The translations under genes and the position numbers were made by a program. This document shows positions 1-64,000 of a stretch of DNA of 64,000 nt, one piece after another. Origin of the DNA: a virus. Positions within the stretch are counted from its first letter, which is position 1, and each line of letters opens with the position of its first letter. The notes beneath the pieces were generated by a model. The model had not been told where the DNA came from. It searched no databases and was given only the letters and a program-made list of their open reading frames with translations. The stretch spans positions 90,412 to 154,411 of the IMG/VR virus record IMGVR_UViG_3300042307_001176. One strand, written 5' to 3'.

Positions 1-57
1 AAACAGATAAGGATTAATCAATCTATGTTTAATCAAAGGGGATTTATTGGTAAATAA
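1..57 (+). CDS. 3' end of an upstream gene (partial)
   Basis: Frame 1 open from the window edge (KQIRINQSMFNQRGFIGK) to TAA at 55-57. Confidence 0.45.
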   Translation, partial: KQIRINQSMFNQRGFIGK

Positions 58-79
58 ATCATAAAATAATAATAATAAA

Positions 80-226
80 ATGGCTAAAGCTAAATCAATA
101 GACTCTTCAAAGAATCATATGCGTAAAGCTAAGACAAAAAGACCTGGCGTGCATTCTAAATGTAAGAATAGCATCAGCAAAAAAGCCAAGCATTATAATA
201 AGCCTTATAAATCTCAAGGAAGATAA
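80..226 (+). CDS. Small basic protein (48 aa), missed by ORF track
   Basis: MAKAKSIDSS...KPYKSQGR*. Lys-rich, with a Y-x-x-QGR end recalled from small T4-like phage proteins. A-rich leader. Confidence 0.7.
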   Translation: MAKAKSIDSSKNHMRKAKTKRPGVHSKCKNSISKKAKHYNKPYKSQGR

Positions 227-249
227 TAAAGATATATAAAATAAAACAA

Positions 250-612
250 ATGAGACACATCAGAATATACGAACAATTCGACATGGCAGCAGCTCCTGAA
301 ATGATAGAATCTCCAGAATTAGTAAAAGATGCTCATTTTGAAGCAGAAACTACAGAGTTCAGACCAACTGAAGACAATGAAGAAGGAGAATATGTAGTTA
401 ATTTTACAAATCCAGAGGGCGAAGAAACAACAATTAATATTGGGTTTGCTAATGAACCGGAATACGTAGGTAATTCTATGATCAGTTCAATTGATATGGT
501 AGCAGATTCAAGTTCGGATGGTAAACAATATTCAATAATAGGATACTATGACGAACTTACAGGTACTGGAGGAGCTTATGAACTTAAAAAGGTACTAATA
601 GAAGAGATATAA
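250..612 (+). CDS. Acidic hypothetical protein, possible internal head protein
   Basis: ORF with N-terminal MRHIRIYEQF motif; GATATATA at 231. Confidence 0.7.
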   Translation: MRHIRIYEQFDMAAAPEMIESPELVKDAHFEAETTEFRPTEDNEEGEYVVNFTNPEGEETTINIGFANEPEYVGNSMISSIDMVADSSSDGKQYSIIGYYDELTGTGGAYELKKVLIEEI

Positions 613-616
613 TATT

Positions 617-895
617 ATGTCGGTTTCGATCTATTCCACTTATAATGAATTTAAATTTGCAGATACAGAATCATGTGAATACTTAGAATCTGTTGAATCA
701 GACTATGAAGACGATTCAGATAAGGATGTGTTCTTTTATACAGAAAGCAAACTAGATCCTATAGATGACGCATCTTTTTATGTTGTAGCTGATACAGAGG
801 ACGAGGATATTGCCGAAGATATTTCTAATTACCTAGGAAAGTTTAGTAAGTTTTTTCTTATTGATCTACACAAGACTATTTTCGTTATAAAATAA
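617..895 (+). CDS. Acidic hypothetical protein
   Basis: ORF tightly packed after previous gene. Confidence 0.65.
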   Translation: MSVSIYSTYNEFKFADTESCEYLESVESDYEDDSDKDVFFYTESKLDPIDDASFYVVADTEDEDIAEDISNYLGKFSKFFLIDLHKTIFVIK

Positions 896-928
896 TCTAA
901 AAACATTTTTTTTATAATAGAAAAGTTC

Positions 929-966
929 TATATTTGTGAAACAAAATAACAAAGAGAACATATAAT
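929..966 (+). promoter_or_regulatory. Stacked promoters of tRNA operon 1
   Basis: TATATTTG (929-936, Bacteroidota -7 box) and GAAACA-N17-TATAAT (938-966). Confidence 0.6.
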
Positions 967-972
967 ACTCAA

Positions 973-1032
973 ATGAACAAAACAATTAACATATTACCTA
1001 TATCATTAAGACCGTCGTCAAGACGATCCTAA
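973..1032 (+). CDS. Attenuator leader peptide 1 (MNKTINILPISLRPSSRRS)
   Basis: Codons 7-19 are only ATA/TTA/CCN/TCN/AGA/CGA, matching downstream tRNAs; followed by antiterminator and terminator. Confidence 0.8.
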   Translation: MNKTINILPISLRPSSRRS

Positions 1033-1065
1033 AGGTCCTATGTTAATAAAAAATAATCATTAACT

Positions 1066-1099
1066 AAACCGGGACCTTTAAAAGTCTCGGTTTTTTTTT
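1066..1099 (+). terminator. Attenuator terminator, tRNA operon 1
   Basis: AAACCGGGAC/GTCTCGGTTT stem plus T tract; 1071-1080 can alternatively pair with 1030-1039. Confidence 0.85.
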
Positions 1100-1100
1100 G

Positions 1101-1112
1101 TGTTCTTTGACA
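1101..1112 (+). promoter_or_regulatory. boxA-like antitermination element
   Basis: TGTTCTTTGACA resembles rrn boxA TGCTCTTTAACA; same position in all three tRNA operons. Confidence 0.65.
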
Positions 1113-1129
1113 TGTTGGATTATAAAATT

Positions 1130-1219
1130 GGAGAGTTGCCAGAGCCAGGCTTAATGGATCAGTCTTGAAAACTGACGTAGCGAAAGTTACCGGGGGTTCG
1201 AATCCCTCACTCTCCGCCA
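1130..1219 (+). tRNA. tRNA-Ser(TGA)
   Basis: Cloverleaf, TCAGT-CTTGAAA-ACTGA, long variable arm, encoded CCA. Confidence 0.95.
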
Positions 1220-1222
1220 ATT

Positions 1223-1296
<74 letters not shown>

Positions 1297-1302
1297 CACA
1301 AA

Positions 1303-1460
1303 GCCCTCTGCCTAGCGCTGGGTATGGATCGAAGATAGAATATGCCTCTACAACGTAGACAGTTAGAATATTTCGGTATTCTTTAATGATATGCACACTT
1401 ATTCTCTAAATCGTGGGTTAGCACAGTTTGTATGTTCTGGGGATATTTAAAGACATACAA
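1303..1460 (+). ncRNA. Unassigned structured RNA within tRNA operon 1
   Basis: Several stems: TGCCTA/TGGGTA, TCTAC/GTAGA, AGAATA-TTTCGG-TATTCT, TTGTATGT/ACATACAA; no tRNA fold. Confidence 0.4.
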
Positions 1461-1463
1461 TTT

Positions 1464-1536
1464 CGGGATGTAGATCAGTTGGTAGATCGCCTGGTTTGGG
1501 ACCAGGAGGCCGTCAGTTCGAGTCTGGCCATCCCGA
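1464..1536 (+). tRNA. tRNA-Pro(TGG)
   Basis: CCTGG-TTTGGGA-CCAGG. Confidence 0.95.
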
Positions 1537-1543
1537 CATCAAT

Positions 1544-1617
1544 AGAGGCGTAGCTCAATTGGTTAGAGCACATGCCTTATACGCATGCGGTCACGAGTTC
1601 GACTCTCGTCGTCTCTA
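1544..1617 (+). tRNA. tRNA-Ile(TAT)
   Basis: CATGC-CTTATAC-GCATG; rare UAU anticodon. Confidence 0.9.
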
Positions 1618-1621
1618 CTTA

Positions 1622-1695
1622 GGTCCCTTAGCTCAGTAGGTTAGAGCAACTGACTCATAATCAGTAGGTCCACGGTTCGAGCCCGTGAGGGACCA
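1622..1695 (+). tRNA. tRNA with CAT anticodon, probably Ile2 (lysidine)
   Basis: ACTGA-CTCATAA-TCAGT with an Ile2-like body; separate fMet and Met candidates exist in the other operons. Confidence 0.8.
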
Positions 1696-1753
1696 CTAAA
1701 TTTTAAAGTCTTTAGGAGAACAAAAGTTCATGCTGGTTCAGATCCAACCTCTT
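1696..1753 (+). pseudogene. Possible decayed 3' part of a type II tRNA (Leu-TAA-like)
   Basis: CTAAA/TTTAG arm with TAA in the loop, variable hairpin GAAC-AAAA-GTTC, T-arm-like GCTGG-TTCAGAT-CCAAC; no D arm. Confidence 0.4.
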
Positions 1754-1778
1754 GTATTTTTTGGATATATAATAAATC

Positions 1779-2150
1779 ATGAATGATCATATTAGAATAT
1801 CCGGACTCGGTATAGAAATATACAAAAATGATATACCAGGAGTGAGATGGAATAAAGCTCAGACTTTTGCAGAATTTCTTAAAGATGGGTGGAGGTTGCC
1901 TACATTAAAAGAACTTGCTTTAATAAAAACACTAAGGGATGTTGGAGGCATAGGAAGATTTCCTGCGGAATATTCGGATTTTTCTGATTCATATTATTGG
2001 AGCGGAAAAGAAGGAGAAGCTGCCACTCTAAGAACTCAATTAAAAGACGGAAGTAGTAGTTATGCTTATTACTTTGATGTGGCTAAAGGAATTTCTTCAC
2101 ATAGTAAAAAAGCATACGATCTTAGGGTTAGGTTTGTCAGAGATATATAA
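1779..2150 (+). CDS. DUF1566/Lcl C-terminal-like domain protein
   Basis: GWRLPTLKEL, YYWS and VRFVRD motifs. Confidence 0.7.
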   Translation: MNDHIRISGLGIEIYKNDIPGVRWNKAQTFAEFLKDGWRLPTLKELALIKTLRDVGGIGRFPAEYSDFSDSYYWSGKEGEAATLRTQLKDGSSSYAYYFDVAKGISSHSKKAYDLRVRFVRDI

Positions 2151-2153
2151 TGT

Positions 2154-3005
2154 ATGGCAACAACAAGACCTTTTTCGTATAATCCAACGCAATCAACAAT
2201 TGCTGGAACTACTAATTTAGGTACCATATGTATAGGAGTATCTGATTTAGACTATGCTGCTAGCCCTGGAGGATTAACGTGGTGGATGGGACCGGATGAA
2301 GATAATTCTTATGTAGTATGCAAGGATGTACCAGCTCAAAATTTCCCTACTCCGTTAGGAAATATAGGCAATGTACAATTTTGGAGATGCACTAATACAG
2401 ATTTAGCATTTAGAGATATGGTATCTACAATAAGTGGTACTACACAAGCATCGGCTTCAGCAGCTAGTGATTGGTTAGCATCTAATAACTATTGGACTAA
2501 CAGAAATCCATATCTTGCAGGTCTATATAAAACAACTTACTCTGGATATTTCGCAGATTCAGTTAGTTTCTTTGCAACTGCAACTCCTCAAGCATTTGGA
2601 ACAAACCCAGCTACTTCTGTACAAACTACTGCAATATCAGAAGCAGCTAGTGGTGATGGTGATTATTTTAGTTGTCAATGGTTGGGTTATTTCAGTCCGA
2701 CTACTACTCAAACTTATACATTTTACACCAACTCGGATGATGCATCTTATGTGTGGGTTGGAGCAAATGCGATATCTGGATTTACTACAGCAAACGCAAC
2801 AGTCAATAATGGAGGTGCTCATGGTCCTATAGAGGCATCAGGTTCTATAGATCTAACTGCAGGAGTTTATTATCCTATAAGAATTCAATTCGGTGAAGCC
2901 GGCGGAGGTGATGTACTTACTTTCAATTATTCAACACCAACGATAGCAAAAACAACTAATGTAACAGGATTAGTTTTCTATAATACATCAACTAACGGAT
3001 TCTAA
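2154..3005 (+). CDS. PA14-domain protein (possible virion carbohydrate-binding)
   Basis: FSCQWLGYF..TYTFYTNSDDASYVW..NNGGAHG..YYPIRIQFGE; N-terminus shared with next gene. Confidence 0.8.
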   Translation: MATTRPFSYNPTQSTIAGTTNLGTICIGVSDLDYAASPGGLTWWMGPDEDNSYVVCKDVPAQNFPTPLGNIGNVQFWRCTNTDLAFRDMVSTISGTTQASASAASDWLASNNYWTNRNPYLAGLYKTTYSGYFADSVSFFATATPQAFGTNPATSVQTTAISEAASGDGDYFSCQWLGYFSPTTTQTYTFYTNSDDASYVWVGANAISGFTTANATVNNGGAHGPIEASGSIDLTAGVYYPIRIQFGEAGGGDVLTFNYSTPTIAKTTNVTGLVFYNTSTNGF

Positions 3006-3010
3006 AACAT

Positions 3011-3787
3011 ATGGCAACAACAAGAGCATTTTCATATAATCCAACACAATCAACAATTGCGGGAACTACGAATGTGGGTACTCTATGTATAGGTGTATCT
3101 CCTTTAGCATATAGTACTAACCCTGGTGGATTAACCTGGTGGATGGGACCAGACGAAGATAATTCTTACGTGATAGCTAAGGATGTATCAGCTGGAAATT
3201 TTCCCACTCCTGTAGGGAACGTAGGTAATGTACAATTTTGGAGATGCACTAATACGGATTTAGCATTTAAAGATTTAGTATCTATAATAAGTGGTACTGC
3301 ACAAGCATCGGCTTCAGCAGCTAAATCATGGCTAACAACAAATAATTATTGGACTAATTATACCAGTGGTGTAACTTTCTCTCGCCCTTTCGTTAATGGT
3401 ATTGCACCAGGAGCTACCACAGAAACTGCTTGGAATACATTCAGAGCAGCATTAACGGGATCTTATACACAATTTGTTATATCAAATTCATTAGGATTTA
3501 GTCTAACCGTAAGCCATGCTACTTCGGTCCAAACTTTGGCAGATGCTTTAAAAAATGCAACAAGCAATACCTCAGTAACTATAAACAGCGTAGTTTGGAG
3601 AGTGGGAACAGCTTGTGGAACTCCTTCTATTGGTGGAGTTGCTGTTGAATTTTCTAATGTAGGAAGCTGTACTGGATCAAGTACTATAGCATTTAGACCT
3701 ATGATTAATAACTTAAACTGGGGAGGTATGGGTACAGGGTCTACTGTAAGCCAGGCTTCTCAAACAATGACACTAACATTTAGCTAA
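3011..3787 (+). CDS. Paralog of 2154..3005 with a different C-terminal domain
   Basis: Highly similar first ~117 aa, unrelated C-terminus. Confidence 0.8.
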   Translation: MATTRAFSYNPTQSTIAGTTNVGTLCIGVSPLAYSTNPGGLTWWMGPDEDNSYVIAKDVSAGNFPTPVGNVGNVQFWRCTNTDLAFKDLVSIISGTAQASASAAKSWLTTNNYWTNYTSGVTFSRPFVNGIAPGATTETAWNTFRAALTGSYTQFVISNSLGFSLTVSHATSVQTLADALKNATSNTSVTINSVVWRVGTACGTPSIGGVAVEFSNVGSCTGSSTIAFRPMINNLNWGGMGTGSTVSQASQTMTLTFS

Positions 3788-3950
3788 TGGAAAATTATAG
3801 AATAATGAATATAACAGTAACACCATATATTGTTGTTCCTGGTAAAGAATCGCTAACTCTAGAAGAATGCATATTGTGGATAAATGAAAACGGAGGAGAT
3901 TGTCCTTTATGTAATTACACCATACAGCCATCGGAACATAATATATAGTC

Positions 3951-4106
3951 AGATATATAAGTAATGAAAACATTTAAAGATTTTATTTACGAAAAAATTA
4001 ATGAAGACACATTATCGTATAGGGGATTAGTTTTCTATAATACATCAACTAACGGATTTTAAAACATATGGCAACAACAAGAGAATTTGCATATAATTTA
4101 CAATAA
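3951..4106 (+). repeat. Mosaic duplication scar (chimeric mini-ORF 3964-4062)
   Basis: 3951-4029 copies 4219-4297; ~4024-4083 copies ~2967-3026; joined at shared GGATTA. Confidence 0.85.
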
Positions 4107-4231
4107 ATTAAATAAATAGAGAATATTAAAAATTAGGCAAAGTAACCACAAACCCACTGGTAATAGGCAGTTCTTGAGATGGAATGCAATATAAAACGTA
4201 AGTCCTGCTTTGCCTTTTAGATATATAAGTA

Positions 4232-4816
4232 ATGAAAACATTTAAAGATTTTATTTACGAAAAAATTAATGAAGACACATTATCGTATAGGGGATTAAAA
4301 TTTAATTTTAATTCAACTATCGATGGGTATGTTAAAGTAAAAGAAGATGATCCAACTATATCATTTGATAGTGAAACCTCGTTTGATAAACTTATAATAA
4401 CCGATCCTCGTGAATTCTTTAACTTTAGATATGATAATGAAAAGGATAATAAGAACTTATCTTCTATTGATTCAGAAAATGTTCTTAGAATTAGAATTGG
4501 ATCTAAAGATTTTAAGGGAAGATCCGGCGGGGTTACTCATGTATCTGTAAGAGTCCCTGAAAATTTTGACTATAATAAATTTCAATTAGAGTTACCTAAT
4601 ATAAAGATAGCGCTTACAGATAGAACTGAAGTAGACAGAGTTATTAAAGAAGTTGAGGCTCTTGTAACTAAATGTGCAGGGGAAGAACCTAATGCGTATT
4701 CAGATAATAAACCAGATTACAGACAGGACATCGTAAATTTTATTAAATCTATAGAAGAAAAGCTAGGTAAAGAAGATACCAAAAGAATATTTATTGATAT
4801 TATTAATAAATTGTAA
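4232..4816 (+). CDS. Hypothetical protein, possible internal head protein
   Basis: N-terminus MKTFKDFIYE resembles T4 capsid-targeting sequence. Confidence 0.75.
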   Translation: MKTFKDFIYEKINEDTLSYRGLKFNFNSTIDGYVKVKEDDPTISFDSETSFDKLIITDPREFFNFRYDNEKDNKNLSSIDSENVLRIRIGSKDFKGRSGGVTHVSVRVPENFDYNKFQLELPNIKIALTDRTEVDRVIKEVEALVTKCAGEEPNAYSDNKPDYRQDIVNFIKSIEEKLGKEDTKRIFIDIINKL

Positions 4817-4854
4817 AATTTAATTTACATAGATAAGAATATATAAAATAAAAA

Positions 4855-5133
4855 ATGAAACATCTTAAAAAATATCAATCTAATAATTCAGAAATTAACG
4901 AAGGATTTTGGGATTCTCTTTTTGGCAAACCCACTGTTGATGATGCTGCTCATGACCAAATGAGAGGTCAAGGATGGAGCCACAGAGGTAAAGACGAAGA
5001 AAATTATATCATGTTTCAAGGACAAAAGTTCTATCCAGAACAGATCCAATATGATGATGCTTATTCAACTAAACAAATACCAAGAGTTGAAGGTGGTATG
5101 CTAATCGTAGCTAACCCAGCTTGGAATTTATAA
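4855..5133 (+). CDS. Hypothetical protein
   Basis: ORF with MKHLKKY..INE N-terminus. Confidence 0.7.
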   Translation: MKHLKKYQSNNSEINEGFWDSLFGKPTVDDAAHDQMRGQGWSHRGKDEENYIMFQGQKFYPEQIQYDDAYSTKQIPRVEGGMLIVANPAWNL

Positions 5134-5170
5134 TAAAAATAAAAAAATATCAGAAATCGTTTTTTAATGA

Positions 5171-5201
5171 GAAACTTTTCTGTACATTTGGAGTATATAA
5201 T
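5171..5201 (+). promoter_or_regulatory. Stacked promoters of tRNA operon 2
   Basis: GAAACT(5171)-N17-TATATAAT and TACATTTG (5183-5190). Confidence 0.6.
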
Positions 5202-5222
5202 AAAAAAGGAACAAAACTTTCA

Positions 5223-5312
5223 ATGAAACACTTTTTAAATATCGCAACAGATTTTCAACTTCGTAAAGAGGATGACCTTCTAGAGGATAGATTTAAGTGT
5301 CAGAGGAAATAA
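5223..5312 (+). CDS. Attenuator leader peptide 2 (MKHFLNIATDFQLRKEDDLLEDRFKCQRK)
   Basis: GAG GAT GAC CTT CTA GAG GAT run (5268-5288) matches downstream Glu/Asp/Leu(TAG) tRNAs. Confidence 0.8.
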   Translation: MKHFLNIATDFQLRKEDDLLEDRFKCQRK

Positions 5313-5333
5313 ATTTATATAATGATATAATTT

Positions 5334-5362
5334 AAACCTCTGATAACCTCAGAGGTTTTTTT
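5334..5362 (+). terminator. Attenuator terminator, tRNA operon 2
   Basis: AAACCTCTGA/TCAGAGGTTT plus T tract; 5337-5345 alternatively pairs with TGTCAGAGG 5298-5306. Confidence 0.85.
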
Positions 5363-5370
5363 GTTTTATA

Positions 5371-5382
5371 CGCTCTTTGAAA
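5371..5382 (+). promoter_or_regulatory. boxA-like element
   Basis: CGCTCTTTGAAA just before first tRNA. Confidence 0.6.
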
Positions 5383-5386
5383 TTAC

Positions 5387-5458
5387 GCTGCCATCGTCTA
5401 ACGGTTAGGACCTATGGTTTTCATCCATAAAATCGGAGTTCGATTCTCCGTGGCAGTA
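5387..5458 (+). tRNA. tRNA-Glu(TTC)
   Basis: TATGG-TTTTCAT-CCATA. Confidence 0.93.
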
Positions 5459-5469
5459 CAAAAAATTAA

Positions 5470-5544
5470 GGTCCCGTAGTTAAACGGCTATAATGCTGCC
5501 CTGTCACGGCAGAGTTCGGAGTTCGATTCTCCGCGGGACCGCCA
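5470..5544 (+). tRNA. tRNA-Asp(GTC)
   Basis: CTGCC-CTGTCAC-GGCAG, encoded CCA. Confidence 0.95.
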
Positions 5545-5552
5545 AATTATAT

Positions 5553-5625
<73 letters not shown>

Positions 5626-5629
5626 CTAA

Positions 5630-5710
5630 GCCCAGGTGGTGAAATGGTATACACGCTAGTCTTAGAAATTAGTGACGTAAGTCGTGAGGGTTCGAGTCCC
5701 TCCCTAGGTA
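5630..5710 (+). tRNA. tRNA-Leu(TAG)
   Basis: CTAGT-CTTAGAA-ATTAG, variable arm GAC-GTAA-GTC. Confidence 0.9.
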
Positions 5711-5712
5711 CT

Positions 5713-6282
5713 ATGAAAATTATATTTTTAGATCATGACGGTGTAATTTGTCTTTCCCAACAATTTGGAGGACGTTACAAAAAGCAGGCTAAAGCTAGAA
5801 AAAAGCTTTCTCAGGATCTGATGACTTTTCCTGTTGGAGCTAGGTTTGATAATTTTGATAAGAAAGCAATAAAGGTTTTAAATACAATCTTAGAAGAAAC
5901 AGGAGCTGAAATAGTGGTTTCTTCAGATTGGAAAAACTGGGCAACTGTAGAAGAAATGGGTGAATACTATAAAGAGCAAGGAATTATTAAAACTCCTATA
6001 GATTTCACTCCTAGAGAATACACGTTACCAGAGAAACAAGAATGGCATCCAGATTGGGATTTAGAAGCATCAAGAACTTTAGAAATCCAAGAATGGTTGA
6101 AAGATCATCCAGAAGTCTCTCATTGGGTAGCAATAGATGATTTGGATATGAGTTTTAAAGAAGTATCTTCTAATAGAAGCGGTACCGGATGGGGATTAAT
6201 AAATTTCGTACACACTCCAAGCCTTAATGAAGGTATTAAAAAATGTGGAATTAAAGAAAAAGTTTTAAAATTTTTAAAATAA
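5713..6282 (+). CDS. HAD-superfamily phosphatase (HAD_SAK_2, RNA-repair-associated type)
   Basis: IIFLDHDGV, IVVSSDW, WVAIDD; start moved to ATG 5713 because the track ORF overlaps tRNA-Leu. Confidence 0.75.
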   Translation: MKIIFLDHDGVICLSQQFGGRYKKQAKARKKLSQDLMTFPVGARFDNFDKKAIKVLNTILEETGAEIVVSSDWKNWATVEEMGEYYKEQGIIKTPIDFTPREYTLPEKQEWHPDWDLEASRTLEIQEWLKDHPEVSHWVAIDDLDMSFKEVSSNRSGTGWGLINFVHTPSLNEGIKKCGIKEKVLKFLK

Positions 6283-6379
6283 TTTAAGAAATCATTTTTT
6301 TATCCCGTTACATTTGGTTATCTTTGTAATATAAATTAACAAACTTTATTTACAATTTACAATTTACAAAAAACCTATT

Positions 6380-6757
6380 ATGAAAAATCAAAAATTAAAA
6401 AGAGTTACTATGAGTGTATCTCACGAGAATCCTGATGCACAGGTAAATTTTAAATCAATCGGAATTGGAAAAGATCAAAGAGAAGCAGCTATTTTTGCTT
6501 TAGGATCTTTCTTAAATGTTATAGATGGAGTAAGCCAAGAAGGTATATCAGATTACAACGAAGCTTTGGAAATGGTTAATGCTCAATATTCGGAAGCTGA
6601 AATAGTATCATTTACTGAAACCCAATTGGAAAGGGCAAAAGATGCTTTTATTACTACTTACGAAACAACTAAAGTTGATTATGTTTGGGACGAAGTAGAA
6701 GATGGAATGGCTTTGGGCTTGATCGAAGGATTAGAAATAATCGAAGAGGAATATTAA
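6380..6757 (+). CDS. Hypothetical early protein
   Basis: ORF preceded by TATCTTTG (6319-6326). Confidence 0.7.
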   Translation: MKNQKLKRVTMSVSHENPDAQVNFKSIGIGKDQREAAIFALGSFLNVIDGVSQEGISDYNEALEMVNAQYSEAEIVSFTETQLERAKDAFITTYETTKVDYVWDEVEDGMALGLIEGLEIIEEEY

Positions 6758-6797
6758 AAAATATCAAAAAACATCTTTTTATTCAAAAAAGATATTG

Positions 6798-6835
6798 TAC
6801 TTTTGCGAAACTATTCTGGAAACAGGATATATAAT
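6798..6835 (+). promoter_or_regulatory. Stacked promoters of tRNA operon 3
   Basis: TACTTTTG (6798), GAAACT(6807)-N17-TATAAT(6830), GATATATA (6826). Confidence 0.6.
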
Positions 6836-6843
6836 TAAGAAAA

Positions 6844-6951
6844 ATGAAAAACTGTAGTAAACATAACATCAATCGCATGATCAGTCAGATTAATGGCTGC
6901 TATCAAACGGTGGCGTTTTGGGCAAAGGGGAAAGAACCCGATCGAAGCTAA
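6844..6951 (+). CDS. Attenuator leader peptide 3 (MKNCSKHNINRMISQINGCYQTVAFWAKGKEPDRS)
   Basis: Codons 2-30 contain all 16, and only the 16, amino acids of the downstream tRNAs. Confidence 0.85.
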   Translation: MKNCSKHNINRMISQINGCYQTVAFWAKGKEPDRS

Positions 6952-6979
6952 TACAGGAAATCATATTTAGATATTTTGG

Positions 6980-7013
6980 AAAAGGCTTTGATTCACATCA
7001 AAGCCTTTTTTTT
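6980..7013 (+). terminator. Attenuator terminator, tRNA operon 3
   Basis: AAAAGGCTTTGAT/ATCAAAGCCTTTT plus T tract; 6984-6992 alternatively pairs with ATCGAAGCT 6941-6949. Confidence 0.85.
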
Positions 7014-7024
7014 GTTCTTTGACA
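7013..7024 (+). promoter_or_regulatory. boxA-like element
   Basis: TGTTCTTTGACA, identical to 1101-1112. Confidence 0.65.
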
Positions 7025-7037
7025 TACTGGAAAAAAT

Positions 7038-7110
7038 GGTACCGTAGCTCAGTCGGTAGAGCACTAGACTGAAAATCTAGGTGTCGCCGGTTCGATTCCG
7101 GCCGGTACCA
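7038..7110 (+). tRNA. tRNA-Phe(GAA)
   Basis: CTAGA-CTGAAAA-TCTAG. Confidence 0.95.
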
Positions 7111-7120
7111 CAATTAAAAT

Positions 7121-7193
7121 GATCTCGTAGCTCAGCTGGTAGAGCACCGCACTTTTAATGCGGGAGTCGAGGGTTCGAGCCCCTCCGGGATCA
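7121..7193 (+). tRNA. tRNA-Lys(TTT)
   Basis: CCGCA-CTTTTAA-TGCGG. Confidence 0.95.
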
Positions 7194-7199
7194 CTACAC

Positions 7200-7272
7200 A
7201 CATCAGTAGCTCAATTGGTAGAGTGTTGGTCTCCAAAACCAAAGGTTGTAGGTTCGATTCCTACCTGGTGTG
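7200..7272 (+). tRNA. tRNA-Trp(CCA)
   Basis: TTGGT-CTCCAAA-ACCAA. Confidence 0.95.
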
Positions 7273-7278
7273 CTAAAA

Positions 7279-7351
7279 GGCTCTGTAGTTCAAGGGATTA
7301 GAATGGATCACTACGGATGATCTGATCCTGGTTCGAATCCAGGTGGAGTCT
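7279..7351 (+). tRNA. tRNA-Arg(ACG)
   Basis: GATCA-CTACGGA-TGATC. Confidence 0.9.
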
Positions 7352-7362
7352 CAAACAAATAG

Positions 7363-7433
7363 GGTCGTGTGGTCGAGTGGTTAGGCACTAGTCTGCAAAA
7401 CTAGTTATACTGGTTCAATTCCAGTCACGACCT
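7363..7433 (+). tRNA. tRNA-Cys(GCA)
   Basis: CTAGT-CTGCAAA-ACTAG. Confidence 0.93.
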
Positions 7434-7450
7434 CAAAAAAATTTAAAAAT

Positions 7451-7588
7451 ATGATGATAGAAAGTAAAATAGTAGCCAGAGGAAGTTTCCCCTCAAGCAG
7501 AGAAAACTTAAGAAGAGAAACATTAAAATTTAATAGAGCCAAAATATTGATCGGAAGAATTAAAAGACTAATTAACAAAGGAAAGTAA
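7451..7588 (+). CDS. Small basic ORF (45 aa) inside tRNA operon 3
   Basis: MMIESKIVARGSFPSSRENLRRETLKFNRAKILIGRIKRLINKGK*; stop overlaps 5' end of tRNA-Ser. Confidence 0.45.
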   Translation: MMIESKIVARGSFPSSRENLRRETLKFNRAKILIGRIKRLINKGK

Positions 7589-7665
7589 TCTCAGATGGTG
7601 ACGGGGCTCGCCTGCTAAGCGAAGCGTACCTTAATTGGTATTTGGTTCGATTCCAATTCTTTCCG
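7580..7665 (+). tRNA. tRNA-Ser(GCT)
   Basis: TCGC-CTGCTAA-GCGA, long variable arm; somewhat atypical D arm. Confidence 0.85.
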
Positions 7666-7671
7666 CAACAT

Positions 7672-7748
7672 TGACATATAGCTCAGTTGGTTAGAGCGTT
7701 GATCTGATACGTCAAAGGCCGAAGGTTCGAATCCTTCTATGTCAACCA
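7672..7748 (+). tRNA. tRNA-Ile(GAT)
   Basis: TTGAT-CTGATAC-GTCAA, encoded CCA. Confidence 0.93.
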
Positions 7749-7753
7749 CATTT

Positions 7754-7826
7754 AGTCTCTTAGCTCAGTTGGCAGAGCGTTTGGTTTACATCCAAAATGT
7801 CGGGGGTTCGAATCCCTCAGGGACTA
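7754..7826 (+). tRNA. tRNA-Val(TAC)
   Basis: TTTGG-TTTACAT-CCAAA. Confidence 0.95.
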
Positions 7827-7828
7827 CA

Positions 7829-7910
7829 AGATTAGAAGCGGCGAATGGGGTTACTTCTCAGAACTTTTAAATTTGACCAAAAAACACCTCGCTCAAATAT
7901 TCTCTAATCT
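7829..7910 (+). ncRNA. Unassigned tRNA-sized structured RNA
   Basis: Ends pair (AGATTAGA/TCTAATCT); inner GCGA..GG/CC..TCGC stem. Confidence 0.4.
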
Positions 7911-7915
7911 AAACT

Positions 7916-7987
7916 GGGGATGTAGCTCAGCGGTAGAGCTCTCGACTGTTAATCGATAGGTCGCTGGTTCGAATCCAGCCTTCCCCG
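7916..7987 (+). tRNA. tRNA-Asn(GTT)
   Basis: TCGA-CTGTTAA-TCGA. Confidence 0.92.
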
Positions 7988-7992
7988 CAATT

Positions 7993-8074
7993 CGGAGTGT
8001 TGAGCAATTGGCTGCTCAGCTGACTGTAAATCAGCCGCCTTAAGGCATTGGGGGTTCGAATCCCTCCGCTCCGA
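7993..8074 (+). tRNA. tRNA-Tyr(GTA)
   Basis: GCTGA-CTGTAAA-TCAGC, variable arm. Confidence 0.92.
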
Positions 8075-8078
8075 CACA

Positions 8079-8147
8079 GTGTATCTGTAAGATATAGAGA
8101 CGGACAGTCCGACGGTTGAAGTGGATGCGTAATTCCACACGTCTCTA
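8079..8147 (+). ncRNA. Unassigned small three-way-junction RNA
   Basis: TAGAGACG/CGTCTCTA closing stem with two inner hairpins (CAGTC/GGTTG; GTGGA/TCCAC). Confidence 0.45.
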
Positions 8148-8150
8148 AAT

Positions 8151-8226
8151 GCGATAGTAGCTCAGTTGGTAGAGCACCGTCCTTCCAAGTCGGGGGTCGC
8201 AGGTTCGAATCCTGTCTATCGCTCCA
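8151..8226 (+). tRNA. tRNA-Gly(TCC)
   Basis: Anticodon loop CTTCCAA, encoded CCA. Confidence 0.92.
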
Positions 8227-8227
8227 C

Positions 8228-8300
8228 GGGGTAGTAGCTCAATTGGCTGAGCGCTTCCTTTGCAAGGAAGAGGATGTGGGTTCAAGTCCCATCTACTCCA
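8228..8300 (+). tRNA. tRNA-Ala(TGC)
   Basis: CTTCC-TTTGCAA-GGAAG; G3:U70. Confidence 0.95.
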
Positions 8301-8307
8301 CTTATAT

Positions 8308-8380
8308 GGCGAGTTAGCTCAGTTGGTAGAGCGTTGGAATCATACCCCAAAGGTCGGCAGTTCGAACCTGCCACTCGCTA
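8308..8380 (+). tRNA. tRNA-Met(CAT), elongator
   Basis: GGCGAGT acceptor; loop ATCATAC. Confidence 0.85.
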
Positions 8381-8382
8381 CT

Positions 8383-8459
8383 GTGACGGTAGCTCAGTTG
8401 GTTAGAGCGTCTGATTGTGGTTCAGAAGGTCGGGGGTTCGATTCCCCTCTGTCACCCCA
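8383..8459 (+). tRNA. tRNA-His(GTG)
   Basis: TCTGA-TTGTGGT-TCAGA, C73, CCA. Confidence 0.93.
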
Positions 8460-8460
8460 T

Positions 8461-8533
8461 GCCTTTGTAGCTCAGTTGGTAGAGCACTTCACTTGTAATG
8501 AAGATGTCGCAGGTTCAATCCCTGTCAAAGGCT
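8461..8533 (+). tRNA. tRNA-Thr(TGT)
   Basis: CTTCA-CTTGTAA-TGAAG. Confidence 0.95.
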
Positions 8534-8539
8534 CTAAAT

Positions 8540-8612
8540 TGTCCTGTGGTGTAATTGGCAACACGTCTGGTTTTGGACCAGAAGAGTCCAGGTTCGAGCC
8601 CTGGCGGGACAT
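8540..8612 (+). tRNA. tRNA-Gln(TTG)
   Basis: TCTGG-TTTTGGA-CCAGA. Confidence 0.95.
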
Positions 8613-8659
8613 CTAAAAAATAAGATAAATAGATTGACCAGTGTGTAAAAAATGTAGTT

Positions 8660-9148
8660 ATGAAAGTGCTAGTTCTAAATAATGACTTTACTCCTATAAG
8701 TGTTACCGACTTTGCTCGTGGATTTAAGCTTGTGTATAAAGGTAAAGCAGAAGTTTTAGAGCACGATGAACAAAATCCAATTGTTACTGAACAAAGCACT
8801 TACAAAAGACCTTCTGTTATCAGACTTTTAAAATATGTTGTATTGCCTTTTAAGAAGTTAAAACCGACTAGGGAAAATATCTTTAGAAGAGATGGGATGA
8901 AATGTGTTTATTGTGATACTACTAAGAACCTAACAATAGATCACGTTCTACCTAGATCTAGAGGTGGAGTTAATACATGGGAGAATCTAACAACATGTTG
9001 TTCAAAATGTAACAATAAAAAAGATGACAGGACTCCAGAAGAAGCTGGAATGAGAATGAGACAGAAACCATTCAAGCCAGGATACGGATATTTTATACGC
9101 AATTTCGCAAAAGGATTGGAGGTATGGACAGCATATCTCCCTGATTAA
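8660..9148 (+). CDS. HNH endonuclease (McrA/HNH_5-like)
   Basis: RDGMKCVYC, TIDHVLPRSRGG..WENLTTCCSKCNNKK. Confidence 0.9.
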   Translation: MKVLVLNNDFTPISVTDFARGFKLVYKGKAEVLEHDEQNPIVTEQSTYKRPSVIRLLKYVVLPFKKLKPTRENIFRRDGMKCVYCDTTKNLTIDHVLPRSRGGVNTWENLTTCCSKCNNKKDDRTPEEAGMRMRQKPFKPGYGYFIRNFAKGLEVWTAYLPD

Positions 9149-9153
9149 AAATT

Positions 9154-9186
9154 AACCCCGGATTTATCAATAATCTGGGGCTTTTT
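9154..9186 (+). terminator. Intrinsic terminator ending operon 3
   Basis: CCCCGGATT/AATCTGGGG plus T run. Confidence 0.7.
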
Positions 9187-9233
9187 GTGGAAATCTTTAT
9201 CGTCACATAATCTATAAGAAGTAAACTATTATT

Positions 9234-10298
9234 ATGTTATTTGATTTTGACGATATCTTAATTGAACCTGAAATACAAACCCACATTAGATCAAGAAAAC
9301 AGGTCGATGTAATGGACGAAAAACAAATGCTTCCTCTCTTTACTGCACCTATGGATACAGTTATAAATGAGGATAATATAAATATATTTAATAACAATAA
9401 AATATATGGAATTATTCCCAGAAAAGCCAATCCTGGATTAGATTACTTCTCAACTAATTATAAGGTATGGTATTCCTATGGTTTAGATGATTTTAAGAAG
9501 ATATTTATTGAAAATGATATAAACCTAAAGATAGGTGAAAGATCGTTTGTCTTAATTGATGTAGCAAATGGTCATATGAAATATGTTAAGGACTTAGTTA
9601 AAGAATCAAAAGAAAAATACGGAAGATCTTTAGTGCTAATGGTGGGAAATTGTGCTAATCCATCTACATTTTTATCTCTGTCACAAGTTGGAGCGGATTA
9701 CGTCAGAATGGGAATAGGTAACGGAGCTGGGTGTCTAACCACCGTTCAAACTGGTATCGGTTACCCTATGGCATCTTTAATTCATGAAACAGTTAAGATA
9801 CAACAAGAAAGAAACCTCACAACAAAGATAGTAGCAGATGGAGGTTTTAAAAAATATGCAGATGTTATTAAAGCATTGGCTTTAGGAGCTGACTATGTTA
9901 TGCTTGGTAGTATTTTTAATAAAACATTAGAAAGTTGTGGCGAAACATATGAAGGTAATAAAAAATATGATTCATGGACCGAGCCTGGTGACAAAGTAGA
10001 CCAATACTCTTTAGATGTTCTAATACAATTTGAAGCTGGTAAAAAATTCTATAAAAAATTTAGAGGCATGTCAACTAAGGATGTGCAGAAGAGTCTAGGC
10101 AAAACAGAATTAAAAACATCAGAAGGAATTTCTAAAATGCAACCAGTTGAATATACTCTTACCGGATGGATTGAGAACTTTACTGATTATTTAAAATCTG
10201 CTATGAGTTATACTGATTGTTTAACTATTGGTGAATTTATTGGAAAGGTTAGATTCAATAAAATTTCAAAAAATTCAATGGAAAGATTCAATAAATAG
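9234..10298 (+). CDS. IMP dehydrogenase / GMP reductase family protein
   Basis: APMDTV, IDVANGH, GIGNGAGCLT, ADGG, FRGMST, LKSAMSY. Confidence 0.88.
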   Translation: MLFDFDDILIEPEIQTHIRSRKQVDVMDEKQMLPLFTAPMDTVINEDNINIFNNNKIYGIIPRKANPGLDYFSTNYKVWYSYGLDDFKKIFIENDINLKIGERSFVLIDVANGHMKYVKDLVKESKEKYGRSLVLMVGNCANPSTFLSLSQVGADYVRMGIGNGAGCLTTVQTGIGYPMASLIHETVKIQQERNLTTKIVADGGFKKYADVIKALALGADYVMLGSIFNKTLESCGETYEGNKKYDSWTEPGDKVDQYSLDVLIQFEAGKKFYKKFRGMSTKDVQKSLGKTELKTSEGISKMQPVEYTLTGWIENFTDYLKSAMSYTDCLTIGEFIGKVRFNKISKNSMERFNK

Positions 10299-10339
10299 GA
10301 AACTAGATCAGGTTTTTTAGTATAATAAAGAAAAAAATA

Positions 10340-11125
10340 ATGAAAAAGTTTGGGCGTTTTAATGATGTGATCCGTTGGACTGCACAACAAATGTACGATT
10401 ACTCATATGAGGTACATACAGAAAAATGGCAGGGTAAGGAGATTAAACATGATCCTAAGTACACAATGATTGAAACATTAAACCTTTCTTTTTCGTGTCA
10501 GATGTCACCGGATATTAAAGAGATAGGTGAACAGATTAAACCAAATTTTGCATGGGCAGACGAACACTTTGAAGAAAGAGTTAGCGGATTACCATTGAAC
10601 CCTCCTCCCTCACATGTGAGATGGCCTTATGCTCAAAAGAATAATGAGGAATTTGGAGGACTTGAAAAATTTTCACATACTTATCCAGAAAGAATCTGGC
10701 CCAAATTTGCATCAGAAATTCCTAACAGTAAGATGTCAGGAATAAGATATGAATACGGGGATTTTAATGATGTTGTTGAATTAATGTCAAGAGAACCTTT
10801 CACTAGACAAGCATTCCTTCCTATTTGGTTTCCTGAAGATACTGGATCAGTTACAGGAGAAAGAGTTCCTTGTACTATTGGATATCATTTCATTAGGAGA
10901 GGAGATTGGGTACATGTTGTTTATTATATTAGATCTTGCGATTTCTTTAGACACTTTAGAGATGACATTTATCTTTGTGCTAAAAAAGTATTCTGGTTAA
11001 TTGAAAAACTAAAAGAAAAAGATCCAGAGAATTGGAATAATGTAAAACCTGGTATGCTTACTATGCACATTACTTCTTTACATGCTTGGGCAGTAGAAAA
11101 GTCTTTGCTAAAGAAATTAATGTAA
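10340..11125 (+). CDS. Thymidylate synthase-fold enzyme, probably dCMP-modifying
   Basis: TRQA, catalytic PC, RSCD..FRDD, HITSLH. Confidence 0.8.
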   Translation: MKKFGRFNDVIRWTAQQMYDYSYEVHTEKWQGKEIKHDPKYTMIETLNLSFSCQMSPDIKEIGEQIKPNFAWADEHFEERVSGLPLNPPPSHVRWPYAQKNNEEFGGLEKFSHTYPERIWPKFASEIPNSKMSGIRYEYGDFNDVVELMSREPFTRQAFLPIWFPEDTGSVTGERVPCTIGYHFIRRGDWVHVVYYIRSCDFFRHFRDDIYLCAKKVFWLIEKLKEKDPENWNNVKPGMLTMHITSLHAWAVEKSLLKKLM

Positions 11126-11138
11126 TGATATATATTGG

Positions 11139-11969
11139 ATGCTTAAACATCTAAAAGATTTTAAAAATTTTAGTCTATTCGAATCGATTAGAATAGAAAA
11201 AATGGATCCTTCCACATACGAAAAAGAAACAGTTACTGCTTTACCTTATGTTGATAAGATAGAGGAAAATAGACAATTATTTCTTAAAAAACTTTGTAAA
11301 ATTTCAGAAGAGCTAGATATAAAACCAGAATGGCTTTTACATACAATATTTCATGAAAGTAGGTTTGATCCTAAGTACAGAGATCAAATGTCACGTGCAG
11401 TAGGACTTATTTCTTTTCTTCCTAGTATTTTAAAAATATTTATCAACGATGAAACAGGTAAAACAATAACGCCTAATGACGTTTTACAAATGAGCAATAT
11501 TGATCAATTGGACTTAGTTGCGGAATTTTATAAAATGTGGTTCGAAAAAATGAAATTAAAATCACCAATTATTGCTGGAGATTTTGCAGCTTTAACTTTC
11601 TATCCTGCAGTAATACAAAAGGATTGGGGGTGGAAATTCCCTGATTATGTAGTGGATTTAAATATAGAAATGTTTAATAAGTTCCCTTCTGGTGTTGGTA
11701 GAACTAAAAAAGATTATTATGATTATATTGATCAAGTATTAAATAACAATACTGAACAAGATGATGATAATGATTATATACTAGGTAATTTTGGTGGTGC
11801 TTTTGCAGAGCCAGGAGTATATAGTAATAAGAAACCTTTAGAATTTTATAAAGATCTTTTATTTGCTATACAAGATCCAGCACAAAATCAAGAGCTACAA
11901 GCTCAGGACATAGAAAATACAGAGAAATCCAAGCAGATTGGTACACTAGGAATAAACAACGTAAAATAA
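11139..11969 (+). CDS. Lysozyme-fold / lytic transglycosylase-like protein
   Basis: HESRFDP...AVGLISF...DQLDLV motif pattern. Confidence 0.6.
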   Translation: MLKHLKDFKNFSLFESIRIEKMDPSTYEKETVTALPYVDKIEENRQLFLKKLCKISEELDIKPEWLLHTIFHESRFDPKYRDQMSRAVGLISFLPSILKIFINDETGKTITPNDVLQMSNIDQLDLVAEFYKMWFEKMKLKSPIIAGDFAALTFYPAVIQKDWGWKFPDYVVDLNIEMFNKFPSGVGRTKKDYYDYIDQVLNNNTEQDDDNDYILGNFGGAFAEPGVYSNKKPLEFYKDLLFAIQDPAQNQELQAQDIENTEKSKQIGTLGINNVK

Positions 11970-11977
11970 AATATAAA

Positions 11978-12160
11978 ATGAAAGCTATTATTAATTTTTT
12001 TAAATCTTTATTTACAACTAAAAAAGAAGAGATGTTTTGTGAGATCGTGAAAAAAGAAGCTACTCCTAAAGCTAAAAGAGGAAAAAAACCTAAAACTGAA
12101 AAAGCGATAGGAAAGGAAGTTAAAGCTCCTGCTAAAAAATCCAAAAAAAGTGAAAATTAA
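11978..12160 (+). CDS. Small Lys-rich protein
   Basis: ORF in operon context. Confidence 0.55.
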   Translation: MKAIINFFKSLFTTKKEEMFCEIVKKEATPKAKRGKKPKTEKAIGKEVKAPAKKSKKSEN

Positions 12161-12437
12161 GAAGCTAACCGAATTCCTTATAGAAACTAATAGTCAATTA
12201 GAATATAGCGGAGAAGACGTTACAAAAATGCCAATTATAGGTAAGATTATTACCTATTCTATTGGTCCTTTTGAAGAGGGAGAATATGATGTAGTAGAAA
12301 TAATAGATTCTCCAGACGGGAAAGATATTTATGTTACAGATAAATGGTATAAAGAATACAAAAGAATACCACAGATCATACATTCTGATTTAGTAAAAGA
12401 ATATATTCCAGTAGAAAAATTGGGAAACTTTTATTAA
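12150..12437 (+). CDS. Hypothetical protein
   Basis: ORF, GTG start. Confidence 0.6.
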   Translation: MKIKKLTEFLIETNSQLEYSGEDVTKMPIIGKIITYSIGPFEEGEYDVVEIIDSPDGKDIYVTDKWYKEYKRIPQIIHSDLVKEYIPVEKLGNFY

Positions 12438-12545
12438 TAAGGTTATATAATAATAGAACTAGAGGTTTCTAGTCACTTCCCGGTCAACAAACCGTAGAGT
12501 TTTCAGAAATGGAAGCAAAGGAAGGGGCCAAATAAAATAGTCTTT

Positions 12546-13301
12546 ATGTATTATTCAACGCCAAGCGTAATGTCGGCATGTACTGCTAACATTACAAAAA
12601 ACAGAAATAGATCTAAGATCTATGAGAATTCCGTCTATCTAAAAGACGGTGAAAATTTCGAGATTGAGTTATTCAATCCAACAACGTCAAGGGTACTTGC
12701 AAAAATCACTATCAACGGTAATAGCATTTCTAATTCAGGAATTGTTCTAAAACCAGGAGAGAGAGTTTATCTGGAAAGATTTATTGATTCAAACAACAAA
12801 TTTGTTTTTGAAACGTATGAAGTCGAAGGATCAAATGAAGCTTTAAATGCTATCAGAAATAATGGAGGTGTAGAAGTTTCTTTCTATACTGAAATTACAA
12901 CTTCCACTTACTCGTCATTTCCAACTAGCCATACTGGATATGTGTCGGGTACATTGAATGATACCTACAGCTATCCATTTGGTGGTACTACAGTAAATAA
13001 TCTTTTTACAATGTCCAGTGTTACTAATAGTTCTATAGGAGTTAATTCTAGTGTATTAACTAGTTCAACAAAAAGTATTGAAACTGGTAGAATCGAAAAA
13101 GGTGATTCAAGCGATCAATTATTCGAAACAGTAAATGGGAATTTTAGCACATTTGCTACAAGTTCTATTACTATCAAATTACTTCCTGAGTCACAAAAAC
13201 CAGTTGAGGTTTCTACACTTAGAAACTACTGTGCAAATTGTGGAACAAGATCTAAAAAGCAATCTTGGAAATTCTGTCCAAATTGTGGAGAAAAAATCTA
13301 A
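12546..13301 (+). CDS. Hypothetical protein with C-terminal zinc ribbon
   Basis: CANCG...FCPNCG. Confidence 0.75.
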   Translation: MYYSTPSVMSACTANITKNRNRSKIYENSVYLKDGENFEIELFNPTTSRVLAKITINGNSISNSGIVLKPGERVYLERFIDSNNKFVFETYEVEGSNEALNAIRNNGGVEVSFYTEITTSTYSSFPTSHTGYVSGTLNDTYSYPFGGTTVNNLFTMSSVTNSSIGVNSSVLTSSTKSIETGRIEKGDSSDQLFETVNGNFSTFATSSITIKLLPESQKPVEVSTLRNYCANCGTRSKKQSWKFCPNCGEKI

Positions 13302-13314
13302 ACCCTACTACACA

Positions 13315-13346
13315 AAAAACCCAAGAGCGATCTTGGGTTTGTAGTT
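13315..13346. terminator. Terminator between convergent genes
   Basis: AAACCCAAGA/TCTTGGGTTT stem. Confidence 0.7.
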
Positions 13347-13350
13347 TTTA

Positions 13351-14163
13351 TTAATTAAGGTAAGTATCCCAATCCTGAGCCATTTCTGCTTGAGAAATTT
13401 CAGTATCTGTATAAGGTCTAATATTTTTTAAAGGAGTACCTTGATAGTTCATGTAAGCTTCTTTAGGTACTGGAATTTGTGATTGCTGAGGTGTTTCTGA
13501 TCCGTATCCAGCATATGTAGGTTGAGTTGTAACATCGCTTTTTGTAGGAGCTCCTGTTACCCAACTAACTGCTTTAACTCCAGATTTAATTTCAGTTGTT
13601 ACTCCTCTTAAAGCTTTAATTTTTCCAGCGTCTTTACTAAGAGCTACTAATTTAGATCCCCCATTAAGTACAAATGATTTTAAAGATCCTAGCATTTTTC
13701 CAACAAATGGTGCAATACCAGAGAATTTAGCTAAAAATTTAGAACCTTTTAAGAATTTAGCAATTTTAGGAAAGAATTTAGCAACTCCATTAATTAATGG
13801 CTTAAGAATCCCCGCTCCTATTCCTACACCTTTTCCTAGTGCTTTAACTAGAAGAGTTCCTCCTGCTCCAATGTATTGTCCAAATAATGGGATTAAACCA
13901 ATTGCACAAAGTCCAGCAAGAAGAAATTCGCCTTGCTTAGCATAAGAAACTAAATTAATACCTTCTGCTACTGATCCTACTCCTGGTATAAGAGCTGCAA
14001 AATCTAAAATTGTATTATACCATGCCTCTAGTAATTGATCATCATTAGAATTTAGATATTCTATAGATTCAATAATTTGTTCATGTGAAAAATCGTTCTG
14101 GTTGAAATTAAAGCTATTCTCATCTTCGAATAGAAATCCGTCCATTGATAATATGTGATTCAT
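13351..14163 (-). CDS. Protein with pre-toxin TG-like hydrophobic motif
   Basis: LDFAALIPGVGSVAEGIN...GLIPLFG; minus-strand GATATATA at 14180-14187. Confidence 0.7.
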   Translation of the reverse strand: MNHILSMDGFLFEDENSFNFNQNDFSHEQIIESIEYLNSNDDQLLEAWYNTILDFAALIPGVGSVAEGINLVSYAKQGEFLLAGLCAIGLIPLFGQYIGAGGTLLVKALGKGVGIGAGILKPLINGVAKFFPKIAKFLKGSKFLAKFSGIAPFVGKMLGSLKSFVLNGGSKLVALSKDAGKIKALRGVTTEIKSGVKAVSWVTGAPTKSDVTTQPTYAGYGSETPQQSQIPVPKEAYMNYQGTPLKNIRPYTDTEISQAEMAQDWDTYLN

Positions 14164-14227
14164 ACTATTATTTTTATTTTATATATCTGATTCAAGGAAA
14201 CTTTTGATGTTTTTCACTATAATTAGC

Positions 14228-14581
14228 ATGTTATATAGATCAAGTAAAATATATGTAGATGATTCTGATATTCATGGACGTGGAGTATTTGCATCGGAAT
14301 TTATAAAATCGGGTGAAATTCTAGAGGAATGTCATTTTTTAGTATTAGAAAATGGATTACAATATCCAGAAATTTTACATAATCATTTTTTTTCGTGGCC
14401 AAAAGGCGCAGGAGACAAATTAGCTATATGTCTTGGATATGGAAGTATCTTTAATAACTCAGACGAATCTCCCAATGCAGATTGGCAAACAGACACAACA
14501 AAAAACAAAATAATATTCTTCTCAATCCGAGATATTAATCAAGGAGATGAAATATTTACGAATTACCGAAAAAATGATTAA
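14228..14581 (+). CDS. SET-domain protein (putative lysine methyltransferase)
   Basis: IHGRGVFA, GYGSIFNNS..PNA, RDINQGDEIFTNY; start likely ATG 14228 after promoter. Confidence 0.85.
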   Translation: MLYRSSKIYVDDSDIHGRGVFASEFIKSGEILEECHFLVLENGLQYPEILHNHFFSWPKGAGDKLAICLGYGSIFNNSDESPNADWQTDTTKNKIIFFSIRDINQGDEIFTNYRKND

Positions 14582-14647
14582 TTTTTTAAAAAATCGTTTT
14601 TTATAACAAAGCAGTATCATTAAATTTATCCTATAAACAAAAACAAG

Positions 14648-14914
14648 ATGGACACGGAAGACAGGAAAAGATTAGAAGAAATAGAGAAAAGTATAGAAAA
14701 GCTCTATGATGAACAATCAAGAAAACTTTACGATTACATTGCTCAAATGGGTGAAGATGCTTTTATGGAAGGACAACCTTTATATAAGTTTAGAGACACC
14801 GATCTTTTTGATAAACTTATAGCACACTTTGAATCTATTGAAGAATACGAAAAATGTGCATTCATTCTAGAGCAATCTACAAAAATTAGACAAGCAATTA
14901 TAGAAAGGATGTAA
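14648..14914 (+). CDS. Hypothetical protein (UVR-like EEYEKCA motif)
   Basis: ORF. Confidence 0.65.
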   Translation: MDTEDRKRLEEIEKSIEKLYDEQSRKLYDYIAQMGEDAFMEGQPLYKFRDTDLFDKLIAHFESIEEYEKCAFILEQSTKIRQAIIERM

Positions 14915-14956
14915 TACAGAAGAAACTTTTCCAAGTTCATACAATATAAATAGTGT

Positions 14957-15211
14957 ATGGGAAAAGGACGAAGATACATAAAAAAATCTGCTGATGGCAG
15001 ATTTTTTTTGCATATAGAGAAGCCAGAGTATCAGATAGATCTTGATAAGAAAACAAAATTATGGACCTCTTCAGATTATCTGTTCTCAGAGGCTCTTAAA
15101 GAAGATTTAGAAAACACAAAAAATACTCTGGACGTATTAATAAGGTGGAATGAGATTCAACAGAATTTTGAAGCTTGTAATAAGCTTCTACTTTTAAGAA
15201 AAACTTTCTAA
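14957..15211 (+). CDS. Hypothetical protein
   Basis: ORF with own promoter motif. Confidence 0.6.
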   Translation: MGKGRRYIKKSADGRFFLHIEKPEYQIDLDKKTKLWTSSDYLFSEALKEDLENTKNTLDVLIRWNEIQQNFEACNKLLLLRKTF

Positions 15212-15216
15212 AATAA

Positions 15217-15244
15217 AAAAAAAGAGTGGATTCACTCTTTTTTT
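15217..15244 (+). terminator. Intrinsic terminator
   Basis: AAAAGAGTG/CACTCTTTT plus T run. Confidence 0.75.
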
Positions 15245-15288
15245 GTGAACCTAAATTAAAAAATCGAGTATAATAATAAAAAGAAATT

Positions 15289-15594
15289 ATGGAATCGATT
15301 TTTGAAAACGAAAAATTATTATCGGGAAGAATGCTTTCCTTATCTAAATCTGGATATAGAGAAGAATTCCCAGATAATGAGGTTTATTTCAATGCAAACA
15401 TTTTTGTTTTAGAAGAGGGTAAAATTTGGTATGGTGATATTGATGTCACTAAAGAAAAAGAACAATTAGAAAATGTAGCAAGAGAAATTGGAAAAGATTT
15501 GTACATCCTTAGGGAAATGGACGGAAGATTTGGAAATGAAGAATTAAAGGATTCTGAAATTATTACTAGAGCAATGTGTAAAATAACTAAATAA
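15289..15594 (+). CDS. Hypothetical protein
   Basis: ORF. Confidence 0.7.
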   Translation: MESIFENEKLLSGRMLSLSKSGYREEFPDNEVYFNANIFVLEEGKIWYGDIDVTKEKEQLENVAREIGKDLYILREMDGRFGNEELKDSEIITRAMCKITK

Positions 15595-15608
15595 TAAAAA
15601 TAATAAAT

Positions 15609-16772
15609 ATGGCAAAGAAAGAATTTTCGTTCGCGGAATTAGACAAATCACTTTCAAAAATTGAAGGATTTGAAATGGGATCAATTTTAGAAACTAATGA
15701 GTTTTCTAAAACAACAGAATGGATCTCAACAGGTAATTATCTTTTAAATGCTCAACTTTCAGGAAGTTTATTTGGAGGAATAGCAAATAACAGATCAATA
15801 GGAATTGCGGGTGATCCTTCTACAGGTAAGACTTTTCTGGCAATGAATATTACAAGAGAAGCTCAGAAGCAAGATTATGATGTTATTTATTGTGACACAG
15901 AAGGTGCTATAGATAAAAGCTCAGCCAAAAAATTCGGAGTTGATCCAACAAGAGTTAGATACCAGCCTATTAAAACTATTAATGACTTTAAAATATTCAC
16001 AACAAATATTTTAGAAAAAGTTAAGAATGCAAGAAAAGAAGGGGCAGAACCTAAAATCATGATCATTTTAGATTCTCTTGGTATGCTTAGTACAGATAAA
16101 GAAACAGGTGATGCTATTAAGGGTAAGAGCGCAATGGATATGGGATTAAGATCTAAAGAAATGAGATCACTATTCCGTGTTATAACATTAGACTTAACAG
16201 GTGTTAGAATTCCATTGGTTTGTACTAATCACACAACAACAGGAGGAATAGGCGGATTTATGCCAACGAAAGAAGCATCAGGAGGTGATGGACCAATTTT
16301 CTCAATGAGTAATGTTATTATGCTTTCTAAAGCACAATTAAAAGAGAATGACACAAAAACCGGAATTATTGTAACATCTACACCTAAGAAAGCAAGATTC
16401 ACCAGACCTTATCCAGTTAAATTCCATATCTCATTTATGAATGGTATGAATCCTTATGTGGGATTACAAGATTTTACTTCCTGGGAAATTTGCGGAATTG
16501 AAAGAGGTAAATTAGAGGTTGATAAAAAAACAGGAGACATGGAATTTACCGCTAATGCTACTTCTACAAGATGGGCAATTAAACATTTAGGCAAGACCGT
16601 TACTTCTTCTCAATTATTTAATGGAGAAATATTCACTGATGAAGTATTAAGTATGATCGATGAGAAAGTAATTAAACCTCATTTCTTATTACCCGATCTT
16701 TTTGACGATGAAGAATTAGCAATACTAGCTGAACCTGAAGCAGACACTGAAGAGGAAGATGGAGAAGAATAA
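15609..16772 (+). CDS. uvsX: RecA-like recombinase UvsX
   Basis: ISTGNYLLNAQLSG, Walker A GDPSTGKT, DTEGA, LDSLGML. Confidence 0.92.
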   Translation: MAKKEFSFAELDKSLSKIEGFEMGSILETNEFSKTTEWISTGNYLLNAQLSGSLFGGIANNRSIGIAGDPSTGKTFLAMNITREAQKQDYDVIYCDTEGAIDKSSAKKFGVDPTRVRYQPIKTINDFKIFTTNILEKVKNARKEGAEPKIMIILDSLGMLSTDKETGDAIKGKSAMDMGLRSKEMRSLFRVITLDLTGVRIPLVCTNHTTTGGIGGFMPTKEASGGDGPIFSMSNVIMLSKAQLKENDTKTGIIVTSTPKKARFTRPYPVKFHISFMNGMNPYVGLQDFTSWEICGIERGKLEVDKKTGDMEFTANATSTRWAIKHLGKTVTSSQLFNGEIFTDEVLSMIDEKVIKPHFLLPDLFDDEELAILAEPEADTEEEDGEE

Positions 16773-17052
16773 ACTTAAAATGAAATATCTGCTAGGTATC
16801 TGGAAAGATCTTCCCGAATATCCAACAAAAGAAGATGTTATTTATGAGCTTAACTCATATTTAATTAAGGATGGAAGACCTGATGGAGAGTTTTCAGACC
16901 AGACTTTTAATTCTTTTCTTCCTGAAGGATGGGAAGAAAATAAATTTGCAGAAGCAGTTAATGAACTTATAGAGACAGACATTTTTGAAAAAACTGAAAA
17001 AACATTAGGAAATAAAAATTGGTATAAAATAAAGGATAATCCACACTATTAA
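16759..17052 (+). CDS. Hypothetical protein
   Basis: ORF coupled between uvsX and helicase. Confidence 0.7.
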   Translation: MEKNKLKMKYLLGIWKDLPEYPTKEDVIYELNSYLIKDGRPDGEFSDQTFNSFLPEGWEENKFAEAVNELIETDIFEKTEKTLGNKNWYKIKDNPHY

Positions 17053-17054
17053 AA

Positions 17055-18356
17055 ATGCAAAATCAACACTTAGAAAATATTTGGTTTAAAGCGGTAATTG
17101 ACAATCCAGCTTATATTGAAGCAACAGAATCTAGTTACTTCAAAAATGCAGATTTCCAAGAAGCTTTTAAAGTCGTAAAATCATTTTGGAAAAAATATCA
17201 ACAGGTCCCTAGCAAAAATCAAGTCAGAGAATCTGCAAAACTTTTGAAATTAGAAGATAAACTCACAGATTCTTTACTTGAATCTATGTGGTCAATATCT
17301 CTTAATGATTACGATACTGATTGGTTACAACAGAATACCGAATCTTGGATTGAATGGAAGACATTAGAAAAAAGTGCGGTAGATTCAATAAATTATATCA
17401 AAAGTACTGATGTAACTCCAGATAATATTAAGGATGTGATTAACACTTACAAATCGATAGTTGTTGATCGTAATAAAGTGGATTTCTCATTTGATATGGG
17501 GCTTAACTTTAAAGATCCAGAAGCTCACAAGCAGCCAAGCAGCTTAACATTCTCTAGTGGATATGATTACATAGATCATTGCCTTGGTGGAGGATTTTCA
17601 GCTAAATGTCTATATGTTTTATTAGGACAGCCTAAAGTTGGAAAAACTCTTTGGCTTGGTAATATAGCAACACAAGCTATTAGAGCAGCAAATAATGTCG
17701 CTATTGTTACATTAGAATTAGGAGACAGAAAATACATGAAAAGATTAGGATCTAATCTTTTGGGAATCAAGATGTCAGAATATAAAGACTCAGCGGAGAA
17801 TGACTCACAAATTAAAAAGAAAATAACAAATCTTGGATTTGATAATTTAAGAACCCCCGGTGAATTAGTAGTGAAAGAATTTGCCACATCTCAAGCATCT
17901 GCAATAGACGTAGAAAATTGGTTAACTAAGGTTGAACAAGTAATGGGAATTAAATTCAAAATCGTTATTATTGACTATATTAATATTATGAAGAACTGGA
18001 GAAATCCAAATTCAGAAAATACATATATGAAAATTAAACAGATTGCAGAAGATCTTAGAGCTGCAGCACAAAGAAATGATTGGGCAATAGTGACAGCAAC
18101 TCAGACAAAACAAAGTGAATTTGATGCTACGGATCTCAGTATGAATTCAGCATCCGAATCATCAGGACTGGTAGCAACAGTTGATGGTATGTTTGGTATT
18201 ATTCAAGATCCTATGATGCTTACTAACAACGAATACAAGCTAAAATTGCTTGCAAATAGGGACGAAGGCTATAAAAACTCTTACAAAAAGTTTATAGTTG
18301 ATTACACCTTCATGAGAATATCTGAAGATCCCAACTCTCAAATAATAAATGATTGA
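17055..18356 (+). CDS. DnaB-like replicative helicase (T4 gp41-like)
   Basis: GQPKVGKT, TLEL, IIDYINIM, AEDLRA, TATQT. Confidence 0.92.
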   Translation: MQNQHLENIWFKAVIDNPAYIEATESSYFKNADFQEAFKVVKSFWKKYQQVPSKNQVRESAKLLKLEDKLTDSLLESMWSISLNDYDTDWLQQNTESWIEWKTLEKSAVDSINYIKSTDVTPDNIKDVINTYKSIVVDRNKVDFSFDMGLNFKDPEAHKQPSSLTFSSGYDYIDHCLGGGFSAKCLYVLLGQPKVGKTLWLGNIATQAIRAANNVAIVTLELGDRKYMKRLGSNLLGIKMSEYKDSAENDSQIKKKITNLGFDNLRTPGELVVKEFATSQASAIDVENWLTKVEQVMGIKFKIVIIDYINIMKNWRNPNSENTYMKIKQIAEDLRAAAQRNDWAIVTATQTKQSEFDATDLSMNSASESSGLVATVDGMFGIIQDPMMLTNNEYKLKLLANRDEGYKNSYKKFIVDYTFMRISEDPNSQIIND

Positions 18357-18832
18357 TGAAAAAACAGCAAAAACTGATCGAAGATGAAAAAACCGACCTT
18401 GACATAAATCAAGAACTAGCAGAAAAAAAGAACGAAAAAGATACTGTTGATGAAGAGTTTGAAATGGATTCAAGTACAGATTATAGAAGCTTACAGTCTA
18501 TAGTAACTTATGAAGATGAAGACTATATTCATTCGTGTAATTTAAATGATAAAATAGACGAGATCTTTCAAGTATCTAGATGGACTATCATAAGTCCAAG
18601 TAAAAAAATACCAAAGGATCTTATCCCTTTAATATTTCAAGACATATTAAAAGAATTGGAAGAGACAGAATTTACAATGGTAGAGAAATTTGTTGCTATT
18701 TGTGATTATACAGCAATAAATTATCAAAAAGCTTATGAATCTATTCATATGAAGTATAAAGAAATTATAGTTCAAGAGATGGATCAAAAATATGGTATTT
18801 TAAGTAAAAAAGGAATTAAAAAGATATTTTAA
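18356..18832 (+). CDS. Hypothetical protein
   Basis: ORF upstream of gp47; ATG at 18356. Confidence 0.7.
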   Translation: MKKQQKLIEDEKTDLDINQELAEKKNEKDTVDEEFEMDSSTDYRSLQSIVTYEDEDYIHSCNLNDKIDEIFQVSRWTIISPSKKIPKDLIPLIFQDILKELEETEFTMVEKFVAICDYTAINYQKAYESIHMKYKEIIVQEMDQKYGILSKKGIKKIF

Positions 18833-19944
18833 TGGAAAAATTCTCAGATATTAAGAGAGTAATTTTTATTACAGATACTCATTTAGGTGTAAGGAACAAT
18901 TCTAATGATTGGATAGACATTCATGATGATTATTTTAAAAATTGGTTCATTCCCCTTTGTAAAAAAATATACAGACCAGGAGATTGTTTAGTGCATCTTG
19001 GTGATGTTTATGATAGTAGACAATCACTTAATCTTCGGGTTCTTAATCTTGGTATAGAAATATTTGAAGATCTTTCGCAAATTTTTAAAGATGGTATTTT
19101 TATAATATGTGGTAATCACGATATTTACGGAAAAAATACAAATGAAGTAAACTCTTTAAAATCTCTTAAATGGATACCAGGAATAAAAATATACGAAGAA
19201 CCTGAATCTATACAACTAGGTAACAGAAAGATTTTTCTTATGCCTTGGAGAAAAGATCATGATGCGGAGAGAGAAACATTAATGACAGTAAAAGAACCAC
19301 ATGATTATATGTTCTGTCATACAGATCTTAAAGGTCTAATGTTTAATAAGTTTGTGAGAATTGATGCAGGATTAGATTATGCAGATATGGATAAATTTGA
19401 AAGAGTTTATTCTGGACATATACATTATTCACAGACATTTGGAAAAATGAGAATGCTAGGATCTCCTTTTCAGTTAACAAGATCCGATACTGATAATGCA
19501 AAAGGGATAACCATACTAGATTTAGAATCTGGAGATGAGGAGTATTACGAAAACAATTACTCCCCTAAATTTGTTAGAATCACTTTTGATAAAGTTTTAA
19601 ATTCAACGCCTAATGAATTAAATCCTATATTCAAAAATAATTTTATAGACATATTAGTTGATCCAGAATTAGCAGTAAAAGCTCCTCTCGGATTATTAAC
19701 AGAATATGTAGTTCCCCCATTAAAAATATCATTCACACCTATAACTAATCCCGGAGAGGAATTAGTAGATGAAGGATTTCACGATCTAGAAGGAAAAAGC
19801 TTTTCTATTTTAGATCTAACTAAATTATACTTAGATAAGTGTAACTATGAAGATGATAAGAAAAGTAAGATCTATAAAGCGATAGAAAAATTATTACACA
19901 AAGTTTCAGTACAAGTTAAAGAAGATGAAGATCAAGAAGATTGA
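18832..19944 (+). CDS. Recombination nuclease subunit (gp47/SbcD/Mre11-like)
   Basis: DTHLG, GDVYD, GNHD, SGHIH. Confidence 0.92.
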   Translation: MEKFSDIKRVIFITDTHLGVRNNSNDWIDIHDDYFKNWFIPLCKKIYRPGDCLVHLGDVYDSRQSLNLRVLNLGIEIFEDLSQIFKDGIFIICGNHDIYGKNTNEVNSLKSLKWIPGIKIYEEPESIQLGNRKIFLMPWRKDHDAERETLMTVKEPHDYMFCHTDLKGLMFNKFVRIDAGLDYADMDKFERVYSGHIHYSQTFGKMRMLGSPFQLTRSDTDNAKGITILDLESGDEEYYENNYSPKFVRITFDKVLNSTPNELNPIFKNNFIDILVDPELAVKAPLGLLTEYVVPPLKISFTPITNPGEELVDEGFHDLEGKSFSILDLTKLYLDKCNYEDDKKSKIYKAIEKLLHKVSVQVKEDEDQED

Positions 19945-21592
19945 ATGGAGAAATGTTGCTTCATACGGTAACAAAATCCAAAAATTAGAATTACCAGATA
20001 AATCTGGTCTAATCCAAGTAGTTGGTGAAAATGGTGTAGGTAAGTCCACAATATCCGATGTTATTACATTCGGGCTATATGGAAAGCTTGAAGGAAAGAA
20101 ACTTAAAGATATACCAAATAGATCTAATAAATGTGCTTGGATGAAGATAGAATTCGAGCAGGATGGAAAAATTTATGAAGTAGAGAGAGGATTAGAGCCT
20201 TCACTTTTTCAATTAACTATAGATGGTAATATTTACGATCAAGCTGGTAAAAATAATGTGCAAGATTTTTTAAGCGATGACATATTAAAAATACCTTATT
20301 ATGTTTTTAATAATACAATTTCGTTATCAATAAATGATTTCAAAAGCTTCCTTAAAATGAGCACAACAGATAAGAAATTGATTATTGATAAGATATTCGG
20401 ATTCTATATTCTCAATGAGATGAGAGACATTTTAAAAGAAGAATCAAAGACTATAAAATCATCAATTGATAGATTATCCGGTGAAATATTTGCTACTGGA
20501 AGATCTATAGCAGCATCACAAAAAGAACTAGAGGATTTACAACAAAAAATACTAGAAAATTCAGGGTCAGAAATAGAAAGTAATAAAGAGCAATTAGAAA
20601 ACTACAAAGAACTTTTAAAACTACACGGAGATAAACTAAAAGATTTTAGGTCTAAAGAAAATGAAGCAACTAGGAACGTAACAAAATCATACGAATTGTA
20701 TAGTGATCTTTCTTCTAAAATCAAAAATATAGATTCTAAAATGAATTTATATAATAATGAAAAATGCCCGACTTGCTCATCCGATTTATCTACAGAATTT
20801 CATAAAAATTTATTCGACGATCTTTCTGATACGAAGATTAAATTAACAGAAGATCTAGCTGATTTAAAAAAGAATTATGAGGATGCTAAGAAGGTTCAAA
20901 GTAATATTGCTACGATTAAGAATGACCTATTTACAAAAGGTGGTAAAATCGAAAGTGCAATTAGAACATTACAAGATAAAATTAAAACTCTCAAGACTTC
21001 AAAAAATAACGACCAGGTTAATTCGGTAAGGAAACTTTTAAATGGAGCTAATGAAGATCTTTCCGATTTTAGTCAAGAAAAGACTGTTTGGGAAGAAAGA
21101 CAGATTTGGATTAAGACTTTAGATGAAGTGCTTAGTGAGAAAGGGGTTAAACAATTAGCTATTAAGTCCATATTACCGTCTCTAAACAACGAAATACTAA
21201 ATACCTTATTATCCCTTCACTTACCTTACAAAGTCGTTTTTAACGAAGAATTTAATGCCCAGATATTCCACTTGGGAGAAGAGATATCAACACAGACATT
21301 ATCCACAGGAGAAATGAAGAAAGTGGATTTTGCAGTTCTTGTTGCTATAATAAAGCTAATGAAAATAAGATTCTCTTCAGTTAACATACTTTTCCTTGAT
21401 GAAATATTTAGTTCAGTAGATCCTGATGGAGTTCATAGTATATTAAACACATTAAGAAAATTAACGGACGATCTAAGCATGAGCATTTTTGTAATAAATC
21501 ATGCTCCAATGCCAACAGAAATATTTGATTATAAGATAGAAATATCAAAAAAGAATAATTTCTCAGATATTGCTTTCGATAAAATGGTGTAG
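19925..21592 (+). CDS. Recombination ATPase (gp46/SbcC/Rad50-like)
   Basis: GENGVGKS, CPTC zinc hook, LSTGE, LFLDE. Confidence 0.93.
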   Translation: MKIKKIEWRNVASYGNKIQKLELPDKSGLIQVVGENGVGKSTISDVITFGLYGKLEGKKLKDIPNRSNKCAWMKIEFEQDGKIYEVERGLEPSLFQLTIDGNIYDQAGKNNVQDFLSDDILKIPYYVFNNTISLSINDFKSFLKMSTTDKKLIIDKIFGFYILNEMRDILKEESKTIKSSIDRLSGEIFATGRSIAASQKELEDLQQKILENSGSEIESNKEQLENYKELLKLHGDKLKDFRSKENEATRNVTKSYELYSDLSSKIKNIDSKMNLYNNEKCPTCSSDLSTEFHKNLFDDLSDTKIKLTEDLADLKKNYEDAKKVQSNIATIKNDLFTKGGKIESAIRTLQDKIKTLKTSKNNDQVNSVRKLLNGANEDLSDFSQEKTVWEERQIWIKTLDEVLSEKGVKQLAIKSILPSLNNEILNTLLSLHLPYKVVFNEEFNAQIFHLGEEISTQTLSTGEMKKVDFAVLVAIIKLMKIRFSSVNILFLDEIFSSVDPDGVHSILNTLRKLTDDLSMSIFVINHAPMPTEIFDYKIEISKKNNFSDIAFDKMV

Positions 21593-21604
21593 GATATATA
21601 AATC

Positions 21605-22024
21605 ATGGCAGATACATTTCCAGCAGGCACAGAATCTATAAGAAATTTAACACCCAAATTTAATTATTTTTTAGTAGTTAAAGAAGATTCTATTGCAGAC
21701 GATATTCCACAAAAAGAATATTTTGTTTATAGATTTAAAGTGGCACTTAGTGCTAGCGATGGAATTAGTGAATTAAAAAAATACTTTAAATTCATTCTAA
21801 ATTCCCAGGTTTTTGTTTGTAACGAACTTAGCGATGTTGAATATGCTACTGGAATTTTTTATCATCCATACTACAAGAATAGTAAAAAAGAACCTTTATC
21901 TTTCAGATTAAAAGAAATCCCTATTTATATGCAATCTGAAATAAGAGTTATTGATTTTAATAAGGATCTATACCAATACGGGAGTAAACCTATAATAAAG
22001 GATAATACATCTGTTATAATATAA
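21605..22024 (+). CDS. Hypothetical protein
   Basis: ORF after GATATATA (21593). Confidence 0.65.
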   Translation: MADTFPAGTESIRNLTPKFNYFLVVKEDSIADDIPQKEYFVYRFKVALSASDGISELKKYFKFILNSQVFVCNELSDVEYATGIFYHPYYKNSKKEPLSFRLKEIPIYMQSEIRVIDFNKDLYQYGSKPIIKDNTSVII

Positions 22025-22033
22025 TAATAAAAT

Positions 22034-22870
22034 ATGAATTTTTTAGAAAAATATAACACCGACGACGTATTCTTTAGAGGTATAATACTAGGTCTATTAA
22101 CTGAGTTAAATCAAATAATAACTTATGAACAAACTGATAATAACCAAGTAACCACTAAAATTTACATACCATTCTTTTATTCTATGGTAGGGGATGAACC
22201 ATTCCTACAAGACTTCTATCTTTCTTATGAAGACTGCAATGGTAAGCCAGCATTTGCTGAAGGAAATTATGATGTTATACCAAGAGGAATTATCGAAATA
22301 GGATCAACAAGAATTGACTCAGGATCGGCAACTACTAAATTTGTTAGAGGTTCTTATGTTAAGGAAGTCGAAAAAGAAGAGGGAAGTGAAATGGTTACTT
22401 TTTCTTCTTATTTTAATCCAATTCCATTAAGTATACAAATTACTGCAAAAATAAAAGTTGATACCACTCTTGATGCTTTTAAAGTCCAACAAAGTGTTCT
22501 TGAAATTCTTTATAAAAGGTTTATATACTATTTTTACTATAAAGGATTCAGAATACCAGTACAAGCGGTTCTCCCAGATGCACCACCAGATAAGCAGCCT
22601 AATAATTTCCAAATGTCTTATGGATCTCAAAGAGGAGAAGCAATAACCCTTTCTTTCTCTATGGAGCTAGAAACATATCTTCCTGATTTGGATTTAACTA
22701 CTGAAAGATTCAGAGGTAATTTAATGCAAGGAGGAATAAAATTAAATGCTGAATTTGGTACAGCTCCTGCAGATAATAGCCAAATAATATCAGGATTAGG
22801 AGTTTATGCTATTAATAGCGACATAAAAGGGGAAACGGGTGCAACAGGATCTGGTCCAGCTAATCCTTAA
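22034..22870 (+). CDS. Tail terminator/sheath stabiliser (gp15-like)
   Basis: Size, IPFFY, IPRG, PIPLSI..DAFKVQQ pattern; adjacent to neck gene. Confidence 0.55.
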   Translation: MNFLEKYNTDDVFFRGIILGLLTELNQIITYEQTDNNQVTTKIYIPFFYSMVGDEPFLQDFYLSYEDCNGKPAFAEGNYDVIPRGIIEIGSTRIDSGSATTKFVRGSYVKEVEKEEGSEMVTFSSYFNPIPLSIQITAKIKVDTTLDAFKVQQSVLEILYKRFIYYFYYKGFRIPVQAVLPDAPPDKQPNNFQMSYGSQRGEAITLSFSMELETYLPDLDLTTERFRGNLMQGGIKLNAEFGTAPADNSQIISGLGVYAINSDIKGETGATGSGPANP

Positions 22871-23178
22871 GAATTTAAAGGCTGATCATCTTTTACTTCT
22901 TCTTCTTCTTTTACTTCTTCTAGATCAGTAACTCCAGAATCTTTAGATTTTCTATAACCTAAAAGAGTTGCACCTATTGATATAAGAATAATAGATTGAG
23001 TTAGTATATCTGCACTTTTATCTAAAAACATTTTATCGATACAGCCAAGTAAGAAACAAATACCCCCAATAAAAACTATATATAGACCCGATGTGCCACT
23101 CCCAGAAGTTTTTCCATCTGAGTTAGAAGTAAGTTGCGCGAAGCTAAACCTCTCCATAGTTGCTCTGAATTTTTTCAT
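22867..23178 (-). CDS. Small two-TM membrane protein (holin-like candidate)
   Basis: Two hydrophobic stretches and acidic tail; start likely MKKF at 23178. Confidence 0.6.
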   Translation of the reverse strand: MKKFRATMERFSFAQLTSNSDGKTSGSGTSGLYIVFIGGICFLLGCIDKMFLDKSADILTQSIILISIGATLLGYRKSKDSGVTDLEEVKEEEEVKDDQPLNS

Positions 23179-23216
23179 ATTGTTTTTTCTGATATATATT
23201 ACAAACAGTAGCCAAA

Positions 23217-25406
23217 ATGGCAGAGACACTAATAGATTTTACTTCAATAGGAAATTACAGAATAATTTCTTGGAGCCAGCCATGGAAAAATGTTCAATCA
23301 TTTAATGGGTGGATAATTGATACAACAGGAGAAGATCCTCCACACATTTTTTTATATCTAGAATATAGATGGAGTATTAACGGGTCTAATTGGTCTTTAT
23401 GGAGTCAATTGACAGAAGCATCAGTTCAGGCATTATCTATATCACCCGATAATCCATTATGGTTAGAGGCGAGAATGACTGCTACGTCGGATGAAAATTC
23501 TAGTCCTTATTACCCGCCAGGAACACCTTTAAGCCCACCAATAGAATTATTAGACTTCGAATTTGATTTGACATATGTAACAGTAGATCCTAGAGATTTA
23601 ATGGGAAATCCGCCTGCACCTATGTGTAGTAAAGAATTAACAAATTATCCCATAGTATTTTCAGATTGTAATTATACATTTAGACCATATGATATCAATA
23701 GGGCTATAAATCTATATCAGGATTTAAGCAAGATCGTAAATAATGTTTTTGGACACGAGGTTGTTTATTATTCAGTACAGCCACAAGGTAGAGGTAAAGA
23801 TGTTGTATTAAAAGAGTATACATTATTTGATGTAGTAGAAGAAAAATGTGTGAAGGTAATGGTACCCAATAATACATTCCCTGATGCAGCTTTAACTTTC
23901 GATACCTACGGATTAAACTTTAATCAACCATTTGAAATCCATATTGATAGAAAATATTTTGAAAGCATATTTGGAAAAGCATCACAGCCAAGAAAAAGAG
24001 ATATCATTTTCTTTCCCTTAACTAATAGAATTTATCAAATAGATTCAATGTATGTGTTTAGGGATATAAATAATTATCCTGTATATTTTAAGATTCAGTT
24101 AGTTAAATATGAGATTAAGAAAAACACATCTTTTGTCAATCCTGCTGCAGAAACTGAATTATTAGATTACACGGTAAACACCCAAAAATTATTTGGAGAG
24201 GAAATAGAAAACCAAGAGATTGAATTAACCAAACCCCAACAATATGCAGTGACGTCGCAAAGAAGATTGGAAGATCCTATAAGATCATATATTAGCAAAG
24301 AACTTCCTATAATAGAATATGATCTAAATAATAACTGGACGATAGTTTTTAATAATTATTATGATTTAGATAAATTATTTATTGACTCACAAAATGCAGT
24401 AGATCCTGCATCTCCTGCATTATTAGATTTTGAAAGAGATGCTGTTAGATGGAAATCTGATCCAGTTTTAACAGCTACAGACGAAAGATCATTTATGTGC
24501 TGGTTTAGAACAAGAAATTTCTTAGATAGAAGTAGATTAGTTCCTAAGCCCGCTCCTAAATTGTCAATAACTATTGATACAATAGGAACAAATGAAATAA
24601 CTTACACAACTTATCCAATACCACATAAATTAAGTCTTGGAGAAAATCCTAATGGATTTATATCAATACTCGGGGATGGAATAAGATCTGGCGGATTTGA
24701 AATACTAGAAATAGTCGATCAATTCAGATTTAAAATAAAAGATGATGGAGCAGCAGCACCAGGTACTACTGCAGGATGGAAAGCTCAAAAAGCTCAAACA
24801 AGAATTCTATTCGATGGATATTACGGGGGACAAGGATTACGTATAGATTTCATATGGAGCGGATCAAATGCAGTCGCTAGTCCAACAGATAATAATTATA
24901 TAGAAACAGGAAGTTTTAGAATAAAGATAAATAACTTAGAAGTATACTCTCCGTTTGGGGCTGGAATAGCTAGTACCATAGGACAATTTATACCTTCTGT
25001 AGATGATTGGTACGGATTTGTTTTTAATTTTTCTAACATATTCAGACAATATTCACTAAAGGTTTGGCAATTGACTTATGATCCTGATAATCCGCTAGCT
25101 CAAACTTCGGATTTGAGTCTAATACATTCAACGGATGGAGTTACTTCACAGGCTTATACTTTTAATATTACGCCTGTAATTGATAATAATTATGATAGTC
25201 CATTTTACGGAACTAATAATTATTCATATAAAACTAGTTCTTGTCCACTTTGGGCAACTAACTATAGATTTTTTAAACATATGGTAGAAGAGGAAAAACA
25301 GTCAACAATGCTAAATCAGAATATAATAGGAGATGCGCATCTTGCTATTATAATAGATAATGCTAAACCTATATTAAAACTTCCTAAGGTCGCCAGAAAC
25401 AGATAA
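23217..25406 (+). CDS. Neck protein (gp14-like domain) with large extensions
   Basis: FGHEVVYY...DVVLKEY...F..IFG...PRKRDIIFFPLTNRIYQI. Confidence 0.6.
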   Translation: MAETLIDFTSIGNYRIISWSQPWKNVQSFNGWIIDTTGEDPPHIFLYLEYRWSINGSNWSLWSQLTEASVQALSISPDNPLWLEARMTATSDENSSPYYPPGTPLSPPIELLDFEFDLTYVTVDPRDLMGNPPAPMCSKELTNYPIVFSDCNYTFRPYDINRAINLYQDLSKIVNNVFGHEVVYYSVQPQGRGKDVVLKEYTLFDVVEEKCVKVMVPNNTFPDAALTFDTYGLNFNQPFEIHIDRKYFESIFGKASQPRKRDIIFFPLTNRIYQIDSMYVFRDINNYPVYFKIQLVKYEIKKNTSFVNPAAETELLDYTVNTQKLFGEEIENQEIELTKPQQYAVTSQRRLEDPIRSYISKELPIIEYDLNNNWTIVFNNYYDLDKLFIDSQNAVDPASPALLDFERDAVRWKSDPVLTATDERSFMCWFRTRNFLDRSRLVPKPAPKLSITIDTIGTNEITYTTYPIPHKLSLGENPNGFISILGDGIRSGGFEILEIVDQFRFKIKDDGAAAPGTTAGWKAQKAQTRILFDGYYGGQGLRIDFIWSGSNAVASPTDNNYIETGSFRIKINNLEVYSPFGAGIASTIGQFIPSVDDWYGFVFNFSNIFRQYSLKVWQLTYDPDNPLAQTSDLSLIHSTDGVTSQAYTFNITPVIDNNYDSPFYGTNNYSYKTSSCPLWATNYRFFKHMVEEEKQSTMLNQNIIGDAHLAIIIDNAKPILKLPKVARNR

Positions 25407-25409
25407 TTT

Positions 25410-26180
25410 ATGCCAAGAAGAAAACCAAAAATACCGAATCTTTCAAAAGAGGCAGAGCTTAATCTTAAAGATAAGCTTGATGGAATTGTTTTAGCAGATG
25501 AAATGCTAGCAGGACTAAGTACACCGGATATCCCGGCAATGAAGCCTCAGAGATTCATAAATGTAGATTCAGTAAAGAATGAGGTAGAAACAGAAGCTAG
25601 AGCTATACTAGATTCATTATCTAGATTCTATGCCGATTTAGAAGATATTCCAGAAGACAGTTATTTAAAACACAAACAGAAAATAGATGCTCTTAATATA
25701 TCAACTATGGCATTTCAGATAAGAACTGCACAGCATGCTATATCGAAGCTTGTAGAAGAAATAGATTCAGGAAGAATGGAGCCTAGGCTTTTTGAGGTTC
25801 TAGCACAGCTTCAAAATCAGATCATGCAAATGCCTAAAAATTTCTCTAACTACATGTCACAAATGGAGAAAAATTACAAACAGCTTAAAAATGAATCAGA
25901 AGAGATTAAAAGAGGCGGTAATATCCAATTAGATGAACACGGAAATGTTATACAAACTGACGAAAATATGGATCTTTTAAAAGTAAGAGGTACTAAAAGT
26001 TTAATGGAAAATTTACAATCTGTAATAAAATCTGGTAATCTTGTTAAAGACGCAGAAATAGTACCGCCTAACGATGATCTAATAAATCCACGAACAAAAT
26101 TCGGAACAGGATCAGGCGATTTATCTTTAGGCGGAGATGATGATATTGACTTTGTAATAGAAGATGATATTTTCGAATAA
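25410..26180 (+). CDS. Terminase small subunit (gp16-like)
   Basis: PRLFEVLAQL resembles T4-like PRAYEV motif; directly upstream of TerL. Confidence 0.6.
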   Translation: MPRRKPKIPNLSKEAELNLKDKLDGIVLADEMLAGLSTPDIPAMKPQRFINVDSVKNEVETEARAILDSLSRFYADLEDIPEDSYLKHKQKIDALNISTMAFQIRTAQHAISKLVEEIDSGRMEPRLFEVLAQLQNQIMQMPKNFSNYMSQMEKNYKQLKNESEEIKRGGNIQLDEHGNVIQTDENMDLLKVRGTKSLMENLQSVIKSGNLVKDAEIVPPNDDLINPRTKFGTGSGDLSLGGDDDIDFVIEDDIFE

Positions 26181-26190
26181 TTAATTTATT

Positions 26191-27996
26191 ATGGCACTTA
26201 AAGAAGATAAAATAGGTAATTTTTGGTCGACTGAAAAAGTTGATCAATTAAACTATAATGCAGAAGAAAATGGTATAGACTATAAAGATGTTGATAATCC
26301 TTATCATGAGAATGATCCAGAATTAAGAAAGGGACAAATTCTATTCGAATACACTGAATGGGAATTAGAGGAGATGAGAAAATGTGCAGAGAATGTTGTT
26401 TATTTTGCAAATAAGTATTGTAAAGTAATGACAGATGATGGTATACAGAAGATAAATCTTAGGGATTACCAGATACAGATCCTAGATCAATATCAAACTC
26501 ACAGAAAAAATATATTCGTTTCTCCAAGACAATCAGGTAAAACTATAACTTCCTCCATATTTCTTTTATGGTATTTACTTTTTAATTTTGAAAAGAATGC
26601 TATGATTATGGCAAACATTGGAGATACTGCTGCGGAATTAATGGATAAGATCAAAGTTATTATGAAAGGACTTCCTTTCTTCTTAAAGCCAGGTCTAATC
26701 GTCTATAATGTAATGACCATGAAGTTTGATAACGGATGTAGAATAATGGCTAAGACGACAACTAAAACATCGTCTATCGGTTACACAATTCATATGTTAT
26801 ACATGGATGAGTTCGCACACATTAACCCTAACTTTATCAATCAGTTCTTTAAATCAGTTTACCCTACTATATCTTCTTCACAGATAGCCAGAGTTATTAT
26901 AACTTCCACTCCTAACGGAATGAATAAATTCTGGGAACTTTATAAAGGAGCAATAGAAGGGGAGAATGAATTTAATCCAATCAGAGTTGAATGGTGGCAA
27001 ATTCCAAATAGGGATGAGGAATGGAAAAGGAAAGAAATTGCAGCATTAGGGTCTGAGGAGGATTTTAATCAAGAATATGGCTGCCAATTCCTTTCATCAT
27101 CAAGACTTCTATTGGATTCTTACACATTAAAAAGATTAAAAAATAGTGAAGAACAATTCATTTTTCACGAACTCTCCCCGTTCGAAAATAGTCCAATAGA
27201 TTATTCTAGCCTTATATGGCATCCTAAATTCGATCCCACATCAATTTTTGAAAAGGATGGTCAAAGATTTTATGTTTCAATAGATACAGCAAGTGGTGGA
27301 GGAGGAGATTATTCAGTAGCAAATATATTTAAGGTTGCTCCTATGCCATCTAATGTCATTAAGAATAAAAAATTCTTTGAGGATGAGAGCGATTTCTTCT
27401 GTCTTTTACAAGTTGGTATTTTTAGATCTAACACAATAGAGATAGACGAATTTAAAGCTTTGTTAGAGATATTAATAGGAAGTATATTAGGTGTTGATAA
27501 TACAAGAATAGTTCTAGAGCTTAATTATAAAGGGGAAATTCTAATGGATAAACTTTTAGATTGTGAAGAATTCTTTGACGAAATGTTTGTTTATACAAAA
27601 CATTCTGAAGCTTCGAATAGATTAAAGCCTGGAATTAAACTAACCGTTAAGAATAAAGAAAAATTCTGCTACGATTTAAAAATAAATACAAGATCTTCTA
27701 AAATAATTCCATGTAGTAAAAACGGAATACACGAATTAGCTAACTTTGGAATAAATCCAAATGGGAGTTTTTCTAGTCAAATAGGTAAAGATGATGAGGC
27801 AATGACACTGGTAAATATAAATTGTATATTTGATAACGGAGATTTTCAAGAGACAGTTTCTGACCTGTATGATATAATACCAGAAAAATTCAGAAAATTA
27901 ATGGAAGAAAGGTTAACTGAAAATGTAGAATCCATTCAAAACAAGACTAATGACCTTTCAAGTTATACTTTCTTAAACGGACTCCTTGATTCTTGA
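26191..27996 (+). CDS. terL: Terminase large subunit (gp17)
   Basis: LRDYQ, PRQSGKT, YMDEFAH, STPNG, QEYGC, IDTASG..DYS. Confidence 0.95.
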   Translation: MALKEDKIGNFWSTEKVDQLNYNAEENGIDYKDVDNPYHENDPELRKGQILFEYTEWELEEMRKCAENVVYFANKYCKVMTDDGIQKINLRDYQIQILDQYQTHRKNIFVSPRQSGKTITSSIFLLWYLLFNFEKNAMIMANIGDTAAELMDKIKVIMKGLPFFLKPGLIVYNVMTMKFDNGCRIMAKTTTKTSSIGYTIHMLYMDEFAHINPNFINQFFKSVYPTISSSQIARVIITSTPNGMNKFWELYKGAIEGENEFNPIRVEWWQIPNRDEEWKRKEIAALGSEEDFNQEYGCQFLSSSRLLLDSYTLKRLKNSEEQFIFHELSPFENSPIDYSSLIWHPKFDPTSIFEKDGQRFYVSIDTASGGGGDYSVANIFKVAPMPSNVIKNKKFFEDESDFFCLLQVGIFRSNTIEIDEFKALLEILIGSILGVDNTRIVLELNYKGEILMDKLLDCEEFFDEMFVYTKHSEASNRLKPGIKLTVKNKEKFCYDLKINTRSSKIIPCSKNGIHELANFGINPNGSFSSQIGKDDEAMTLVNINCIFDNGDFQETVSDLYDIIPEKFRKLMEERLTENVESIQNKTNDLSSYTFLNGLLDS

Positions 27997-28074
27997 GAGA
28001 CGAATGATATATACATAGAAAAAGAAGTCTAAAGCAGTATACTTCTTCGATATATAAAAAAATAAAAATTAAAG

Positions 28075-31000
28075 ATGGCCAAACAAGTTAAACTTGACTT
28101 ATCCCAATTCAAAGCATCGGGTGTTTACACATTAGAATTTGATGCTTCGGAAAATATTATCATTAATCCTCAGACGATTAGATTAGTAATAGGTTACTCT
28201 AATATTGGACCTTTCAATACTCCAGTATATTGTCCCGATATTACAACTTTCCAGTCAGTATTTGGGAGTACTGATAAAGCTTTAGAGAAAAAAGGATCAT
28301 TCTTTCATAGATCTGTTTTAACATGTTTAGGGAGTGGACCTGTATTTGCTTTAAATCTAAGATCACTTAACAATACCGTAGATACTAACGGAGATCCTGA
28401 TTACGCTGCTGGTGCTGACGTTGCTAGATATCGTGCTTTCTCTATGGATTCAGAAGAGCAAAATGGTGCTAATGCAACAGGAGCATATTCAGATCCTTTG
28501 ACAAATCAGGATAAATTAGTTTCTTCTTATTACAACAAAGAGAAATTCTGGTTCCCAGACACTAATTATTTCTTAGCAACTGAAGATTCTGCTGGTGCAC
28601 AACCAGATACAAGAAAATTATTCAGCCTTGTTAACTTAGGTCAAAATCCAGTAAGTATTATAGTAAGAAAATCTTTAGATTCTAGATTTCCTTTAAGAGG
28701 ATTTGATATTACAGCTAGAGAATATTTTGGAGCTGATAATGTACCTTCTTATATGAATCAATACGATTATCTTTCAGATTGGTTTATTGATGTAATCGTA
28801 ATTAGTGGAAATTGGACCGATTATCAAGCTTTAGCTAATGACCCAGTTTATAACACATATTTCACTTCTAAAGGATTTATTAAATCACAAATAGATAATT
28901 TCTTATCACAAAATGGAGTTAATACTTTATTAACTGTTACTGGTACTATTATTCCTAACTTTACAGACCAAAACGGTACTCTTAGATACATTCAGACATT
29001 AATTAACAACCAAACACCAACTACTGGTATATTCTGTGCAGTTAATGAAGAAGCTTTAGATGATTTATTAGTAAACTCTTCAGTTTTTGATCTAGTTGGT
29101 CATCACTTAGTTGATGAAACTACTCCTGATGCTGATATCACTTCAGTTCCTAGGAATTTAAATTTCTTATCTTATAGCCAAAATCTATTTGCAGATTACA
29201 CTTACGATAGAAATGTAGACGGTTCTACTACAGGTACAGAGATTTCTGATTCTGGAGTTTCTCCTTCTACTGGCTTTGATATATTACCAGAAACTGGTAC
29301 ATTATTAATAGATACTAACTACAATGTTATAGGAGACGCTGGAATACCTTTCACTGAATTTGATACATATTCTACTACTGCTAGAGATGGGGGATCTATT
29401 TATTTAGATACTAAATTTCAAAACCCAACTCTACACGATACACAAATTACAACTTTAACACAATTCTTAGATACTACGCCAGATTCACCTGCTGAAAGAT
29501 GGGTATTAGGTAAAGTTACATCTACCTTACCAACAGCTGGTTATTTAGGATTCTACGTTGGTGACTTAGTTAAGATTAAGGTAACTGAAGCTAAATTTAT
29601 TACTAATAACACTTTACCAACAGGTCTAAAACAACAGGTAAGAATCAGAATGAATCACCCTTTAGTTGGTTCTACTGCTTCTACAACATATGTTGAACCT
29701 TGGTACGAAACAAATAAAAGTACAGTGGATGCTTACCAGATTGGTACTCCAGATTACTTTGATAATGATGATGTTTTCTTCTCACCAGATATCCCAGTAG
29801 GTACAGATAGCTATTTAGCTTATGAAAACTCTCTTATGTACAGAGACTGGACTAAGGGAAATATTGGAGATGGTGATCAAGACTGGAAAGATGATACTGG
29901 ATCTCTTAAACAATACTTAAAATTTGAAGTAAATGTAGATAGAGACGGTTATAAAATCCTAGTCTGTAGAGCGTTTTCAGAGGATACCCTCACAACTCCT
30001 GAAGCAATTGAAGGATTTGGCGATACTTTTATTAGTTCTTTACCTACTGGTACTAATGCAGTTGGAACATACCAATTTAATATCGTTTCAACAACAGGTA
30101 ACATTAGTGATTATATTGATATTGTTACTCAATTACAGCCTAACGTTATTGAATTAACTACAGCAATTGCTAATTCTTCAGGAATTAAAGTGGGAGATCT
30201 ATTAGTTTCTACTGACACTCAAATTTACGATAATCCATTAACTGAGAATCTTCAGTCAAGATTAACTAGAGTACTTGAGGTTAAAACAGTATCTTCTGCT
30301 TCTTCCCCTGGTATTTACACAGTACAAGTTAAAACTGAAAGACCTATTAAATTGTATCCAGGTACAACAACAAGAGTTTTGAGCTTTAAAAATATACAAG
30401 AATTTGTTACATCTTTCAATTTCACTTATCTACCAGGAGCTCAGATTAAAGCTGCTTCTGTACCAAACGGAACAGATACAAGAATGAATGAGATCTTGGA
30501 CGTACTTTCTAATACAAACTTAGCAAGAACATTAGCTGATACTGACGTAATCACATTCAGATACATCGTAGATACATTCGACGGAGGTATTCAACCAAAC
30601 TGTAAATTCCAACTTACTAGACTTGCTAAAAACAGACAAAAATGTTTAGCAATTTGTAATGTGCCTTCAATGAAGAAATTCTCTGATTCTATTGATCCTA
30701 GATTTACTTCAGCACCTACAGCAACAGATCCAGCTCCAATTTTACAAGCTAGATATATTGCAGACGGAGGTAACTTAAGTTTGAATCCTTCATTCACGTT
30801 CTCTTTACCTGATGAAGACTTAGGAGCAAAATTCTCAGGATTCTTCTCTCCTTTCTTAACAATCAGAGAGAATGGTAAGAACTTAAACGTTCCACCATCA
30901 GCATACGTTTCTAACAACTTCATTCGTAAATTTATTACAGGTGAACCTTATTCAATCGTAGCTGGTCTTAAAAGAGGTATTATCTCTGCTGGTAACTTAG

Positions 31001-31476
31001 TTGGTCTTGAGTATGATTTCGATATTGAAGATAGAGAATACTTAGAGCCATTCGGTATCAATCCAATCATCAGAAAAAGAGGTGTTGGTATTGTTATCTA
31101 CGGTAACCAAACAAGCTACCAAAGAACTAACTCAGCATTTAATAACTTACACGTTAGAGACTTATTAATCACTATTGAATCTGCAATAGAGCAAATACTT
31201 TCTAACTATGTGTTTGATTTTAACGAAGACAATGTAAGACTTGAAATTAAAACATTAGTAGACAATTATTTAACTGGAGTAAGATCTGTTGGAGGTATTT
31301 ATAACTACTTATCTATTATGGACTCTTCTAATAATACACCTGCAATCATTGATCAAAATATTGGTATTATTGACGTAATTATTGAACCTGCAAGAGGTAT
31401 TCATAAGTTTATTAATAGAATGACAGTTACTAGAACAGGTGGTATTGCTTCTGGAGGATTTTTGCAATTTAGTTAA
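28075..31476 (+). CDS. Tail sheath protein (gp18-like, 1133 aa with insertions)
   Basis: SGVYTLEFD N-terminus; INPI..GIVIYGNQT..LHVRDLLI C-terminus. Confidence 0.92.
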   Translation: MAKQVKLDLSQFKASGVYTLEFDASENIIINPQTIRLVIGYSNIGPFNTPVYCPDITTFQSVFGSTDKALEKKGSFFHRSVLTCLGSGPVFALNLRSLNNTVDTNGDPDYAAGADVARYRAFSMDSEEQNGANATGAYSDPLTNQDKLVSSYYNKEKFWFPDTNYFLATEDSAGAQPDTRKLFSLVNLGQNPVSIIVRKSLDSRFPLRGFDITAREYFGADNVPSYMNQYDYLSDWFIDVIVISGNWTDYQALANDPVYNTYFTSKGFIKSQIDNFLSQNGVNTLLTVTGTIIPNFTDQNGTLRYIQTLINNQTPTTGIFCAVNEEALDDLLVNSSVFDLVGHHLVDETTPDADITSVPRNLNFLSYSQNLFADYTYDRNVDGSTTGTEISDSGVSPSTGFDILPETGTLLIDTNYNVIGDAGIPFTEFDTYSTTARDGGSIYLDTKFQNPTLHDTQITTLTQFLDTTPDSPAERWVLGKVTSTLPTAGYLGFYVGDLVKIKVTEAKFITNNTLPTGLKQQVRIRMNHPLVGSTASTTYVEPWYETNKSTVDAYQIGTPDYFDNDDVFFSPDIPVGTDSYLAYENSLMYRDWTKGNIGDGDQDWKDDTGSLKQYLKFEVNVDRDGYKILVCRAFSEDTLTTPEAIEGFGDTFISSLPTGTNAVGTYQFNIVSTTGNISDYIDIVTQLQPNVIELTTAIANSSGIKVGDLLVSTDTQIYDNPLTENLQSRLTRVLEVKTVSSASSPGIYTVQVKTERPIKLYPGTTTRVLSFKNIQEFVTSFNFTYLPGAQIKAASVPNGTDTRMNEILDVLSNTNLARTLADTDVITFRYIVDTFDGGIQPNCKFQLTRLAKNRQKCLAICNVPSMKKFSDSIDPRFTSAPTATDPAPILQARYIADGGNLSLNPSFTFSLPDEDLGAKFSGFFSPFLTIRENGKNLNVPPSAYVSNNFIRKFITGEPYSIVAGLKRGIISAGNLVGLEYDFDIEDREYLEPFGINPIIRKRGVGIVIYGNQTSYQRTNSAFNNLHVRDLLITIESAIEQILSNYVFDFNEDNVRLEIKTLVDNYLTGVRSVGGIYNYLSIMDSSNNTPAIIDQNIGIIDVIIEPARGIHKFINRMTVTRTGGIASGGFLQFS

Positions 31477-31521
31477 TAGATTTGTAAATAAATCAGGGAG
31501 AAAAATATATAAAATAAAAAC

Positions 31522-32094
31522 ATGGCAGGATTACCACATTATTCAAGTTCGAAAGCTTCGGTTAATAAATTCGAACCCGTTTTCCTTAATCAGTTTGAGG
31601 TGACTATTTCACCTCCTGCTGGTGTTATATCAGTTCAAGGAAATCCTGGTAGCGGAAATATTCTTTTAGAGCAGGTGACCAATATTTCAGGTTTACAAGT
31701 GGATCAAAATGCTGGTGAGATCACTCAACAGTACAAATTTGCTAAAAGATACTATGCTGGAGCAGCTCCACAAAGAACTGGTTTAGATGTTTCAATATCA
31801 TTCGAAGTTAACCTTGATGATGACAATTCAATGTATGTTTTTAAAATACTTCGTCAATGGTCTGATTTAATTTATAATCCTATTACAGGAGCAATGGGTC
31901 TTAAGAAAGATTACACAGGAAATATTTTAATTAATGTTTTTAATAAACAAGGGGATATTTTCAGAAAGATTAATCTTAAAGATTGTTTCCTTATGTCACC
32001 TATAACAGATATGGGATTAAACTATACTCAAGCATCTATTTATAAAATTGATGTACAATGGGCAGTAGATTATTTCGAAGACGTATTTATATAA
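31522..32094 (+). CDS. Tail tube protein (gp19-like) 1
   Basis: Follows sheath; NQFEV, WSDLIYNP.TG, DYF. Confidence 0.85.
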   Translation: MAGLPHYSSSKASVNKFEPVFLNQFEVTISPPAGVISVQGNPGSGNILLEQVTNISGLQVDQNAGEITQQYKFAKRYYAGAAPQRTGLDVSISFEVNLDDDNSMYVFKILRQWSDLIYNPITGAMGLKKDYTGNILINVFNKQGDIFRKINLKDCFLMSPITDMGLNYTQASIYKIDVQWAVDYFEDVFI

Positions 32095-32106
32095 ATATAA
32101 AAGAAA

Positions 32107-32685
32107 ATGGCAGGATTACCACATTTTAGCTCAGCAAAAGCAGCAGTTCAATTATACGAACCAGTATATCTTAATCAATTCGAGGTTATTATTCAACCTC
32201 CTGTTGGTGTAACTCTTCCTCAAGGAAACGGCGGAAGGTCTTTATTGGTAGAAAATGTACTTTCTGTTTCTGGCTTATCAGTTGATAAAAACCCAGGTGT
32301 AATGGAACAAAGGTATAAATTCTCAAGAAGAAGATATGCAGGTGGTGCAGTTGATGATACTGGTGTAAAATTCAGAATTGAATTTGAAACCAATTTGGAT
32401 GATAACAACAGCAACTACGTATTTAAAACTATGCGTCAGTGGTCAGATTTAATCTATAATCCTTTAACAGGTGCTACTGGTATTAAATCTACATATGCTG
32501 GTGGAACTTATGTACTTGTATCAATATTCAATAAAGAAGGCGATGTATTTAGAAGAATTAAATTAGTAAATTGCTTTCCTACAGATCAAATAAAAGCAAT
32601 GGATTTAGATTATACTAACGGAACAACTCCGTACAAAATAGCACTTTCATTTAGAGCGGATTATTTCGAAGACGTTTTTAACTAA
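32107..32685 (+). CDS. Tail tube protein (gp19-like) 2
   Basis: Clear paralog of previous gene. Confidence 0.85.
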   Translation: MAGLPHFSSAKAAVQLYEPVYLNQFEVIIQPPVGVTLPQGNGGRSLLVENVLSVSGLSVDKNPGVMEQRYKFSRRRYAGGAVDDTGVKFRIEFETNLDDNNSNYVFKTMRQWSDLIYNPLTGATGIKSTYAGGTYVLVSIFNKEGDVFRRIKLVNCFPTDQIKAMDLDYTNGTTPYKIALSFRADYFEDVFN

Positions 32686-32707
32686 AAAAAATCAAGGGAA
32701 TATATAA

Positions 32708-32736
32708 ATGGAGACTCAACAAAGTCTCCATTTTTG
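32708..32736 (+). terminator. Intrinsic terminator
   Basis: ATGGAGACT/AGTCTCCAT plus T run. Confidence 0.7.
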
Positions 32737-32790
32737 TTTGATCTTATTTCTTACAAGAATGTCGATATTAAAATAATATGGACGACGATT

Positions 32791-33006
32791 GTGACTCAGA
32801 AACAGAAAAGAAGACTTGCCTCAATCTGCTTAATCCTAGCAACATTTTTCAATCCTTTCGGATTCGATATCCTTTTTGCAGCTTTAATGAAATGGACACA
32901 TTCCTATTGGCATACTGTCGCAATTTTTTATTTCCTTTCGGGATTGTTCTTTGGTCTTTACTTTTTTTTATCGTCTAATAGGAAACTAAAAGAAAAAAAA
33001 GAGTAA
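32791..33006 (+). CDS. Small membrane protein
   Basis: Two TM-like segments (FFNPFGFD); start uncertain (GTG 32791). Confidence 0.55.
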   Translation: MTQKQKRRLASICLILATFFNPFGFDILFAALMKWTHSYWHTVAIFYFLSGLFFGLYFFLSSNRKLKEKKE

Positions 33007-33027
33007 AAGAAATATAAGAAAAAAAAT

Positions 33028-34059
33028 ATGATTGACAATTTTGACGATGAGCTTCTAAATGAACTCAACCAAAAAGAAGCTAAATCTAAGTTCGAGTATG
33101 ATGCTCAACAAAGGATTGAAGAACAAGATCCAGATGTAGAAAATGTAACAATTCCCGATTGGATACCAACAGAAGATAATATAACACCGAGAAATTTAGG
33201 AAAAGTTAACGTCAATAGAACTCCACTTGGAATGGAGGCGGAATGGAAAAATATACCAGCAGACACTTTACCCTCTAAAGGATTTGGCTATCCTGATGGA
33301 TTTGAAATTGCAATAAAATCAGCTAAGGTTACTGAAATTAGGCAATTCTCCACAGTAGACGATAGCGATAGATTAGATCTAGATGACAAATTAAATACTA
33401 TCATTGAAAAATGTATGAAAATACGTTGGAATGGTGGTATTCTTGAATCATACGATTTATGGTACGAAGATAGATTCTTTATTATTATGTCAATAAGAGA
33501 TATGACTTTCTTAAAAGGAGAGAATAGAATCTTATTACCTATTACAAAAAACTGTACTAAAGAAGAATGTAACATTCCTGATATGATAGAATTAAAATCT
33601 AATCTATTAGATAGTTTTGTTGTTGATCAGGAGATATTAAAAAGATACAATAAAGATTCATATTCATTCAAATTTATACCTAAAGACGGAAGTGCAGAAA
33701 TGGATTTGTATATTCCCACCATTGGTGTTACCACAGTATGTAGAAGAATTATAGCAGATAAAAGAAAGAAGGGTAAAAAATTCGACGATAGCTTTGCAAA
33801 GGTTGCAACTTTTATAATTCCAGACTGGAGAGGTCTAGATGAAAGATTATATGATCAATATGAAAGAGCGTCGTTAGAATGGACTCCATTACAATTCTCA
33901 ATAGCAGATCAAATCAGTGAAAAAATTAATTTTGCAACAAAATCAAGAATTTATACAAAATGTGAAAGCTGTGATGGGGAGGTCACAGCAGAAATTTCCT
34001 TTCCCGGAGGATACAGATCCCTTTTCATTATTTCAAATATCCTTGAGCAACTATTTTGA
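33028..34059 (+). CDS. Baseplate hub subunit (gp26-like)
   Basis: LPSKG, DRFFIIMSIR, two Cys pairs; position after tube genes. Confidence 0.6.
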   Translation: MIDNFDDELLNELNQKEAKSKFEYDAQQRIEEQDPDVENVTIPDWIPTEDNITPRNLGKVNVNRTPLGMEAEWKNIPADTLPSKGFGYPDGFEIAIKSAKVTEIRQFSTVDDSDRLDLDDKLNTIIEKCMKIRWNGGILESYDLWYEDRFFIIMSIRDMTFLKGENRILLPITKNCTKEECNIPDMIELKSNLLDSFVVDQEILKRYNKDSYSFKFIPKDGSAEMDLYIPTIGVTTVCRRIIADKRKKGKKFDDSFAKVATFIIPDWRGLDERLYDQYERASLEWTPLQFSIADQISEKINFATKSRIYTKCESCDGEVTAEISFPGGYRSLFIISNILEQLF

Positions 34060-34237
34060 TATTAAATTTAGACTTTGGGAAGAATTTAAACTCTCAATAG
34101 ATAATTTAGAATCTCTTCCATTTTATGAATATCAACTATATGTAGATAAGCTTAATGAAAAAATAGAACGAGAGAATAAGAAATCCGAACAGGGAGATTT
34201 AGTAGAAGCATTTTCATTTTCAAAGCCAAAAAGTTAA
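34043..34237 (+). CDS. Small baseplate assembly protein (gp51-like)
   Basis: LSIDNLESLPFYEYQLYVDKL pattern; start uncertain. Confidence 0.5.
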   Translation: MSNYFDIKFRLWEEFKLSIDNLESLPFYEYQLYVDKLNEKIERENKKSEQGDLVEAFSFSKPKS

Positions 34238-34274
34238 CTTTTTGGCTTTTTAGGTATATAAATAAAAATACATT

Positions 34275-35975
34275 TTGGCAGGAGAAACAGGAACACAAGG
34301 ATCAGAATTTCCAATTTTTAAATCTGGAGAAGGTGCTTTCGATAGAGCTAAATATAAGCAAGAAGAAAGTGCAATGATAACCCCTACGGGGCAATTAACG
34401 GGAAAGGAAATAGACGAAGATTTAAAAAAGAAGAAGAAATCTGCAGATGAGGTTATAAAAGAAGCTAAAGCATTCTATAATGAATCGTTTGAAAAAAATC
34501 TAAAAGCTTTAGATCCTGCTTATGATCCTAAACTTATTTATTATTCAGAAGCTTACGATGAAAGCGGAACTGATAGAATGGATATTGGTGAAAAAATAGA
34601 CAATGGAGAGGCATTAGACGGTAAGGAAATTTTTGAAATGTCCAAAGGATCTGCTCAAAATAAGATAGGAAATGCACAAAAGCTTAAAACTGGTAGTGTA
34701 ACTCAGATAGTAGAAAATTTAGGGCTTAGAAATATAAAAGAGTACGAAAAGTACGATACAATCAAAGGAGAATTTGATAGTAAAGTAAAAGATGATAAAC
34801 TTAAATTTGATCCATTATTGGATAAATTTTTAGATATTCTATCATATTTTAATGGGGATGGTGGCCCAATGACTGTACAAAAATCTGCAATTCTTTTTAC
34901 ACCAGAGAATAACGCTATAATATCTGCATTTGCTAAAATACTAGAAGCTGAAGGGTTTGCTAGTGAAAGCGTTGTAAACATGTCCAAAAGATATGATGAT
35001 AATTTAGCTAAGCTTATAGATAAATCTAAAGGCGGATCCATAGAGTCAATGAAAATGACTAAAGAGGGAGATGTTGTACCAGCTACAGGACCTACAGGAG
35101 CATCTACAGAAACTAAGTTAGTAGAAAAAACAAGTACTACAGAAGGCACAGGAGGAACTACAGGACCAGCAGTTTCATCAACAGAAACTAAATTAGAAGA
35201 AGCAAAAAACACTACAGGAACTACTGGTGGAACTACTGGACCAGCAGTTTCATCAGCAGAAACTAAATTAGAAGAGACAAAAAACATTACGGGAGGTACA
35301 GGTACAGTAAACTCTGAACCAGCAAAAATAGATACTGTAAATAATAATAAAGAAAGTAAAGTTAATAATTTGCTTAAGGATTTATTTGGTATAGATTCAG
35401 GAGCTTCCAGTGGAACTGGAGGAACTGGAGGAACTGGAGGAACTGGAGATAGTAAAGCTAAGACTGAAACAGAAAAACTTACAGAAAAAAAAGCAGAAGA
35501 TATTACAGGCGCTCCTAAAGGAGTAACGGGATCTACTGTGGGAACTGAAAAAAAAGAACCGGAGAAAAAAAATGAGGAGACTAAGTTAGAAAATAAAATA
35601 GATAATAAAAATGATAAAGTAAATGAAACTTTACCTGTTTCTACGGGTAAGATAGAAACAACAACACAAAATTTATCTAGTGTAAGCACAATGGTAGAAA
35701 AGCCCAAAGAGCCAGAACCTAATACTGCTACCACTACTAATACCACTACTAGTAATACTAGTTCTGATAACGGAAGCTCTGGAAGTACCACTACAGAAGT
35801 TCCTAAGAGCGAAACTACTAATAACGAAAAAAAAGTTGAAGGAAATAAAACAGAAGGAGAAGGAAATAAAGAAATGTTAGATACTATGAAAAATATGGTA
35901 TCATTACTGACACAGCTTAATAGCACTATGCAAGGACCCTTAATTGTTACTCCAACTAATAAAAAGTTTCAATAG
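34275..35975 (+). CDS. Low-complexity Thr/Gly/Lys/Glu-rich protein, probably structural
   Basis: TTG start; internal GGTTGPAVSS.ETKLEE repeats. Confidence 0.7.
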   Translation: MAGETGTQGSEFPIFKSGEGAFDRAKYKQEESAMITPTGQLTGKEIDEDLKKKKKSADEVIKEAKAFYNESFEKNLKALDPAYDPKLIYYSEAYDESGTDRMDIGEKIDNGEALDGKEIFEMSKGSAQNKIGNAQKLKTGSVTQIVENLGLRNIKEYEKYDTIKGEFDSKVKDDKLKFDPLLDKFLDILSYFNGDGGPMTVQKSAILFTPENNAIISAFAKILEAEGFASESVVNMSKRYDDNLAKLIDKSKGGSIESMKMTKEGDVVPATGPTGASTETKLVEKTSTTEGTGGTTGPAVSSTETKLEEAKNTTGTTGGTTGPAVSSAETKLEETKNITGGTGTVNSEPAKIDTVNNNKESKVNNLLKDLFGIDSGASSGTGGTGGTGGTGDSKAKTETEKLTEKKAEDITGAPKGVTGSTVGTEKKEPEKKNEETKLENKIDNKNDKVNETLPVSTGKIETTTQNLSSVSTMVEKPKEPEPNTATTTNTTTSNTSSDNGSSGSTTTEVPKSETTNNEKKVEGNKTEGEGNKEMLDTMKNMVSLLTQLNSTMQGPLIVTPTNKKFQ

Positions 35976-36036
35976 GGGATTTACTTTATAAAAAGTATTT
36001 TCTATATTTGTAAAATAAAACCTAAAATAAAAAAGT

Positions 36037-36309
36037 ATGAGTAAAAACTATGAGATTTCGAAAGAGCTTAAACAGGCATCGGCTCAATTCCTTAAGGAAT
36101 ATTCGAACTATGAAAAATGTCTGCAGAATTTAGAAAATGAAGAAAAAATTGGATTTACGGAAGATGAAGTTAATGAGATATTAAATCTCCTTGGTGCTTT
36201 TAGACTAAGAGACGTGTTTTCTATTGTAGAACGCTATAAAATCGAAGTCGTACCTTTAAAAGCACAAGCTGATGATCAATCAGAGCCTACCGCTGCAGAA
36301 GCAGAATAA
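36037..36309 (+). CDS. Hypothetical protein
   Basis: ORF after TATATTTG (36003). Confidence 0.7.
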   Translation: MSKNYEISKELKQASAQFLKEYSNYEKCLQNLENEEKIGFTEDEVNEILNLLGAFRLRDVFSIVERYKIEVVPLKAQADDQSEPTAAEAE

Positions 36310-36709
36310 GATCGATTTATTGTACTTAAGAATGGCCAAAGTTTGGTCGGAAAATTCTCACTGTAAAAGAAGTCAGGTAGGATGTCTAATAGTCAATAAT
36401 CGTACAATTATATCTGATGGGTATAATGGAACTCCTTCAGGATTTCCTAATCAATGCGAGGATTGCGATAACAACACCATATCAACGGTTTTACATGCAG
36501 AAGCTAATGCTATAACGAAAATAGCTAAAAGTACAAATACGGCGGAAGGCGCTACATTATATGTAACCCTATCTCCTTGCTTCGATTGTGCTAAACTTAT
36601 AATTCAGGCAGGAATTAAAAGAATAGTTTACTCGGAAGTTTATAGAAAGACAGATTCTTTTAAACTTTTTGAACAAGCAGGAATAGAAATAAAAAGATTA
36701 GAAATTTAA
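36272..36709 (+). CDS. dCMP deaminase
   Basis: GYNGTP, HAEANA, SPCFDC. Confidence 0.93.
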   Translation: MINQSLPLQKQNKIDLLYLRMAKVWSENSHCKRSQVGCLIVNNRTIISDGYNGTPSGFPNQCEDCDNNTISTVLHAEANAITKIAKSTNTAEGATLYVTLSPCFDCAKLIIQAGIKRIVYSEVYRKTDSFKLFEQAGIEIKRLEI

Positions 36710-36725
36710 AAAAATTGGAACTAAA

Positions 36726-37346
36726 ATGGCAGTAAAAAACATTCAAGAATTGGCAGAGAGCTTTATGAGAAGCTCATCAGAAAAAGATTTTGTAGAACTA
36801 TACAAAAGAATAAAACCTGGATTATTAAATCATTGTAAATCTATTTTAATAGAACAGGAAGCTGCAGAAGATGCTGTTTCTAACACAATGGCTAAGATCT
36901 GGACTAAGATCACTCAGTATGATTCAACTAGAGGTAATTTTTCTACATGGGTCTACAATATAGCTAGGAACGAATCTTTAGTTATTAAAAAATGTGAAGA
37001 TAGGTATATGCCTATTATAAACGAGATGGTTAGAAATTCCGATGATTCTGACGATCATGTATTCAGATCAAGTTCAAATGTAGTTCAAGGTGACACCACT
37101 TGCGACTATATAACTACTGATAATGATGAGATGGAGGATCTTTATGATAATGTTATAGAGAAAATGAGTGACCTACCGGAAATTTATAAAGACATTCTTT
37201 ATGATAGAGAAATTCTAAGAATGAAATATCAAGAGATAGCAGATAAACATGGAATGAAAAAAAGAGCTATAGCTACAAGAATTAGAAGAGCAAGATTAAA
37301 AGTCAGAGAAATGTTTCCTGGAGTTAATTTAACTTTTAATAATTAA
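36726..37346 (+). CDS. ECF-type sigma-70 factor
   Basis: AEDAVS...FSTWVYNIARN (region 2); LPE...YQEIA...RIRRAR (region 4). Confidence 0.88.
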   Translation: MAVKNIQELAESFMRSSSEKDFVELYKRIKPGLLNHCKSILIEQEAAEDAVSNTMAKIWTKITQYDSTRGNFSTWVYNIARNESLVIKKCEDRYMPIINEMVRNSDDSDDHVFRSSSNVVQGDTTCDYITTDNDEMEDLYDNVIEKMSDLPEIYKDILYDREILRMKYQEIADKHGMKKRAIATRIRRARLKVREMFPGVNLTFNN

Positions 37347-37389
37347 TGTAACTTTTCTTATAGTATAATCTAAAATTAAGAAAAAAGTT

Positions 37390-37851
37390 ATGAAATATCC
37401 ATTTAAAAGAGTTATAATAGACATAGGTAATTATTTCTTTGTGAGAAGAACTATAAAGAATAATATGAGTTCTATAGAGTGGAATAAATTTAAGCTTAGA
37501 GTAGATTGGATTGGAAGAATTTATACTGTTGTAAATCTTCCGCCAGAAGTAATATATTCTCCAGATACACCAGAAGAAATAAGACCTGCATATGTTATTG
37601 AAGAGTCTAAGCCATTAAATGAGTATCTTACTGGATTAGGATTGTCTGAAGTTATTTTACCCGAAATAACACCAATACCAAAATCAATTTCTTATCTTAT
37701 TACATACACTCCAGCTTTTCAAAGATTATCATTGAGATGGATTTTTTATAGAATTGGTTTAATCTTAGTAATTAGTTATCTTCAATACAAGTTCGGATTC
37801 TTATCATGGATAGGTGGTCTAATAAAATCGTTATTTGATGCCATCTTCTAA
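37390..37851 (+). CDS. Hypothetical protein with C-terminal TM segment
   Basis: ORF. Confidence 0.7.
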   Translation: MKYPFKRVIIDIGNYFFVRRTIKNNMSSIEWNKFKLRVDWIGRIYTVVNLPPEVIYSPDTPEEIRPAYVIEESKPLNEYLTGLGLSEVILPEITPIPKSISYLITYTPAFQRLSLRWIFYRIGLILVISYLQYKFGFLSWIGGLIKSLFDAIF

Positions 37852-38593
37852 TATAGAAATTACAAGAAAAGCTTACCCATGGGGTAGAGCATATATCGTT
37901 GAGGGAGCTTCTGAAGCTCCTTTAATTTTGCCATCTGTTACTACTGTGCTTAAATTATTAAAAAACGAAAAATACGAAATGCTCAGAAAGCAATTCGGAG
38001 ATAAGAGATGGGATAAGATATTACACGATGCTGCAGAACGAGGAAATGTAATGCACAGAATGCTAGAACTTTTTCTTCTTGAATGGGCAAAAGAAAAAAA
38101 CGTAGACAGATCGTTAAAGAAAGCACAAATATTTGCAATAGAAGAATCAAGAAGAGATGAGGGTAAATTTTCTAAATACGTAGATAAAGGAAGAGATCTT
38201 TTTTGGAATTTTTATCACGAAAAGTTTTGGGAAAATATCTTAGAAGTTGTAGATAACGAAGCTTTCTTATACACAACATTTAAAGGAGGATGGGCTGGTG
38301 CGTGCGACTTTGTTTACAGAGATCTGGAATACAATTTAATAGTAGAAGATTTTAAATCATCAACTTCTTTAAAAGACGAAGAAGATATATTAAGTTATAA
38401 ATTACAAATAGCAGCTTACATGTTTATGTGTGCTGAAAAATATAATGAAGTTCCTAAAGTTGGTAAGATACGTATAGCAAATGAGCAGACATCTGATATA
38501 CAAACATTTGAAGTACATGATTATGAATTAAAAGATTACCTTTCCCAGTTCATAGATTTATGTGAAAAATTCAGAGAAATTAACAATATTTAA
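37835..38593 (+). CDS. PD-(D/E)XK exonuclease
   Basis: PSVTTVL, RGNVMH, AGACD, DFKSS, LQIAAY. Confidence 0.88.
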   Translation: MMPSSNIEITRKAYPWGRAYIVEGASEAPLILPSVTTVLKLLKNEKYEMLRKQFGDKRWDKILHDAAERGNVMHRMLELFLLEWAKEKNVDRSLKKAQIFAIEESRRDEGKFSKYVDKGRDLFWNFYHEKFWENILEVVDNEAFLYTTFKGGWAGACDFVYRDLEYNLIVEDFKSSTSLKDEEDILSYKLQIAAYMFMCAEKYNEVPKVGKIRIANEQTSDIQTFEVHDYELKDYLSQFIDLCEKFREINNI

Positions 38594-38637
38594 GAAACTT
38601 TCTATTACAAATAACCTATAAAATATAAAAATACAAA

Positions 38638-39147
38638 ATGGCAAAAATAGCGAAAACACCGAAAATGGAAGTGATTAAAGAAGAAGCAAACGAAGCTGCT
38701 CTCGAAAAATATCTTTCTAATGTTGATCACGATAAAGTTAATTCTATCAAAAAAGATCTAGAGGATTACAAAAAGAGTCTAGCAGGAAAAGAATATGCTG
38801 TGTCTATGACACCAGAGATTTTAGATGTATTTCTAGACTACATGAAAAATGGAGTTCAGTGGAGATCTAAAGAAGCTCTTGGAGTTAAAGAGATTTTAAA
38901 AAGTATAGAGAGAACAAAAAAAGAAGGTATTAAAGATGGCGTTGCTTATTTTAATAACCTAGAGGTGGAAGCTTCACATTATTTTATTTTAAAAATGGAA
39001 GGGACTGGAGAAAGCCGAATTGATAATTTCGTAGCTCTTTGGAAAACTTTTGAAGAGACATTAGTACTAATTCAACAAGATAACTTGGTTGTTAAAGATC
39101 TTGAGCAACAATTAGCTGCTGCAGAGCAAGGATTGGAGCTAGCATAA
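38638..39147 (+). CDS. Hypothetical protein
   Basis: ORF with GAAACT-N17-TATAAA upstream. Confidence 0.75.
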   Translation: MAKIAKTPKMEVIKEEANEAALEKYLSNVDHDKVNSIKKDLEDYKKSLAGKEYAVSMTPEILDVFLDYMKNGVQWRSKEALGVKEILKSIERTKKEGIKDGVAYFNNLEVEASHYFILKMEGTGESRIDNFVALWKTFEETLVLIQQDNLVVKDLEQQLAAAEQGLELA

Positions 39148-39170
39148 TAAACCTTATACCCTAATATAAC

Positions 39171-39202
39171 AAAAGACTAGAAATATTTCTAGTCTTTTTT
39201 TT
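39171..39202 (+). terminator. Intrinsic terminator
   Basis: AAAAGACTAGAAA/TTTCTAGTCTTTT. Confidence 0.75.
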
Positions 39203-39217
39203 GTGGATATATATGTC

Positions 39218-40486
39218 ATGAAGAAAAAATTGTTACCGTGGATAATAACACTTTCAGCACTGTCAGTTTCTGGATCTGCTGCTTTTTATTCTGTATCGGG
39301 TTTAGGAAAAATGTTTGCGGGTGCATCCACACAAGTTATGGTTCTAGCGGGAAGCTTAGAACTTGCAAAATTAGTAACTGCATCATTACTTTATCAATAC
39401 TGGAAACAACTTAATGGATTCCTTAAAACTTATCTCTCTGTAGCCACCTTAATATTGATTTTAATCACGTCTGCTGGAATTTACGGCTTCCTTTCATCTG
39501 CTTATCAAGAAACTGCATTTAAAGTCCAGAATCAGGATAAAAACATTGAAATATTAGATAAGGATATCGCGGTCGTTCAAACAGAGATTAAGAATTACGA
39601 ATCACAGATTTCACAGAAGAATAGCAGATTAACGCAGCTTACTACAATAAGAACAGGTCTACAAACAACACAAGATGTCCTTATAGAAAAATCAAAATCT
39701 ACAACAGCTATTAGAAAACAAATTAATGATGTTGATTCTGAAATAAAAAGAATGGATTCAGAAATATCTGTAATGAATGATTCAATATCATCAAAAAATA
39801 ATAAAATAGGAGGTATTGAAAGGAATAAATTAGGAGTTTCATCAAACTCAGATCTAGCAAAAGAAGTAGGTCCTTTAAAATATATTGCAGAGCTCACTGG
39901 TAAAACGTTAGATCAAGTTGTGAATTGGTATATCATTGTACTAATGTTAGTTTTTGATCCTTTAGCAATTGCTTTAGTTATTGCAGCAAACTTTGCTTTT
40001 GAGATAACCAAAGATAAAGAAAACAAAATAGAAATAAAAAAAAACAAAGAAATGAAAGAGAATAAATTGAAAAAGTTTTGGAGTAATCTATTTAAGAAAA
40101 AAATCCAAAAAAACCAAGAAGCAATAGTAAAAGAAACAAAAGAGAATAAATTAAAAAAGTTCTGGGATAATTTATTCAAGAAAAAAGTACAAAAACTGCA
40201 AGAAGAAAATAGCGGAATACATCACAAAAAAGAATATGTTATAGATTACAGTGAGACAAAAAATGATTCGGAAGGTATTATATTTATACCTCAAGAAACT
40301 GTAATTGAAGAGCCTAAAATTATTATAGAACCAGTATCTATTATTCCAATAGAAGAAAATGTGAAAGATATAGAGAATAAAATAGATGATACGGATAAAT
40401 ACAAAGATATTAATCTTTCTTTTGAAGAACAAAAAAAAATTAGAGAGAGATTTAGAAATAATCCAGAGTCGGACCTTTTAAATTAA
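39218..40486 (+). CDS. Membrane-anchored coiled-coil protein
   Basis: TM segments, TSAGIYGFLS, EVGPLKYIA, VFDPLAI; duplicated KENKLKKFW.NLFKKK. Confidence 0.8.
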   Translation: MKKKLLPWIITLSALSVSGSAAFYSVSGLGKMFAGASTQVMVLAGSLELAKLVTASLLYQYWKQLNGFLKTYLSVATLILILITSAGIYGFLSSAYQETAFKVQNQDKNIEILDKDIAVVQTEIKNYESQISQKNSRLTQLTTIRTGLQTTQDVLIEKSKSTTAIRKQINDVDSEIKRMDSEISVMNDSISSKNNKIGGIERNKLGVSSNSDLAKEVGPLKYIAELTGKTLDQVVNWYIIVLMLVFDPLAIALVIAANFAFEITKDKENKIEIKKNKEMKENKLKKFWSNLFKKKIQKNQEAIVKETKENKLKKFWDNLFKKKVQKLQEENSGIHHKKEYVIDYSETKNDSEGIIFIPQETVIEEPKIIIEPVSIIPIEENVKDIENKIDDTDKYKDINLSFEEQKKIRERFRNNPESDLLN

Positions 40487-40487
40487 G

Positions 40488-41072
40488 ATGATAAAACCTG
40501 TTTATACAACAAATCCTGTTCATATTAAATATCTAGATTGTAATCCCGCAGTCTATAGGAGGATTAGTTTTCAATCGTGTAATTTAGATATTAAAGAAGG
40601 TGCAAACGTTCTATCTACTATATCTTTATGTGATTTTAAACTTGAATCATTAGGGAGTTCTGAATTAGGTGGTTGCGGTGGTTCATTAAAAAAGAACATA
40701 ACTTTAAATGCTTTAAGTACCTATATACTAACAGCAAGTGAAATTGGACAAGCACAAGGAGAGGTTCAAATGATAGTGGTAAAAGCTACGTACCAAAAAA
40801 ATCATCGAGAAGAGGATAGACTTGTATACTGGGAATATAAAGGAAACACCTACCCAATGCATAATTTAATGATATTAACAGGCAGAACACAAGCAGAAAT
40901 ACCATGGCAAGGGTGGGATTTAGGATATTATTCAAACACTCCACCAAGTCCGGTATTTAGCCCACACACATATCCACCAATAGCATCGCCCGATTTATCG
41001 TTCGGAGGAATTATGTTCAGTAATCCTAGCAACACATATAATACTGAACTAGAAATATTTGTTTTTAATTAA
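40488..41072 (+). CDS. Hypothetical protein (paralog of next)
   Basis: FQ.CNL, ISLCD, GWDL, GG...NP shared with next gene. Confidence 0.75.
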   Translation: MIKPVYTTNPVHIKYLDCNPAVYRRISFQSCNLDIKEGANVLSTISLCDFKLESLGSSELGGCGGSLKKNITLNALSTYILTASEIGQAQGEVQMIVVKATYQKNHREEDRLVYWEYKGNTYPMHNLMILTGRTQAEIPWQGWDLGYYSNTPPSPVFSPHTYPPIASPDLSFGGIMFSNPSNTYNTELEIFVFN

Positions 41073-41557
41073 TGGCTACACCACCTATAGTATGTGATAC
41101 AATACAGTTTGAAGGAGCAATATTTCAAAGATGTAACTTGAGTGTAATAAAAGGCACTACGGTTCTTAGAGAAATAAGTCTTTGTGATACTAATATAATT
41201 TTGAATAATTACACATCTTTTAATGGGTGCATATACAGTAATTCAAGTCTTATTCTTAATTCTGAAGGATTAGGAGAGGTATCTTTTATAATGATAAAAG
41301 CAAGTTACCCATCAACACTTCCAGTATATAATAGATTTATTAATATAATTTATAATGGATCATATTTACCAATGTCAGATATAACATTATTAACGGGGAA
41401 TCCGTCAGATCTTTCCCCATATTTTTTAGGAAGAGGTTGGGATTTAGATCCAAACGGAAGTGATATTGAATCCCCTTACTTTGATGAAGGAGGTATGTTA
41501 TTATATAATCCACATTCAGTTAGAGTAAATGTTGAGGTTATTATTGGGGGAAATTAA
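41072..41557 (+). CDS. Hypothetical protein (paralog of previous)
   Basis: Shared motifs with previous gene. Confidence 0.75.
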   Translation: MATPPIVCDTIQFEGAIFQRCNLSVIKGTTVLREISLCDTNIILNNYTSFNGCIYSNSSLILNSEGLGEVSFIMIKASYPSTLPVYNRFINIIYNGSYLPMSDITLLTGNPSDLSPYFLGRGWDLDPNGSDIESPYFDEGGMLLYNPHSVRVNVEVIIGGN

Positions 41558-41654
41558 ATAAACGAGATTGAAACTTATTATTATAAAGATCATTAAATAA
41601 TAACAAAGAGGAATCTAGAAAAGAATAGATATATACTAAAAAAGCGAATTAAAA

Positions 41655-43991
41655 ATGGAAAAAAATATTAATCCAGAGATCAACAGATTAAACATGGAAA
41701 CATCTAAGCAAGCAGCTGATTCTTTAAGAGAATGGGCAGGATTAGGTGCTTCTCAAGCTCCTGTTGCTTCTTCATTTCTTAATGGCTCAACTGCTCAGCA
41801 CTTAAACGAATCTGCATTTCCAGATATGTCAACTAAAGCTTCTAAAAGAACTTCTTTCAGCTTTGGTGTTTTAAATACTGTTTCAGCATTAAGAAACTCA
41901 AGCTTAAATGAATTACCAGCAGGTAAAATTCTTTTAGAAAAATACAATTACTTACTAATAGAAAAAGGTATTTCTGAATCCTTTATTATTGAAGAATTGT
42001 TAAACGATCTTAGCTCTTTTTCTTGGGAAAATTCAGTTAAACCAGTTTTAGAAAACTTAACAAATACTTTTGAAAGTAACAGAAGAGAAGTTGAGGTTTT
42101 AAAAACTTACGAGACTATTAAGAATAATTCAGGAAAAGAACTTTTTTCAGATGCTACAGACCAAATGAAAAATTGGTTATCCTCAGAAAAAAGAAGCTCA
42201 GATACTTTAGTTCACGGATTAAAAAGATTTGGATTTAACCCGATGGTTAGAAATTTAGTTAGTTTCCTTTCAATTTACGAAAATCAAGGCACTAGCAAAT
42301 TTAATGTTGGATTTGACAATAATATTTGCGAGATCAGTAATATCTATTCTCCAGTATATGTTAACGAAAATGAAGTGGTATTTTACTCTTCTGGTAAATT
42401 CTTAAAACTTCAAGAATCTGAAGGAACTATTTTTGAATGCGAAATGGAAGAAGTTCCTGCTGAGCTACAAGACAAAGCTTCAATCTTAGCTGATAGAGAC
42501 GTTAGAGTTGAGAATAACAGAATATTATTAACACTTGGAAATAATAAAATCGAGATCTCTTTTGCAAATGAATCAAAAACTATCTTCTTTGATGGTAAAG
42601 AAATTAAGGAAGAAGATTTACCGCTTGCAGTAAGTGTTTCAACTAATAACTTATTGGAAAATTCAAACTACAAGATCAATAAAGCAATTTTTATTGCTAA
42701 AGTTGCTGATGAGATTATTGATTTGGATTTTGGTAAAAAAATTAAATCTAAAGTTTATGAAGGTGTAGAAGCTAATATATTTAAAATTGGCGCAACTATC
42801 TACGTTCAAACAGTTAATCCAGCAATGAAATTAAATAAAATCTACGAAGCTAATGCTACTCAAGCTATTAATATCGTTAAAGACTTTATTAAATATGATA
42901 TCTCTGAATCTTTAACAGAATTCTTAGATGGCGAAGTAGCTTTCTTAAGCGTTATGAAAAATGACAAAACAGAAATCGTTAAGAATATTGATATCTTAGA
43001 AAGCGAATTAAGAAAATTAGATGTTGTTAAGGAACAAAATCCTCTTATTGCTAATTCTGATGAACTAATATCTTTAGAAGAAGGTATCGAAAACGAAATC
43101 GAATCTTTAAAAGACAGATGGAATCAAATCAATGTAGAAATTGAAAGATTTGAAAATAAAGCTAAAGACGTTTCTTCAAATATGAATGAAGATCTTGGAT
43201 ATCCAATTGATACTGAGGTTAGAGTAAAAAGAAACGGCGTTAAAGGCAGAGTGATTGGAGTAGACGGAAGCTCTAAGACTTACACTATATTATTCCAAGA
43301 GGGTAAAACAGGAGAATATTTCTTCTCTGATGTAGAAGATCTTACTGATGAAGTTAACAACTACGACATTAAAACTCCTGATTTAGATATTGAATACACT
43401 GACGATTTAGCTAATGAATCTAATCAAAATTTAGCATCTGCACCAGGAAATAAAGGAGGTAGTTATAAAGATAAATCGGTTATGAATTTATCTAAAAAAC
43501 ACATGGCTGCTGCTCCTAATAAAAAAACAGGATCATCTCCTAAATTTATAGATAATGATTCAAATGCTAATTTTGGAAAAACACCTAAGTCTGGTAAAAG
43601 AACATCTGAAACAGGAAACAGTGTAAAATCTGGAGCTAGTAATTTAGCAAAACTTCCTAAAGGATCTGCTGGTAAAGGACAAAACTTTATTGATGGATTA
43701 GAAAATTTAGATTTAGCTAAAGCACCAAGTGGATCTGTTAAAGGATCAGCTAAATTTATTCAAGATCTTAAGAATATGAATCTTGCAATTAAAGAGAGTC
43801 AAAAAAATTCGCACATTGAAAAAGCTCCTGCAGGATCAAAAGAAGTACCTAAAAAGTTTATTGAAAAAGAAGAGAGAGCTAATTTAGCAGATGCTCACGG
43901 AAATTCCAATAAGAATGGTAAAAGATTTGCAGAAGCAGATTCTGTAGCAGCATTTGCTACTACACCAGGGAGAGCATCAAAAAAAAAGTAA
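41655..43991 (+). CDS. Large probable head/core protein
   Basis: Late-type motif at 41628; repeated (L/M/A)NE(S) sites and NLA.AP repeats; ends in slippery AAAAAAG. Confidence 0.75.
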   Translation: MEKNINPEINRLNMETSKQAADSLREWAGLGASQAPVASSFLNGSTAQHLNESAFPDMSTKASKRTSFSFGVLNTVSALRNSSLNELPAGKILLEKYNYLLIEKGISESFIIEELLNDLSSFSWENSVKPVLENLTNTFESNRREVEVLKTYETIKNNSGKELFSDATDQMKNWLSSEKRSSDTLVHGLKRFGFNPMVRNLVSFLSIYENQGTSKFNVGFDNNICEISNIYSPVYVNENEVVFYSSGKFLKLQESEGTIFECEMEEVPAELQDKASILADRDVRVENNRILLTLGNNKIEISFANESKTIFFDGKEIKEEDLPLAVSVSTNNLLENSNYKINKAIFIAKVADEIIDLDFGKKIKSKVYEGVEANIFKIGATIYVQTVNPAMKLNKIYEANATQAINIVKDFIKYDISESLTEFLDGEVAFLSVMKNDKTEIVKNIDILESELRKLDVVKEQNPLIANSDELISLEEGIENEIESLKDRWNQINVEIERFENKAKDVSSNMNEDLGYPIDTEVRVKRNGVKGRVIGVDGSSKTYTILFQEGKTGEYFFSDVEDLTDEVNNYDIKTPDLDIEYTDDLANESNQNLASAPGNKGGSYKDKSVMNLSKKHMAAAPNKKTGSSPKFIDNDSNANFGKTPKSGKRTSETGNSVKSGASNLAKLPKGSAGKGQNFIDGLENLDLAKAPSGSVKGSAKFIQDLKNMNLAIKESQKNSHIEKAPAGSKEVPKKFIEKEERANLADAHGNSNKNGKRFAEADSVAAFATTPGRASKKK

Positions 43992-44239
43992 TTACGAAGA
44001 AAATAATTGAGTCTGTTGGCCAAAAATCCGAAGAGGGTATTGGCAACAGACTCAATTTTGTTTTAGATGATTTGAAAGATTGTCTAGCAAAGATAAAGGA
44101 ATTGGAAACTTCTAGCGAAGAACACGGTAAGATAGGTATAGAAACAATTAGAAATTCGAGGATAAATTTGGAAAAATTAAGATTAAATTTAGAAGATCAA
44201 ATAGAGAAACTCCAAAATAACAGCCCCGAAGCACAATGA
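43988..44239 (+). CDS. -1 frame extension of 41655 protein (83 codons)
   Basis: ATG-less open frame VITKKIIESVGQK...SPEAQ*, ending in ATGA overlap with next gene. Confidence 0.7.
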   Translation, partial: VITKKIIESVGQKSEEGIGNRLNFVLDDLKDCLAKIKELETSSEEHGKIGIETIRNSRINLEKLRLNLEDQIEKLQNNSPEAQ

Positions 44240-44592
44240 TATATGTAAAAAACAAAGAGCTTAAAAGAGCTTTACAAGAAAGCAAAGAAGTAGGAAAACT
44301 CACATCCGAAACTGTGCAAATGTTTACTTTAATAGTAAACGGAATGTCTAAGACCCATTCATACAGAGATCACGAAGATCGCGAAGATTGTATCTCATTC
44401 GGATTAGAGGATTTAATAAAATACTGGAACAGATACGATCCAGCAAAATCTGATAATCCTTTTGCTTTCATTTCGCAAATAGCACATAATGGAATGAAGA
44501 AAGGATGGAAAAAAATATATCCACCTAAAGCTCCTAAAACTATACCATTTTCAAGAATCGTAAGAGAAGAAAATTCCAATTATAATATATAA
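44236..44592 (+). CDS. Late-transcription sigma factor (gp55-like)
   Basis: YVKNKEL, EDCIS, YDPAKSDNPFAFISQI. Confidence 0.8.
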   Translation: MIYVKNKELKRALQESKEVGKLTSETVQMFTLIVNGMSKTHSYRDHEDREDCISFGLEDLIKYWNRYDPAKSDNPFAFISQIAHNGMKKGWKKIYPPKAPKTIPFSRIVREENSNYNI

Positions 44593-44598
44593 TTGTGA

Positions 44599-45084
44599 AT
44601 GGACATCAAAAAACTAAAGCCGAATGGTAAATGGAAGTCTGGTAAATACTACCCTACTAATCCAGAAAAGTATATTGGTGATATTCATAATATAATTTAT
44701 AGAAGCTCTTGGGAACAAAGATTTTGTCAGTATTGTGATATTAATCCCAATATAACTAAATGGAGCTCAGAACCTACAGGTATTCCTTATTGGAGTCCAA
44801 TTGATAAAAAAGAACATAAATACTTTGTTGATTATTATATCCAGGTATTAAAAAATAACTCGGTAGAAAATTGGTTAATTGAAATAAAGCCAGAAGATCA
44901 GTATGCTTTACATATGAGGCCAAAAGAGCCTACAGGTAATCTTACGGAAAAGAAAATAAGAAGCTATAATGAAAGACTCAAAACTTGGATCACAAACAGA
45001 TGTAAGTTTGAAGCAGCAACAAGATTTGCAGAATCTAGAGGTTATAAGTTTGGAGCTATAAACGAAACCTTTATAATGCGATGA
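44599..45084 (+). CDS. Head completion nuclease (gp4-like)
   Basis: NPEKYIGD, YRSSWE, WSSE, YFVD, IEIKP. Confidence 0.9.
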   Translation: MDIKKLKPNGKWKSGKYYPTNPEKYIGDIHNIIYRSSWEQRFCQYCDINPNITKWSSEPTGIPYWSPIDKKEHKYFVDYYIQVLKNNSVENWLIEIKPEDQYALHMRPKEPTGNLTEKKIRSYNERLKTWITNRCKFEAATRFAESRGYKFGAINETFIMR

Positions 45085-45674
45085 AACCTTTTAAAACACA
45101 ATTTGAAGATTATAAATTATCAGTATCTGGTCTTTCGTCATTAGCCGAGGATTCTTTTATGCACTGGTTTAAAACATTTGTAAATAGTAAGAGCCAATTT
45201 AACCCTTCGAGTTTTTTGTCAGGTAAAGTTTATTCATTAGAATATAACGACCAATTAGAAAAATCTAAAAAATATATTAATAAAAGACCCATAGTATTCT
45301 TTACTGGCTTTAAAAGCTACGAAGATAAGACAATATTTTATGGTATAGATTTAATATTGCTGTCTCCTCAATTTAGAATTCCTTTTTTTACAAGAATACA
45401 AAGTGTTTATCAAGAAATCATAGAAAAGAACCAAGAAAAAATCGGCAGGGGGGAAATTAAATCACAGGTTCTGTTAAAAACAGATTACGAAACACTTGAC
45501 ACTATTCTTAAAGGAATAAACTATAAACATGCTTATAGAGCATGGGATTTAAAAAAAGTTCGTGATGTTGTGGAAATTCCTTACGAAGATTGGACTAGAA
45601 TAGTATATCTGGATACTAGGTCAATTGAAGGGACCCAGTTAAATGAGATATATAAGAAAAATTTACAGATCTAA
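45081..45674 (+). CDS. DNA end protector (gp2-like)
   Basis: GKVY...RPIVF...FYGIDL.LL.P..R; synteny with gp4. Confidence 0.55.
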   Translation: MKPFKTQFEDYKLSVSGLSSLAEDSFMHWFKTFVNSKSQFNPSSFLSGKVYSLEYNDQLEKSKKYINKRPIVFFTGFKSYEDKTIFYGIDLILLSPQFRIPFFTRIQSVYQEIIEKNQEKIGRGEIKSQVLLKTDYETLDTILKGINYKHAYRAWDLKKVRDVVEIPYEDWTRIVYLDTRSIEGTQLNEIYKKNLQI

Positions 45675-47317
45675 TGGCTGGATTTACAGATGATAAAAAA
45701 ACATTCTTTAGTGCTATTATAGATAGCGTTAAAAAAGTTGGCAGTTTTGGTATGTCTTATGAGGATCTAGTGATTAAAAATTCACAAGCAGTAGGTGTAA
45801 GCGAAGCACAATTCCTACAAAAAGGAGGTATTAAAGATGAGGCTTTCTTATTCGGTTTAAGAAGAGCAGATACAACAACTAAGCAGTATATAGCTTATTT
45901 TGATAAAGATTATAAAAATAAAAAGCATTACTTACAAGGTTTTTCACAGAATCCAGAGATTGAATTTATTTTAGATACTATTTGTGATGAAGCTATAGTG
46001 TATGACGAAAGAAACTTTTGGGCTTACTTCTCATTTATGCAGCACGATGATGTTGATGAAGAGACATACGATAAAGTACAAAAAAGATACAAAGAGATCT
46101 ATAATCTATTTGGATTTAACCAAGACATATTAGCTTGGCACTTATTCAGAAAATTCTTATCCGATGGTATATTATCTTTTGAAATAGTATTTGATAAGAA
46201 AGGTAAAAATATAGTAGGTTTTAAGGAATTAGATCCTGCTTCTCTTGTACCAACAGTAGAAGCACAGCCTGACGGATCATTTATAGACATATGGATTCAA
46301 TATCCAGATAACCCATCTTTGACTAGAAAGCTTTATGATTCGCAGATAATTTATATAAGTTATGCTAAAGGTGGAGGTACAGCAGGTAGAGTAAGTTATA
46401 CTGAAAGATTAATTAGATCATTCAACTTACTTAGAATTATGGAACACACCAGAATCATCTGGAACGTAATGAATTCTTCTTATCGTATGGCAATGACAGT
46501 TCCAATTGGAACTAAATCTCCGCAAAAAGCTAAACAGACTCTTGGAGAGTTAATGTCAATCTATAAAGAAGATATTAGATTAAATACTGATAGTGGAGAA
46601 TTATCAGTAGACGGAAAACCCAAAATACAATTCTTTAAGAATTATTTAATGCCTTCATCTCCTAACGGAACACCAGATATTCAGCCTTTAGCTGGAGCAG
46701 GTGATGCTACCGCATTCTCCGATACTACGGTATTAAAATATTTTGCAAATAAATTAAGGATGGATTCTAAAATACCTGCTACTAGATTCGGTAGGGAAGA
46801 ATCAGGATCAGAAGGTACTATTACATTTACTGCAGAAGGATTAGACCAAGAAGAAATTAGATTCGGTAAATTTATAAACAGATTAAGGTCAATATACCAA
46901 GATATTTTAATGAAACCATTATGGGTTCAATTCTGTTTAGATTTTCCTAATCTAAAAACCGATTACATTCTAAAATCTGAATTCGGACTAGACTACGTTA
47001 AGGAAAATATGTTTAGAGAAGCCAAGGATATGGAGGTAATGGTAGCAAGAAAGGATCAGGTTATAAAAATTTCAGGTCTACTAAATTCCGAAGGTAAAAA
47101 ATACTTCAGTATGGATTTCTTAGTTGATAGATTTCTAGGAATGAATAACCAAGATATTTCCGATAACAAAAAAGCTAAAGAAGAAGCTGCTGATAAGAAA
47201 AAAGAAGCTGCAGGAGCAACAGGCGGAACACCAACTGAAGACGAAGCACCAGCTGAAGGAGCAACAGGTGAAGCACCAGCTGAAGAAGAAGAAGGAGGAG
47301 AAGAATTTACACTATAA
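45674..47317 (+). CDS. Portal protein (gp20-like) 1
   Basis: PEIE.ILD.ICDEA, FNLLRIMEH, SKIP.TRF, EEIRFGKFINRLR. Confidence 0.9.
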   Translation: MAGFTDDKKTFFSAIIDSVKKVGSFGMSYEDLVIKNSQAVGVSEAQFLQKGGIKDEAFLFGLRRADTTTKQYIAYFDKDYKNKKHYLQGFSQNPEIEFILDTICDEAIVYDERNFWAYFSFMQHDDVDEETYDKVQKRYKEIYNLFGFNQDILAWHLFRKFLSDGILSFEIVFDKKGKNIVGFKELDPASLVPTVEAQPDGSFIDIWIQYPDNPSLTRKLYDSQIIYISYAKGGGTAGRVSYTERLIRSFNLLRIMEHTRIIWNVMNSSYRMAMTVPIGTKSPQKAKQTLGELMSIYKEDIRLNTDSGELSVDGKPKIQFFKNYLMPSSPNGTPDIQPLAGAGDATAFSDTTVLKYFANKLRMDSKIPATRFGREESGSEGTITFTAEGLDQEEIRFGKFINRLRSIYQDILMKPLWVQFCLDFPNLKTDYILKSEFGLDYVKENMFREAKDMEVMVARKDQVIKISGLLNSEGKKYFSMDFLVDRFLGMNNQDISDNKKAKEEAADKKKEAAGATGGTPTEDEAPAEGATGEAPAEEEEGGEEFTL

Positions 47318-47323
47318 AAAAAT

Positions 47324-48970
47324 ATGGCAGGATTTCTAGATAATATTGGAAAGTTTAATCCTAATATCTCAAGGATATTAAAATCAATTAGTGGTTTAGG
47401 ATCTTTTGGTATGGAATATAAAGATATGGTAATAGAGGATTCTATGGCTATAGGTATTTCAGAAGCTAATATGAGAGAAAGATTTGGATTCTCTGGAGAT
47501 GACGAAGATTTTATTTATAGTATAGCTGCACAGGATACCACAAATAAAAAATACATAGCATACTTTGATAAAGATTATCCATTCAAAAGAGATTTTCTTA
47601 GAACATTTGCACTTAATGCTGAAATAGAATACATCTTAGACACTATTTGTGATGAAGGTATAGTTTACGATGAGAAGAACTTCTTCTGTCATCCTGCAAC
47701 CATTAATATGGAATTAAAGGATGACGTATTAAAATCCTTAAGAGGCAATTTCAGAAAACTTTATGTCCTTCATAATTTTTGCAACGGTATAACGGGATGG
47801 CAATATTTTAGACAATTAATTGTTGAGGGATTTTTGGCATTTGAAATCATTTATTCTAGTGACGGAAAAGAAATTGTGGGATTTAAAGAATTAGATGCTA
47901 TAAGTCTTACACCAGCTATAGAAAAAAAACCTGATGGCACAAGAGAAACTATCTGGTGGCAGTACTATGGTGAAACTACTAGACAAAGAAGATTATTAGA
48001 TGCACAGGTGATTTATATCTCTTACTCTAAAGCTAATTCAGTTTCAAGAATATCTTATACGGAAAGATTAATTAGATCTTTCAATTTGCTTAAGATTATG
48101 GAGCATTCAAGGATTATCTGGAACGTAATGAATGCCCAGTACAGAATTAAAATGACAGTTCCTATCGGAAGTAAAGCTCCACAAAAAGCTAAAGAGACTT
48201 TAGGAGAACTTATGTCAGTTTACAAAGAGGATATTAAACTCGATACCACATCAGGTGAATTATCTATAAATGGAAGACCCGATTTACAATTTTATAAAAA
48301 TTATCTTTTTCCACAAAGTGGTGGCGAATCAGTAAAAGTGGAAACAATTAACGGACAAGGACCAAATCTGAACGTAATGGATTCTGTGGTTTATTTCTAT
48401 AATAAATTAAGACAGGATTCAAAAATTCCATACAATAGATTCTCTTCTAGATTCGGTGTTAGTAGTAGCAATACATTTAAATCTGGTGCAGATGGTGCAG
48501 AAAGGGATGAAGTTAGATTTTCTAAATTTATAACAAGACTAAGATCTATCTTTCAGGAAATTATGGTTAAGCCATTATGGATCCAAATGTGTTTAGAATT
48601 TCCACATCTTAAAGACGATGCAGAATTTAGAAGTCAAATAGGTGTTAAGTTTGAAAGCGATAACATGTTTGGTGAATCTAGAGAGATTGAACAACTAATT
48701 AAAAAAGTAGATTTTGTAACTGCTTTAGGAGAGGTAAAAGAAACAATAAATGAAGAAGAAGTTCAATATTTCAATCAGGATTACTTAATAGAAAGATGGT
48801 TAGATTTATCTAATGATGATATTAAGATGAACAAATTTTATGTTAAAAAAGCAGAGGAGGAAGTAAAAGCAGGAGCAACTGGAGCAGCAGAAGGAGCAAC
48901 TGGAGCAGCAGAAGGAGCAACGGGAGCAGAAGGTGAAACTGGAGCAGAAGAAGAAGAAGCATCTATTTAA
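47324..48970 (+). CDS. Portal protein (gp20-like) 2
   Basis: Full-length paralog; RDEVRFSKFITRLR. Confidence 0.9.
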   Translation: MAGFLDNIGKFNPNISRILKSISGLGSFGMEYKDMVIEDSMAIGISEANMRERFGFSGDDEDFIYSIAAQDTTNKKYIAYFDKDYPFKRDFLRTFALNAEIEYILDTICDEGIVYDEKNFFCHPATINMELKDDVLKSLRGNFRKLYVLHNFCNGITGWQYFRQLIVEGFLAFEIIYSSDGKEIVGFKELDAISLTPAIEKKPDGTRETIWWQYYGETTRQRRLLDAQVIYISYSKANSVSRISYTERLIRSFNLLKIMEHSRIIWNVMNAQYRIKMTVPIGSKAPQKAKETLGELMSVYKEDIKLDTTSGELSINGRPDLQFYKNYLFPQSGGESVKVETINGQGPNLNVMDSVVYFYNKLRQDSKIPYNRFSSRFGVSSSNTFKSGADGAERDEVRFSKFITRLRSIFQEIMVKPLWIQMCLEFPHLKDDAEFRSQIGVKFESDNMFGESREIEQLIKKVDFVTALGEVKETINEEEVQYFNQDYLIERWLDLSNDDIKMNKFYVKKAEEEVKAGATGAAEGATGAAEGATGAEGETGAEEEEASI

Positions 48971-49057
48971 GAAACTTAGTATTTTATAACAAGTATAATA
49001 ATAGAAATCATTTTTATTATTTAGTAGGTATTTCTACATTTGTTTAAAATATATCGG

Positions 49058-50386
49058 ATGCAAAAAGAGCTTAAAATTTTATTAGAAATTGAATGTTTGT
49101 CAGGAAACGGTTCTCAAAAAATCAAGCAAGATTTAATTAAAAATAACTATTCGAAAGAATTAGAATATCTTCTTAAGGTTGCGTTAGACCCATTTTTAAC
49201 TACCAAATTACATAAACTAGAGGTTTTGGAAGAAAGTCCATATCTAGTTTCTGCTGACCAAGACATATTTGAAAGATTTAAAGATCTAACAGAAAGACTT
49301 TTTATAGCACCTGCAGCAAATGATAAGTTTAGAGAAGAAGCTTTTGAATTAGTTAATTGTTTTCCTCTTTCTGTAGAGGAAAGAAAAGTATTATGTAAAG
49401 TTCTAACCAAAAGACTTAATATTGGTATAGGAGCTAAGCTCATCAATAAATCTTTTGGTAAAGAAATTATACCAGATCCAAGTCTAATGTTAGCTCAAGA
49501 TGATGAAGACGAAATAAAAAAATGGAGTCATATTATTTGTGAGGAAAAATACGACGGCGTACGAGTGATAGCTTTTGTTTCTGGCAATGAGGTTAAATTC
49601 TACACTAGAGCATTTAATGAAATTCCAAATCAGTATTTAGAAAAAATCGGAAATGAATGTTTGTCCTTAATTAAAAATTCAGGATTACCTGGTGATTGGT
49701 TTTTTGATGGCGAGCTAACAGATCTGAATAGAAAAAGTGTATCTGGCAAAGTCACACAAATGTTAAAGGGTAAGCCCATGAATGCTATAGGTGATGATCT
49801 AATCTATAATGTATTTGATTTAGAATATGCAGATACTCTTAAGACGGGTAAAGGTATCATTCCTTTTAGTATCAGAAGGTCTACGTTAGAGGGAGTTTTT
49901 AGTACATATAAGACCACTTCACTAACACTTGCAGATTCTTTCTTGACTACAGAAAAAGAAGACATATACGCTTACTATAAGAAGATCGTATATAATGGTG
50001 GGGAGGGTGTTATTCTTAAAAATCCAGAACATGTATACGAATGTAAAAGATCTAAAAATTGGATTAAATTAAAAGAAGTAAATGAATGTGATTTAGTAAT
50101 CACTGGCTGGTATCCAGGAGAAGGAAAAAGAGAGGGTTTTATTGGTGGATTCTTTTGTAAAGATTTGTCAGGAACACTTAAAGTAAAAGTTGGATCGGGA
50201 TTTACAGATTTAGATTTAAAAGAATTAAGTAAAGATCCCGATTCGCACATAAACAAAGTGTGCTCGGTTTTATATAATGTTATAATTAATGACAAGAACA
50301 ACAACTGGTCGTTATTTTTACCTAGATTTGTAGAGATTAGACATGATAAAGACCAAGCAGACGATTTAAAAGAAAAATGTAAATAA
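49058..50386 (+). CDS. ATP-dependent DNA ligase
   Basis: EEKYDGVR, FDGE, EGVILK, WIKLK, VGSGFTD, LFLPRF. Confidence 0.93.
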   Translation: MQKELKILLEIECLSGNGSQKIKQDLIKNNYSKELEYLLKVALDPFLTTKLHKLEVLEESPYLVSADQDIFERFKDLTERLFIAPAANDKFREEAFELVNCFPLSVEERKVLCKVLTKRLNIGIGAKLINKSFGKEIIPDPSLMLAQDDEDEIKKWSHIICEEKYDGVRVIAFVSGNEVKFYTRAFNEIPNQYLEKIGNECLSLIKNSGLPGDWFFDGELTDLNRKSVSGKVTQMLKGKPMNAIGDDLIYNVFDLEYADTLKTGKGIIPFSIRRSTLEGVFSTYKTTSLTLADSFLTTEKEDIYAYYKKIVYNGGEGVILKNPEHVYECKRSKNWIKLKEVNECDLVITGWYPGEGKREGFIGGFFCKDLSGTLKVKVGSGFTDLDLKELSKDPDSHINKVCSVLYNVIINDKNNNWSLFLPRFVEIRHDKDQADDLKEKCK

Positions 50387-51334
50387 ATGATACAAGAATT
50401 ATTAACGGAAAAATTAAGGCCAAAAGAATTAAAACATATGATCCTTCCAGAAAGGATTAAAGGATCATTCGAAAACGGACTTCAACAAAATGTTTTATTA
50501 GCTGGATCACCAGGATCTGGTAAAACTAGTATGGCTAAAATTCTGATAAGGAATCATCCCTATATTTTTATAAACGTATCTGATGAGAGCTCAGTTGAAA
50601 CAATAAGAACTAAGGTACATGATTTCTGTTCTACTGTTTCTATCCTTGACGGAGAGAATCGAATAAAGATAGTAGTACTAGATGAGTTTGACGGTGCATC
50701 AGATCAGTTCTATAAAGCTTTAAGAGGTACAATTGAGAAATATGCTAAGACAACAAGATTTGTTGCTACGTGTAATTATATAAGTAAAATACCAGATGCT
50801 ATAAAATCAAGATTTGAAGTTTATGATTTTGATCCAGTATCTAAAGAAGAAGAGGCTGAAATACAGACACAGTGGCAAGAAAGAATTTCTAAAATTCTTT
50901 CAGCTATGGAAATAGCACACAATGACAGAACATTAAAGTTATTTACTAAAAAATATTTTCCGGATATGAGATCAGCTTTGAATACAATTCAAAGATGGAA
51001 TATTGATGGAGTGACAGATCTTACAGAACAGAAAATTAATGAGGCTCTATTTGATCACGAGGATCTTTTTAATCTTATAATGAGTTCGCCAGATCCTTTA
51101 AAGAATTATCAATACATTATTGGACATTATTCAGGAAAGGTTGATGAAGCTATGTCTTCGTTAGATTCAGAATTTATAAATTGGCTGACAGAGAAACATC
51201 CTAGTAAATTAGGACTTATTCCTAATATAATAATTCTTAGTGCTAAGCACCAGGCAGAAAGAAGTCAAGTCATAGACCCTATTACAAGTCTATTAGCATT
51301 AGTATTCAGTTTGCAAGGGACAATGAACAAATGA
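50387..51334 (+). CDS. Clamp loader large subunit (gp44/RFC-like)
   Basis: EKLRP, GSPGSGKT, LDEFD, TCNY, PDMR. Confidence 0.92.
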   Translation: MIQELLTEKLRPKELKHMILPERIKGSFENGLQQNVLLAGSPGSGKTSMAKILIRNHPYIFINVSDESSVETIRTKVHDFCSTVSILDGENRIKIVVLDEFDGASDQFYKALRGTIEKYAKTTRFVATCNYISKIPDAIKSRFEVYDFDPVSKEEEAEIQTQWQERISKILSAMEIAHNDRTLKLFTKKYFPDMRSALNTIQRWNIDGVTDLTEQKINEALFDHEDLFNLIMSSPDPLKNYQYIIGHYSGKVDEAMSSLDSEFINWLTEKHPSKLGLIPNIIILSAKHQAERSQVIDPITSLLALVFSLQGTMNK

Positions 51335-51336
51335 TC

Positions 51337-51490
51337 AGTATACTACTCGTTACCTTAGATTTTCTCACTTAGCGAGTAGTATACTATACAAAATAGTCTA
51401 AAAATGACCAGCAAAATAGTCTAAAAATGACCAGTAAACTATGCATTAATTAAGAAATATAATGATAATGCTTAGTATACTATACAAAAT
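51337..51490. repeat. Intergenic inverted repeat plus direct repeats
   Basis: 16-bp IR 51337-51352/51370-51385; 23-bp tandem repeat 51389-51434; TAGTATACTATACAAAAT twice. Confidence 0.8.
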
Positions 51491-51497
51491 ATGAAAT

Positions 51498-51968
51498 ATG
51501 AAAGGTAAAATTATAATAGTAGGACCAGGAGGATCAGGAAAAGATTTTCTAAGAAAAAAAATGGTTGAAAGAGGATTTGATTATGGTGTATCTTTTACTA
51601 GCAGACCTCCAAGGGAAGGAGAGAAAGAAGGAATTGACTATTATTATAGAGATGTTGATTTTTTTGAATCTAATAGAGACATATTTTTAGAACTACAAGA
51701 ATTTAATGAATGGAAATATGGAATTTCTAAAGGGGAGTTTTTAATAAAAAATCTTTTTATTTTAAGCCCTGCAGGACTTAAAAGCTTACCTGAGAATTTT
51801 AGAGCTGATTCTTTTGTTATTTATTTAAATCCTCCAGAGGATACAAGAGTCAAAAGATTAAAAGAAAGAAATGATGCAGATGATGTCGAAAGAAGATTAA
51901 TTGCAGACCAGAAGGATTTTTTTAAATTTTCAGACTATGATATAATGATAACAAATGAAGATTTTTAA
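51498..51968 (+). CDS. gmk: Guanylate kinase-like
   Basis: GPGGSGKD, TSRPPREGEKEGIDYY, WKYG. Confidence 0.85.
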   Translation: MKGKIIIVGPGGSGKDFLRKKMVERGFDYGVSFTSRPPREGEKEGIDYYYRDVDFFESNRDIFLELQEFNEWKYGISKGEFLIKNLFILSPAGLKSLPENFRADSFVIYLNPPEDTRVKRLKERNDADDVERRLIADQKDFFKFSDYDIMITNEDF

Positions 51969-51971
51969 AAT

Positions 51972-53102
51972 ATGGTAACGATACTAATAGACGGAAACTA
52001 CATATTTCACAAGACGTTCGGGGTTTTTTCTGGATTTGGTAGCAAAAATCCAGGAGACGTTTTATCTTCTGAGGCAGAAAGAAATATGTTTATAAGAAAG
52101 GTGATAACAGATTTATGCTACTCATTAAATCAAATACCTAATATAAATCGTATAGTGTTTTGTAAAGACTCTAGATCTTGGAGAAAAGATTATAAAATAA
52201 CACGAAGTGTATATAAAGAGAGTAGAATAAAAGGCGAAGGAGTTGACTGGGGATCTTTCTTTAAACTCATGGACGAATTTTCCGAATATTTAGAAGAGAG
52301 TGGATTTATTTATAGCTCTTATAGAGGTGCGGAAGGCGACGATTTAATTTGGGCTTGGTGTGATTATTTAAAAGATTCAGAAGATTGCGTTATAGTAATA
52401 AGTGGAGATAAGGATATGCACCAGCTTGTAGAATATAACGGAAAAAGATGGACTGGTATATGGAATACCAATTCAAAAAATAATAAGTTAGTGGTATCAC
52501 AAGATTGGTCTATTAATCAAGTTGAAGAACCCACTATATTTGATGTCACACCAGCTTCTGGATCTAATGATGATAAATTAGATAAGCTAATCTCTTCTTG
52601 TATTGTTGAAAAAATAGATATTAAAGAATACGTCTTTAAAAAAATCCTTATGGGAGATAAAAAAGATGATGTTCCTGGTGTTTTTCCTTACAAAACAAAA
52701 AACGGTAAGAATTCAAATATTGCAGAAGGTAAAGCACAGAAGATTTGGGATCTTTATGTGGAAACTGAATGGTCCAAATTCAGTCTAGAAGAAATTTGGG
52801 ATAACGAAGATTTTCTTGGTTGGATCGCAGGATTATCTTTAAGACTAATATCACAGACCGATAATAAAGAAAACAGAGATCAATTTAAAAAATTCTACGA
52901 AGAGAATGCCAGATTAGTTTGGCTAAATAGTAAATCATTACCACATAATATAGTGGAAGGACTTAGATCTCATGTTCAAGAATTAGATGCAAAAGAAAAA
53001 TTCGAAGTTAAGATTGACAAAAAAGAAATGATTGACAATTCACCATGGGCTAGAGAGTCAACACCACCTAGAGGATTTGATCCTTTTGATTTATTTAAGT
53101 GA
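51972..53102 (+). CDS. rnh: 5'-3' exonuclease / T4-type RNase H
   Basis: IDGN, SWRK, YKESR, EGDD, SGDKD, GDKKDDVPG. Confidence 0.88.
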   Translation: MVTILIDGNYIFHKTFGVFSGFGSKNPGDVLSSEAERNMFIRKVITDLCYSLNQIPNINRIVFCKDSRSWRKDYKITRSVYKESRIKGEGVDWGSFFKLMDEFSEYLEESGFIYSSYRGAEGDDLIWAWCDYLKDSEDCVIVISGDKDMHQLVEYNGKRWTGIWNTNSKNNKLVVSQDWSINQVEEPTIFDVTPASGSNDDKLDKLISSCIVEKIDIKEYVFKKILMGDKKDDVPGVFPYKTKNGKNSNIAEGKAQKIWDLYVETEWSKFSLEEIWDNEDFLGWIAGLSLRLISQTDNKENRDQFKKFYEENARLVWLNSKSLPHNIVEGLRSHVQELDAKEKFEVKIDKKEMIDNSPWARESTPPRGFDPFDLFK

Positions 53103-53103
53103 T

Positions 53104-53505
53104 ATGAATAATCCTTTCGATATAATTAAAGCTTTTCATTCTAAGAACTGGGATAAAATTCCAGATAGAGATAAAGCTAGAAATTTATTTATGATAAACA
53201 GGATATGTTCTATTGCATATCCTTTACAAGCTAATTCTTTCAATCATATAAAAATAAATCCCTCAAAGGTTGTTGACTTCTGGAAGGTTTTTATCACACA
53301 CAAGCATAAAAGTACTCCATCTTGGATTTGGACAAAGACTCTTAAGAAAGAGAAAGAGAAATTAGAAAATAAATACAAGGAAGAGATCATAGATTTTATA
53401 AAAGAGAAGAACGAAATCTCTAATAGAGAGATAAAAGAACTGATTGAGTTTTTTCCTAGTAAATTCAAAGAATACTATAAAGAAGTAGAAAGTCTCCTGA
53501 GATAA
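53104..53505 (+). CDS. Possible clamp loader small subunit (gp62-like)
   Basis: NPFDII...FMINRICS; start at ATG 53104. Confidence 0.5.
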   Translation: MNNPFDIIKAFHSKNWDKIPDRDKARNLFMINRICSIAYPLQANSFNHIKINPSKVVDFWKVFITHKHKSTPSWIWTKTLKKEKEKLENKYKEEIIDFIKEKNEISNREIKELIEFFPSKFKEYYKEVESLLR

Positions 53506-53553
53506 GATTGATATTATTCGTTAGGATATATATCATAAACAAAATAGTCCGGG

Positions 53554-56500
53554 ATGAAGGAACTTAATCAAATAACGATAAAACAACTCCTGGCTTCTAA
53601 TACCATAGGAGTCAATAATTCTATCACTAATGCCAATTTTGCACAATTACAAGAGGGATTACTTCTTATAAATTCAGCATTTGGTATTTCAATACAGAAT
53701 AAGACATTAAATTTCCCTACTGGTAAAATTAATACTGGTGCAATAAAAGCAGACACCATAAGATTGCCTATCAATGGTAATTCTTCTATTCAATTAAATG
53801 GAAGCAATGGAGAAATATTAGTAAACGGATTAATTACAACTGCTAATGCCTTTATTGGAGGAAACTTAATAGTAGGTGACAGTAACAATGGAGGAAGATT
53901 AAAATTAATCCTAGACCGAACTTATATAGACGAAACAATTAAACCTGGAGAACCCGGACAGGTAAGGTTTATTGGAGATGACTATGAGGTTTATTTAAAT
54001 TATGGAGAGGTATTATCGTCATTCTCATTTACTGTGGGTTCTGGTGCAAATGGACAGGATATAGCAGTTTTATATAATGGAGCAACAGCAGGACAAGTTC
54101 AATGGAATAATGATAATGTTTTAACATCAGAAAATTTAGTAAATGCTATACTTACTAACGCCACTGGTCCTTGTTTAGCAGAATCAAATCTAAATACAGT
54201 TACAATCCTAGCATTACCTGGATTAGGTGCAACAGCAAACGGAGACACTATAACAATATCAGGAAGTGTACCTGTCAGTGTGACATCTGGAACTATGTCA
54301 GGCGGTGTTAATGGAACAGGAGCTTGGGTTTCTATAATAGGATCACAAGGACCTACAGGACCTACAGGATCAGGAGCTGGACCTACAGGAGCTACAGGAA
54401 CAGGAGCTACAGGAACAACAGGTGCTACCGGTGCTACCGGGGCAACTGGTGCAGGAATCACAGGAGCTACTGGAGCTACTGGAACAGGAGCTACAGGAAC
54501 AACCGGAACAACCGGACCAACAGGTGATACAGGACCTACTGGTCCTAATGGAGCAAAAGGATCCGCAGGAGCTCCTGGTGTTACTGGTGCTACCGGACCT
54601 TCTGGACCTTCTGGACCTACTGGATCTACGGGAACAGCAGGAAGTAATGGTGCCACTGGATCTACAGGTTCTACCGGACCTACTGGAGCTACTGGAGCTA
54701 CTGGAACTAATTGGTACACAGGATCTGGTGCTCCTTCTATAGGAACAGGAAGCGAAGGAGACTTATACTTAGACGGTGTTACTGGAGATGTATACGAAAA
54801 AATAGGGGGAATTTGGCAATTACAATCTAATATTAAAGGTGTTACTGGCGATACTGGAGCAACAGGAGCAACAGGGGAAACAGGAGCTACTGGAGCTACT
54901 GGAGATACTGGAGCTACTGGAGCTACGGGAACTGGTGAAACGGGAGCTACCGGAGCAACAGGAGCAGTAGGAACGCCTACACCTATGGGATATGTAGATT
55001 TATCTAAACTTAGCACATCACAACAAATATCACAAGGTGGATTTAAGCCTATAAATTTTGACACCACAAATCTTATTGATAGTTCATATTTTACAGTAGG
55101 GACTTTTACAATCTCTTCGACAACTGGTGTATATGTTGAGGTTTTAAAAGCCGGAACATATTTTATATCATACAAAGTTGGATTGGAACATGCGTCTTCG
55201 GGATCTTATAGTTTTTTATCTAGTAGCTTATGGAAGGATACAACAACACCAGTAGAGATAACAAATTTTAAAGGATTTACAACATTAGAAGATGTTGCAT
55301 CTGGTGTAATACCATCTGATATAATTACTATTACTGGTATTTTGAATGCAGCTGTTGGTGATCAGTATTGGGTAAAGGTAGTATACCAAGGAGGAGGATC
55401 AGGTATTGTAGATATCACCGATGGTGACACAGGATTTAGTATGTTTTCTTTAGAAGGAAATCAAGGAACAGATGGAACTAGCGGCACATCAGGAATAAGT
55501 GGTTCATCAGGAACATCAGGAATAGGAGGAACTAGTGGAACTAGTGGAATAAGTGGAACAGACGGAAGTTCTGGTTCTAGCGGTACATCAGGATCAGGAA
55601 CTAGTGGAACATCAGGAACATCCACTCCAGGTATAACAAGCGGATCTAGTGGTACATCAGGAATAGACGGCACATCAGGATCTAGTGGAACATCAGGAAT
55701 AGGTGGTACATCAGGATCTAGTGGTACATCAGGAATAGACGGAACATCAGGATCTAGTGGAACATCAGGAATAGACGGAACATCAGGATCTAGTGGAACA
55801 AGCGGTATAACAGGAATAGATGGTAGTTCAGGATCTAGTGGAACATCAGGAATAGGTGGCACATCAGGATCTAGTGGCACATCAGGAATAGATGGAACAT
55901 CGGGTACATCCGCTCCTGGTATAACAAGTGGAACTAGTGGATCATCAGGATCTAGCGGTAGTTCAGGATCTAGTGGAACTTCTGGAATAGATGGATCAAG
56001 TGGAACTTCTGGAATAGATGGTTCAAGTGGAACAAGTGGATCTAGTGGAACAAGTGGATCTAGTGGAACATCAGGATCTAGTGGAACATCAGGATCTAGT
56101 GGTAGCTCAGGATCTAGTGGTAGCTCAGGATCTAGTGGAACTTCTGGAATAGATGGTTCAAGTGGAACCTCAGGAATAAATGGTTCAAGTGGAACTAGTG
56201 GTTTATCAGGAGTAGATGGAGTATCAGGATCTAGCGGAACATCAGGATCTAGTGGAAGCTCGGGATCCAGTGGAACTTCAGGATCTAGTGGTAGCTCGGG
56301 AACTTCGGGAATAGATGGTTCTTCAGGAACTTCAGGGATAGATGGTTCAAGTGGAACATCAGGAATAGATGGATCTAGTGGAACATCAGGATCTAGTGGA
56401 ACTTCAGGATCTAGTGGAACTTCAGGATCTAGTGGAACTTCAGGATATAGTGGTAGCTCAGGAACTTCGGGAATAGATGGTTCTTCAGGAACTTCAGGGA

Positions 56501-57627
56501 TAGATGGTTCAAGTGGAACATCAGGAATAGATGGATCTAGTGGAACATCAGGATCTAGTGGAACATCAGGATCTAGTGGAAGCTCAGGATCTAGTGGAAC
56601 TTCAGGATATAGTGGTAGCTCGGGAACTTCGGGAATAGATGGTTCTTCAGGAACTTCAGGTTCAAGCGGAACATCAGGAATAGATGGATCTAGTGGAACA
56701 TCAGGATCTAGTGGAAGCTCAGGATCTAGTGGAACAAGTGGATCAGGATCTAGTGGAACAAGTGGATCTAGTGGAACTTCAGGATATAGTGGAAGCTCAG
56801 GAACTTCAGGAATAGATGGTTCAAGTGGCACATCAGGATCTAGTGGAACATCAGGATATAGTGGATCTTCAGGAACATCAGGATCTAGTGGAACATCAGG
56901 ATCTAGTGGAACATCAGGATCTTCGGGTAGCTCAGGATCTTCAGGATCTTCAGGATCTAGTGGAACATCAGGATCTAGTGGCTCAAGTGGTACATCAGGA
57001 GTAGGAACAGCTATTCTTTATAATTCAGTTTCTAGATACAGAACATATCTTAATTCGGATATAGAATGCTGGATAGCCTCAAGTTCAAGCGTTAACATTG
57101 GACTTGATTGGTCTAGATCTGGAACAACTCTAACAATCACACATAACTCGCACGGAAGATCTGATGGTAATATGATCATTGTGAGAAACGCAAATGCTGA
57201 TAATTTCAATGGTACTATTAGTGTAGTAAATGCAAACACCTTCACAGTAAATACTGTGGACAGTGGGGCACTTTCAGGTAAAGAAGCAGCTTATTCTCTA
57301 GGATTTACAGTGGGAACACCTACAGCAGCAGCACTGACTATAACAGCACCCGCAAGTGCTGATTGCCAATTATTGTCTGTATTATATGCAACAGGAGCTA
57401 GATCTGGGCAAACATTAGCAGTAACTACTCCTATTGGTGCAACAAATGGTTGTGGAGCGAATAGTACTGCTCAAAATCAATTTTATCCTGTATTTTTAGT
57501 TAGGACAATATCAACAGGTGCAACGCAGGCGGCTACATTAACTTTAAATACATCATCTAACTTTCATGTATTTAACTTTGCAGCAATGAATCCATCATTA
57601 AGTAATCTCGTAAGATTAGATTTCTAA
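53554..57627 (+). CDS. Fibre-like protein with collagen (GAT/GPT) and GSS/GTS repeats
   Basis: Gly-X-Y tracts ~54346-54966 and ~55465-57000 separated by globular domains. Confidence 0.85.
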
Positions 57628-57681
57628 TTAAAAGAAGAAGAATATATACAATAAGACAAATAAATATAAAGAAATTAATCT

Positions 57682-60600
57682 GTGGCTAGACCTAATTTAA
57701 TAACCGGACAAATTACCATACCGGGGTTTTCTCAATACATTGCAGTTAACCCCACAGCAGACGTAGCTTCAGGTAATGCTAATATTAGCGGTATAACTGA
57801 TACGAATCTGCTCTATCCTGGATTAGAAGTATCTAATAGTAATTTTCCACCTGGTACAACTATATTAAGTGTAAATTATGGAGCGAACACTGCAATATTA
57901 AGCAATAATGCAACAGGTACAGCTACCGGAACTACTTTAACTATAGTATTCTCTGATGGGCTTTACTACTGTCCTGGATCTACATATTTGGATGTAAACG
58001 GAGCTTATGACAATACAGATATAACAGAGGGATTTCAGATAGTTAATCTAGCTACTGATGCTAACACTAGTTATTATTTATCAGGCGTATTTAATCTTTG
58101 GAGAATCACATATATTTCTGATGTTGTTGGAGATGGTACTACACTTTCTTTCTATGTACAATTTGATGAGGAAGCCCCATATTCAGCTTTTAATAGAATA
58201 CCTACAGATGCTATACAAAATGCTATAAGTCAACAAACATCTAACAGAGCTTATGGATGGAACGTGTCTTCACAAGTTTATCCTAGTCTTCCTGCAGGAT
58301 CTGATATAGCTCAAACCAATTTAGATGCACAGAACATCTCAGATTATGTTCCAGTAATTGTAGGTCCTACAGGACAACAATTTAATGGAGCTTGGTATGT
58401 TGGATTTACTGGTGCTGGTGTTACAGTAGCTGGTGATGGTGCAGAATTTGAAAAAGTAACAGTTACAATACCAGGTGGATCTGGTGGATCTGCTATAGCA
58501 ATATACGGACCAACCGGACAAGTGGCTACAGGAGCTACCGGTATTAATTTTACGGGATCCGGTATTAGTTCAGTTACATCTTCAAATAACTTTGTTACTG
58601 TATCAGTATTAGGAGGAGCAGGAACATCAGGTTCAAGTGGTACCTCAGGTTCTTCTGGGACTAGTGGAACTTCAGGAATAGATGGTTCTTCAGGAACTTC
58701 AGGCTTAAGTGGAACAGATGGTTCTAGTGGAACTTCAGGCTTAAGTGGAACAGATGGTTCTAGTGGAACTTCAGGCTTAAGTGGAACAGATGGTTCTAGC
58801 GGAACTTCAGGAATAGATGGTTCTAGTGGAACTTCAGGAATAGATGGTTCTAGTGGAACTTCAGGAACTTCAGGAATAGACGGTTCTAGTGGAACTTCAG
58901 GAATAGACGGTTCTAGTGGAACTTCAGGCTTAAGCGGAATAGATGGTTCTTCAGGAACTTCGGGAATAAGTGGTTCTTCAGGAACTTCGGGAATAAGTGG
59001 TTCAAGCGGATCTAGTGGAACTTCAGGAATAGATGGTTCTTCAGGAACTTCGGGATTAGATGGTTCTTCAGGAACTTCAGGATTAGATGGTTCTAGTGGA
59101 ACTTCAGGATTAGATGGTTCTAGTGGAACATCCGGAACATCCGGAACATCCGGAATAGATGGCTCAAGTGGAACTTCGGGAATAGATGGTTCTAGTGGAA
59201 CTTCAGGAATAGATGGTTCTTCAGGAACTTCTGGAATAGATGGAACATCAGGAACTTCTGGAATAGATGGAACTTCAGGAACTTCAGGATTAGATGGATC
59301 TAGTGGAACATCGGGAATAGATGGTTCTAGTGGAACTTCAGGATTAGATGGTTCTTCAGGAACTTCGGGAATAGATGGAACTTCAGGAACAGATGGTTCA
59401 AGTGGAACTAGTGGAACTAGTGGAATAGATGGAACTTCAGGAACAGATGGTTCAAGTGGAACTTCAGGAATAGATGGAACTTCAGGAACAGATGGTTCAA
59501 GTGGAACTTCAGGAACAGATGGTTCAAGTGGAACTAGTGGAACTAGTGGAATAGATGGAACTTCAGGAACAGATGGTTCTTCAGGAACATCAGGATCTAG
59601 TGGAACTTCAGGAACAGATGGTTCTAGTGGAACTAGTGGAATAGATGGAACTTCAGGAACAGATGGTTCTTCAGGAACTTCAGGAATAGATGGAACTTCA
59701 GGAACAGATGGTTCTAGTGGAACTTCAGGAATAGATGGTTCTAGTGGAACTTCAGGAATAGATGGTTCTTCAGGAACTTCTGGAATAGATGGAACTTCAG
59801 GAACTTCAGGAATAGATGGTTCAAGTGGAACTTCTGGTTCTTCAGGAACATCAGGATCTTCAGGAACTAGTGGAATAGATGGAACTTCAGGAACAGATGG
59901 TTCTTCAGGAACTTCAGGAATAGATGGAACTTCAGGAACAGATGGTTCTAGTGGAACTAGTGGAATAGATGGAACTTCAGGAACAGATGGTTCTTCAGGA
60001 ACTTCAGGAATAGATGGAACTTCAGGAACAGATGGTTCTAGTGGAACTAGTGGAATAGATGGAACCTCAGGAACAGATGGTTCAAGTGGAACTTCAGGAA
60101 TAGATGGTTCAAGTGGAACTTCTGGTTCTTCAGGAACATCAGGATCTTCAGGAACTAGTGGAATAGATGGAACTTCAGGAACAGATGGTTCAAGTGGAAC
60201 TAGTGGAATAGATGGAACTTCAGGAACAGATGGTTCAAGTGGAACTTCAGGAATAGATGGAACTTCAGGAACAGATGGTTCAAGTGGAACTTCAGGAATA
60301 GATGGAACTTCAGGAACAGATGGTTCTTCAGGAACATCAGGATCTAGTGGAACTTCAGGATCTTCGGGAACATCAGGATCTAGTGGAACTTCAGGAATAG
60401 ATGGAACTTCAGGAACAGATGGTTCAAGTGGAACTTCAGGAATAGATGGAACTTCAGGAACAGATGGTTCAAGTGGAACTTCAGGAATAGATGGAACTTC
60501 AGGAACAGATGGTTCTAGTGGAACTTCAGGAATAGATGGAACTTCAGGAACAGATGGTTCTTCAGGAACTTCAGGAATAGATGGAACTTCAGGAACAGAT

Positions 60601-63600
60601 GGTTCTTCAGGAACTTCAGGAATAGATGGAACTTCAGGAACAGATGGTTCTAGTGGAACTTCGGGTTTAAGTGGAATAGATGGTTCTTCAGGAACATCAG
60701 GTTCTAGTGGTAGCTCGGGTTCAAGTGGATCTTCGGGAACATCAGGATCTTCAGGTACTTCTGGAGTAGACGGTTCAAGTGGAACTTCAGGTTCAAGTGG
60801 AACTTCGGGAATAGATGGAACTTCAGGAACAAGTGGATCATCAGGAACTTCAGGAATAGATGGCTCTTCAGGAACTTCTGGATCTAGTGGAACATCAGGT
60901 TCTAGTGGAACATCAGGAACTTCAGGAATAGATGGCTCTTCAGGAACTTCTGGATCTAGTGGAACATCAGGTTCTAGCGGATCTTCAGGAACATCAGGAA
61001 TAGATGGTTCAAGTGGAACTTCAGGATCTTCAGGAACATCAGGATCTAGTGGAACATCAGGATCTAGCGGTTCTTCAGGAACATCAGGATCTAGTGGATC
61101 TTCAGGAACGTCAGGTTCTTCAGGAACATCAGGATCTAGTGGAACATCAGGATCTTCAGGATCTTCAGGATCAAGCGGTACATCTGGTTCTTCAGGAACA
61201 TCAGGATCTAGTGGATCTTCAGGAACATCAGGCTCATCAGGTTCAAGCGGTGCATCTGGATCTAGTGGAACATCAGGTTCTAGCGGATCTTCAGGAACAT
61301 CAGGATCTAGTGGATCTTCAGGAACATCAGGATCTAGTGGATCTTCAGGAACATCAGGTTCAAGCGGTACATCTGGTTCTTCAGGAACATCAGGATCTAG
61401 TGGATCTTCAGGAACATCAGGTTCAAGCGGTACATCTGGTTCTTCAGGAACATCAGGATCTAGTGGATCTTCAGGAACATCAGGTTCTAGTGGATCTTCA
61501 GGAACATCAGGTTCTTCAGGAACATCAGGATCTAGTGGAACATCAGGCTTATCAGGCTCATCAGGTTCAAGCGGTACATCTGGATCTAGTGGAACATCAG
61601 GATCTAGTGGATCTTCAGGTACAAGGGGAACCTCTGGTATATCGGGGGTTAGTGGATCTAGTGGAACTTCGGGTTCATCTGGAACATCAGGTATCTCAGG
61701 ATCTAGCGGAACATCGGGTTCTTCAGGTTCAAGCGGAGTATCAGGATCTTCAGGAACTAGCGGTAGCTCAGGATCTAGCGGTTCATCAGGAACATCAGGT
61801 TCTTCAGGATCTAGCGGATCTTCAGGAACATCAGGTTCAAGTGGATCTTCAGGAACAAGCGGTAGCTCAGGAACATCAGGAATAAGCGGTAGTTCAGGTT
61901 CTTCTGGAACATCAGGTTCTAGTGGTTCTTCAGGAACTAGCGGTAGCTCAGGAACATCTGGTTCAAGTGGTACATCAGGAAGTTCAGGAACATCAGGTTC
62001 AAGTGGTTCTTCAGGAACATCAGGATCTAGCGGAACATCAGGTTCTTCAGGAACTAGCGGTAGTTCAGGTTCAAGTGGAGCATCAGGATCTTCAGGATCT
62101 TCAGGATCTTCAGGATCTTCAGGATCTTCAGGATCTTCAGGAACATCAGGTTCAAGTGGAACATCAGGTTCAAGTGGAACATCAGGAACATCAGGAACAT
62201 CAGGATCTTCAGGAACATCAGGATCTAGTGGATCATCAGGATCATCAGGATCTTCAGGAACTAGCGGTAGTTCAGGTTCAAGTGGAGCATCAGGATCTTC
62301 AGGATCTTCAGGAACATCAGGTTCAAGTGGAACATCAGGATCTTCAGGTTCAAGTGGAACATCAGGTTCAAGTGGAACATCAGGTTCTAGTGGATCTAGT
62401 GGAGCATCTGGTTCTTCAGGATCTTCAGGAACATCAGGAACATCAGGATCTAGCGGAACATCAGGATCTAGCGGAACATCAGGTTCAAGCGGAGTATCAG
62501 GATCTTCAGGATCTAGTGGATCTTCAGGAACATCAGGTTCTTCAGGAACATCAGGTTCTAGTGGATCTTCAGGAACATCAGGTTCTAGTGGATCTTCAGG
62601 AGCATCAGGTTCTAGCGGATCTTCAGGAACATCAGGTTCTTCAGGAACATCAGGAACATCAGGTTCAAGCGGAACATCTGGATCTAGTGGAACATCAGGT
62701 TCTTCAGGAACTAGCGGTAGTTCGGGTTCAAGTGGAGCATCAGGATCTTCTGGAACATCAGGAACATCAGGTTCAAGTGGAACATCAGGATCTAGTGGAT
62801 CTAGTGGATCTTCAGGTTCAAGTGGAGCATCAGGATCTTCTGGAACATCAGGAACATCAGGTTCAAGTGGAACATCAGGATCTAGTGGAACATCAGGATC
62901 TAGTGGATCTTCAGGATCTAGTGGAACATCAGGATCTTCAGGAACATCAGGTTCAAGCGGAACATCAGGATCTAGTGGATCTTCAGGATCTAGTGGATCT
63001 TCAGGATCTAGTGGAACATCAGGAACATCAGGATCTAGTGGAACATCAGGATCTAGTGGATCTTCAGGATCTAGTGGAACATCAGGAACTTCAGGAACTA
63101 GCGGTAGTTCAGGTTCAAGTGGAACATCAGGATCTTCTGGAACATCAGGAACATCAGGATCAAGTGGAACATCAGGATCTTCAGGATCAAGTGGAACATC
63201 AGGATCTAGTGGATCTTCAGGAACATCAGGTTCAAGTGGAACATCAGGTTCTTCAGGAACATCAGGATCTAGTGGTTCTTCAGGAACTAGTGGAACTTCT
63301 GGTAGCTCAGGTTCAAGTGGAGCATCAGGATCTTCAGGATCTTCAGGATCTTCAGGAACATCAGGTTCAAGTGGAACTTCTGGTAGTTCAGGTTCAAGTG
63401 GAACATCAGGATCTAGTGGATCTTCAGGATCTTCAGGAACATCAGGTTCAAGTGGAACATCAGGATCTAGTGGATCTTCAGGAACATCAGGTTCAAGTGG
63501 AACATCAGGTTCAAGTGGAACATCAGGATCTAGTGGTTCTTCAGGAACTAGTGGAACTTCTGGTAGCTCGGGTTCTAGTGGTTCATCAGGAACATCAGGT

Positions 63601-64000
63601 TCAAGCGGATCTTCAGGAACATCAGGAACATCAGGTTCAAGCGGAACATCAGGATCTAGTGGTTCTTCAGGAACTAGTGGAACTTCTGGTAGTTCAGGTT
63701 CAAGTGGAACATCAGGATCTAGTGGAACATCAGGATCTTCAGGAACATCTGGAACATCAGGATCTAGTGGAACATCAGGTTCTTCGGGAACATCAGGTTC
63801 TTCGGGTTCTTCAGGAACATCAGGTTCTAGTGGATCTAGTGGATCTTCAGGAACATCAGGATCTTCAGGAACATCAGGAACATCAGGTTCAAGTGGAACA
63901 TCAGGAACATCAGGATCAAGCGGAACATCAGGATCTAGTGGATCTAGTGGATCTTCAGGATCTTCAGGATCTTCAGGAACATCAGGATCTAGTGGAACAT
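57682..64000 (+). CDS. Giant Gly-Ser-Thr repeat fibre protein (partial, >2100 aa), missed by ORF track
   Basis: GTG start MARPNLITGQ...; frame 1 open to window end; GSS/GTS/GID triplets from ~58620. Confidence 0.85.
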   Translation, partial: MARPNLITGQITIPGFSQYIAVNPTADVASGNANISGITDTNLLYPGLEVSNSNFPPGTTILSVNYGANTAILSNNATGTATGTTLTIVFSDGLYYCPGSTYLDVNGAYDNTDITEGFQIVNLATDANTSYYLSGVFNLWRITYISDVVGDGTTLSFYVQFDEEAPYSAFNRIPTDAIQNAISQQTSNRAYGWNVSSQVYPSLPAGSDIAQTNLDAQNISDYVPVIVGPTGQQFNGAWYVGFTGAGVTVAGDGAEFEKVTVTIPGGSGGSAIAIYGPTGQVATGATGINFTGSGISSVTSSNNFVTVSVLGGAGTSGSSGTSGSSGTSGTSGIDGSSGTSGLSGTDGSSGTSGLSGTDGSSGTSGLSGTDGSSGTSGIDGSSGTSGIDGSSGTSGTSGIDGSSGTSGIDGSSGTSGLSGIDGSSGTSGISGSSGTSGISGSSGSSGTSGIDGSSGTSGLDGSSGTSGLDGSSGTSGLDGSSGTSGTSGTSGIDGSSGTSGIDGSSGTSGIDGSSGTSGIDGTSGTSGIDGTSGTSGLDGSSGTSGIDGSSGTSGLDGSSGTSGIDGTSGTDGSSGTSGTSGIDGTSGTDGSSGTSGIDGTSGTDGSSGTSGTDGSSGTSGTSGIDGTSGTDGSSGTSGSSGTSGTDGSSGTSGIDGTSGTDGSSGTSGIDGTSGTDGSSGTSGIDGSSGTSGIDGSSGTSGIDGTSGTSGIDGSSGTSGSSGTSGSSGTSGIDGTSGTDGSSGTSGIDGTSGTDGSSGTSGIDGTSGTDGSSGTSGIDGTSGTDGSSGTSGIDGTSGTDGSSGTSGIDGSSGTSGSSGTSGSSGTSGIDGTSGTDGSSGTSGIDGTSGTDGSSGTSGIDGTSGTDGSSGTSGIDGTSGTDGSSGTSGSSGTSGSSGTSGSSGTSGIDGTSGTDGSSGTSGIDGTSGTDGSSGTSGIDGTSGTDGSSGTSGIDGTSGTDGSSGTSGIDGTSGTDGSSGTSGIDGTSGTDGSSGTSGLSGIDGSSGTSGSSGSSGSSGSSGTSGSSGTSGVDGSSGTSGSSGTSGIDGTSGTSGSSGTSGIDGSSGTSGSSGTSGSSGTSGTSGIDGSSGTSGSSGTSGSSGSSGTSGIDGSSGTSGSSGTSGSSGTSGSSGSSGTSGSSGSSGTSGSSGTSGSSGTSGSSGSSGSSGTSGSSGTSGSSGSSGTSGSSGSSGASGSSGTSGSSGSSGTSGSSGSSGTSGSSGSSGTSGSSGTSGSSGTSGSSGSSGTSGSSGTSGSSGTSGSSGSSGTSGSSGSSGTSGSSGTSGSSGTSGLSGSSGSSGTSGSSGTSGSSGSSGTRGTSGISGVSGSSGTSGSSGTSGISGSSGTSGSSGSSGVSGSSGTSGSSGSSGSSGTSGSSGSSGSSGTSGSSGSSGTSGSSGTSGISGSSGSSGTSGSSGSSGTSGSSGTSGSSGTSGSSGTSGSSGSSGTSGSSGTSGSSGTSGSSGSSGASGSSGSSGSSGSSGSSGSSGTSGSSGTSGSSGTSGTSGTSGSSGTSGSSGSSGSSGSSGTSGSSGSSGASGSSGSSGTSGSSGTSGSSGSSGTSGSSGTSGSSGSSGASGSSGSSGTSGTSGSSGTSGSSGTSGSSGVSGSSGSSGSSGTSGSSGTSGSSGSSGTSGSSGSSGASGSSGSSGTSGSSGTSGTSGSSGTSGSSGTSGSSGTSGSSGSSGASGSSGTSGTSGSSGTSGSSGSSGSSGSSGASGSSGTSGTSGSSGTSGSSGTSGSSGSSGSSGTSGSSGTSGSSGTSGSSGSSGSSGSSGSSGTSGTSGSSGTSGSSGSSGSSGTSGTSGTSGSSGSSGTSGSSGTSGTSGSSGTSGSSGSSGTSGSSGSSGTSGSSGTSGSSGTSGSSGSSGTSGTSGSSGSSGASGSSGSSGSSGTSGSSGTSGSSGSSGTSGSSGSSGSSGTSGSSGTSGSSGSSGTSGSSGTSGSSGTSGSSGSSGTSGTSGSSGSSGSSGTSGSSGSSGTSGTSGSSGTSGSSGSSGTSGTSGSSGSSGTSGSSGTSGSSGTSGTSGSSGTSGSSGTSGSSGSSGTSGSSGSSGSSGTSGSSGTSGTSGSSGTSGTSGSSGTSGSSGSSGSSGSSGSSGTSGSSGT

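Follow-up and report, generated by a model that had tools for sequence, protein, structure and literature searches.

The pheM-pheST operon of E. coli uses a leader peptide that reports charged tRNA to control part of the translation apparatus, and so provides feedback on decoding capacity. Unlike the phage leader described here, it controls a synthetase, responds to one amino acid and lies on the host chromosome. The leaders thrL, ilvL (of ilvGMEDA) and trpL (PMC1183508) consist of a short ORF carrying control codons and four RNA regions, I to IV, which pair as a protector (I:II), an antiterminator (II:III) and a terminator (III:IV), and they show super-attenuation when there is no translation. 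Leader-peptide attenuation has also been reported in Flavobacterium (PMC9723704).

Other systems link tRNA and gene expression by different means. In T-box riboswitches (PMC4695836), the state of a specific tRNA sets the choice between terminator and antiterminator with codon-level specificity, but uncharged tRNA is bound directly, translation is not involved and each element senses one tRNA. The Anabaena trn operon with its repressor TrcR (PMC8421152, PMC10272220) is a horizontally spread tRNA array that stays silent until translational stress; its control lies in a protein repressor at the promoter and is general, not codon-specific, and the word "attenuation" is absent from PMC8421152. Phage tRNAs counter tRNA-cleaving immunity in the case of T5 and PARIS (PMC12409363), and such counter-defence has been put forward as a hypothesis (PMC10264068); the accessible portions of these two papers describe no sensor and no conditional expression of the phage tRNAs.

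We describe here a leader, leader 1, which precedes the first of three tRNA arrays of a phage in a 64,000-nucleotide stretch of DNA (the window). It has every testable feature of the thrL/ilvL/trpL class and lies outside the curated leader families. A short ORF lies between a promoter and the regulated tRNA genes, its control codons are cognate to those genes, and an intrinsic terminator (1066-1099) stands ahead of them. Computation and comparison of homologs indicate that the protector (1:2) and the antiterminator (2:3) are mutually exclusive, and in the computed geometry a ribosome on the control codons frees region 2, while one that has reached the ORF end masks it. Super-attenuation without translation is likewise computed. 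Leader 1 differs from the thrL, ilvL and trpL leaders in that it regulates tRNA genes and not enzymes, is phage-borne, has no sequence homology to them, and would sense 5-6 isoacceptors at once, with isoacceptor specificity split among three leaders whose combined codons span the code. None of the curated Rfam amino-acid leaders was matched at its gathering threshold; a weak match to Thr_leader (RF00506) at 988-1100 (22.8 bits against a gathering threshold of 55, E 0.097) does not amount to membership. For T-boxes there was no Rfam match even at E≤1, and the leader-1 element is an ORF that would be translated. A T-box is reportedly found ahead of a Clostridium tRNA operon.

The phage and its first tRNA array

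The source record is a linear virus of 154 kb, a large uncultured phage, approximately 66% complete, with 33% G+C. Its phage genes are T4-like and include a terminase, portal, tail sheath, late sigma factor and helicase. The closest named matches of the terminase are Tenacibaculum phages PTm1 and PTm5 and phage PAU, at 32-34% identity, with uncultured huge phages ranking above these three. A TAnnTTTG box precedes each of the three tRNA arrays, at 929, 5183 and 6798. Because these boxes match the Flavobacterium sigma-A -7 consensus (PMC9723704), the phage host is likely to belong to the Bacteroidota. No sequence homolog of leader 1 or leader 3 was found among 50,697 GenBank phages, and there is therefore no cultured model; one further search matched tRNAs only, and a pattern search of GTDB genome contigs did not find the leader-1 core pattern. 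The parts of array 1 are as follows.

929-936, + strand: promoter box TAnnTTTG of the Bacteroidota sigma-A -7 type; the same box lies 42-46 nt ahead of the ATG in nearly all homologs
973-1032, + strand: leader ORF 1, 19 codons and TAA; the matched codon block is codons 7-17 (991-1023)
985-1047, + strand: protector (1:2) helix, 985-999 with 1033-1047; MFE -17.1 kcal/mol with the inner hairpin
1010-1028, + strand: inner hairpin, 1010-1016 with 1022-1028; candidate RNA polymerase pause hairpin
1030-1080, + strand: antiterminator (2:3) helix, 1030-1039 with 1071-1080; -14.3 kcal/mol including an inner A/U helix, 1042-1047 with 1059-1064
1066-1099, + strand: intrinsic terminator (3:4), hairpin 1066-1093 and a run of nine T; -13.4 kcal/mol
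1102-1112, + strand: site after the terminator that we take, from its sequence, to be boxA-like; core TCTTTGA invariant in 18 homologs
1130-1219, + strand: tRNA-Ser(UGA)
1223-1297, + strand: tRNA-Arg(UCU)
1464-1537, + strand: tRNA-Pro(UGG)
1544-1618, + strand: tRNA-Ile(UAU)
1622-1696, + strand: tRNA with anticodon CAU, probable Ile2 (lysidine type)

The five tRNAs and their anticodons, including the probable Ile2, agree with the initial annotation. The tRNA at 1622 has C4-G69 and C5-G68 pairs, which we take to be TilS determinants. The other two CAU tRNAs of the phage are of initiator type (5553, with a C1 mismatch and a GGG/CCC stem) or have elongator-Met features (8308). Because it carries these pairs and is unlike either of the others, the 1622 tRNA is likely, on sequence features, to be Ile2. 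No promoter box was seen between the leader-1 terminator and the first tRNA. The Leu-UAA gene, which closes the array in most relatives, is absent from array 1 of this phage; a degenerate copy at 1697-1775 was considered and rejected, there being neither an alignment with the relatives' gene nor a remnant of it.

Some features around the arrays are worth recording in their own right. Arg-UCU and Pro-UGG are separated by a non-tRNA insert of 165 nt (1298-1463; fold -30.4 kcal/mol), which may encode a small RNA, tRNA-like or otherwise; in relatives, the starts of these two tRNAs are approximately 240 or 80 nt apart. A TROVE/Ro60 gene immediately precedes the first array (L173:1846-3492, before the window start) and is also present in L175 and L180, which have a second copy within the tRNA region. 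Ro60 proteins usually act together with Y RNAs or tRNA-like RNAs, and the gene may relate to the unannotated inserts. An unannotated element of about 90 nt with a closing stem (4131-4218) recurs in L073 and L091 directly after terminator 2 and before tRNA-Glu, with compensatory changes in the closing stem; it has no Rfam match at gathering threshold, and probably represents a structured RNA belonging to the tRNA arrays. In related phages (L017:910-981, and L121), tRNA-like genes were called with anticodon TTA, which would read the TAA stop. The motif GATATATAA occurs just ahead of many start codons (230-240, 2142-2150, 3951-3960, 4221-4230), and ahead of the leader-1 ATG in most relatives; it is a possible late promoter, which would give leader 1 a second promoter. 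In the interval from array 1 to array 2, the starts and ends of genes are duplicated over short lengths (3951-4030 and 4221-4298; 2968-3030 and 4020-4090), which suggests recent recombination among the PA14-type modules there.

Codons of leader 1 and its homologs

The ORF at 973-1032 was confirmed, and its codons 7-19 are exactly those listed initially. We defined set 1 as ATA, TTR, TCN, CCN and AGR, which make up 20% of the codons in 122 phage genes. Leader 1 has 12 of its 18 codons in this set, against 3.6 expected (P 2.6e-5), and codons 7-19 have 12 of 13 when TTA is counted. With Leu excluded and standard wobble only, the match is 8 of 18 against 2.0 expected (P 3.9e-4). Nucleotide shuffles of leader 1 reached 12 set codons in 5 of 200,000 cases, and of the 308,746 windows of 13 codons in the six frames of the 154-kb contig, one has at least 12 set-1 codons and starts at leader-1 codon 7; AT-richness as the source of the codon bias is rejected by these two controls. 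The other two frames of leader 1 contain 2 and 0 set codons.

The cognate tRNA of the two TTA codons is missing from this phage's array. Judged from the sequences of relatives, these codons match the Leu-UAA gene, present there and lost here, and Leu-TTR would belong to the set sensed by leader 1. CGA (codon 18) is predicted to be structural and not a sensor codon, because it lies past the computed switch point and inside the inner hairpin.

Homologs were found via the neighbouring protein, the terminator and the upstream gene (29 loci, 25 distinct leader-1 sequences), and a promoter/ATG pattern scan contributed one homolog. The phages are related, and the cell counts that follow are not independent events. 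At codons 7-14 of the 25 distinct leaders, 192 of 200 cells are in set 1; at codons 2-6, 25 of 125 are. Distinct variant codons at 7-14 fall within the set in 19 of 25 cases, where single-base neighbours would give an expected 8.6. Synonym choice at codons 7-17 is highly skewed, with ATA at 63:3, Leu TTR at 52:4, Ser TCN at 55:0 and Arg AGR at 51:0; Ile is ATA only 8:19 at codons 2-6, and phage-wide usage is 46% of Ile for ATA and 57% of Leu for TTR. The ORF start and phase are retained in 24 of the 25 leaders.

Codons 10-12 are the most variable and are mostly unpaired, yet 73 of 75 cells are in the set, so that RNA structure does not explain the codon conservation. These positions interchange among Ile, Leu, Ser and Pro; it is therefore the codons that are conserved and not the peptide, and a conserved functional peptide is rejected for the same reason. 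Codons 6-9 also pair within the protector, and part of their conservation is therefore structural.

The usual array order is Ser-UGA, Arg-UCU, Pro-UGG, Ile-UAU, Ile2, Leu-UAA. In the related phage L109, which shares the two upstream genes, the array is Ser, Arg, Ile2, Leu-UAG and Leu-GAG, with neither Pro nor Leu-UAA; Pro codons are absent from its leader, and CTG and CTC are present. L018/L177 have neither tRNA-Pro nor Pro codons in the leader, and both of the arrays without tRNA-Pro (L018, L109) thus have leaders without a Pro codon. L094, L114 and L178 have no Ile-UAU and a single ATA in the leader, compared with 2-4 elsewhere. TTA is retained without a Leu-UAA gene in the present window, L085 and L178, and L018 retains Ser codons without Ser-UGA. 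Some of the variant leader codons also take part in the protector. Leader codons co-vary with the array in part, and from these sequences the tracking appears to be visible over longer divergence and not at each recent loss. In L008/L179 (L008:4440-4600, L179:13370-13560), the leader-1 start codon has become ATA with the other elements kept, and the three arrays are eroded and fused, a possible decay of the system.

The initial annotation read leader 1 as sensing the decoding of Ile-ATA, Pro, Ser-TCN and Arg-AGA codons. This reading, with Arg-AGR in place of Arg-AGA, is supported by the anatomy, the codon match at isoacceptor level and the conservation; the sensing itself we infer.

RNA structures and the proposed switch

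The region 940-1130 folds at z = -4.3. The antiterminator previously noted, 1030-1039 with 1071-1080, is real and has nine Watson-Crick pairs and one G-U; a helix that long onto the terminator 5' arm was seen in 4 of 3000 dinucleotide shuffles. A protector of GACC with GGTC, also suggested at that stage, can indeed be drawn, but it is weak, and is rejected as the main 1:2 helix, at -7.0 kcal/mol against -17.1 kcal/mol for 985-999 with 1033-1047.

Folding without a ribosome gives this protector and the terminator, each with probability 1.0. When the ribosome's A site is placed on codons 5-16 of the nascent transcript, the antiterminator has a probability of 1.0, which falls to 0 once the ribosome is past codon 16-17 (from 17-18 on); with ribosome footprints of 12-15 nt, the switch point is at codon 16-17. 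In each of the three leaders, the matched codon block stops where the switch point is computed to lie (codons 17, 22 and 28-30). A ribosome stalled at codons 4-6 (Thr, Ile-ATT and Asn, which are outside set 1) is predicted to give partial opening of the switch (P 0.4-0.6). Because of this prediction the specificity of leader 1 is probably not absolute, and some cross-talk with array-3 tRNAs is expected.

For the finished hairpin at equilibrium, the antiterminator, at -14.3, and the terminator, at -13.4 to -14.7, differ little in energy, which is also the case in trp (PMC1183508). With a stall at codon 12 the equilibrium probability of the antiterminator ranges from 0.0 to 1.0 across homologs, and it wins only in some. 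Co-transcriptional kinetics must therefore decide. The conserved hairpins are candidates for RNA polymerase pausing.

Each of the 27 homologs tested is predicted to fold a protector over region 2 (P≥0.93), in some cases in a different register. Across 18 aligned sequences, the off-state structure has 90% of its cells paired and five two-sided changes, far above slid controls; the protector is paired in 82% of cells (three pairs with two-sided changes) and the inner hairpin in 95.6% (two such pairs). The 7-bp core of the antiterminator is paired and invariant in 18 of 18 homologs, and because of this invariance the leader-1 antiterminator is without covariation. The pattern used in the homolog search fixed region 3, not region 2. 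Elsewhere in the genome the RNA model matched weakly at two places, both of them ordinary terminators at gene ends.

We propose, with a probability of about 0.8, that leader 1 acts by ribosome-mediated attenuation, which would switch the tRNA genes on when their codons are decoded slowly. Transcription by host RNA polymerase would begin at the TAnnTTTG promoter, and the 19-codon leader would be translated by a host ribosome. If ATA, TTR, TCN, CCN and AGR are decoded fast, the ribosome would move beyond codon 17 and cover region 2 (1030-1039); the terminator would then fold and transcription end at about 1095-1099, leaving the tRNAs off. If charged tRNA for any of these codons is scarce, because it has been cleaved or degraded, lacks its modification or its amino acid, or cannot keep up with phage demand, the ribosome would linger at codons 7-16, melting the protector and leaving region 2 free. 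With polymerase pausing coupled to translation, free region 2 would capture the terminator 5' arm, and the polymerase would read into Ser-UGA, Arg-UCU, Pro-UGG, Ile-UAU and Ile2. The newly made tRNAs would relieve the stall, constituting negative feedback. Without translation, the protector and terminator would both form and the array would be off.

A stalled ribosome responds in one way whether a tRNA is cleaved, uncharged or unmodified. It can respond to loss of a tRNA, whereas a T-box could not. We favour shortage of tRNA over shortage of amino acid as the input, because of the isoacceptor partition and because tRNA is the output. A plausible trigger, by analogy, would be the tRNA-cleaving defences that phage tRNAs are described as countering (PMC12409363, PMC10264068); as in T5, phage tRNAs would replace depleted host tRNAs, which supplies a likely purpose for the system.

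Three leaders and alternative readings

Arrays 2 and 3 have leaders of their own, and the three leaders are not related to one another.

5223-5312 (ORF) and 5334-5364 (terminator), + strand: leader 2, 29 codons; promoter 5183-5190; before Glu, Asp, fMet and Leu-UAG
6844-6951 (ORF; 6844-7012 with the terminator), + strand: leader 3, 35 codons; promoter 6798-6805; before the 16-tRNA array at 7038-8613

Codons 16-22 of leader 2 are a run of seven Glu, Asp and Leu-CTN codons, but only 9 of its 28 codons are matched (P 0.036). It has a compensatory variant, in which the terminator arm and antiterminator are changed together (L072, L082, L175). In leader 3 the first 30 codons are all array-3 codons, and it names all 16 of the tRNA species that follow, which random sets of 34 codons did in 21 of 300,000 trials. 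The AGY codons of leader 3 require tRNA-Ser(GCU), which is at 7580-7666; it was missed by default ARAGORN and at Rfam gathering, and found at a relaxed threshold. In L176, leader 3 is unchanged above an array reduced to 7 tRNAs. The codons of Ile, Ser, Arg and Leu are each divided among the leaders by isoacceptor, in parallel with the tRNAs among the arrays.

On balance, we consider it probable that these leaders form a three-channel sensor of decoding capacity, in which each array is gated by a leader written in its own isoacceptor codons. Such a sensor would detect the loss of particular tRNAs, for example by anticodon nucleases, and resupply the block on demand. It would amount to a counter-defence that is inducible, and to the first case of tRNA genes controlled by leader-peptide attenuation. 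A literature search, mostly outside subscription journals, found no account of such attenuation.

The partition bears directly on whether the same attenuator has amino-acid starvation (Ile, Leu, Ser, Pro, Arg) as its true input, with codon choice merely tuning sensitivity via selective isoacceptor charging as in classical leaders. Uncharged and missing tRNA are alike to a stalled ribosome, and the strong codon bias of classical leaders is explained by selective charging (PMC1183508). We nevertheless consider this unlikely: tRNA as an output is no cure for lack of an amino acid, the division of Ile, Ser, Arg and Leu among leaders runs by isoacceptor in parallel with the arrays, and in L109 the Leu codons have changed along with the Leu tRNAs. 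The partition, with disjoint codon sets in the three leaders, would also be needless in a general sensor of translation speed or coupling, where any slowing of the ribosome (host shut-off, antibiotics, toxins) opens the terminator and the codon match is secondary. The partial opening predicted for stalls at codons 4-6 and the poor codon match of leader 2 fit such a sensor; synonym choice is strictly kept and follows array content, and we regard this explanation as quite improbable.

It is very improbable that there is no regulation, the terminator serving the upstream genes, the ORF being a chance or vestigial one, and the tRNAs being products of constitutive transcription from a different promoter or of leaky read-through. 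A consensus scan does give as many terminator-like sites as shuffles, and the L008/L179 lineage has lost the ATG while its elements remain; but it is this lineage whose arrays are eroded, and elsewhere start and phase are kept. The promoter box lies upstream of the leader with none seen between terminator and tRNA, and chance is excluded by the codon and helix statistics.

The purpose of phage tRNAs has been debated for 50 years, between codon compensation and replacement of tRNAs destroyed by host defence (PMC10264068). If ribosome-mediated attenuation of the tRNA arrays is correct, phage tRNAs would be a conditional response, on only when their codons are read slowly, and the debate would be open to direct assay, in that observing what opens each leader in the infected cell would reveal which tRNAs run short, and why. 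Leader-peptide attenuation would then apply to tRNA genes as well as to biosynthetic enzymes, would resolve isoacceptors and would take as many as 16 inputs in a single leader, and the leaders would provide compact reporters of tRNA depletion for Bacteroidota.

Follow-up and report, generated by a model that had tools for sequence, protein, structure and literature searches.

A probable leader-peptide attenuator ahead of a phage operon for tRNA-Glu, tRNA-Asp, initiator tRNA-Met and tRNA-Leu(UAG)

Introduction

Little is known of how a phage controls the expression of its own tRNA genes. These genes are usually viewed as constitutive helpers in codon usage or as decoys against tRNA-targeting defences. 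The locus described here raises the question in a specific form, as a short open reading frame (ORF) containing consecutive Glu, Asp and Leu codons is followed by an intrinsic terminator, and the genes for tRNAs that read those codons lie behind it. Does the progress of the ribosome through the ORF decide whether RNA polymerase reaches the tRNA genes?

The DNA analysed comes from an uncultured phage and is the final 64 kb (64,000 nucleotides; hereafter the window) of the 154,411-bp IMG/VR virus record IMGVR_UViG_3300042307_001176. The window has a G+C content of 33% and contains 24 tRNA genes in three clusters, as called by ARAGORN. All three clusters have a common layout, in which a TAnnTTTG box is followed by a short ORF, a hairpin with a T-run, a GYTCTTTGAMAT motif and then the tRNA genes. 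We refer to the leader of the second unit as Leader 2; Leaders 1 and 3 precede the other two clusters. Judging from its sequence and from modelled folding, we think it rather probable that Leader 2 is a ribosome-mediated (leader-peptide) transcription attenuator of the tRNA-Glu/Asp/initiator Met/Leu(UAG) operon, and probably of the adjoining HAD_SAK_2 gene as well.

Results

Organization of the second tRNA unit

The features of Leader 2 and its operon are listed in Table 1. The tRNA genes of the operon (5387-5711) are separated by spacers of 3-10 nt, and the gap between the terminator T-run and tRNA-Glu is 24 nt, with no space for a further promoter. The tRNA at 5553-5626 has the hallmarks of a bacterial initiator: C1 and U72 are mismatched, A11:U24 is present, and the anticodon stem has GGG/CCC, three G-C pairs adjoining its loop. 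Because the HAD_SAK_2 gene starts only 2 nt past tRNA-Leu, it is probably co-transcribed with the tRNA operon; in close relatives it also adjoins the Leu(tag) gene. HAD_SAK_2 denotes the HAD domain found in RNA-repair proteins of the 'Swiss Army Knife' type, a phosphatase associated with RNA repair. A nucleotide search of cultured phages with positions 4800-5800 returned tRNA matches only, and a close cultured relative was not found.

Table 1. Coordinates of the features of Leader 2 and of the genes behind it, numbered from the first nucleotide of the window.
Feature	Position	Strand	Basis or detail
Promoter-like -7 box TACATTTG, TAnnTTTG type	5185-5192	+	Position and conservation
Candidate region 1, covering the start-codon region	5218-5233	+	Can pair with 5295-5308 (MFE, pair counts)
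Leader 2 ORF, 29 codons and TAA	5223-5312	+	ATG 5223-5225, TAA 5310-5312
Putative sensor run GAG GAT GAC CTT CTA GAG GAT (Glu, Asp, Asp, Leu, Leu, Glu, Asp)	5268-5288	+	In frame
Antiterminator strand (region 2) TGTCAGAGG	5298-5306	+	Within the last five ORF codons
AT-rich nested hairpin, including the stop codon	5310-5334	+	Enclosed by the antiterminator helix
Intrinsic terminator	5334-5362	+	5' arm 5334-5343, loop 5344-5348, 3' arm 5349-5358, seven T 5356-5362
boxA-like motif CGCTCTTTGAAAT	5371-5383	+	Between terminator and first tRNA
tRNA-Glu(ttc)	5387-5459	+	ARAGORN, Rfam tRNA model
tRNA-Asp(gtc)	5470-5544	+	ARAGORN, Rfam tRNA model
Initiator-like tRNA-Met(cat)	5553-5626	+	ARAGORN, Rfam tRNA model
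tRNA-Leu(tag)	5630-5711	+	ARAGORN, Rfam tRNA model
HAD_SAK_2 protein gene, 189 aa	5713-6282	+	Pfam PF18143, E=4.7e-23

Transcription is predicted to start near 5197, which would give a 5' UTR of about 26 nt. The TA and TTTG of the TAnnTTTG box are kept in all homologues of Leader 2, and its two n positions vary. As a genome-wide promoter signal the motif was rejected, with 105 occurrences against about 97 expected, and because the bare motif is not enriched we infer the promoter from conservation and position only. In Flavobacterium psychrophilum (Flavobacteriaceae) a TAnnTTTG box lies at -12 to -5 and 5' UTRs have a median length of 24 nt; this species makes no use of Shine-Dalgarno sequences, and leader-peptide attenuation is suspected for its amino-acid operons (PMC9723704). 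The TACATTTG box fits a Bacteroidetes sigma-A -7 element, and the host of this phage is probably a member of the Bacteroidetes. All three leaders also have an ATATAAT-like motif 3' of the TAnnTTTG box and 7-23 nt before the ATG (965-972, 5195-5203 and 6830-6838). It is not kept in the L007/L008 homologues and might act as a promoter of phage type or as a signal for translation.

In rrn operons and phage lambda, the Nus-factor antitermination signal boxA, a GCTCTTTAACAA-like motif, heads untranslated RNA operons. The putative CGCTCTTTGAAAT motif occupies a corresponding place at the head of the Leader 2 operon and may resemble the boxA 12-mer; a literature search on the boxA sequence gave no relevant match. 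Motifs of this class occur in the 154-kb genome only at four RNA-operon heads, plus one off-type match; in relatives, 27 cluster heads carry one at a distance of 17-31 nt 5' of the first tRNA. They are absent from the Cellulophaga phage leaders described below. The fourth motif of the genome, GTTCTTTAACAT at G000:C1:88024, is located 2.4 kb upstream of the window and 3' of a TAnnTTTG box. No tRNA was called behind it, and it may head another untranslated RNA.

Several observations concern the other two clusters. A tRNA-like gene with a long variable arm at 7579-7665 (+) was missed by ARAGORN; its anticodon loop reads GCT by eye, and it scores 38.3 bits with the Rfam tRNA-Sec model, under the gathering score. 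Its counterpart in L007 and L008 is called by ARAGORN as tRNA-Ser(gct), immediately 5' of Ile(gat). The gene overlaps the 3' end of a small ORF (7451-7588), and the Ser codons of Leader 3 are AGY in three of three cases. An HNH endonuclease gene (8660-9148) lies directly 3' of the third cluster. In the first cluster, positions 1697-1770 (+) hold the 3' half of a tRNA-Leu(taa), from the anticodon loop to the acceptor end. This remnant is an intact tRNA-Leu(taa) in L004 and L005, and Leader 1 retains two TTA codons. The 166-nt spacer between tRNA-Arg(tct) and tRNA-Pro(tgg) (1298-1463, +) contains no ORF and has no Rfam match, and a spacer of about equal length is present in L004 and L005.

A run of operon-cognate codons in the leader ORF

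A preliminary description of the locus had placed an EDDLLED run in Leader 2 at 5268-5288, ending 9 nt before the antiterminator strand. Direct reading of the sequence showed all of its coordinates to be correct: seven consecutive Glu/Asp/Leu(CTN) codons are present in frame, TGTCAGAGG begins at the distance given, and each of the seven codons is decoded by a tRNA of the operon downstream. Codon usage was derived from a crude gene set of 144 long ORFs, in which the operon-cognate codons (GAR, GAY, CTN and ATG) have a genome frequency of 18.9%. The 154-kb genome contains 837 small ORFs (ATG start, 15-45 codons), and among them the run at 5268-5288 is the sole case of at least seven operon-cognate codons in succession. 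Enrichment over the whole of Leader 2 is modest, with 9 of 28 codons cognate against 5.3 expected (P=0.068), and 16 of the 28 belong to tRNAs of a different operon. Leader 2 is the weakest of the window's three leaders in codon enrichment; it is the strongest in antiterminator pairing.

The use of CTN rather than TTA for Leu had been put forward as a match to tRNA-Leu(tag). Within Leader 2 the preference is not significant, three of four Leu codons being CTN (P ~0.2). Genome-wide, CTN makes up 43% of Leu codons and TTA 49%, which rules out the choice of CTN as stand-alone evidence. CTN also persists in L007/L008, where ARAGORN called Leu(tag) elsewhere than beside the Glu and Asp genes. Support for the claim comes only from a comparison across leaders, given below.

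Competing structures at the end of the ORF

The antiterminator strand pairs with CCTCTGATA (5337-5345) over 9 bp including one G-U, as had been described. Positions 5337-5345 are a segment of the 5' arm of the terminator, and the arm is therefore common to both structures. Folding energies are -14.8 kcal/mol for the antiterminator structure, scored before the terminator 3' arm exists, and -13.0 kcal/mol for the terminator. We ranked 62 compact terminator-like hairpins in the genome by the best upstream duplex with the terminator 5' arm. Leader 2 came first with -14.1 kcal/mol, Leader 1 second and Leader 3 third, and when the 3' part of the Leader 2 ORF was shuffled the observed duplex was equalled in 2 of 500 shuffles. 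The fourth-best score belongs to a strong terminator directly past a long gene outside the window (G000:C1:500-570), the 5' arm of which is complementary to the last codons of that gene; this could reflect translation-dependent termination or chance.

The outcome of the competition was modelled as a function of where free RNA begins. With RNA free from 5290-5299, taken as the boundary set by a ribosome with its A site in the run, the antiterminator pair was predicted with a probability of 84-97%. With RNA free only from 5302, the prediction was 0.5% antiterminator and 99% terminator. Toeprinting places the leading edge of a ribosome about 12-13 nt beyond the first A-site base, and a ribosome positioned on the stop codon would cover 5298-5306. 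As a stall in the run would leave this strand free and a ribosome at the stop codon would cover it, the geometry fits the classic attenuation model. A search of 5198-5386 against Rfam at E<=1 gave no match to any known leader (Trp, His, Leu, Thr, Leu/Phe), T-box or riboswitch.

Conservation and co-variation in relatives

Relatives were collected with a HAD protein search, which gave 80 viral loci, and with the T-run/boxA junction pattern, which gave 14 viral and 43 metagenomic stretches; a search with the upstream 92-aa protein added one further contig, which lies outside the homologue set. Sixteen distinct Leader-2-type homologues were obtained, all with an open ORF of 24-31 codons. In alignment A1 the indels within the ORF are 12, 3 and 3 nt long and a 1-nt indel occurs just past the stop codon, which is the pattern one would expect of a translated frame. 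Every homologue keeps a core in which two acidic codons follow one CTN Leu codon, at a distance of 24-30 nt from the stop. In the divergent members Glu and Asp together fall to 3-4 of the 24-31 codons. The first gene behind every Leader-2-type leader is tRNA-Glu. On contigs long enough to show the second gene, it is tRNA-Asp; the one exception is L141, which has a second Glu in the ARAGORN calls.

The terminators of the homologues fall into three subtypes, represented by the window, by L093/L084 and by L118. In each, the last ORF codons are complementary to the subtype's own 5' arm, with per-sequence duplexes of -13.5 and -13.4 kcal/mol. These per-sequence energies were used because MAFFT placed the L093/L084 terminator arm off by one column, as a result of which the antiterminator pair counts under-report. 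The C-terminal peptide is replaced completely in the L093 and L118 subtypes. Since these residues are wholly changed between subtypes, selection at the end of the ORF appears to act on the RNA and not on the peptide. In addition, two base pairs of the nested hairpin have compensatory changes in the L093/L084 subtype, and the flip from antiterminator to terminator near -9 from the stop recurs in the homologues. Because the homologues are closely related, this co-variation rests on three subtypes and few independent events. L126 has an antiterminator mismatch and adopts the terminator in every modelled state. An equilibrium switch was not predicted in L126, nor in the unrelated leaders L120, L138 and L145 or in phage phi4:1 (see below); in the latter four cases the terminators are too strong for an equilibrium switch and a kinetic mechanism must be assumed.

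Leader codons and operon tRNAs

To compare leaders with operons we used 12 pairs: the three of the window, a distant Leader-3 type (L048), the unrelated L088, L095, L106, L120, L138 and L145, and two from Cellulophaga phage phi4:1. Each leader was scored against each operon by a z-score over genome codon frequencies. The own operon was the best match for 10 of the 12 leaders, and Leader 2 matched its own operon with z=1.78, rank 1 of 12. None of 300,000 random assignments was as good as the observed pairing, and for the first eight pairs the true assignment was the single best (exact 1/40,320). L120 is a clear non-match and a counter-example, and was retained in the test. The correspondence extends to split codon boxes, which follow the anticodons present. 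Leu codons are CTN over TTR by 3:1 in Leader 2, which precedes Leu(tag), and TTR over CTN by 5:0 in L106, which precedes Leu(caa)/Leu(taa); this contrast is what speaks for the CTN claim. Likewise, Ser codons are all TCN (TCN:AGY 4:0) ahead of Ser(tga) and all AGY (0:3) ahead of the gene that resembles Ser(gct). Glu-rich leaders were also found before other Glu-containing operons (L106, L138 and L145).

The ORFs of L088, L095, L106, L138 and L145 are unrelated in sequence, share the same terminator-boxA junction and have codons that match the tRNAs downstream. In phage phi4:1 (L096, NC_021788), identical promoter-like sequences precede two short ORFs, at 3214-3282 and 4174-4257. Past each ORF come a terminator and then a tRNA block, the amino acids of which the ORF samples; 11 of 21 and 22 of 26 codons, respectively, are cognate. 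The former ORF is unannotated and the latter lies inside the annotated gp075 CDS (locus 4138-4257).

The untranslated leader

The preliminary description had reasoned that a lack of fMet-tRNA would prevent translation of the leader and so favour read-through, and that the initiator tRNA of the operon would be covered in this way. Our models do not support this corollary. For the window-type leader as naked RNA, folding predicts 83% terminator form, since pairing of 5218-5233 with 5295-5308 can sequester the antiterminator. This pairing is kept in window-type homologues; the L085 subtype has it in another register, and the L093 subtype has it only weakly. In the latter the prediction is the opposite, as the MFE structure of the naked RNA is the antiterminator. 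Conservation of this 1:2 helix is not convincing, as the compensatory cells in the pair counts of alignment A1 stem from two sequences with an interrupted helix. Given the predicted terminator form of the naked leader, failed initiation would more likely lead to termination, comparable to superattenuation in trp.

Discussion

The analysis suggests the following mechanism. Transcription would begin about 26 nt 5' of the ATG, with a ribosome trailing the polymerase along the 29 codons of the ORF. Fast decoding of the Glu, Asp and CUN-Leu codons would bring the ribosome to the last codons and the stop, where it would cover 5298-5306, the terminator hairpin 5334-5358 would form, and the transcript would stop before tRNA-Glu. 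If charged tRNA-Glu, tRNA-Asp or tRNA-Leu(UAG) is scarce, slow decoding would stall the ribosome within 5268-5288 with its leading edge at or before about 5298. The strand 5298-5306 could then pair with the emerging 5' arm of the terminator, which would block termination and allow the polymerase to continue into the tRNA genes. The outcome would be negative feedback on the supply of the operon's own tRNAs. Since the Glu/Asp/Leu run is joined to a switchable terminator, the phage probably makes these tRNAs only when the leader codons are read slowly.

This scheme builds on the sequence parts and their geometry, on the thermodynamic switch, on conservation and co-variation in relatives and on the codon/tRNA correspondence across leaders. 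It presumes a translated ORF, a host that couples transcription to translation, and an effect of the direction and size needed. The core of the preliminary description, a translated leader in which a stall frees the antiterminator and a ribosome at the stop codon blocks it, is supported by folding, the genome-wide controls and the relatives; its CTN argument is not significant within the leader itself, and the fMet corollary is not supported by the predicted folding of the untranslated window-type RNA. We consider Leader 2 very likely to be an attenuator; that it is a codon-specific sensor of Glu, Asp and Leu seems probable to us with distinctly less assurance.

Attenuation could be coupled to translation without being codon-specific. 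Any slowing or shortage of ribosomes, for example by host shut-off, ribosome-targeting toxins or general starvation, would then lead to the antiterminator, and the run would have no part in sensing, being conserved as a feature of the peptide or of the RNA. The overall cognate enrichment of only P=0.068 and the low acidic content of divergent homologues point in this direction, the invariant GAGGAT may be kept for pairing with an invariant AATATC near the ORF start, and the tRNA array of Anabaena is inducible by general translational stress (PMC8421152). We nevertheless judge this explanation unlikely, given that codon content tracks operon content across 12 leaders down to the split boxes, that the run is located exactly where stalls would free 5298-5306, and that independent leaders of other Glu-containing operons (L106, L138 and L145) are Glu-rich.

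Two further explanations dispense with control by the ribosome. Leader 2 could be no more than a micro-gene that has its own terminator. The tRNAs would then depend on constitutive leak-through, or on a phage-type promoter within the leader that went unrecognised, and the complementarity to the terminator arm would be functionless. That the three tRNA leaders are the top three of 62 terminators in upstream complementarity, and that every terminator subtype has its own complement while the peptide C-terminus is unconserved, makes this improbable, as does the significant codon matching across leaders. Small ORFs are indeed frequent in AT-rich DNA, and TAnnTTTG alone shows no genome enrichment. 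Candidates for such a promoter, TATAAT-like hexamers, are present between antiterminator and terminator (5319-5332) but are not kept in the L093 and L118 subtypes. A leader that senses RNA or protein directly, through a T-box-like element, another riboswitch or a bound protein, with uncharged tRNA or protein as the ligand and the ORF incidental, is highly improbable in our estimation. T-box leaders do resemble Leader 2 in choosing between terminator and antiterminator in response to tRNA charging; they bind uncharged tRNA directly, without translation. Leader 2 has no specifier-loop or T-box sequence, no Rfam family including the T-box (RF00230) matches 5198-5386 at E<=1, the indels fit a translated frame, and the leader is only about 165 nt long and mostly AT-rich.

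As a ribosome-mediated attenuator, Leader 2 would most resemble the thr leader (Thr and Ile codons) and the ilvGMEDA leader (Ile, Leu and Val codons). They have in common a short translated ORF with a cluster of codons for several amino acids, mutually exclusive antiterminator and terminator structures between which the position of the ribosome decides, and a stop codon that adjoins the antiterminator strand. The enterobacterial attenuators control biosynthetic enzymes, whereas Leader 2 would control tRNAs and is borne by a phage, the host of which is probably a member of the Bacteroidetes. The two show no similarity in sequence or by Rfam, and the anti-antiterminator (1:2) helix is uncertain in Leader 2. 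Because the regulated genes are tRNAs, the regulated products of Leader 2 would themselves supply the quantity sensed, namely codon decoding. The pheST (pheM) leader of E. coli applies leader-peptide attenuation within the translation apparatus: its regulatory codons and the gene under its control relate to the same amino acid. That gene encodes an aminoacyl-tRNA synthetase, only one amino acid is sensed, and the system is not from a phage, whereas Leader 2 would control phage tRNA genes. In the leu operon leader, with its four rare CUA codons, the choice of synonymous Leu codons tunes which tRNA species is sensed. Leader 2 similarly has CTT and CTA before a tRNA-Leu(UAG) gene, but its codon-choice signal is weak (P about 0.2).

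The nearest parallel among published cases is the trn array of Anabaena PCC 7120, a set of supernumerary, horizontally acquired tRNAs that is switched on when translation is impaired and has RNA-repair and HNH genes in its neighbourhood (PMC8421152); in the window, HAD_SAK_2 and HNH genes flank tRNA clusters. The Anabaena array responds to general translational stress (PMC8421152) through a repressor, TrcR, that acts at the promoter (PMC10272220). The words 'attenuat', 'leader' and 'terminator' have 0 occurrences in the text on the trn array (PMC8421152). A full-text literature search found no published precedent for an attenuator on tRNA genes. Leader-peptide attenuation is a known mechanism; the tRNA-gene target and the self-referential logic are new.

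It is tempting to regard these attenuators as the sensing arm of a counter-defence module against tRNA damage, an idea that we offer as a doubtful one. An anticodon nuclease or another tRNA-depleting host defence would cause stalls on the matching leader codons, and the stalls would lead to transcription of replacement tRNAs together with an RNA-repair enzyme, encoded by the HAD_SAK_2 gene. If true, each operon would independently raise a codon-addressed alarm when its own set of tRNAs is attacked.

The leader device is widespread in uncultured freshwater phages and is present in the cultured Cellulophaga phages phi4:1 and phi17:2, and because the host of the latter two can be grown the idea is testable at the bench. 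The many unannotated units of promoter, small ORF and terminator ahead of phage tRNA arrays would gain an annotation rule. A leader peptide written in the codons of the tRNAs encoded downstream would constitute a direct, self-measuring feedback loop on tRNA supply, in which the classic logic of attenuation is reused for the translation machinery, and would show that decoding speed is monitored by a phage at the level of single codons.

Follow-up and report, generated by a model that had tools for sequence, protein, structure and literature searches.

To our knowledge, all described leader-peptide attenuators regulate amino-acid biosynthesis or aminoacyl-tRNA synthetase genes, and the control that phages exert over their own tRNA genes is essentially unknown. 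In the enterobacterial amino-acid leaders (ilvGMEDA for Ile/Val/Leu, thrL for Thr/Ile, trpL, hisL, leuL and pheL), a short translated leader with regulatory codons, which may be of more than one specificity, is followed by an intrinsic terminator placed before the regulated genes. The antiterminator is masked by the ribosome at the leader end, and the signal is the availability of charged tRNA at the ribosome. Leader-peptide attenuation also acts on a component of the translation apparatus in pheST, where the pheM leader adjusts phenylalanyl-tRNA synthetase through decoding by tRNA-Phe. T-box riboswitches likewise read tRNA status with a terminator/antiterminator switch in front of translation-related genes, but no ribosome takes part: specifier codon and T-box sequence bind one uncharged tRNA directly. 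At the start of long untranslated RNA operons, rrn-type Nus-factor sites carry a boxA motif with the consensus GYTCTTTAANA (PMC5725501). In Anabaena, the trn operon, a long tRNA array, stays silent until translational stress (PMC8421152) and is controlled by the protein repressor TrcR (PMC10272220). As for phage tRNAs, their purpose is debated between codon compensation and escape from tRNA-cleaving host immunity (PMC10264068, PMC11555353).

The window analysed here, 64,000 nucleotides, forms the final 64 kb of an IMG/VR phage record of 154,411 bp with 33% G+C and an estimated completeness of 66%; the phage is present in many lake-water metagenomes. The 24 tRNA genes called with confidence in the record (ARAGORN, Rfam) all lie in three plus-strand clusters, each behind a short leader ORF and a terminator. 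From the sequence, we think it likely that the leader of the third array is a ribosome-mediated leader-peptide transcription attenuator of a phage tRNA operon, which would sense decoding speed, that is, tRNA supply, and not amino acids. The phage would probably make the array-3 tRNAs only when ribosomes read their codons slowly. The features of this module and of the tRNA clusters are the following:

6798-6805, plus strand: putative promoter -7 element TACTTTTG, of the type TAnnTTTG, read from the sequence.
6828-6835, plus strand: TATATAAT motif just 5' of the leader-3 ATG, present before all three leaders and also in relatives.
6844-6951, plus strand: leader ORF 3, 35 codons, with ATG at 6844 and TAA at 6949-6951; translation MKNCSKHNINRMISQINGCYQTVAFWAKGKEPDRS.
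6909-6923, plus strand: segment 1, invariant GGCGTTTTGGGC block, codons 22-27, which can pair with segment 2.
6939-6950, plus strand: segment 2, 5' strand of the antiterminator, CGATCGAAGCTA, overlapping codons 33-35 and the stop codon.
6978-7013, plus strand: intrinsic terminator, segments 3 and 4, with stem GGAAAAGGCTTTGAT/ATCAAAGCCTTTTTT, loop TCAC and then a run of 8 T.
7013-7025, plus strand: boxA-like motif TGTTCTTTGACAT, with one mismatch to the consensus.
7038-8613, plus strand: tRNA array 3 (ARAGORN, Rfam), with Phe, Lys, Trp, Arg-ACG, Cys, a Ser-GCT-like gene, Ile-GAT, Val, Asn, Tyr, Gly, Ala, Met, His, Thr and Gln.
7580-7666, plus strand: type-II tRNA-Ser(GCT)-like gene of array 3, sub-threshold, detected by ARAGORN at the relaxed setting only.
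1130-1696, plus strand: tRNA cluster 1, with Ser-TGA, Arg-TCT, Pro, Ile-TAT and Met.
5387-5711, plus strand: tRNA cluster 2, with Glu, Asp, Met and Leu-TAG.

As predicted from this layout, the module would share all the traits listed above with the enterobacterial leaders. Unlike them, it would regulate not biosynthetic enzymes but tRNA genes: those behind leader 3 are neither amino-acid biosynthesis nor aminoacyl-tRNA synthetase genes. The phage leaders contain up to 16 specificities, mostly once or twice each, where the enterobacterial ones contain runs of one to three amino acids. They also use codons specific for each isoacceptor, have a boxA after the terminator, and are phage-borne, with putative Bacteroidota-type promoters and no Shine-Dalgarno sequence. 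With pheST the module would share the control of a translation-apparatus component by leader-peptide attenuation, whereas pheST has a single specificity and a protein enzyme as the regulated product, and the product here would be the tRNA itself. The likeness to T-boxes would lie in the type of switch and in the reading of tRNA status, but the phage signal is in the ORF frame. No match to the T-box model (RF00230; stem I with specifier loop, T-box sequence) or to other Rfam leaders was found in the window at the gathering threshold, and the region 6760-7037 gave no Rfam match up to E = 10 except chance terminator-like ones. The boxA-like motif stands, as in rrn operons, at the start of a long untranslated RNA operon; here it is 3' of a putative conditional terminator and before arrays containing only tRNAs. 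The Anabaena trn operon offers a parallel in a silent tRNA array switched on by impaired translation, but through a repressor instead of a leader peptide and a terminator. The mechanism class is known; what is new is the regulated product (tRNA genes), the breadth of specificities and the isoacceptor coding. Our literature search turned up no account of tRNA genes controlled by a leader peptide.

The original prediction held that codons 2-30 of leader 3 encode exactly K, N, C, S, H, I, R, M, Q, G, Y, T, V, A, F and W, the specificities of the array behind it. This is the case, with the Ser-GCT-like gene included; Leu is absent, and Glu, Pro and Asp are confined to codons 31-33, both as predicted. 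The 16-specificity match holds provided that the sub-threshold Ser(GCT)-like gene is counted: 15 tRNAs of the array are called by ARAGORN and Rfam and this gene is the 16th, with 38.3 bits on the Rfam tRNA-Sec model against a gathering score of 47. Its counterpart in the related locus L091 is called at ARAGORN default settings. The probability of such a composition, a calculation suggested together with the prediction, is ~6e-7 by chance for leader 3. Calculated analytically with the amino-acid usage of this genome, the probability that all 29 codons fall inside the 16-member set is 2.6e-4, that all 16 specificities are covered 1.8e-4, and that both occur 6.4e-7, or 2.1e-6 with a free cut point. 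At the codon level, the downstream anticodons can read 30 of 34 codons, where 17.5 are expected (P = 7e-6), with no enrichment for the tRNAs of the other two operons of the same genome. Among the codons used is CGC, whose frequency in the phage genes is 0.3 per 1000. The leader is conserved in six relatives (L003, L136, L149, L159, L091 and L070).

An excess of codons ending in G, taken in the original prediction as a sign of wobble-sensitised sensing, is borne out by the counts. With baseline codon usage taken from this genome only, 10 of the 18 NNR codons of U34 tRNAs in the window's three leaders end in G (3.3 expected), as do 32 of 76 across the leader families described below (14.3 expected). 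Its meaning is less settled, since the excess may reflect either wobble sensitivity or the G+C demand of the RNA structure.

Between the leader ORF and the tRNA genes, the terminator has a stem of 13-15 bp followed by U8 (terminator scan; MFE fold z = -4.1), and its arms form a duplex of -18.5 kcal/mol. The competing pairing, that of segment 2 with the terminator 5' arm (6983-6993), amounts to -12.5 kcal/mol. It contains the antiterminator originally proposed, ATCGAAGCT (6941-6949) with GGCTTTGAT (6984-6992), which does pair over 9 bp, two of them G.U. Every homologue of the three leaders of the window preserves the antiterminator pairing. In L003, L091 and L070, a T to C change in the 5' arm turns an antiterminator G.U into G-C, and in L003 and L070 the terminator carries the compensatory change from T-A to C-G. 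Equilibrium folding with ribosome masks at successive codons kept the terminator every time; equilibrium calculations cannot show a kinetic switch, and because equilibrium always favours the terminator (-18.5 against -12.5 kcal/mol in leader 3), the switch must be kinetic. Segment 1, whose duplex with segment 2 reaches -12.0 kcal/mol and whose block is invariant in 7/7 homologues, would possibly form a pause hairpin or an anti-antiterminator hairpin. A strict four-segment scheme with 1:2 pairing could make stalls at early codons ineffective, which fits poorly with cognate codons all along the ORF.

The last T of the terminator is also the first base of boxA, and tRNA-Phe begins at 7038. This leaves no room for a promoter between terminator and tRNA, so the tRNAs must be transcribed through the terminator. 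A promoter reading of the boxA itself, with TTGACA as a -35 or TTTG as a -33 element, was ruled out, since the motif lies 12-16 nt before the tRNA and is not followed by a -10 or -7 box. The candidate promoter is located upstream of the leader: a -7 element lies ~35-45 nt 5' of all three leader ATGs, as TATATTTG (929-936) and TACATTTG (5183-5190) in the sister modules, and as TAATTTTG in the relative L003. TAnnTTTG is a promoter consensus of Bacteroidota. The TATATAAT motif, of which the genome has 56 copies, occurs also in the regions 958-965 and 5194-5201, each time between the TAnnTTTG box and the leader ATG at a variable distance from the box. It may be a second, phage-type promoter giving nearly leaderless leader mRNAs, or an element of the initiation region. 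A Shine-Dalgarno sequence was not found at leader 3. Its absence is expected for Bacteroidota hosts; nevertheless, it weakens the case for translation of the ORF. In most leader families the nucleotide motif AACATAT is found 11-17 nt after the leader ATG (window positions 6844-6870; first 36 nt of the leaders of loci L003-L164). Since it is read in two frames (K-H or N-I / D-I), what is conserved is the RNA or DNA sequence and not the peptide.

The other two tRNA clusters of the window are preceded by modules of the same design:

929-1113, plus strand: sister module 1, with -7 box at 929-936, leader ORF at 973-1032, terminator at 1066-1100 and boxA at 1101-1113.
5183-5383, plus strand: sister module 2, with -7 box at 5183-5190, leader ORF at 5223-5312 and terminator at 5334-5365.

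The leader of module 1, MNKTINILPISLRPSSRRS, is rich in ATA, TCA/TCG, AGA and CCN and has tRNA cluster 1 behind it; 8 of its 18 codons are cognate against 2.4 expected (P = 0.001), and its antiterminator is TAAAGGTCC (1030-1038). The leader of module 2, MKHFLNIATDFQLRKEDDLLEDRFKCQRK, contains the run GAG GAT GAC CTT CTA GAG GAT and precedes tRNA cluster 2, with the antiterminator TCAGAGG at 5300-5306 and the boxA-like CGCTCTTTGAAAT at 5371-5383. When the three leaders of this one genome were compared with the three operons in a 3x3 table, each leader matched its own operon only.

How general is this arrangement? A search with the flanking proteins gave one close relative, L003, whose upstream protein is 75% identical, yet whose leader is only three substitutions apart. 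A DNA-similarity search of cultured phages returned tRNA matches only. We scanned IMG/VR with the boxA pattern, filtering only for a terminator directly 5' of boxA, because unfiltered hits were mostly chance or inter-tRNA matches. The filtered scan yielded 64 units with 41 distinct leaders in 18 families; the terminator, being the selection criterion, is present in all 64 units. Nearly all leaders start with MKN or MKT and their stop codon lies 19-38 nt before the terminator stem; since the families share this N-terminal motif, they are not fully independent in origin. In units without a tRNA directly downstream, a small protein gene intervenes and the tRNAs lie behind it: in L008, L013, L023, L139, L146, L152 and L164 a gene of 100-207 codons, with its own TAnnTTTG-like element, stands between boxA and tRNAs. 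It looks like a mobile insertion into the module.

The match between leaders and tRNAs was evaluated with one representative per leader family. When the tRNA sets were permuted among families, none of 20000 permutations reached the observed value (z = 5.5); leaving out the three families of the window gave z = 4.8. Compared with random peptides drawn from the leader composition of the other families, 90 of the 91 downstream specificities (~99%) are covered, where 63.9 +/- 3.8 are expected, and 204 of 491 residues are cognate, where 132 +/- 9 are expected (z = 8.1). Read in any of its other five frames, the same DNA reaches a coverage of 62-70%, with 25-30% of residues cognate. That the match appears in the ORF frame only indicates a signal read as codons. 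The claim that the leader encodes the downstream set and nothing else stands for leader 3 but is peculiar to its family, as ~58% of the residues are non-cognate across families. Homologous leaders, in which a loss of the match had been named as evidence against the prediction, keep it: it recurs in the 18 families and in a cultured phage.

The anatomy itself is conserved as well. In 13 of the 18 families a stretch near the ORF end complements the terminator 5' arm at z < -2 (mean z -3.4, combined by Fisher's method to P = 5e-19), with antiterminator energies close to those of the terminator arms; in the other 5/18 families the complementarity is only weak. Cognate codons are enriched in every four-codon bin except the last (0.38-0.59 against ~0.26). 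The last four codons of the 18 families show no enrichment (0.24 against 0.25), in agreement with the original argument that a ribosome stalled there already covers the antiterminator.

These results bear on the reading that the ORF is an ordinary small gene, or the hairpin an insulating terminator, with tRNAs produced by constitutive leak or from elsewhere and a composition that matches by chance. Terminators before tRNA clusters and tiny ORFs are indeed common in phages. However, a P of ~6e-7 for leader 3 alone, z values of 5-8 across families, a match restricted to one frame, the lack of promoter room between terminator and tRNA and the conserved antiterminator complementarity at the stop codon make this reading highly improbable.

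A cultured phage provides an independently ascertained case, because Cellulophaga phage phi4:1 (locus L305) was reached via tRNA similarity and not via boxA. It has two promoter-leader-terminator-tRNA modules, neither with a boxA, located at about 87,065-87,195 and 88,025-88,170 of NC_021788.1. The leader MKIQRLHLQELEQPIISGGTGV, before Pro, Glu, Gln, His, Leu-TAG, Leu-TAA and Arg-ACG, covers 6/6 specificities, with CGT, TTA and CTA among its codons (cognate-residue P = 0.004). The second leader, located inside the annotated gp075 and with an uncertain start codon, covers 9/9 specificities with 23 of 26 residues cognate (P = 5e-5), ahead of Ala, Lys, Ile, Gly, Met, Asp, Thr, Val, Arg-TCT, Met and Tyr. 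In the same phage, the annotated gp076 (MNRWDEPGLENQWRFKSLGDRALRLPQVHYKAL; L305 8118-8219) precedes Ser-GCT, Asn, Trp and Phe and holds all four residues. No clear terminator was found after gp076, which may be a degenerate or a different kind of module.

What would the leader sense? Where an amino acid has tRNAs for different codon boxes, the codon box used in the leader follows the isoacceptor encoded downstream (contingency table 18, 3 / 2, 23; Fisher P = 8e-8). For Ser, TCR codons accompany Ser-TGA and AGY codons Ser-GCT; for Leu, CTN codons accompany Leu-TAG and TTR codons Leu-TAA; for Arg, CGN accompanies Arg-ACG and AGA Arg-TCT; for Ile, ATA accompanies Ile-TAT and ATY Ile-GAT. In L062, Leu-GAG, Leu-TAG and Leu-CAA occur with CTC, CTA/CTG and TTG, respectively. 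Thus, the leader-tRNA match on which the original prediction was built holds, but amino-acid pools as such, which it had taken as the signal, are probably not what is sensed: a match at the level of isoacceptor and codon makes decoding capacity, i.e. charged-tRNA supply, the most likely sensed variable. Could the same hardware nevertheless sense amino-acid starvation and raise tRNA output when any of the 16 amino acids is short? Classical leader-peptide attenuators do respond to starvation, via uncharged tRNA, and the amino-acid set of the leader equals that of the operon. We nonetheless regard starvation sensing as unlikely, because the codons follow a particular downstream isoacceptor and not merely the amino acid, because extra tRNA cannot relieve a lack of amino acid, and because the regulated products themselves decode the test codons, which gives a direct tRNA feedback loop.

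A model of decoding-speed attenuation can be drawn for leader 3. Transcription would start at the Bacteroidota-type promoter (-7 box 6798-6805) and a ribosome would translate the 35-codon leader (6844-6951). When decoding is fast, the ribosome would reach the last codons or the stop and cover segment 2 (6939-6950) while the polymerase makes segments 3 and 4; with segment 2 covered, the terminator (6978-7013) would form, transcription would end at the U-run and the tRNA genes would stay silent. When decoding is slow at any of codons 2 to ~30 because the cognate charged tRNA is scarce, segment 2 would remain free and pair with segment 3. The antiterminator would then preclude the terminator and the polymerase would read on past boxA (7013-7025), where it would probably become a Rho-resistant, rRNA-type antitermination complex and transcribe the 16 untranslated tRNA genes. 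Since the leader codons are read by tRNAs of the same operon, the products would feed back negatively on tRNA supply. The remaining two clusters would be gated by the same design, each with its own codon set. The parts, their conservation and the leader-tRNA match down to the codons are observed; the translation of the ORF, the step from stalling to read-through and the recruitment of Nus factors by boxA we infer from sequence features.

The original prediction called this a multiplex OR-gate attenuator. The attenuator part is supported, with promoter, ORF, antiterminator and terminator all conserved; the strict OR gate is not, because a kinetic race fits equally well, and in such a race decoding delays would be summed. 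A simple race model also gives read-through without translation. This agrees with a non-specific sensor of translation status, in which the attenuator opens whenever ribosome activity or the coupling of transcription to translation is lost, and the codon match plays a secondary part, for example that of keeping the leader readable late in infection through the phage's own tRNAs. The conserved MKN start and the A-rich initiation region, which suggest tuning of initiation, point the same way. But such a sensor leaves unexplained the 99% coverage of the own set, the different leaders for each operon within one genome, the use of very rare codons (CGC) at the isoacceptor level and the G-ending excess, and we hold it to be very unlikely.

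The boxA would be an accessory and not the switch, given that the phi4:1 modules lack it. In the window phage, GTTCTTTGACA matches 10/11 positions of GYTCTTTAANA at the start of an untranslated RNA operon, and the 154-kb record contains exactly three boxA-like motifs, one per module, all before tRNA arrays. An identical 12-mer lies ~170 nt 5' of a 16S rRNA gene in locus L210. These matches suggest that the motif recruits Nus factors. A hairpin also precedes boxA in rrn leaders, and a hairpin with a T-run is found shortly before boxA in Flavobacteriaceae genomes, so that the hairpin of the phage modules might be read as a boxB-like part of an rrn-type nut site instead of a terminator. The phage hairpins, however, are G+C-rich stems followed by 5-9 U, and we include this variant in the highly improbable small-gene reading considered above. 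In two of the Flavobacteriaceae genomes (L287 and L293, around position 1500), a long ORF has GTTCTTTGACAT in its leader, immediately preceded by a very small and strongly basic ORF (MPSGKKRKRHKVATHKRKKRRRANRHKKK) and by a hairpin plus T-run. The long ORF, recognised by eye, is presumably RNase E/G-like, and a Nus-factor-regulated host gene is possible.

The attenuator module was not found in the bacterial genomes searched. Among bacterial genome contigs, the T6+boxA 18-mer had at least 120 matches, some of them 16S leaders, and none of those listed had a tRNA within 400 nt downstream; in a sample of 401 Bacteroidota genomes, a T-run plus boxA occurred in 6, and 0/6 of these had a tRNA within 500 nt downstream. 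In metatranscriptomes (four RNA runs) the contigs were mainly conserved tRNA pieces. One freshwater RNA contig of a relative spans the region equivalent to 6840-6898 together with the Lys, Trp and Arg tRNAs; such contigs carry no transcript-end information and so do not bear on termination or expression.

If decoding-speed attenuation is true, phage tRNA supply would be under demand-driven feedback, and the reach of leader-peptide attenuation would grow beyond amino-acid metabolism to include RNA genes, with sixteen specificities in place of one to three. The module would also be a compact natural sensor of tRNA availability. The phi4:1 modules, being in a cultured phage, make the attenuation idea directly testable. 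A further, tentative possibility, which we hold with some doubt, is that a phage counter-defence circuit uses the leaders as per-isoacceptor test strips. With them it would detect that individual host tRNAs are lost in the course of infection, cleaved by anticodon nucleases (PARIS, retron or Schlafen-type effectors) or depleted by host shut-off, and only then switch on the matching replacement block, with the G-ending wobble codons sharpening the sensor. Were this so, it would be the first case of a sensor-actuator loop through which tRNA genes govern their own transcription by the decoding of their own codons, and one widespread in Bacteroidota phages.

Several neighbouring genes, all on the plus strand, deserve mention. 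Directly after tRNA cluster 2, the gene 5716-6282 encodes a HAD_SAK_2 protein, with the HAD domain known from 'Swiss Army Knife' proteins of RNA repair (PF18143, E = 5e-23), which suggests that the phage also repairs damaged RNA, possibly tRNA; an RNA-repair-type gene adjoining the tRNA arrays fits a context of tRNA damage. A PA14/GLEYA carbohydrate-binding-domain protein is encoded at 2154-3005, between tRNA clusters 1 and 2. Inside array 3, a 45-codon ORF (7451-7588) without a Pfam match is found between tRNA-Cys and the Ser-like tRNA, whose start it overlaps. Directly 3' of the array there is an HNH endonuclease gene (8660-9148), followed by an IMPDH/GMP-reductase-like gene (9234-10298).
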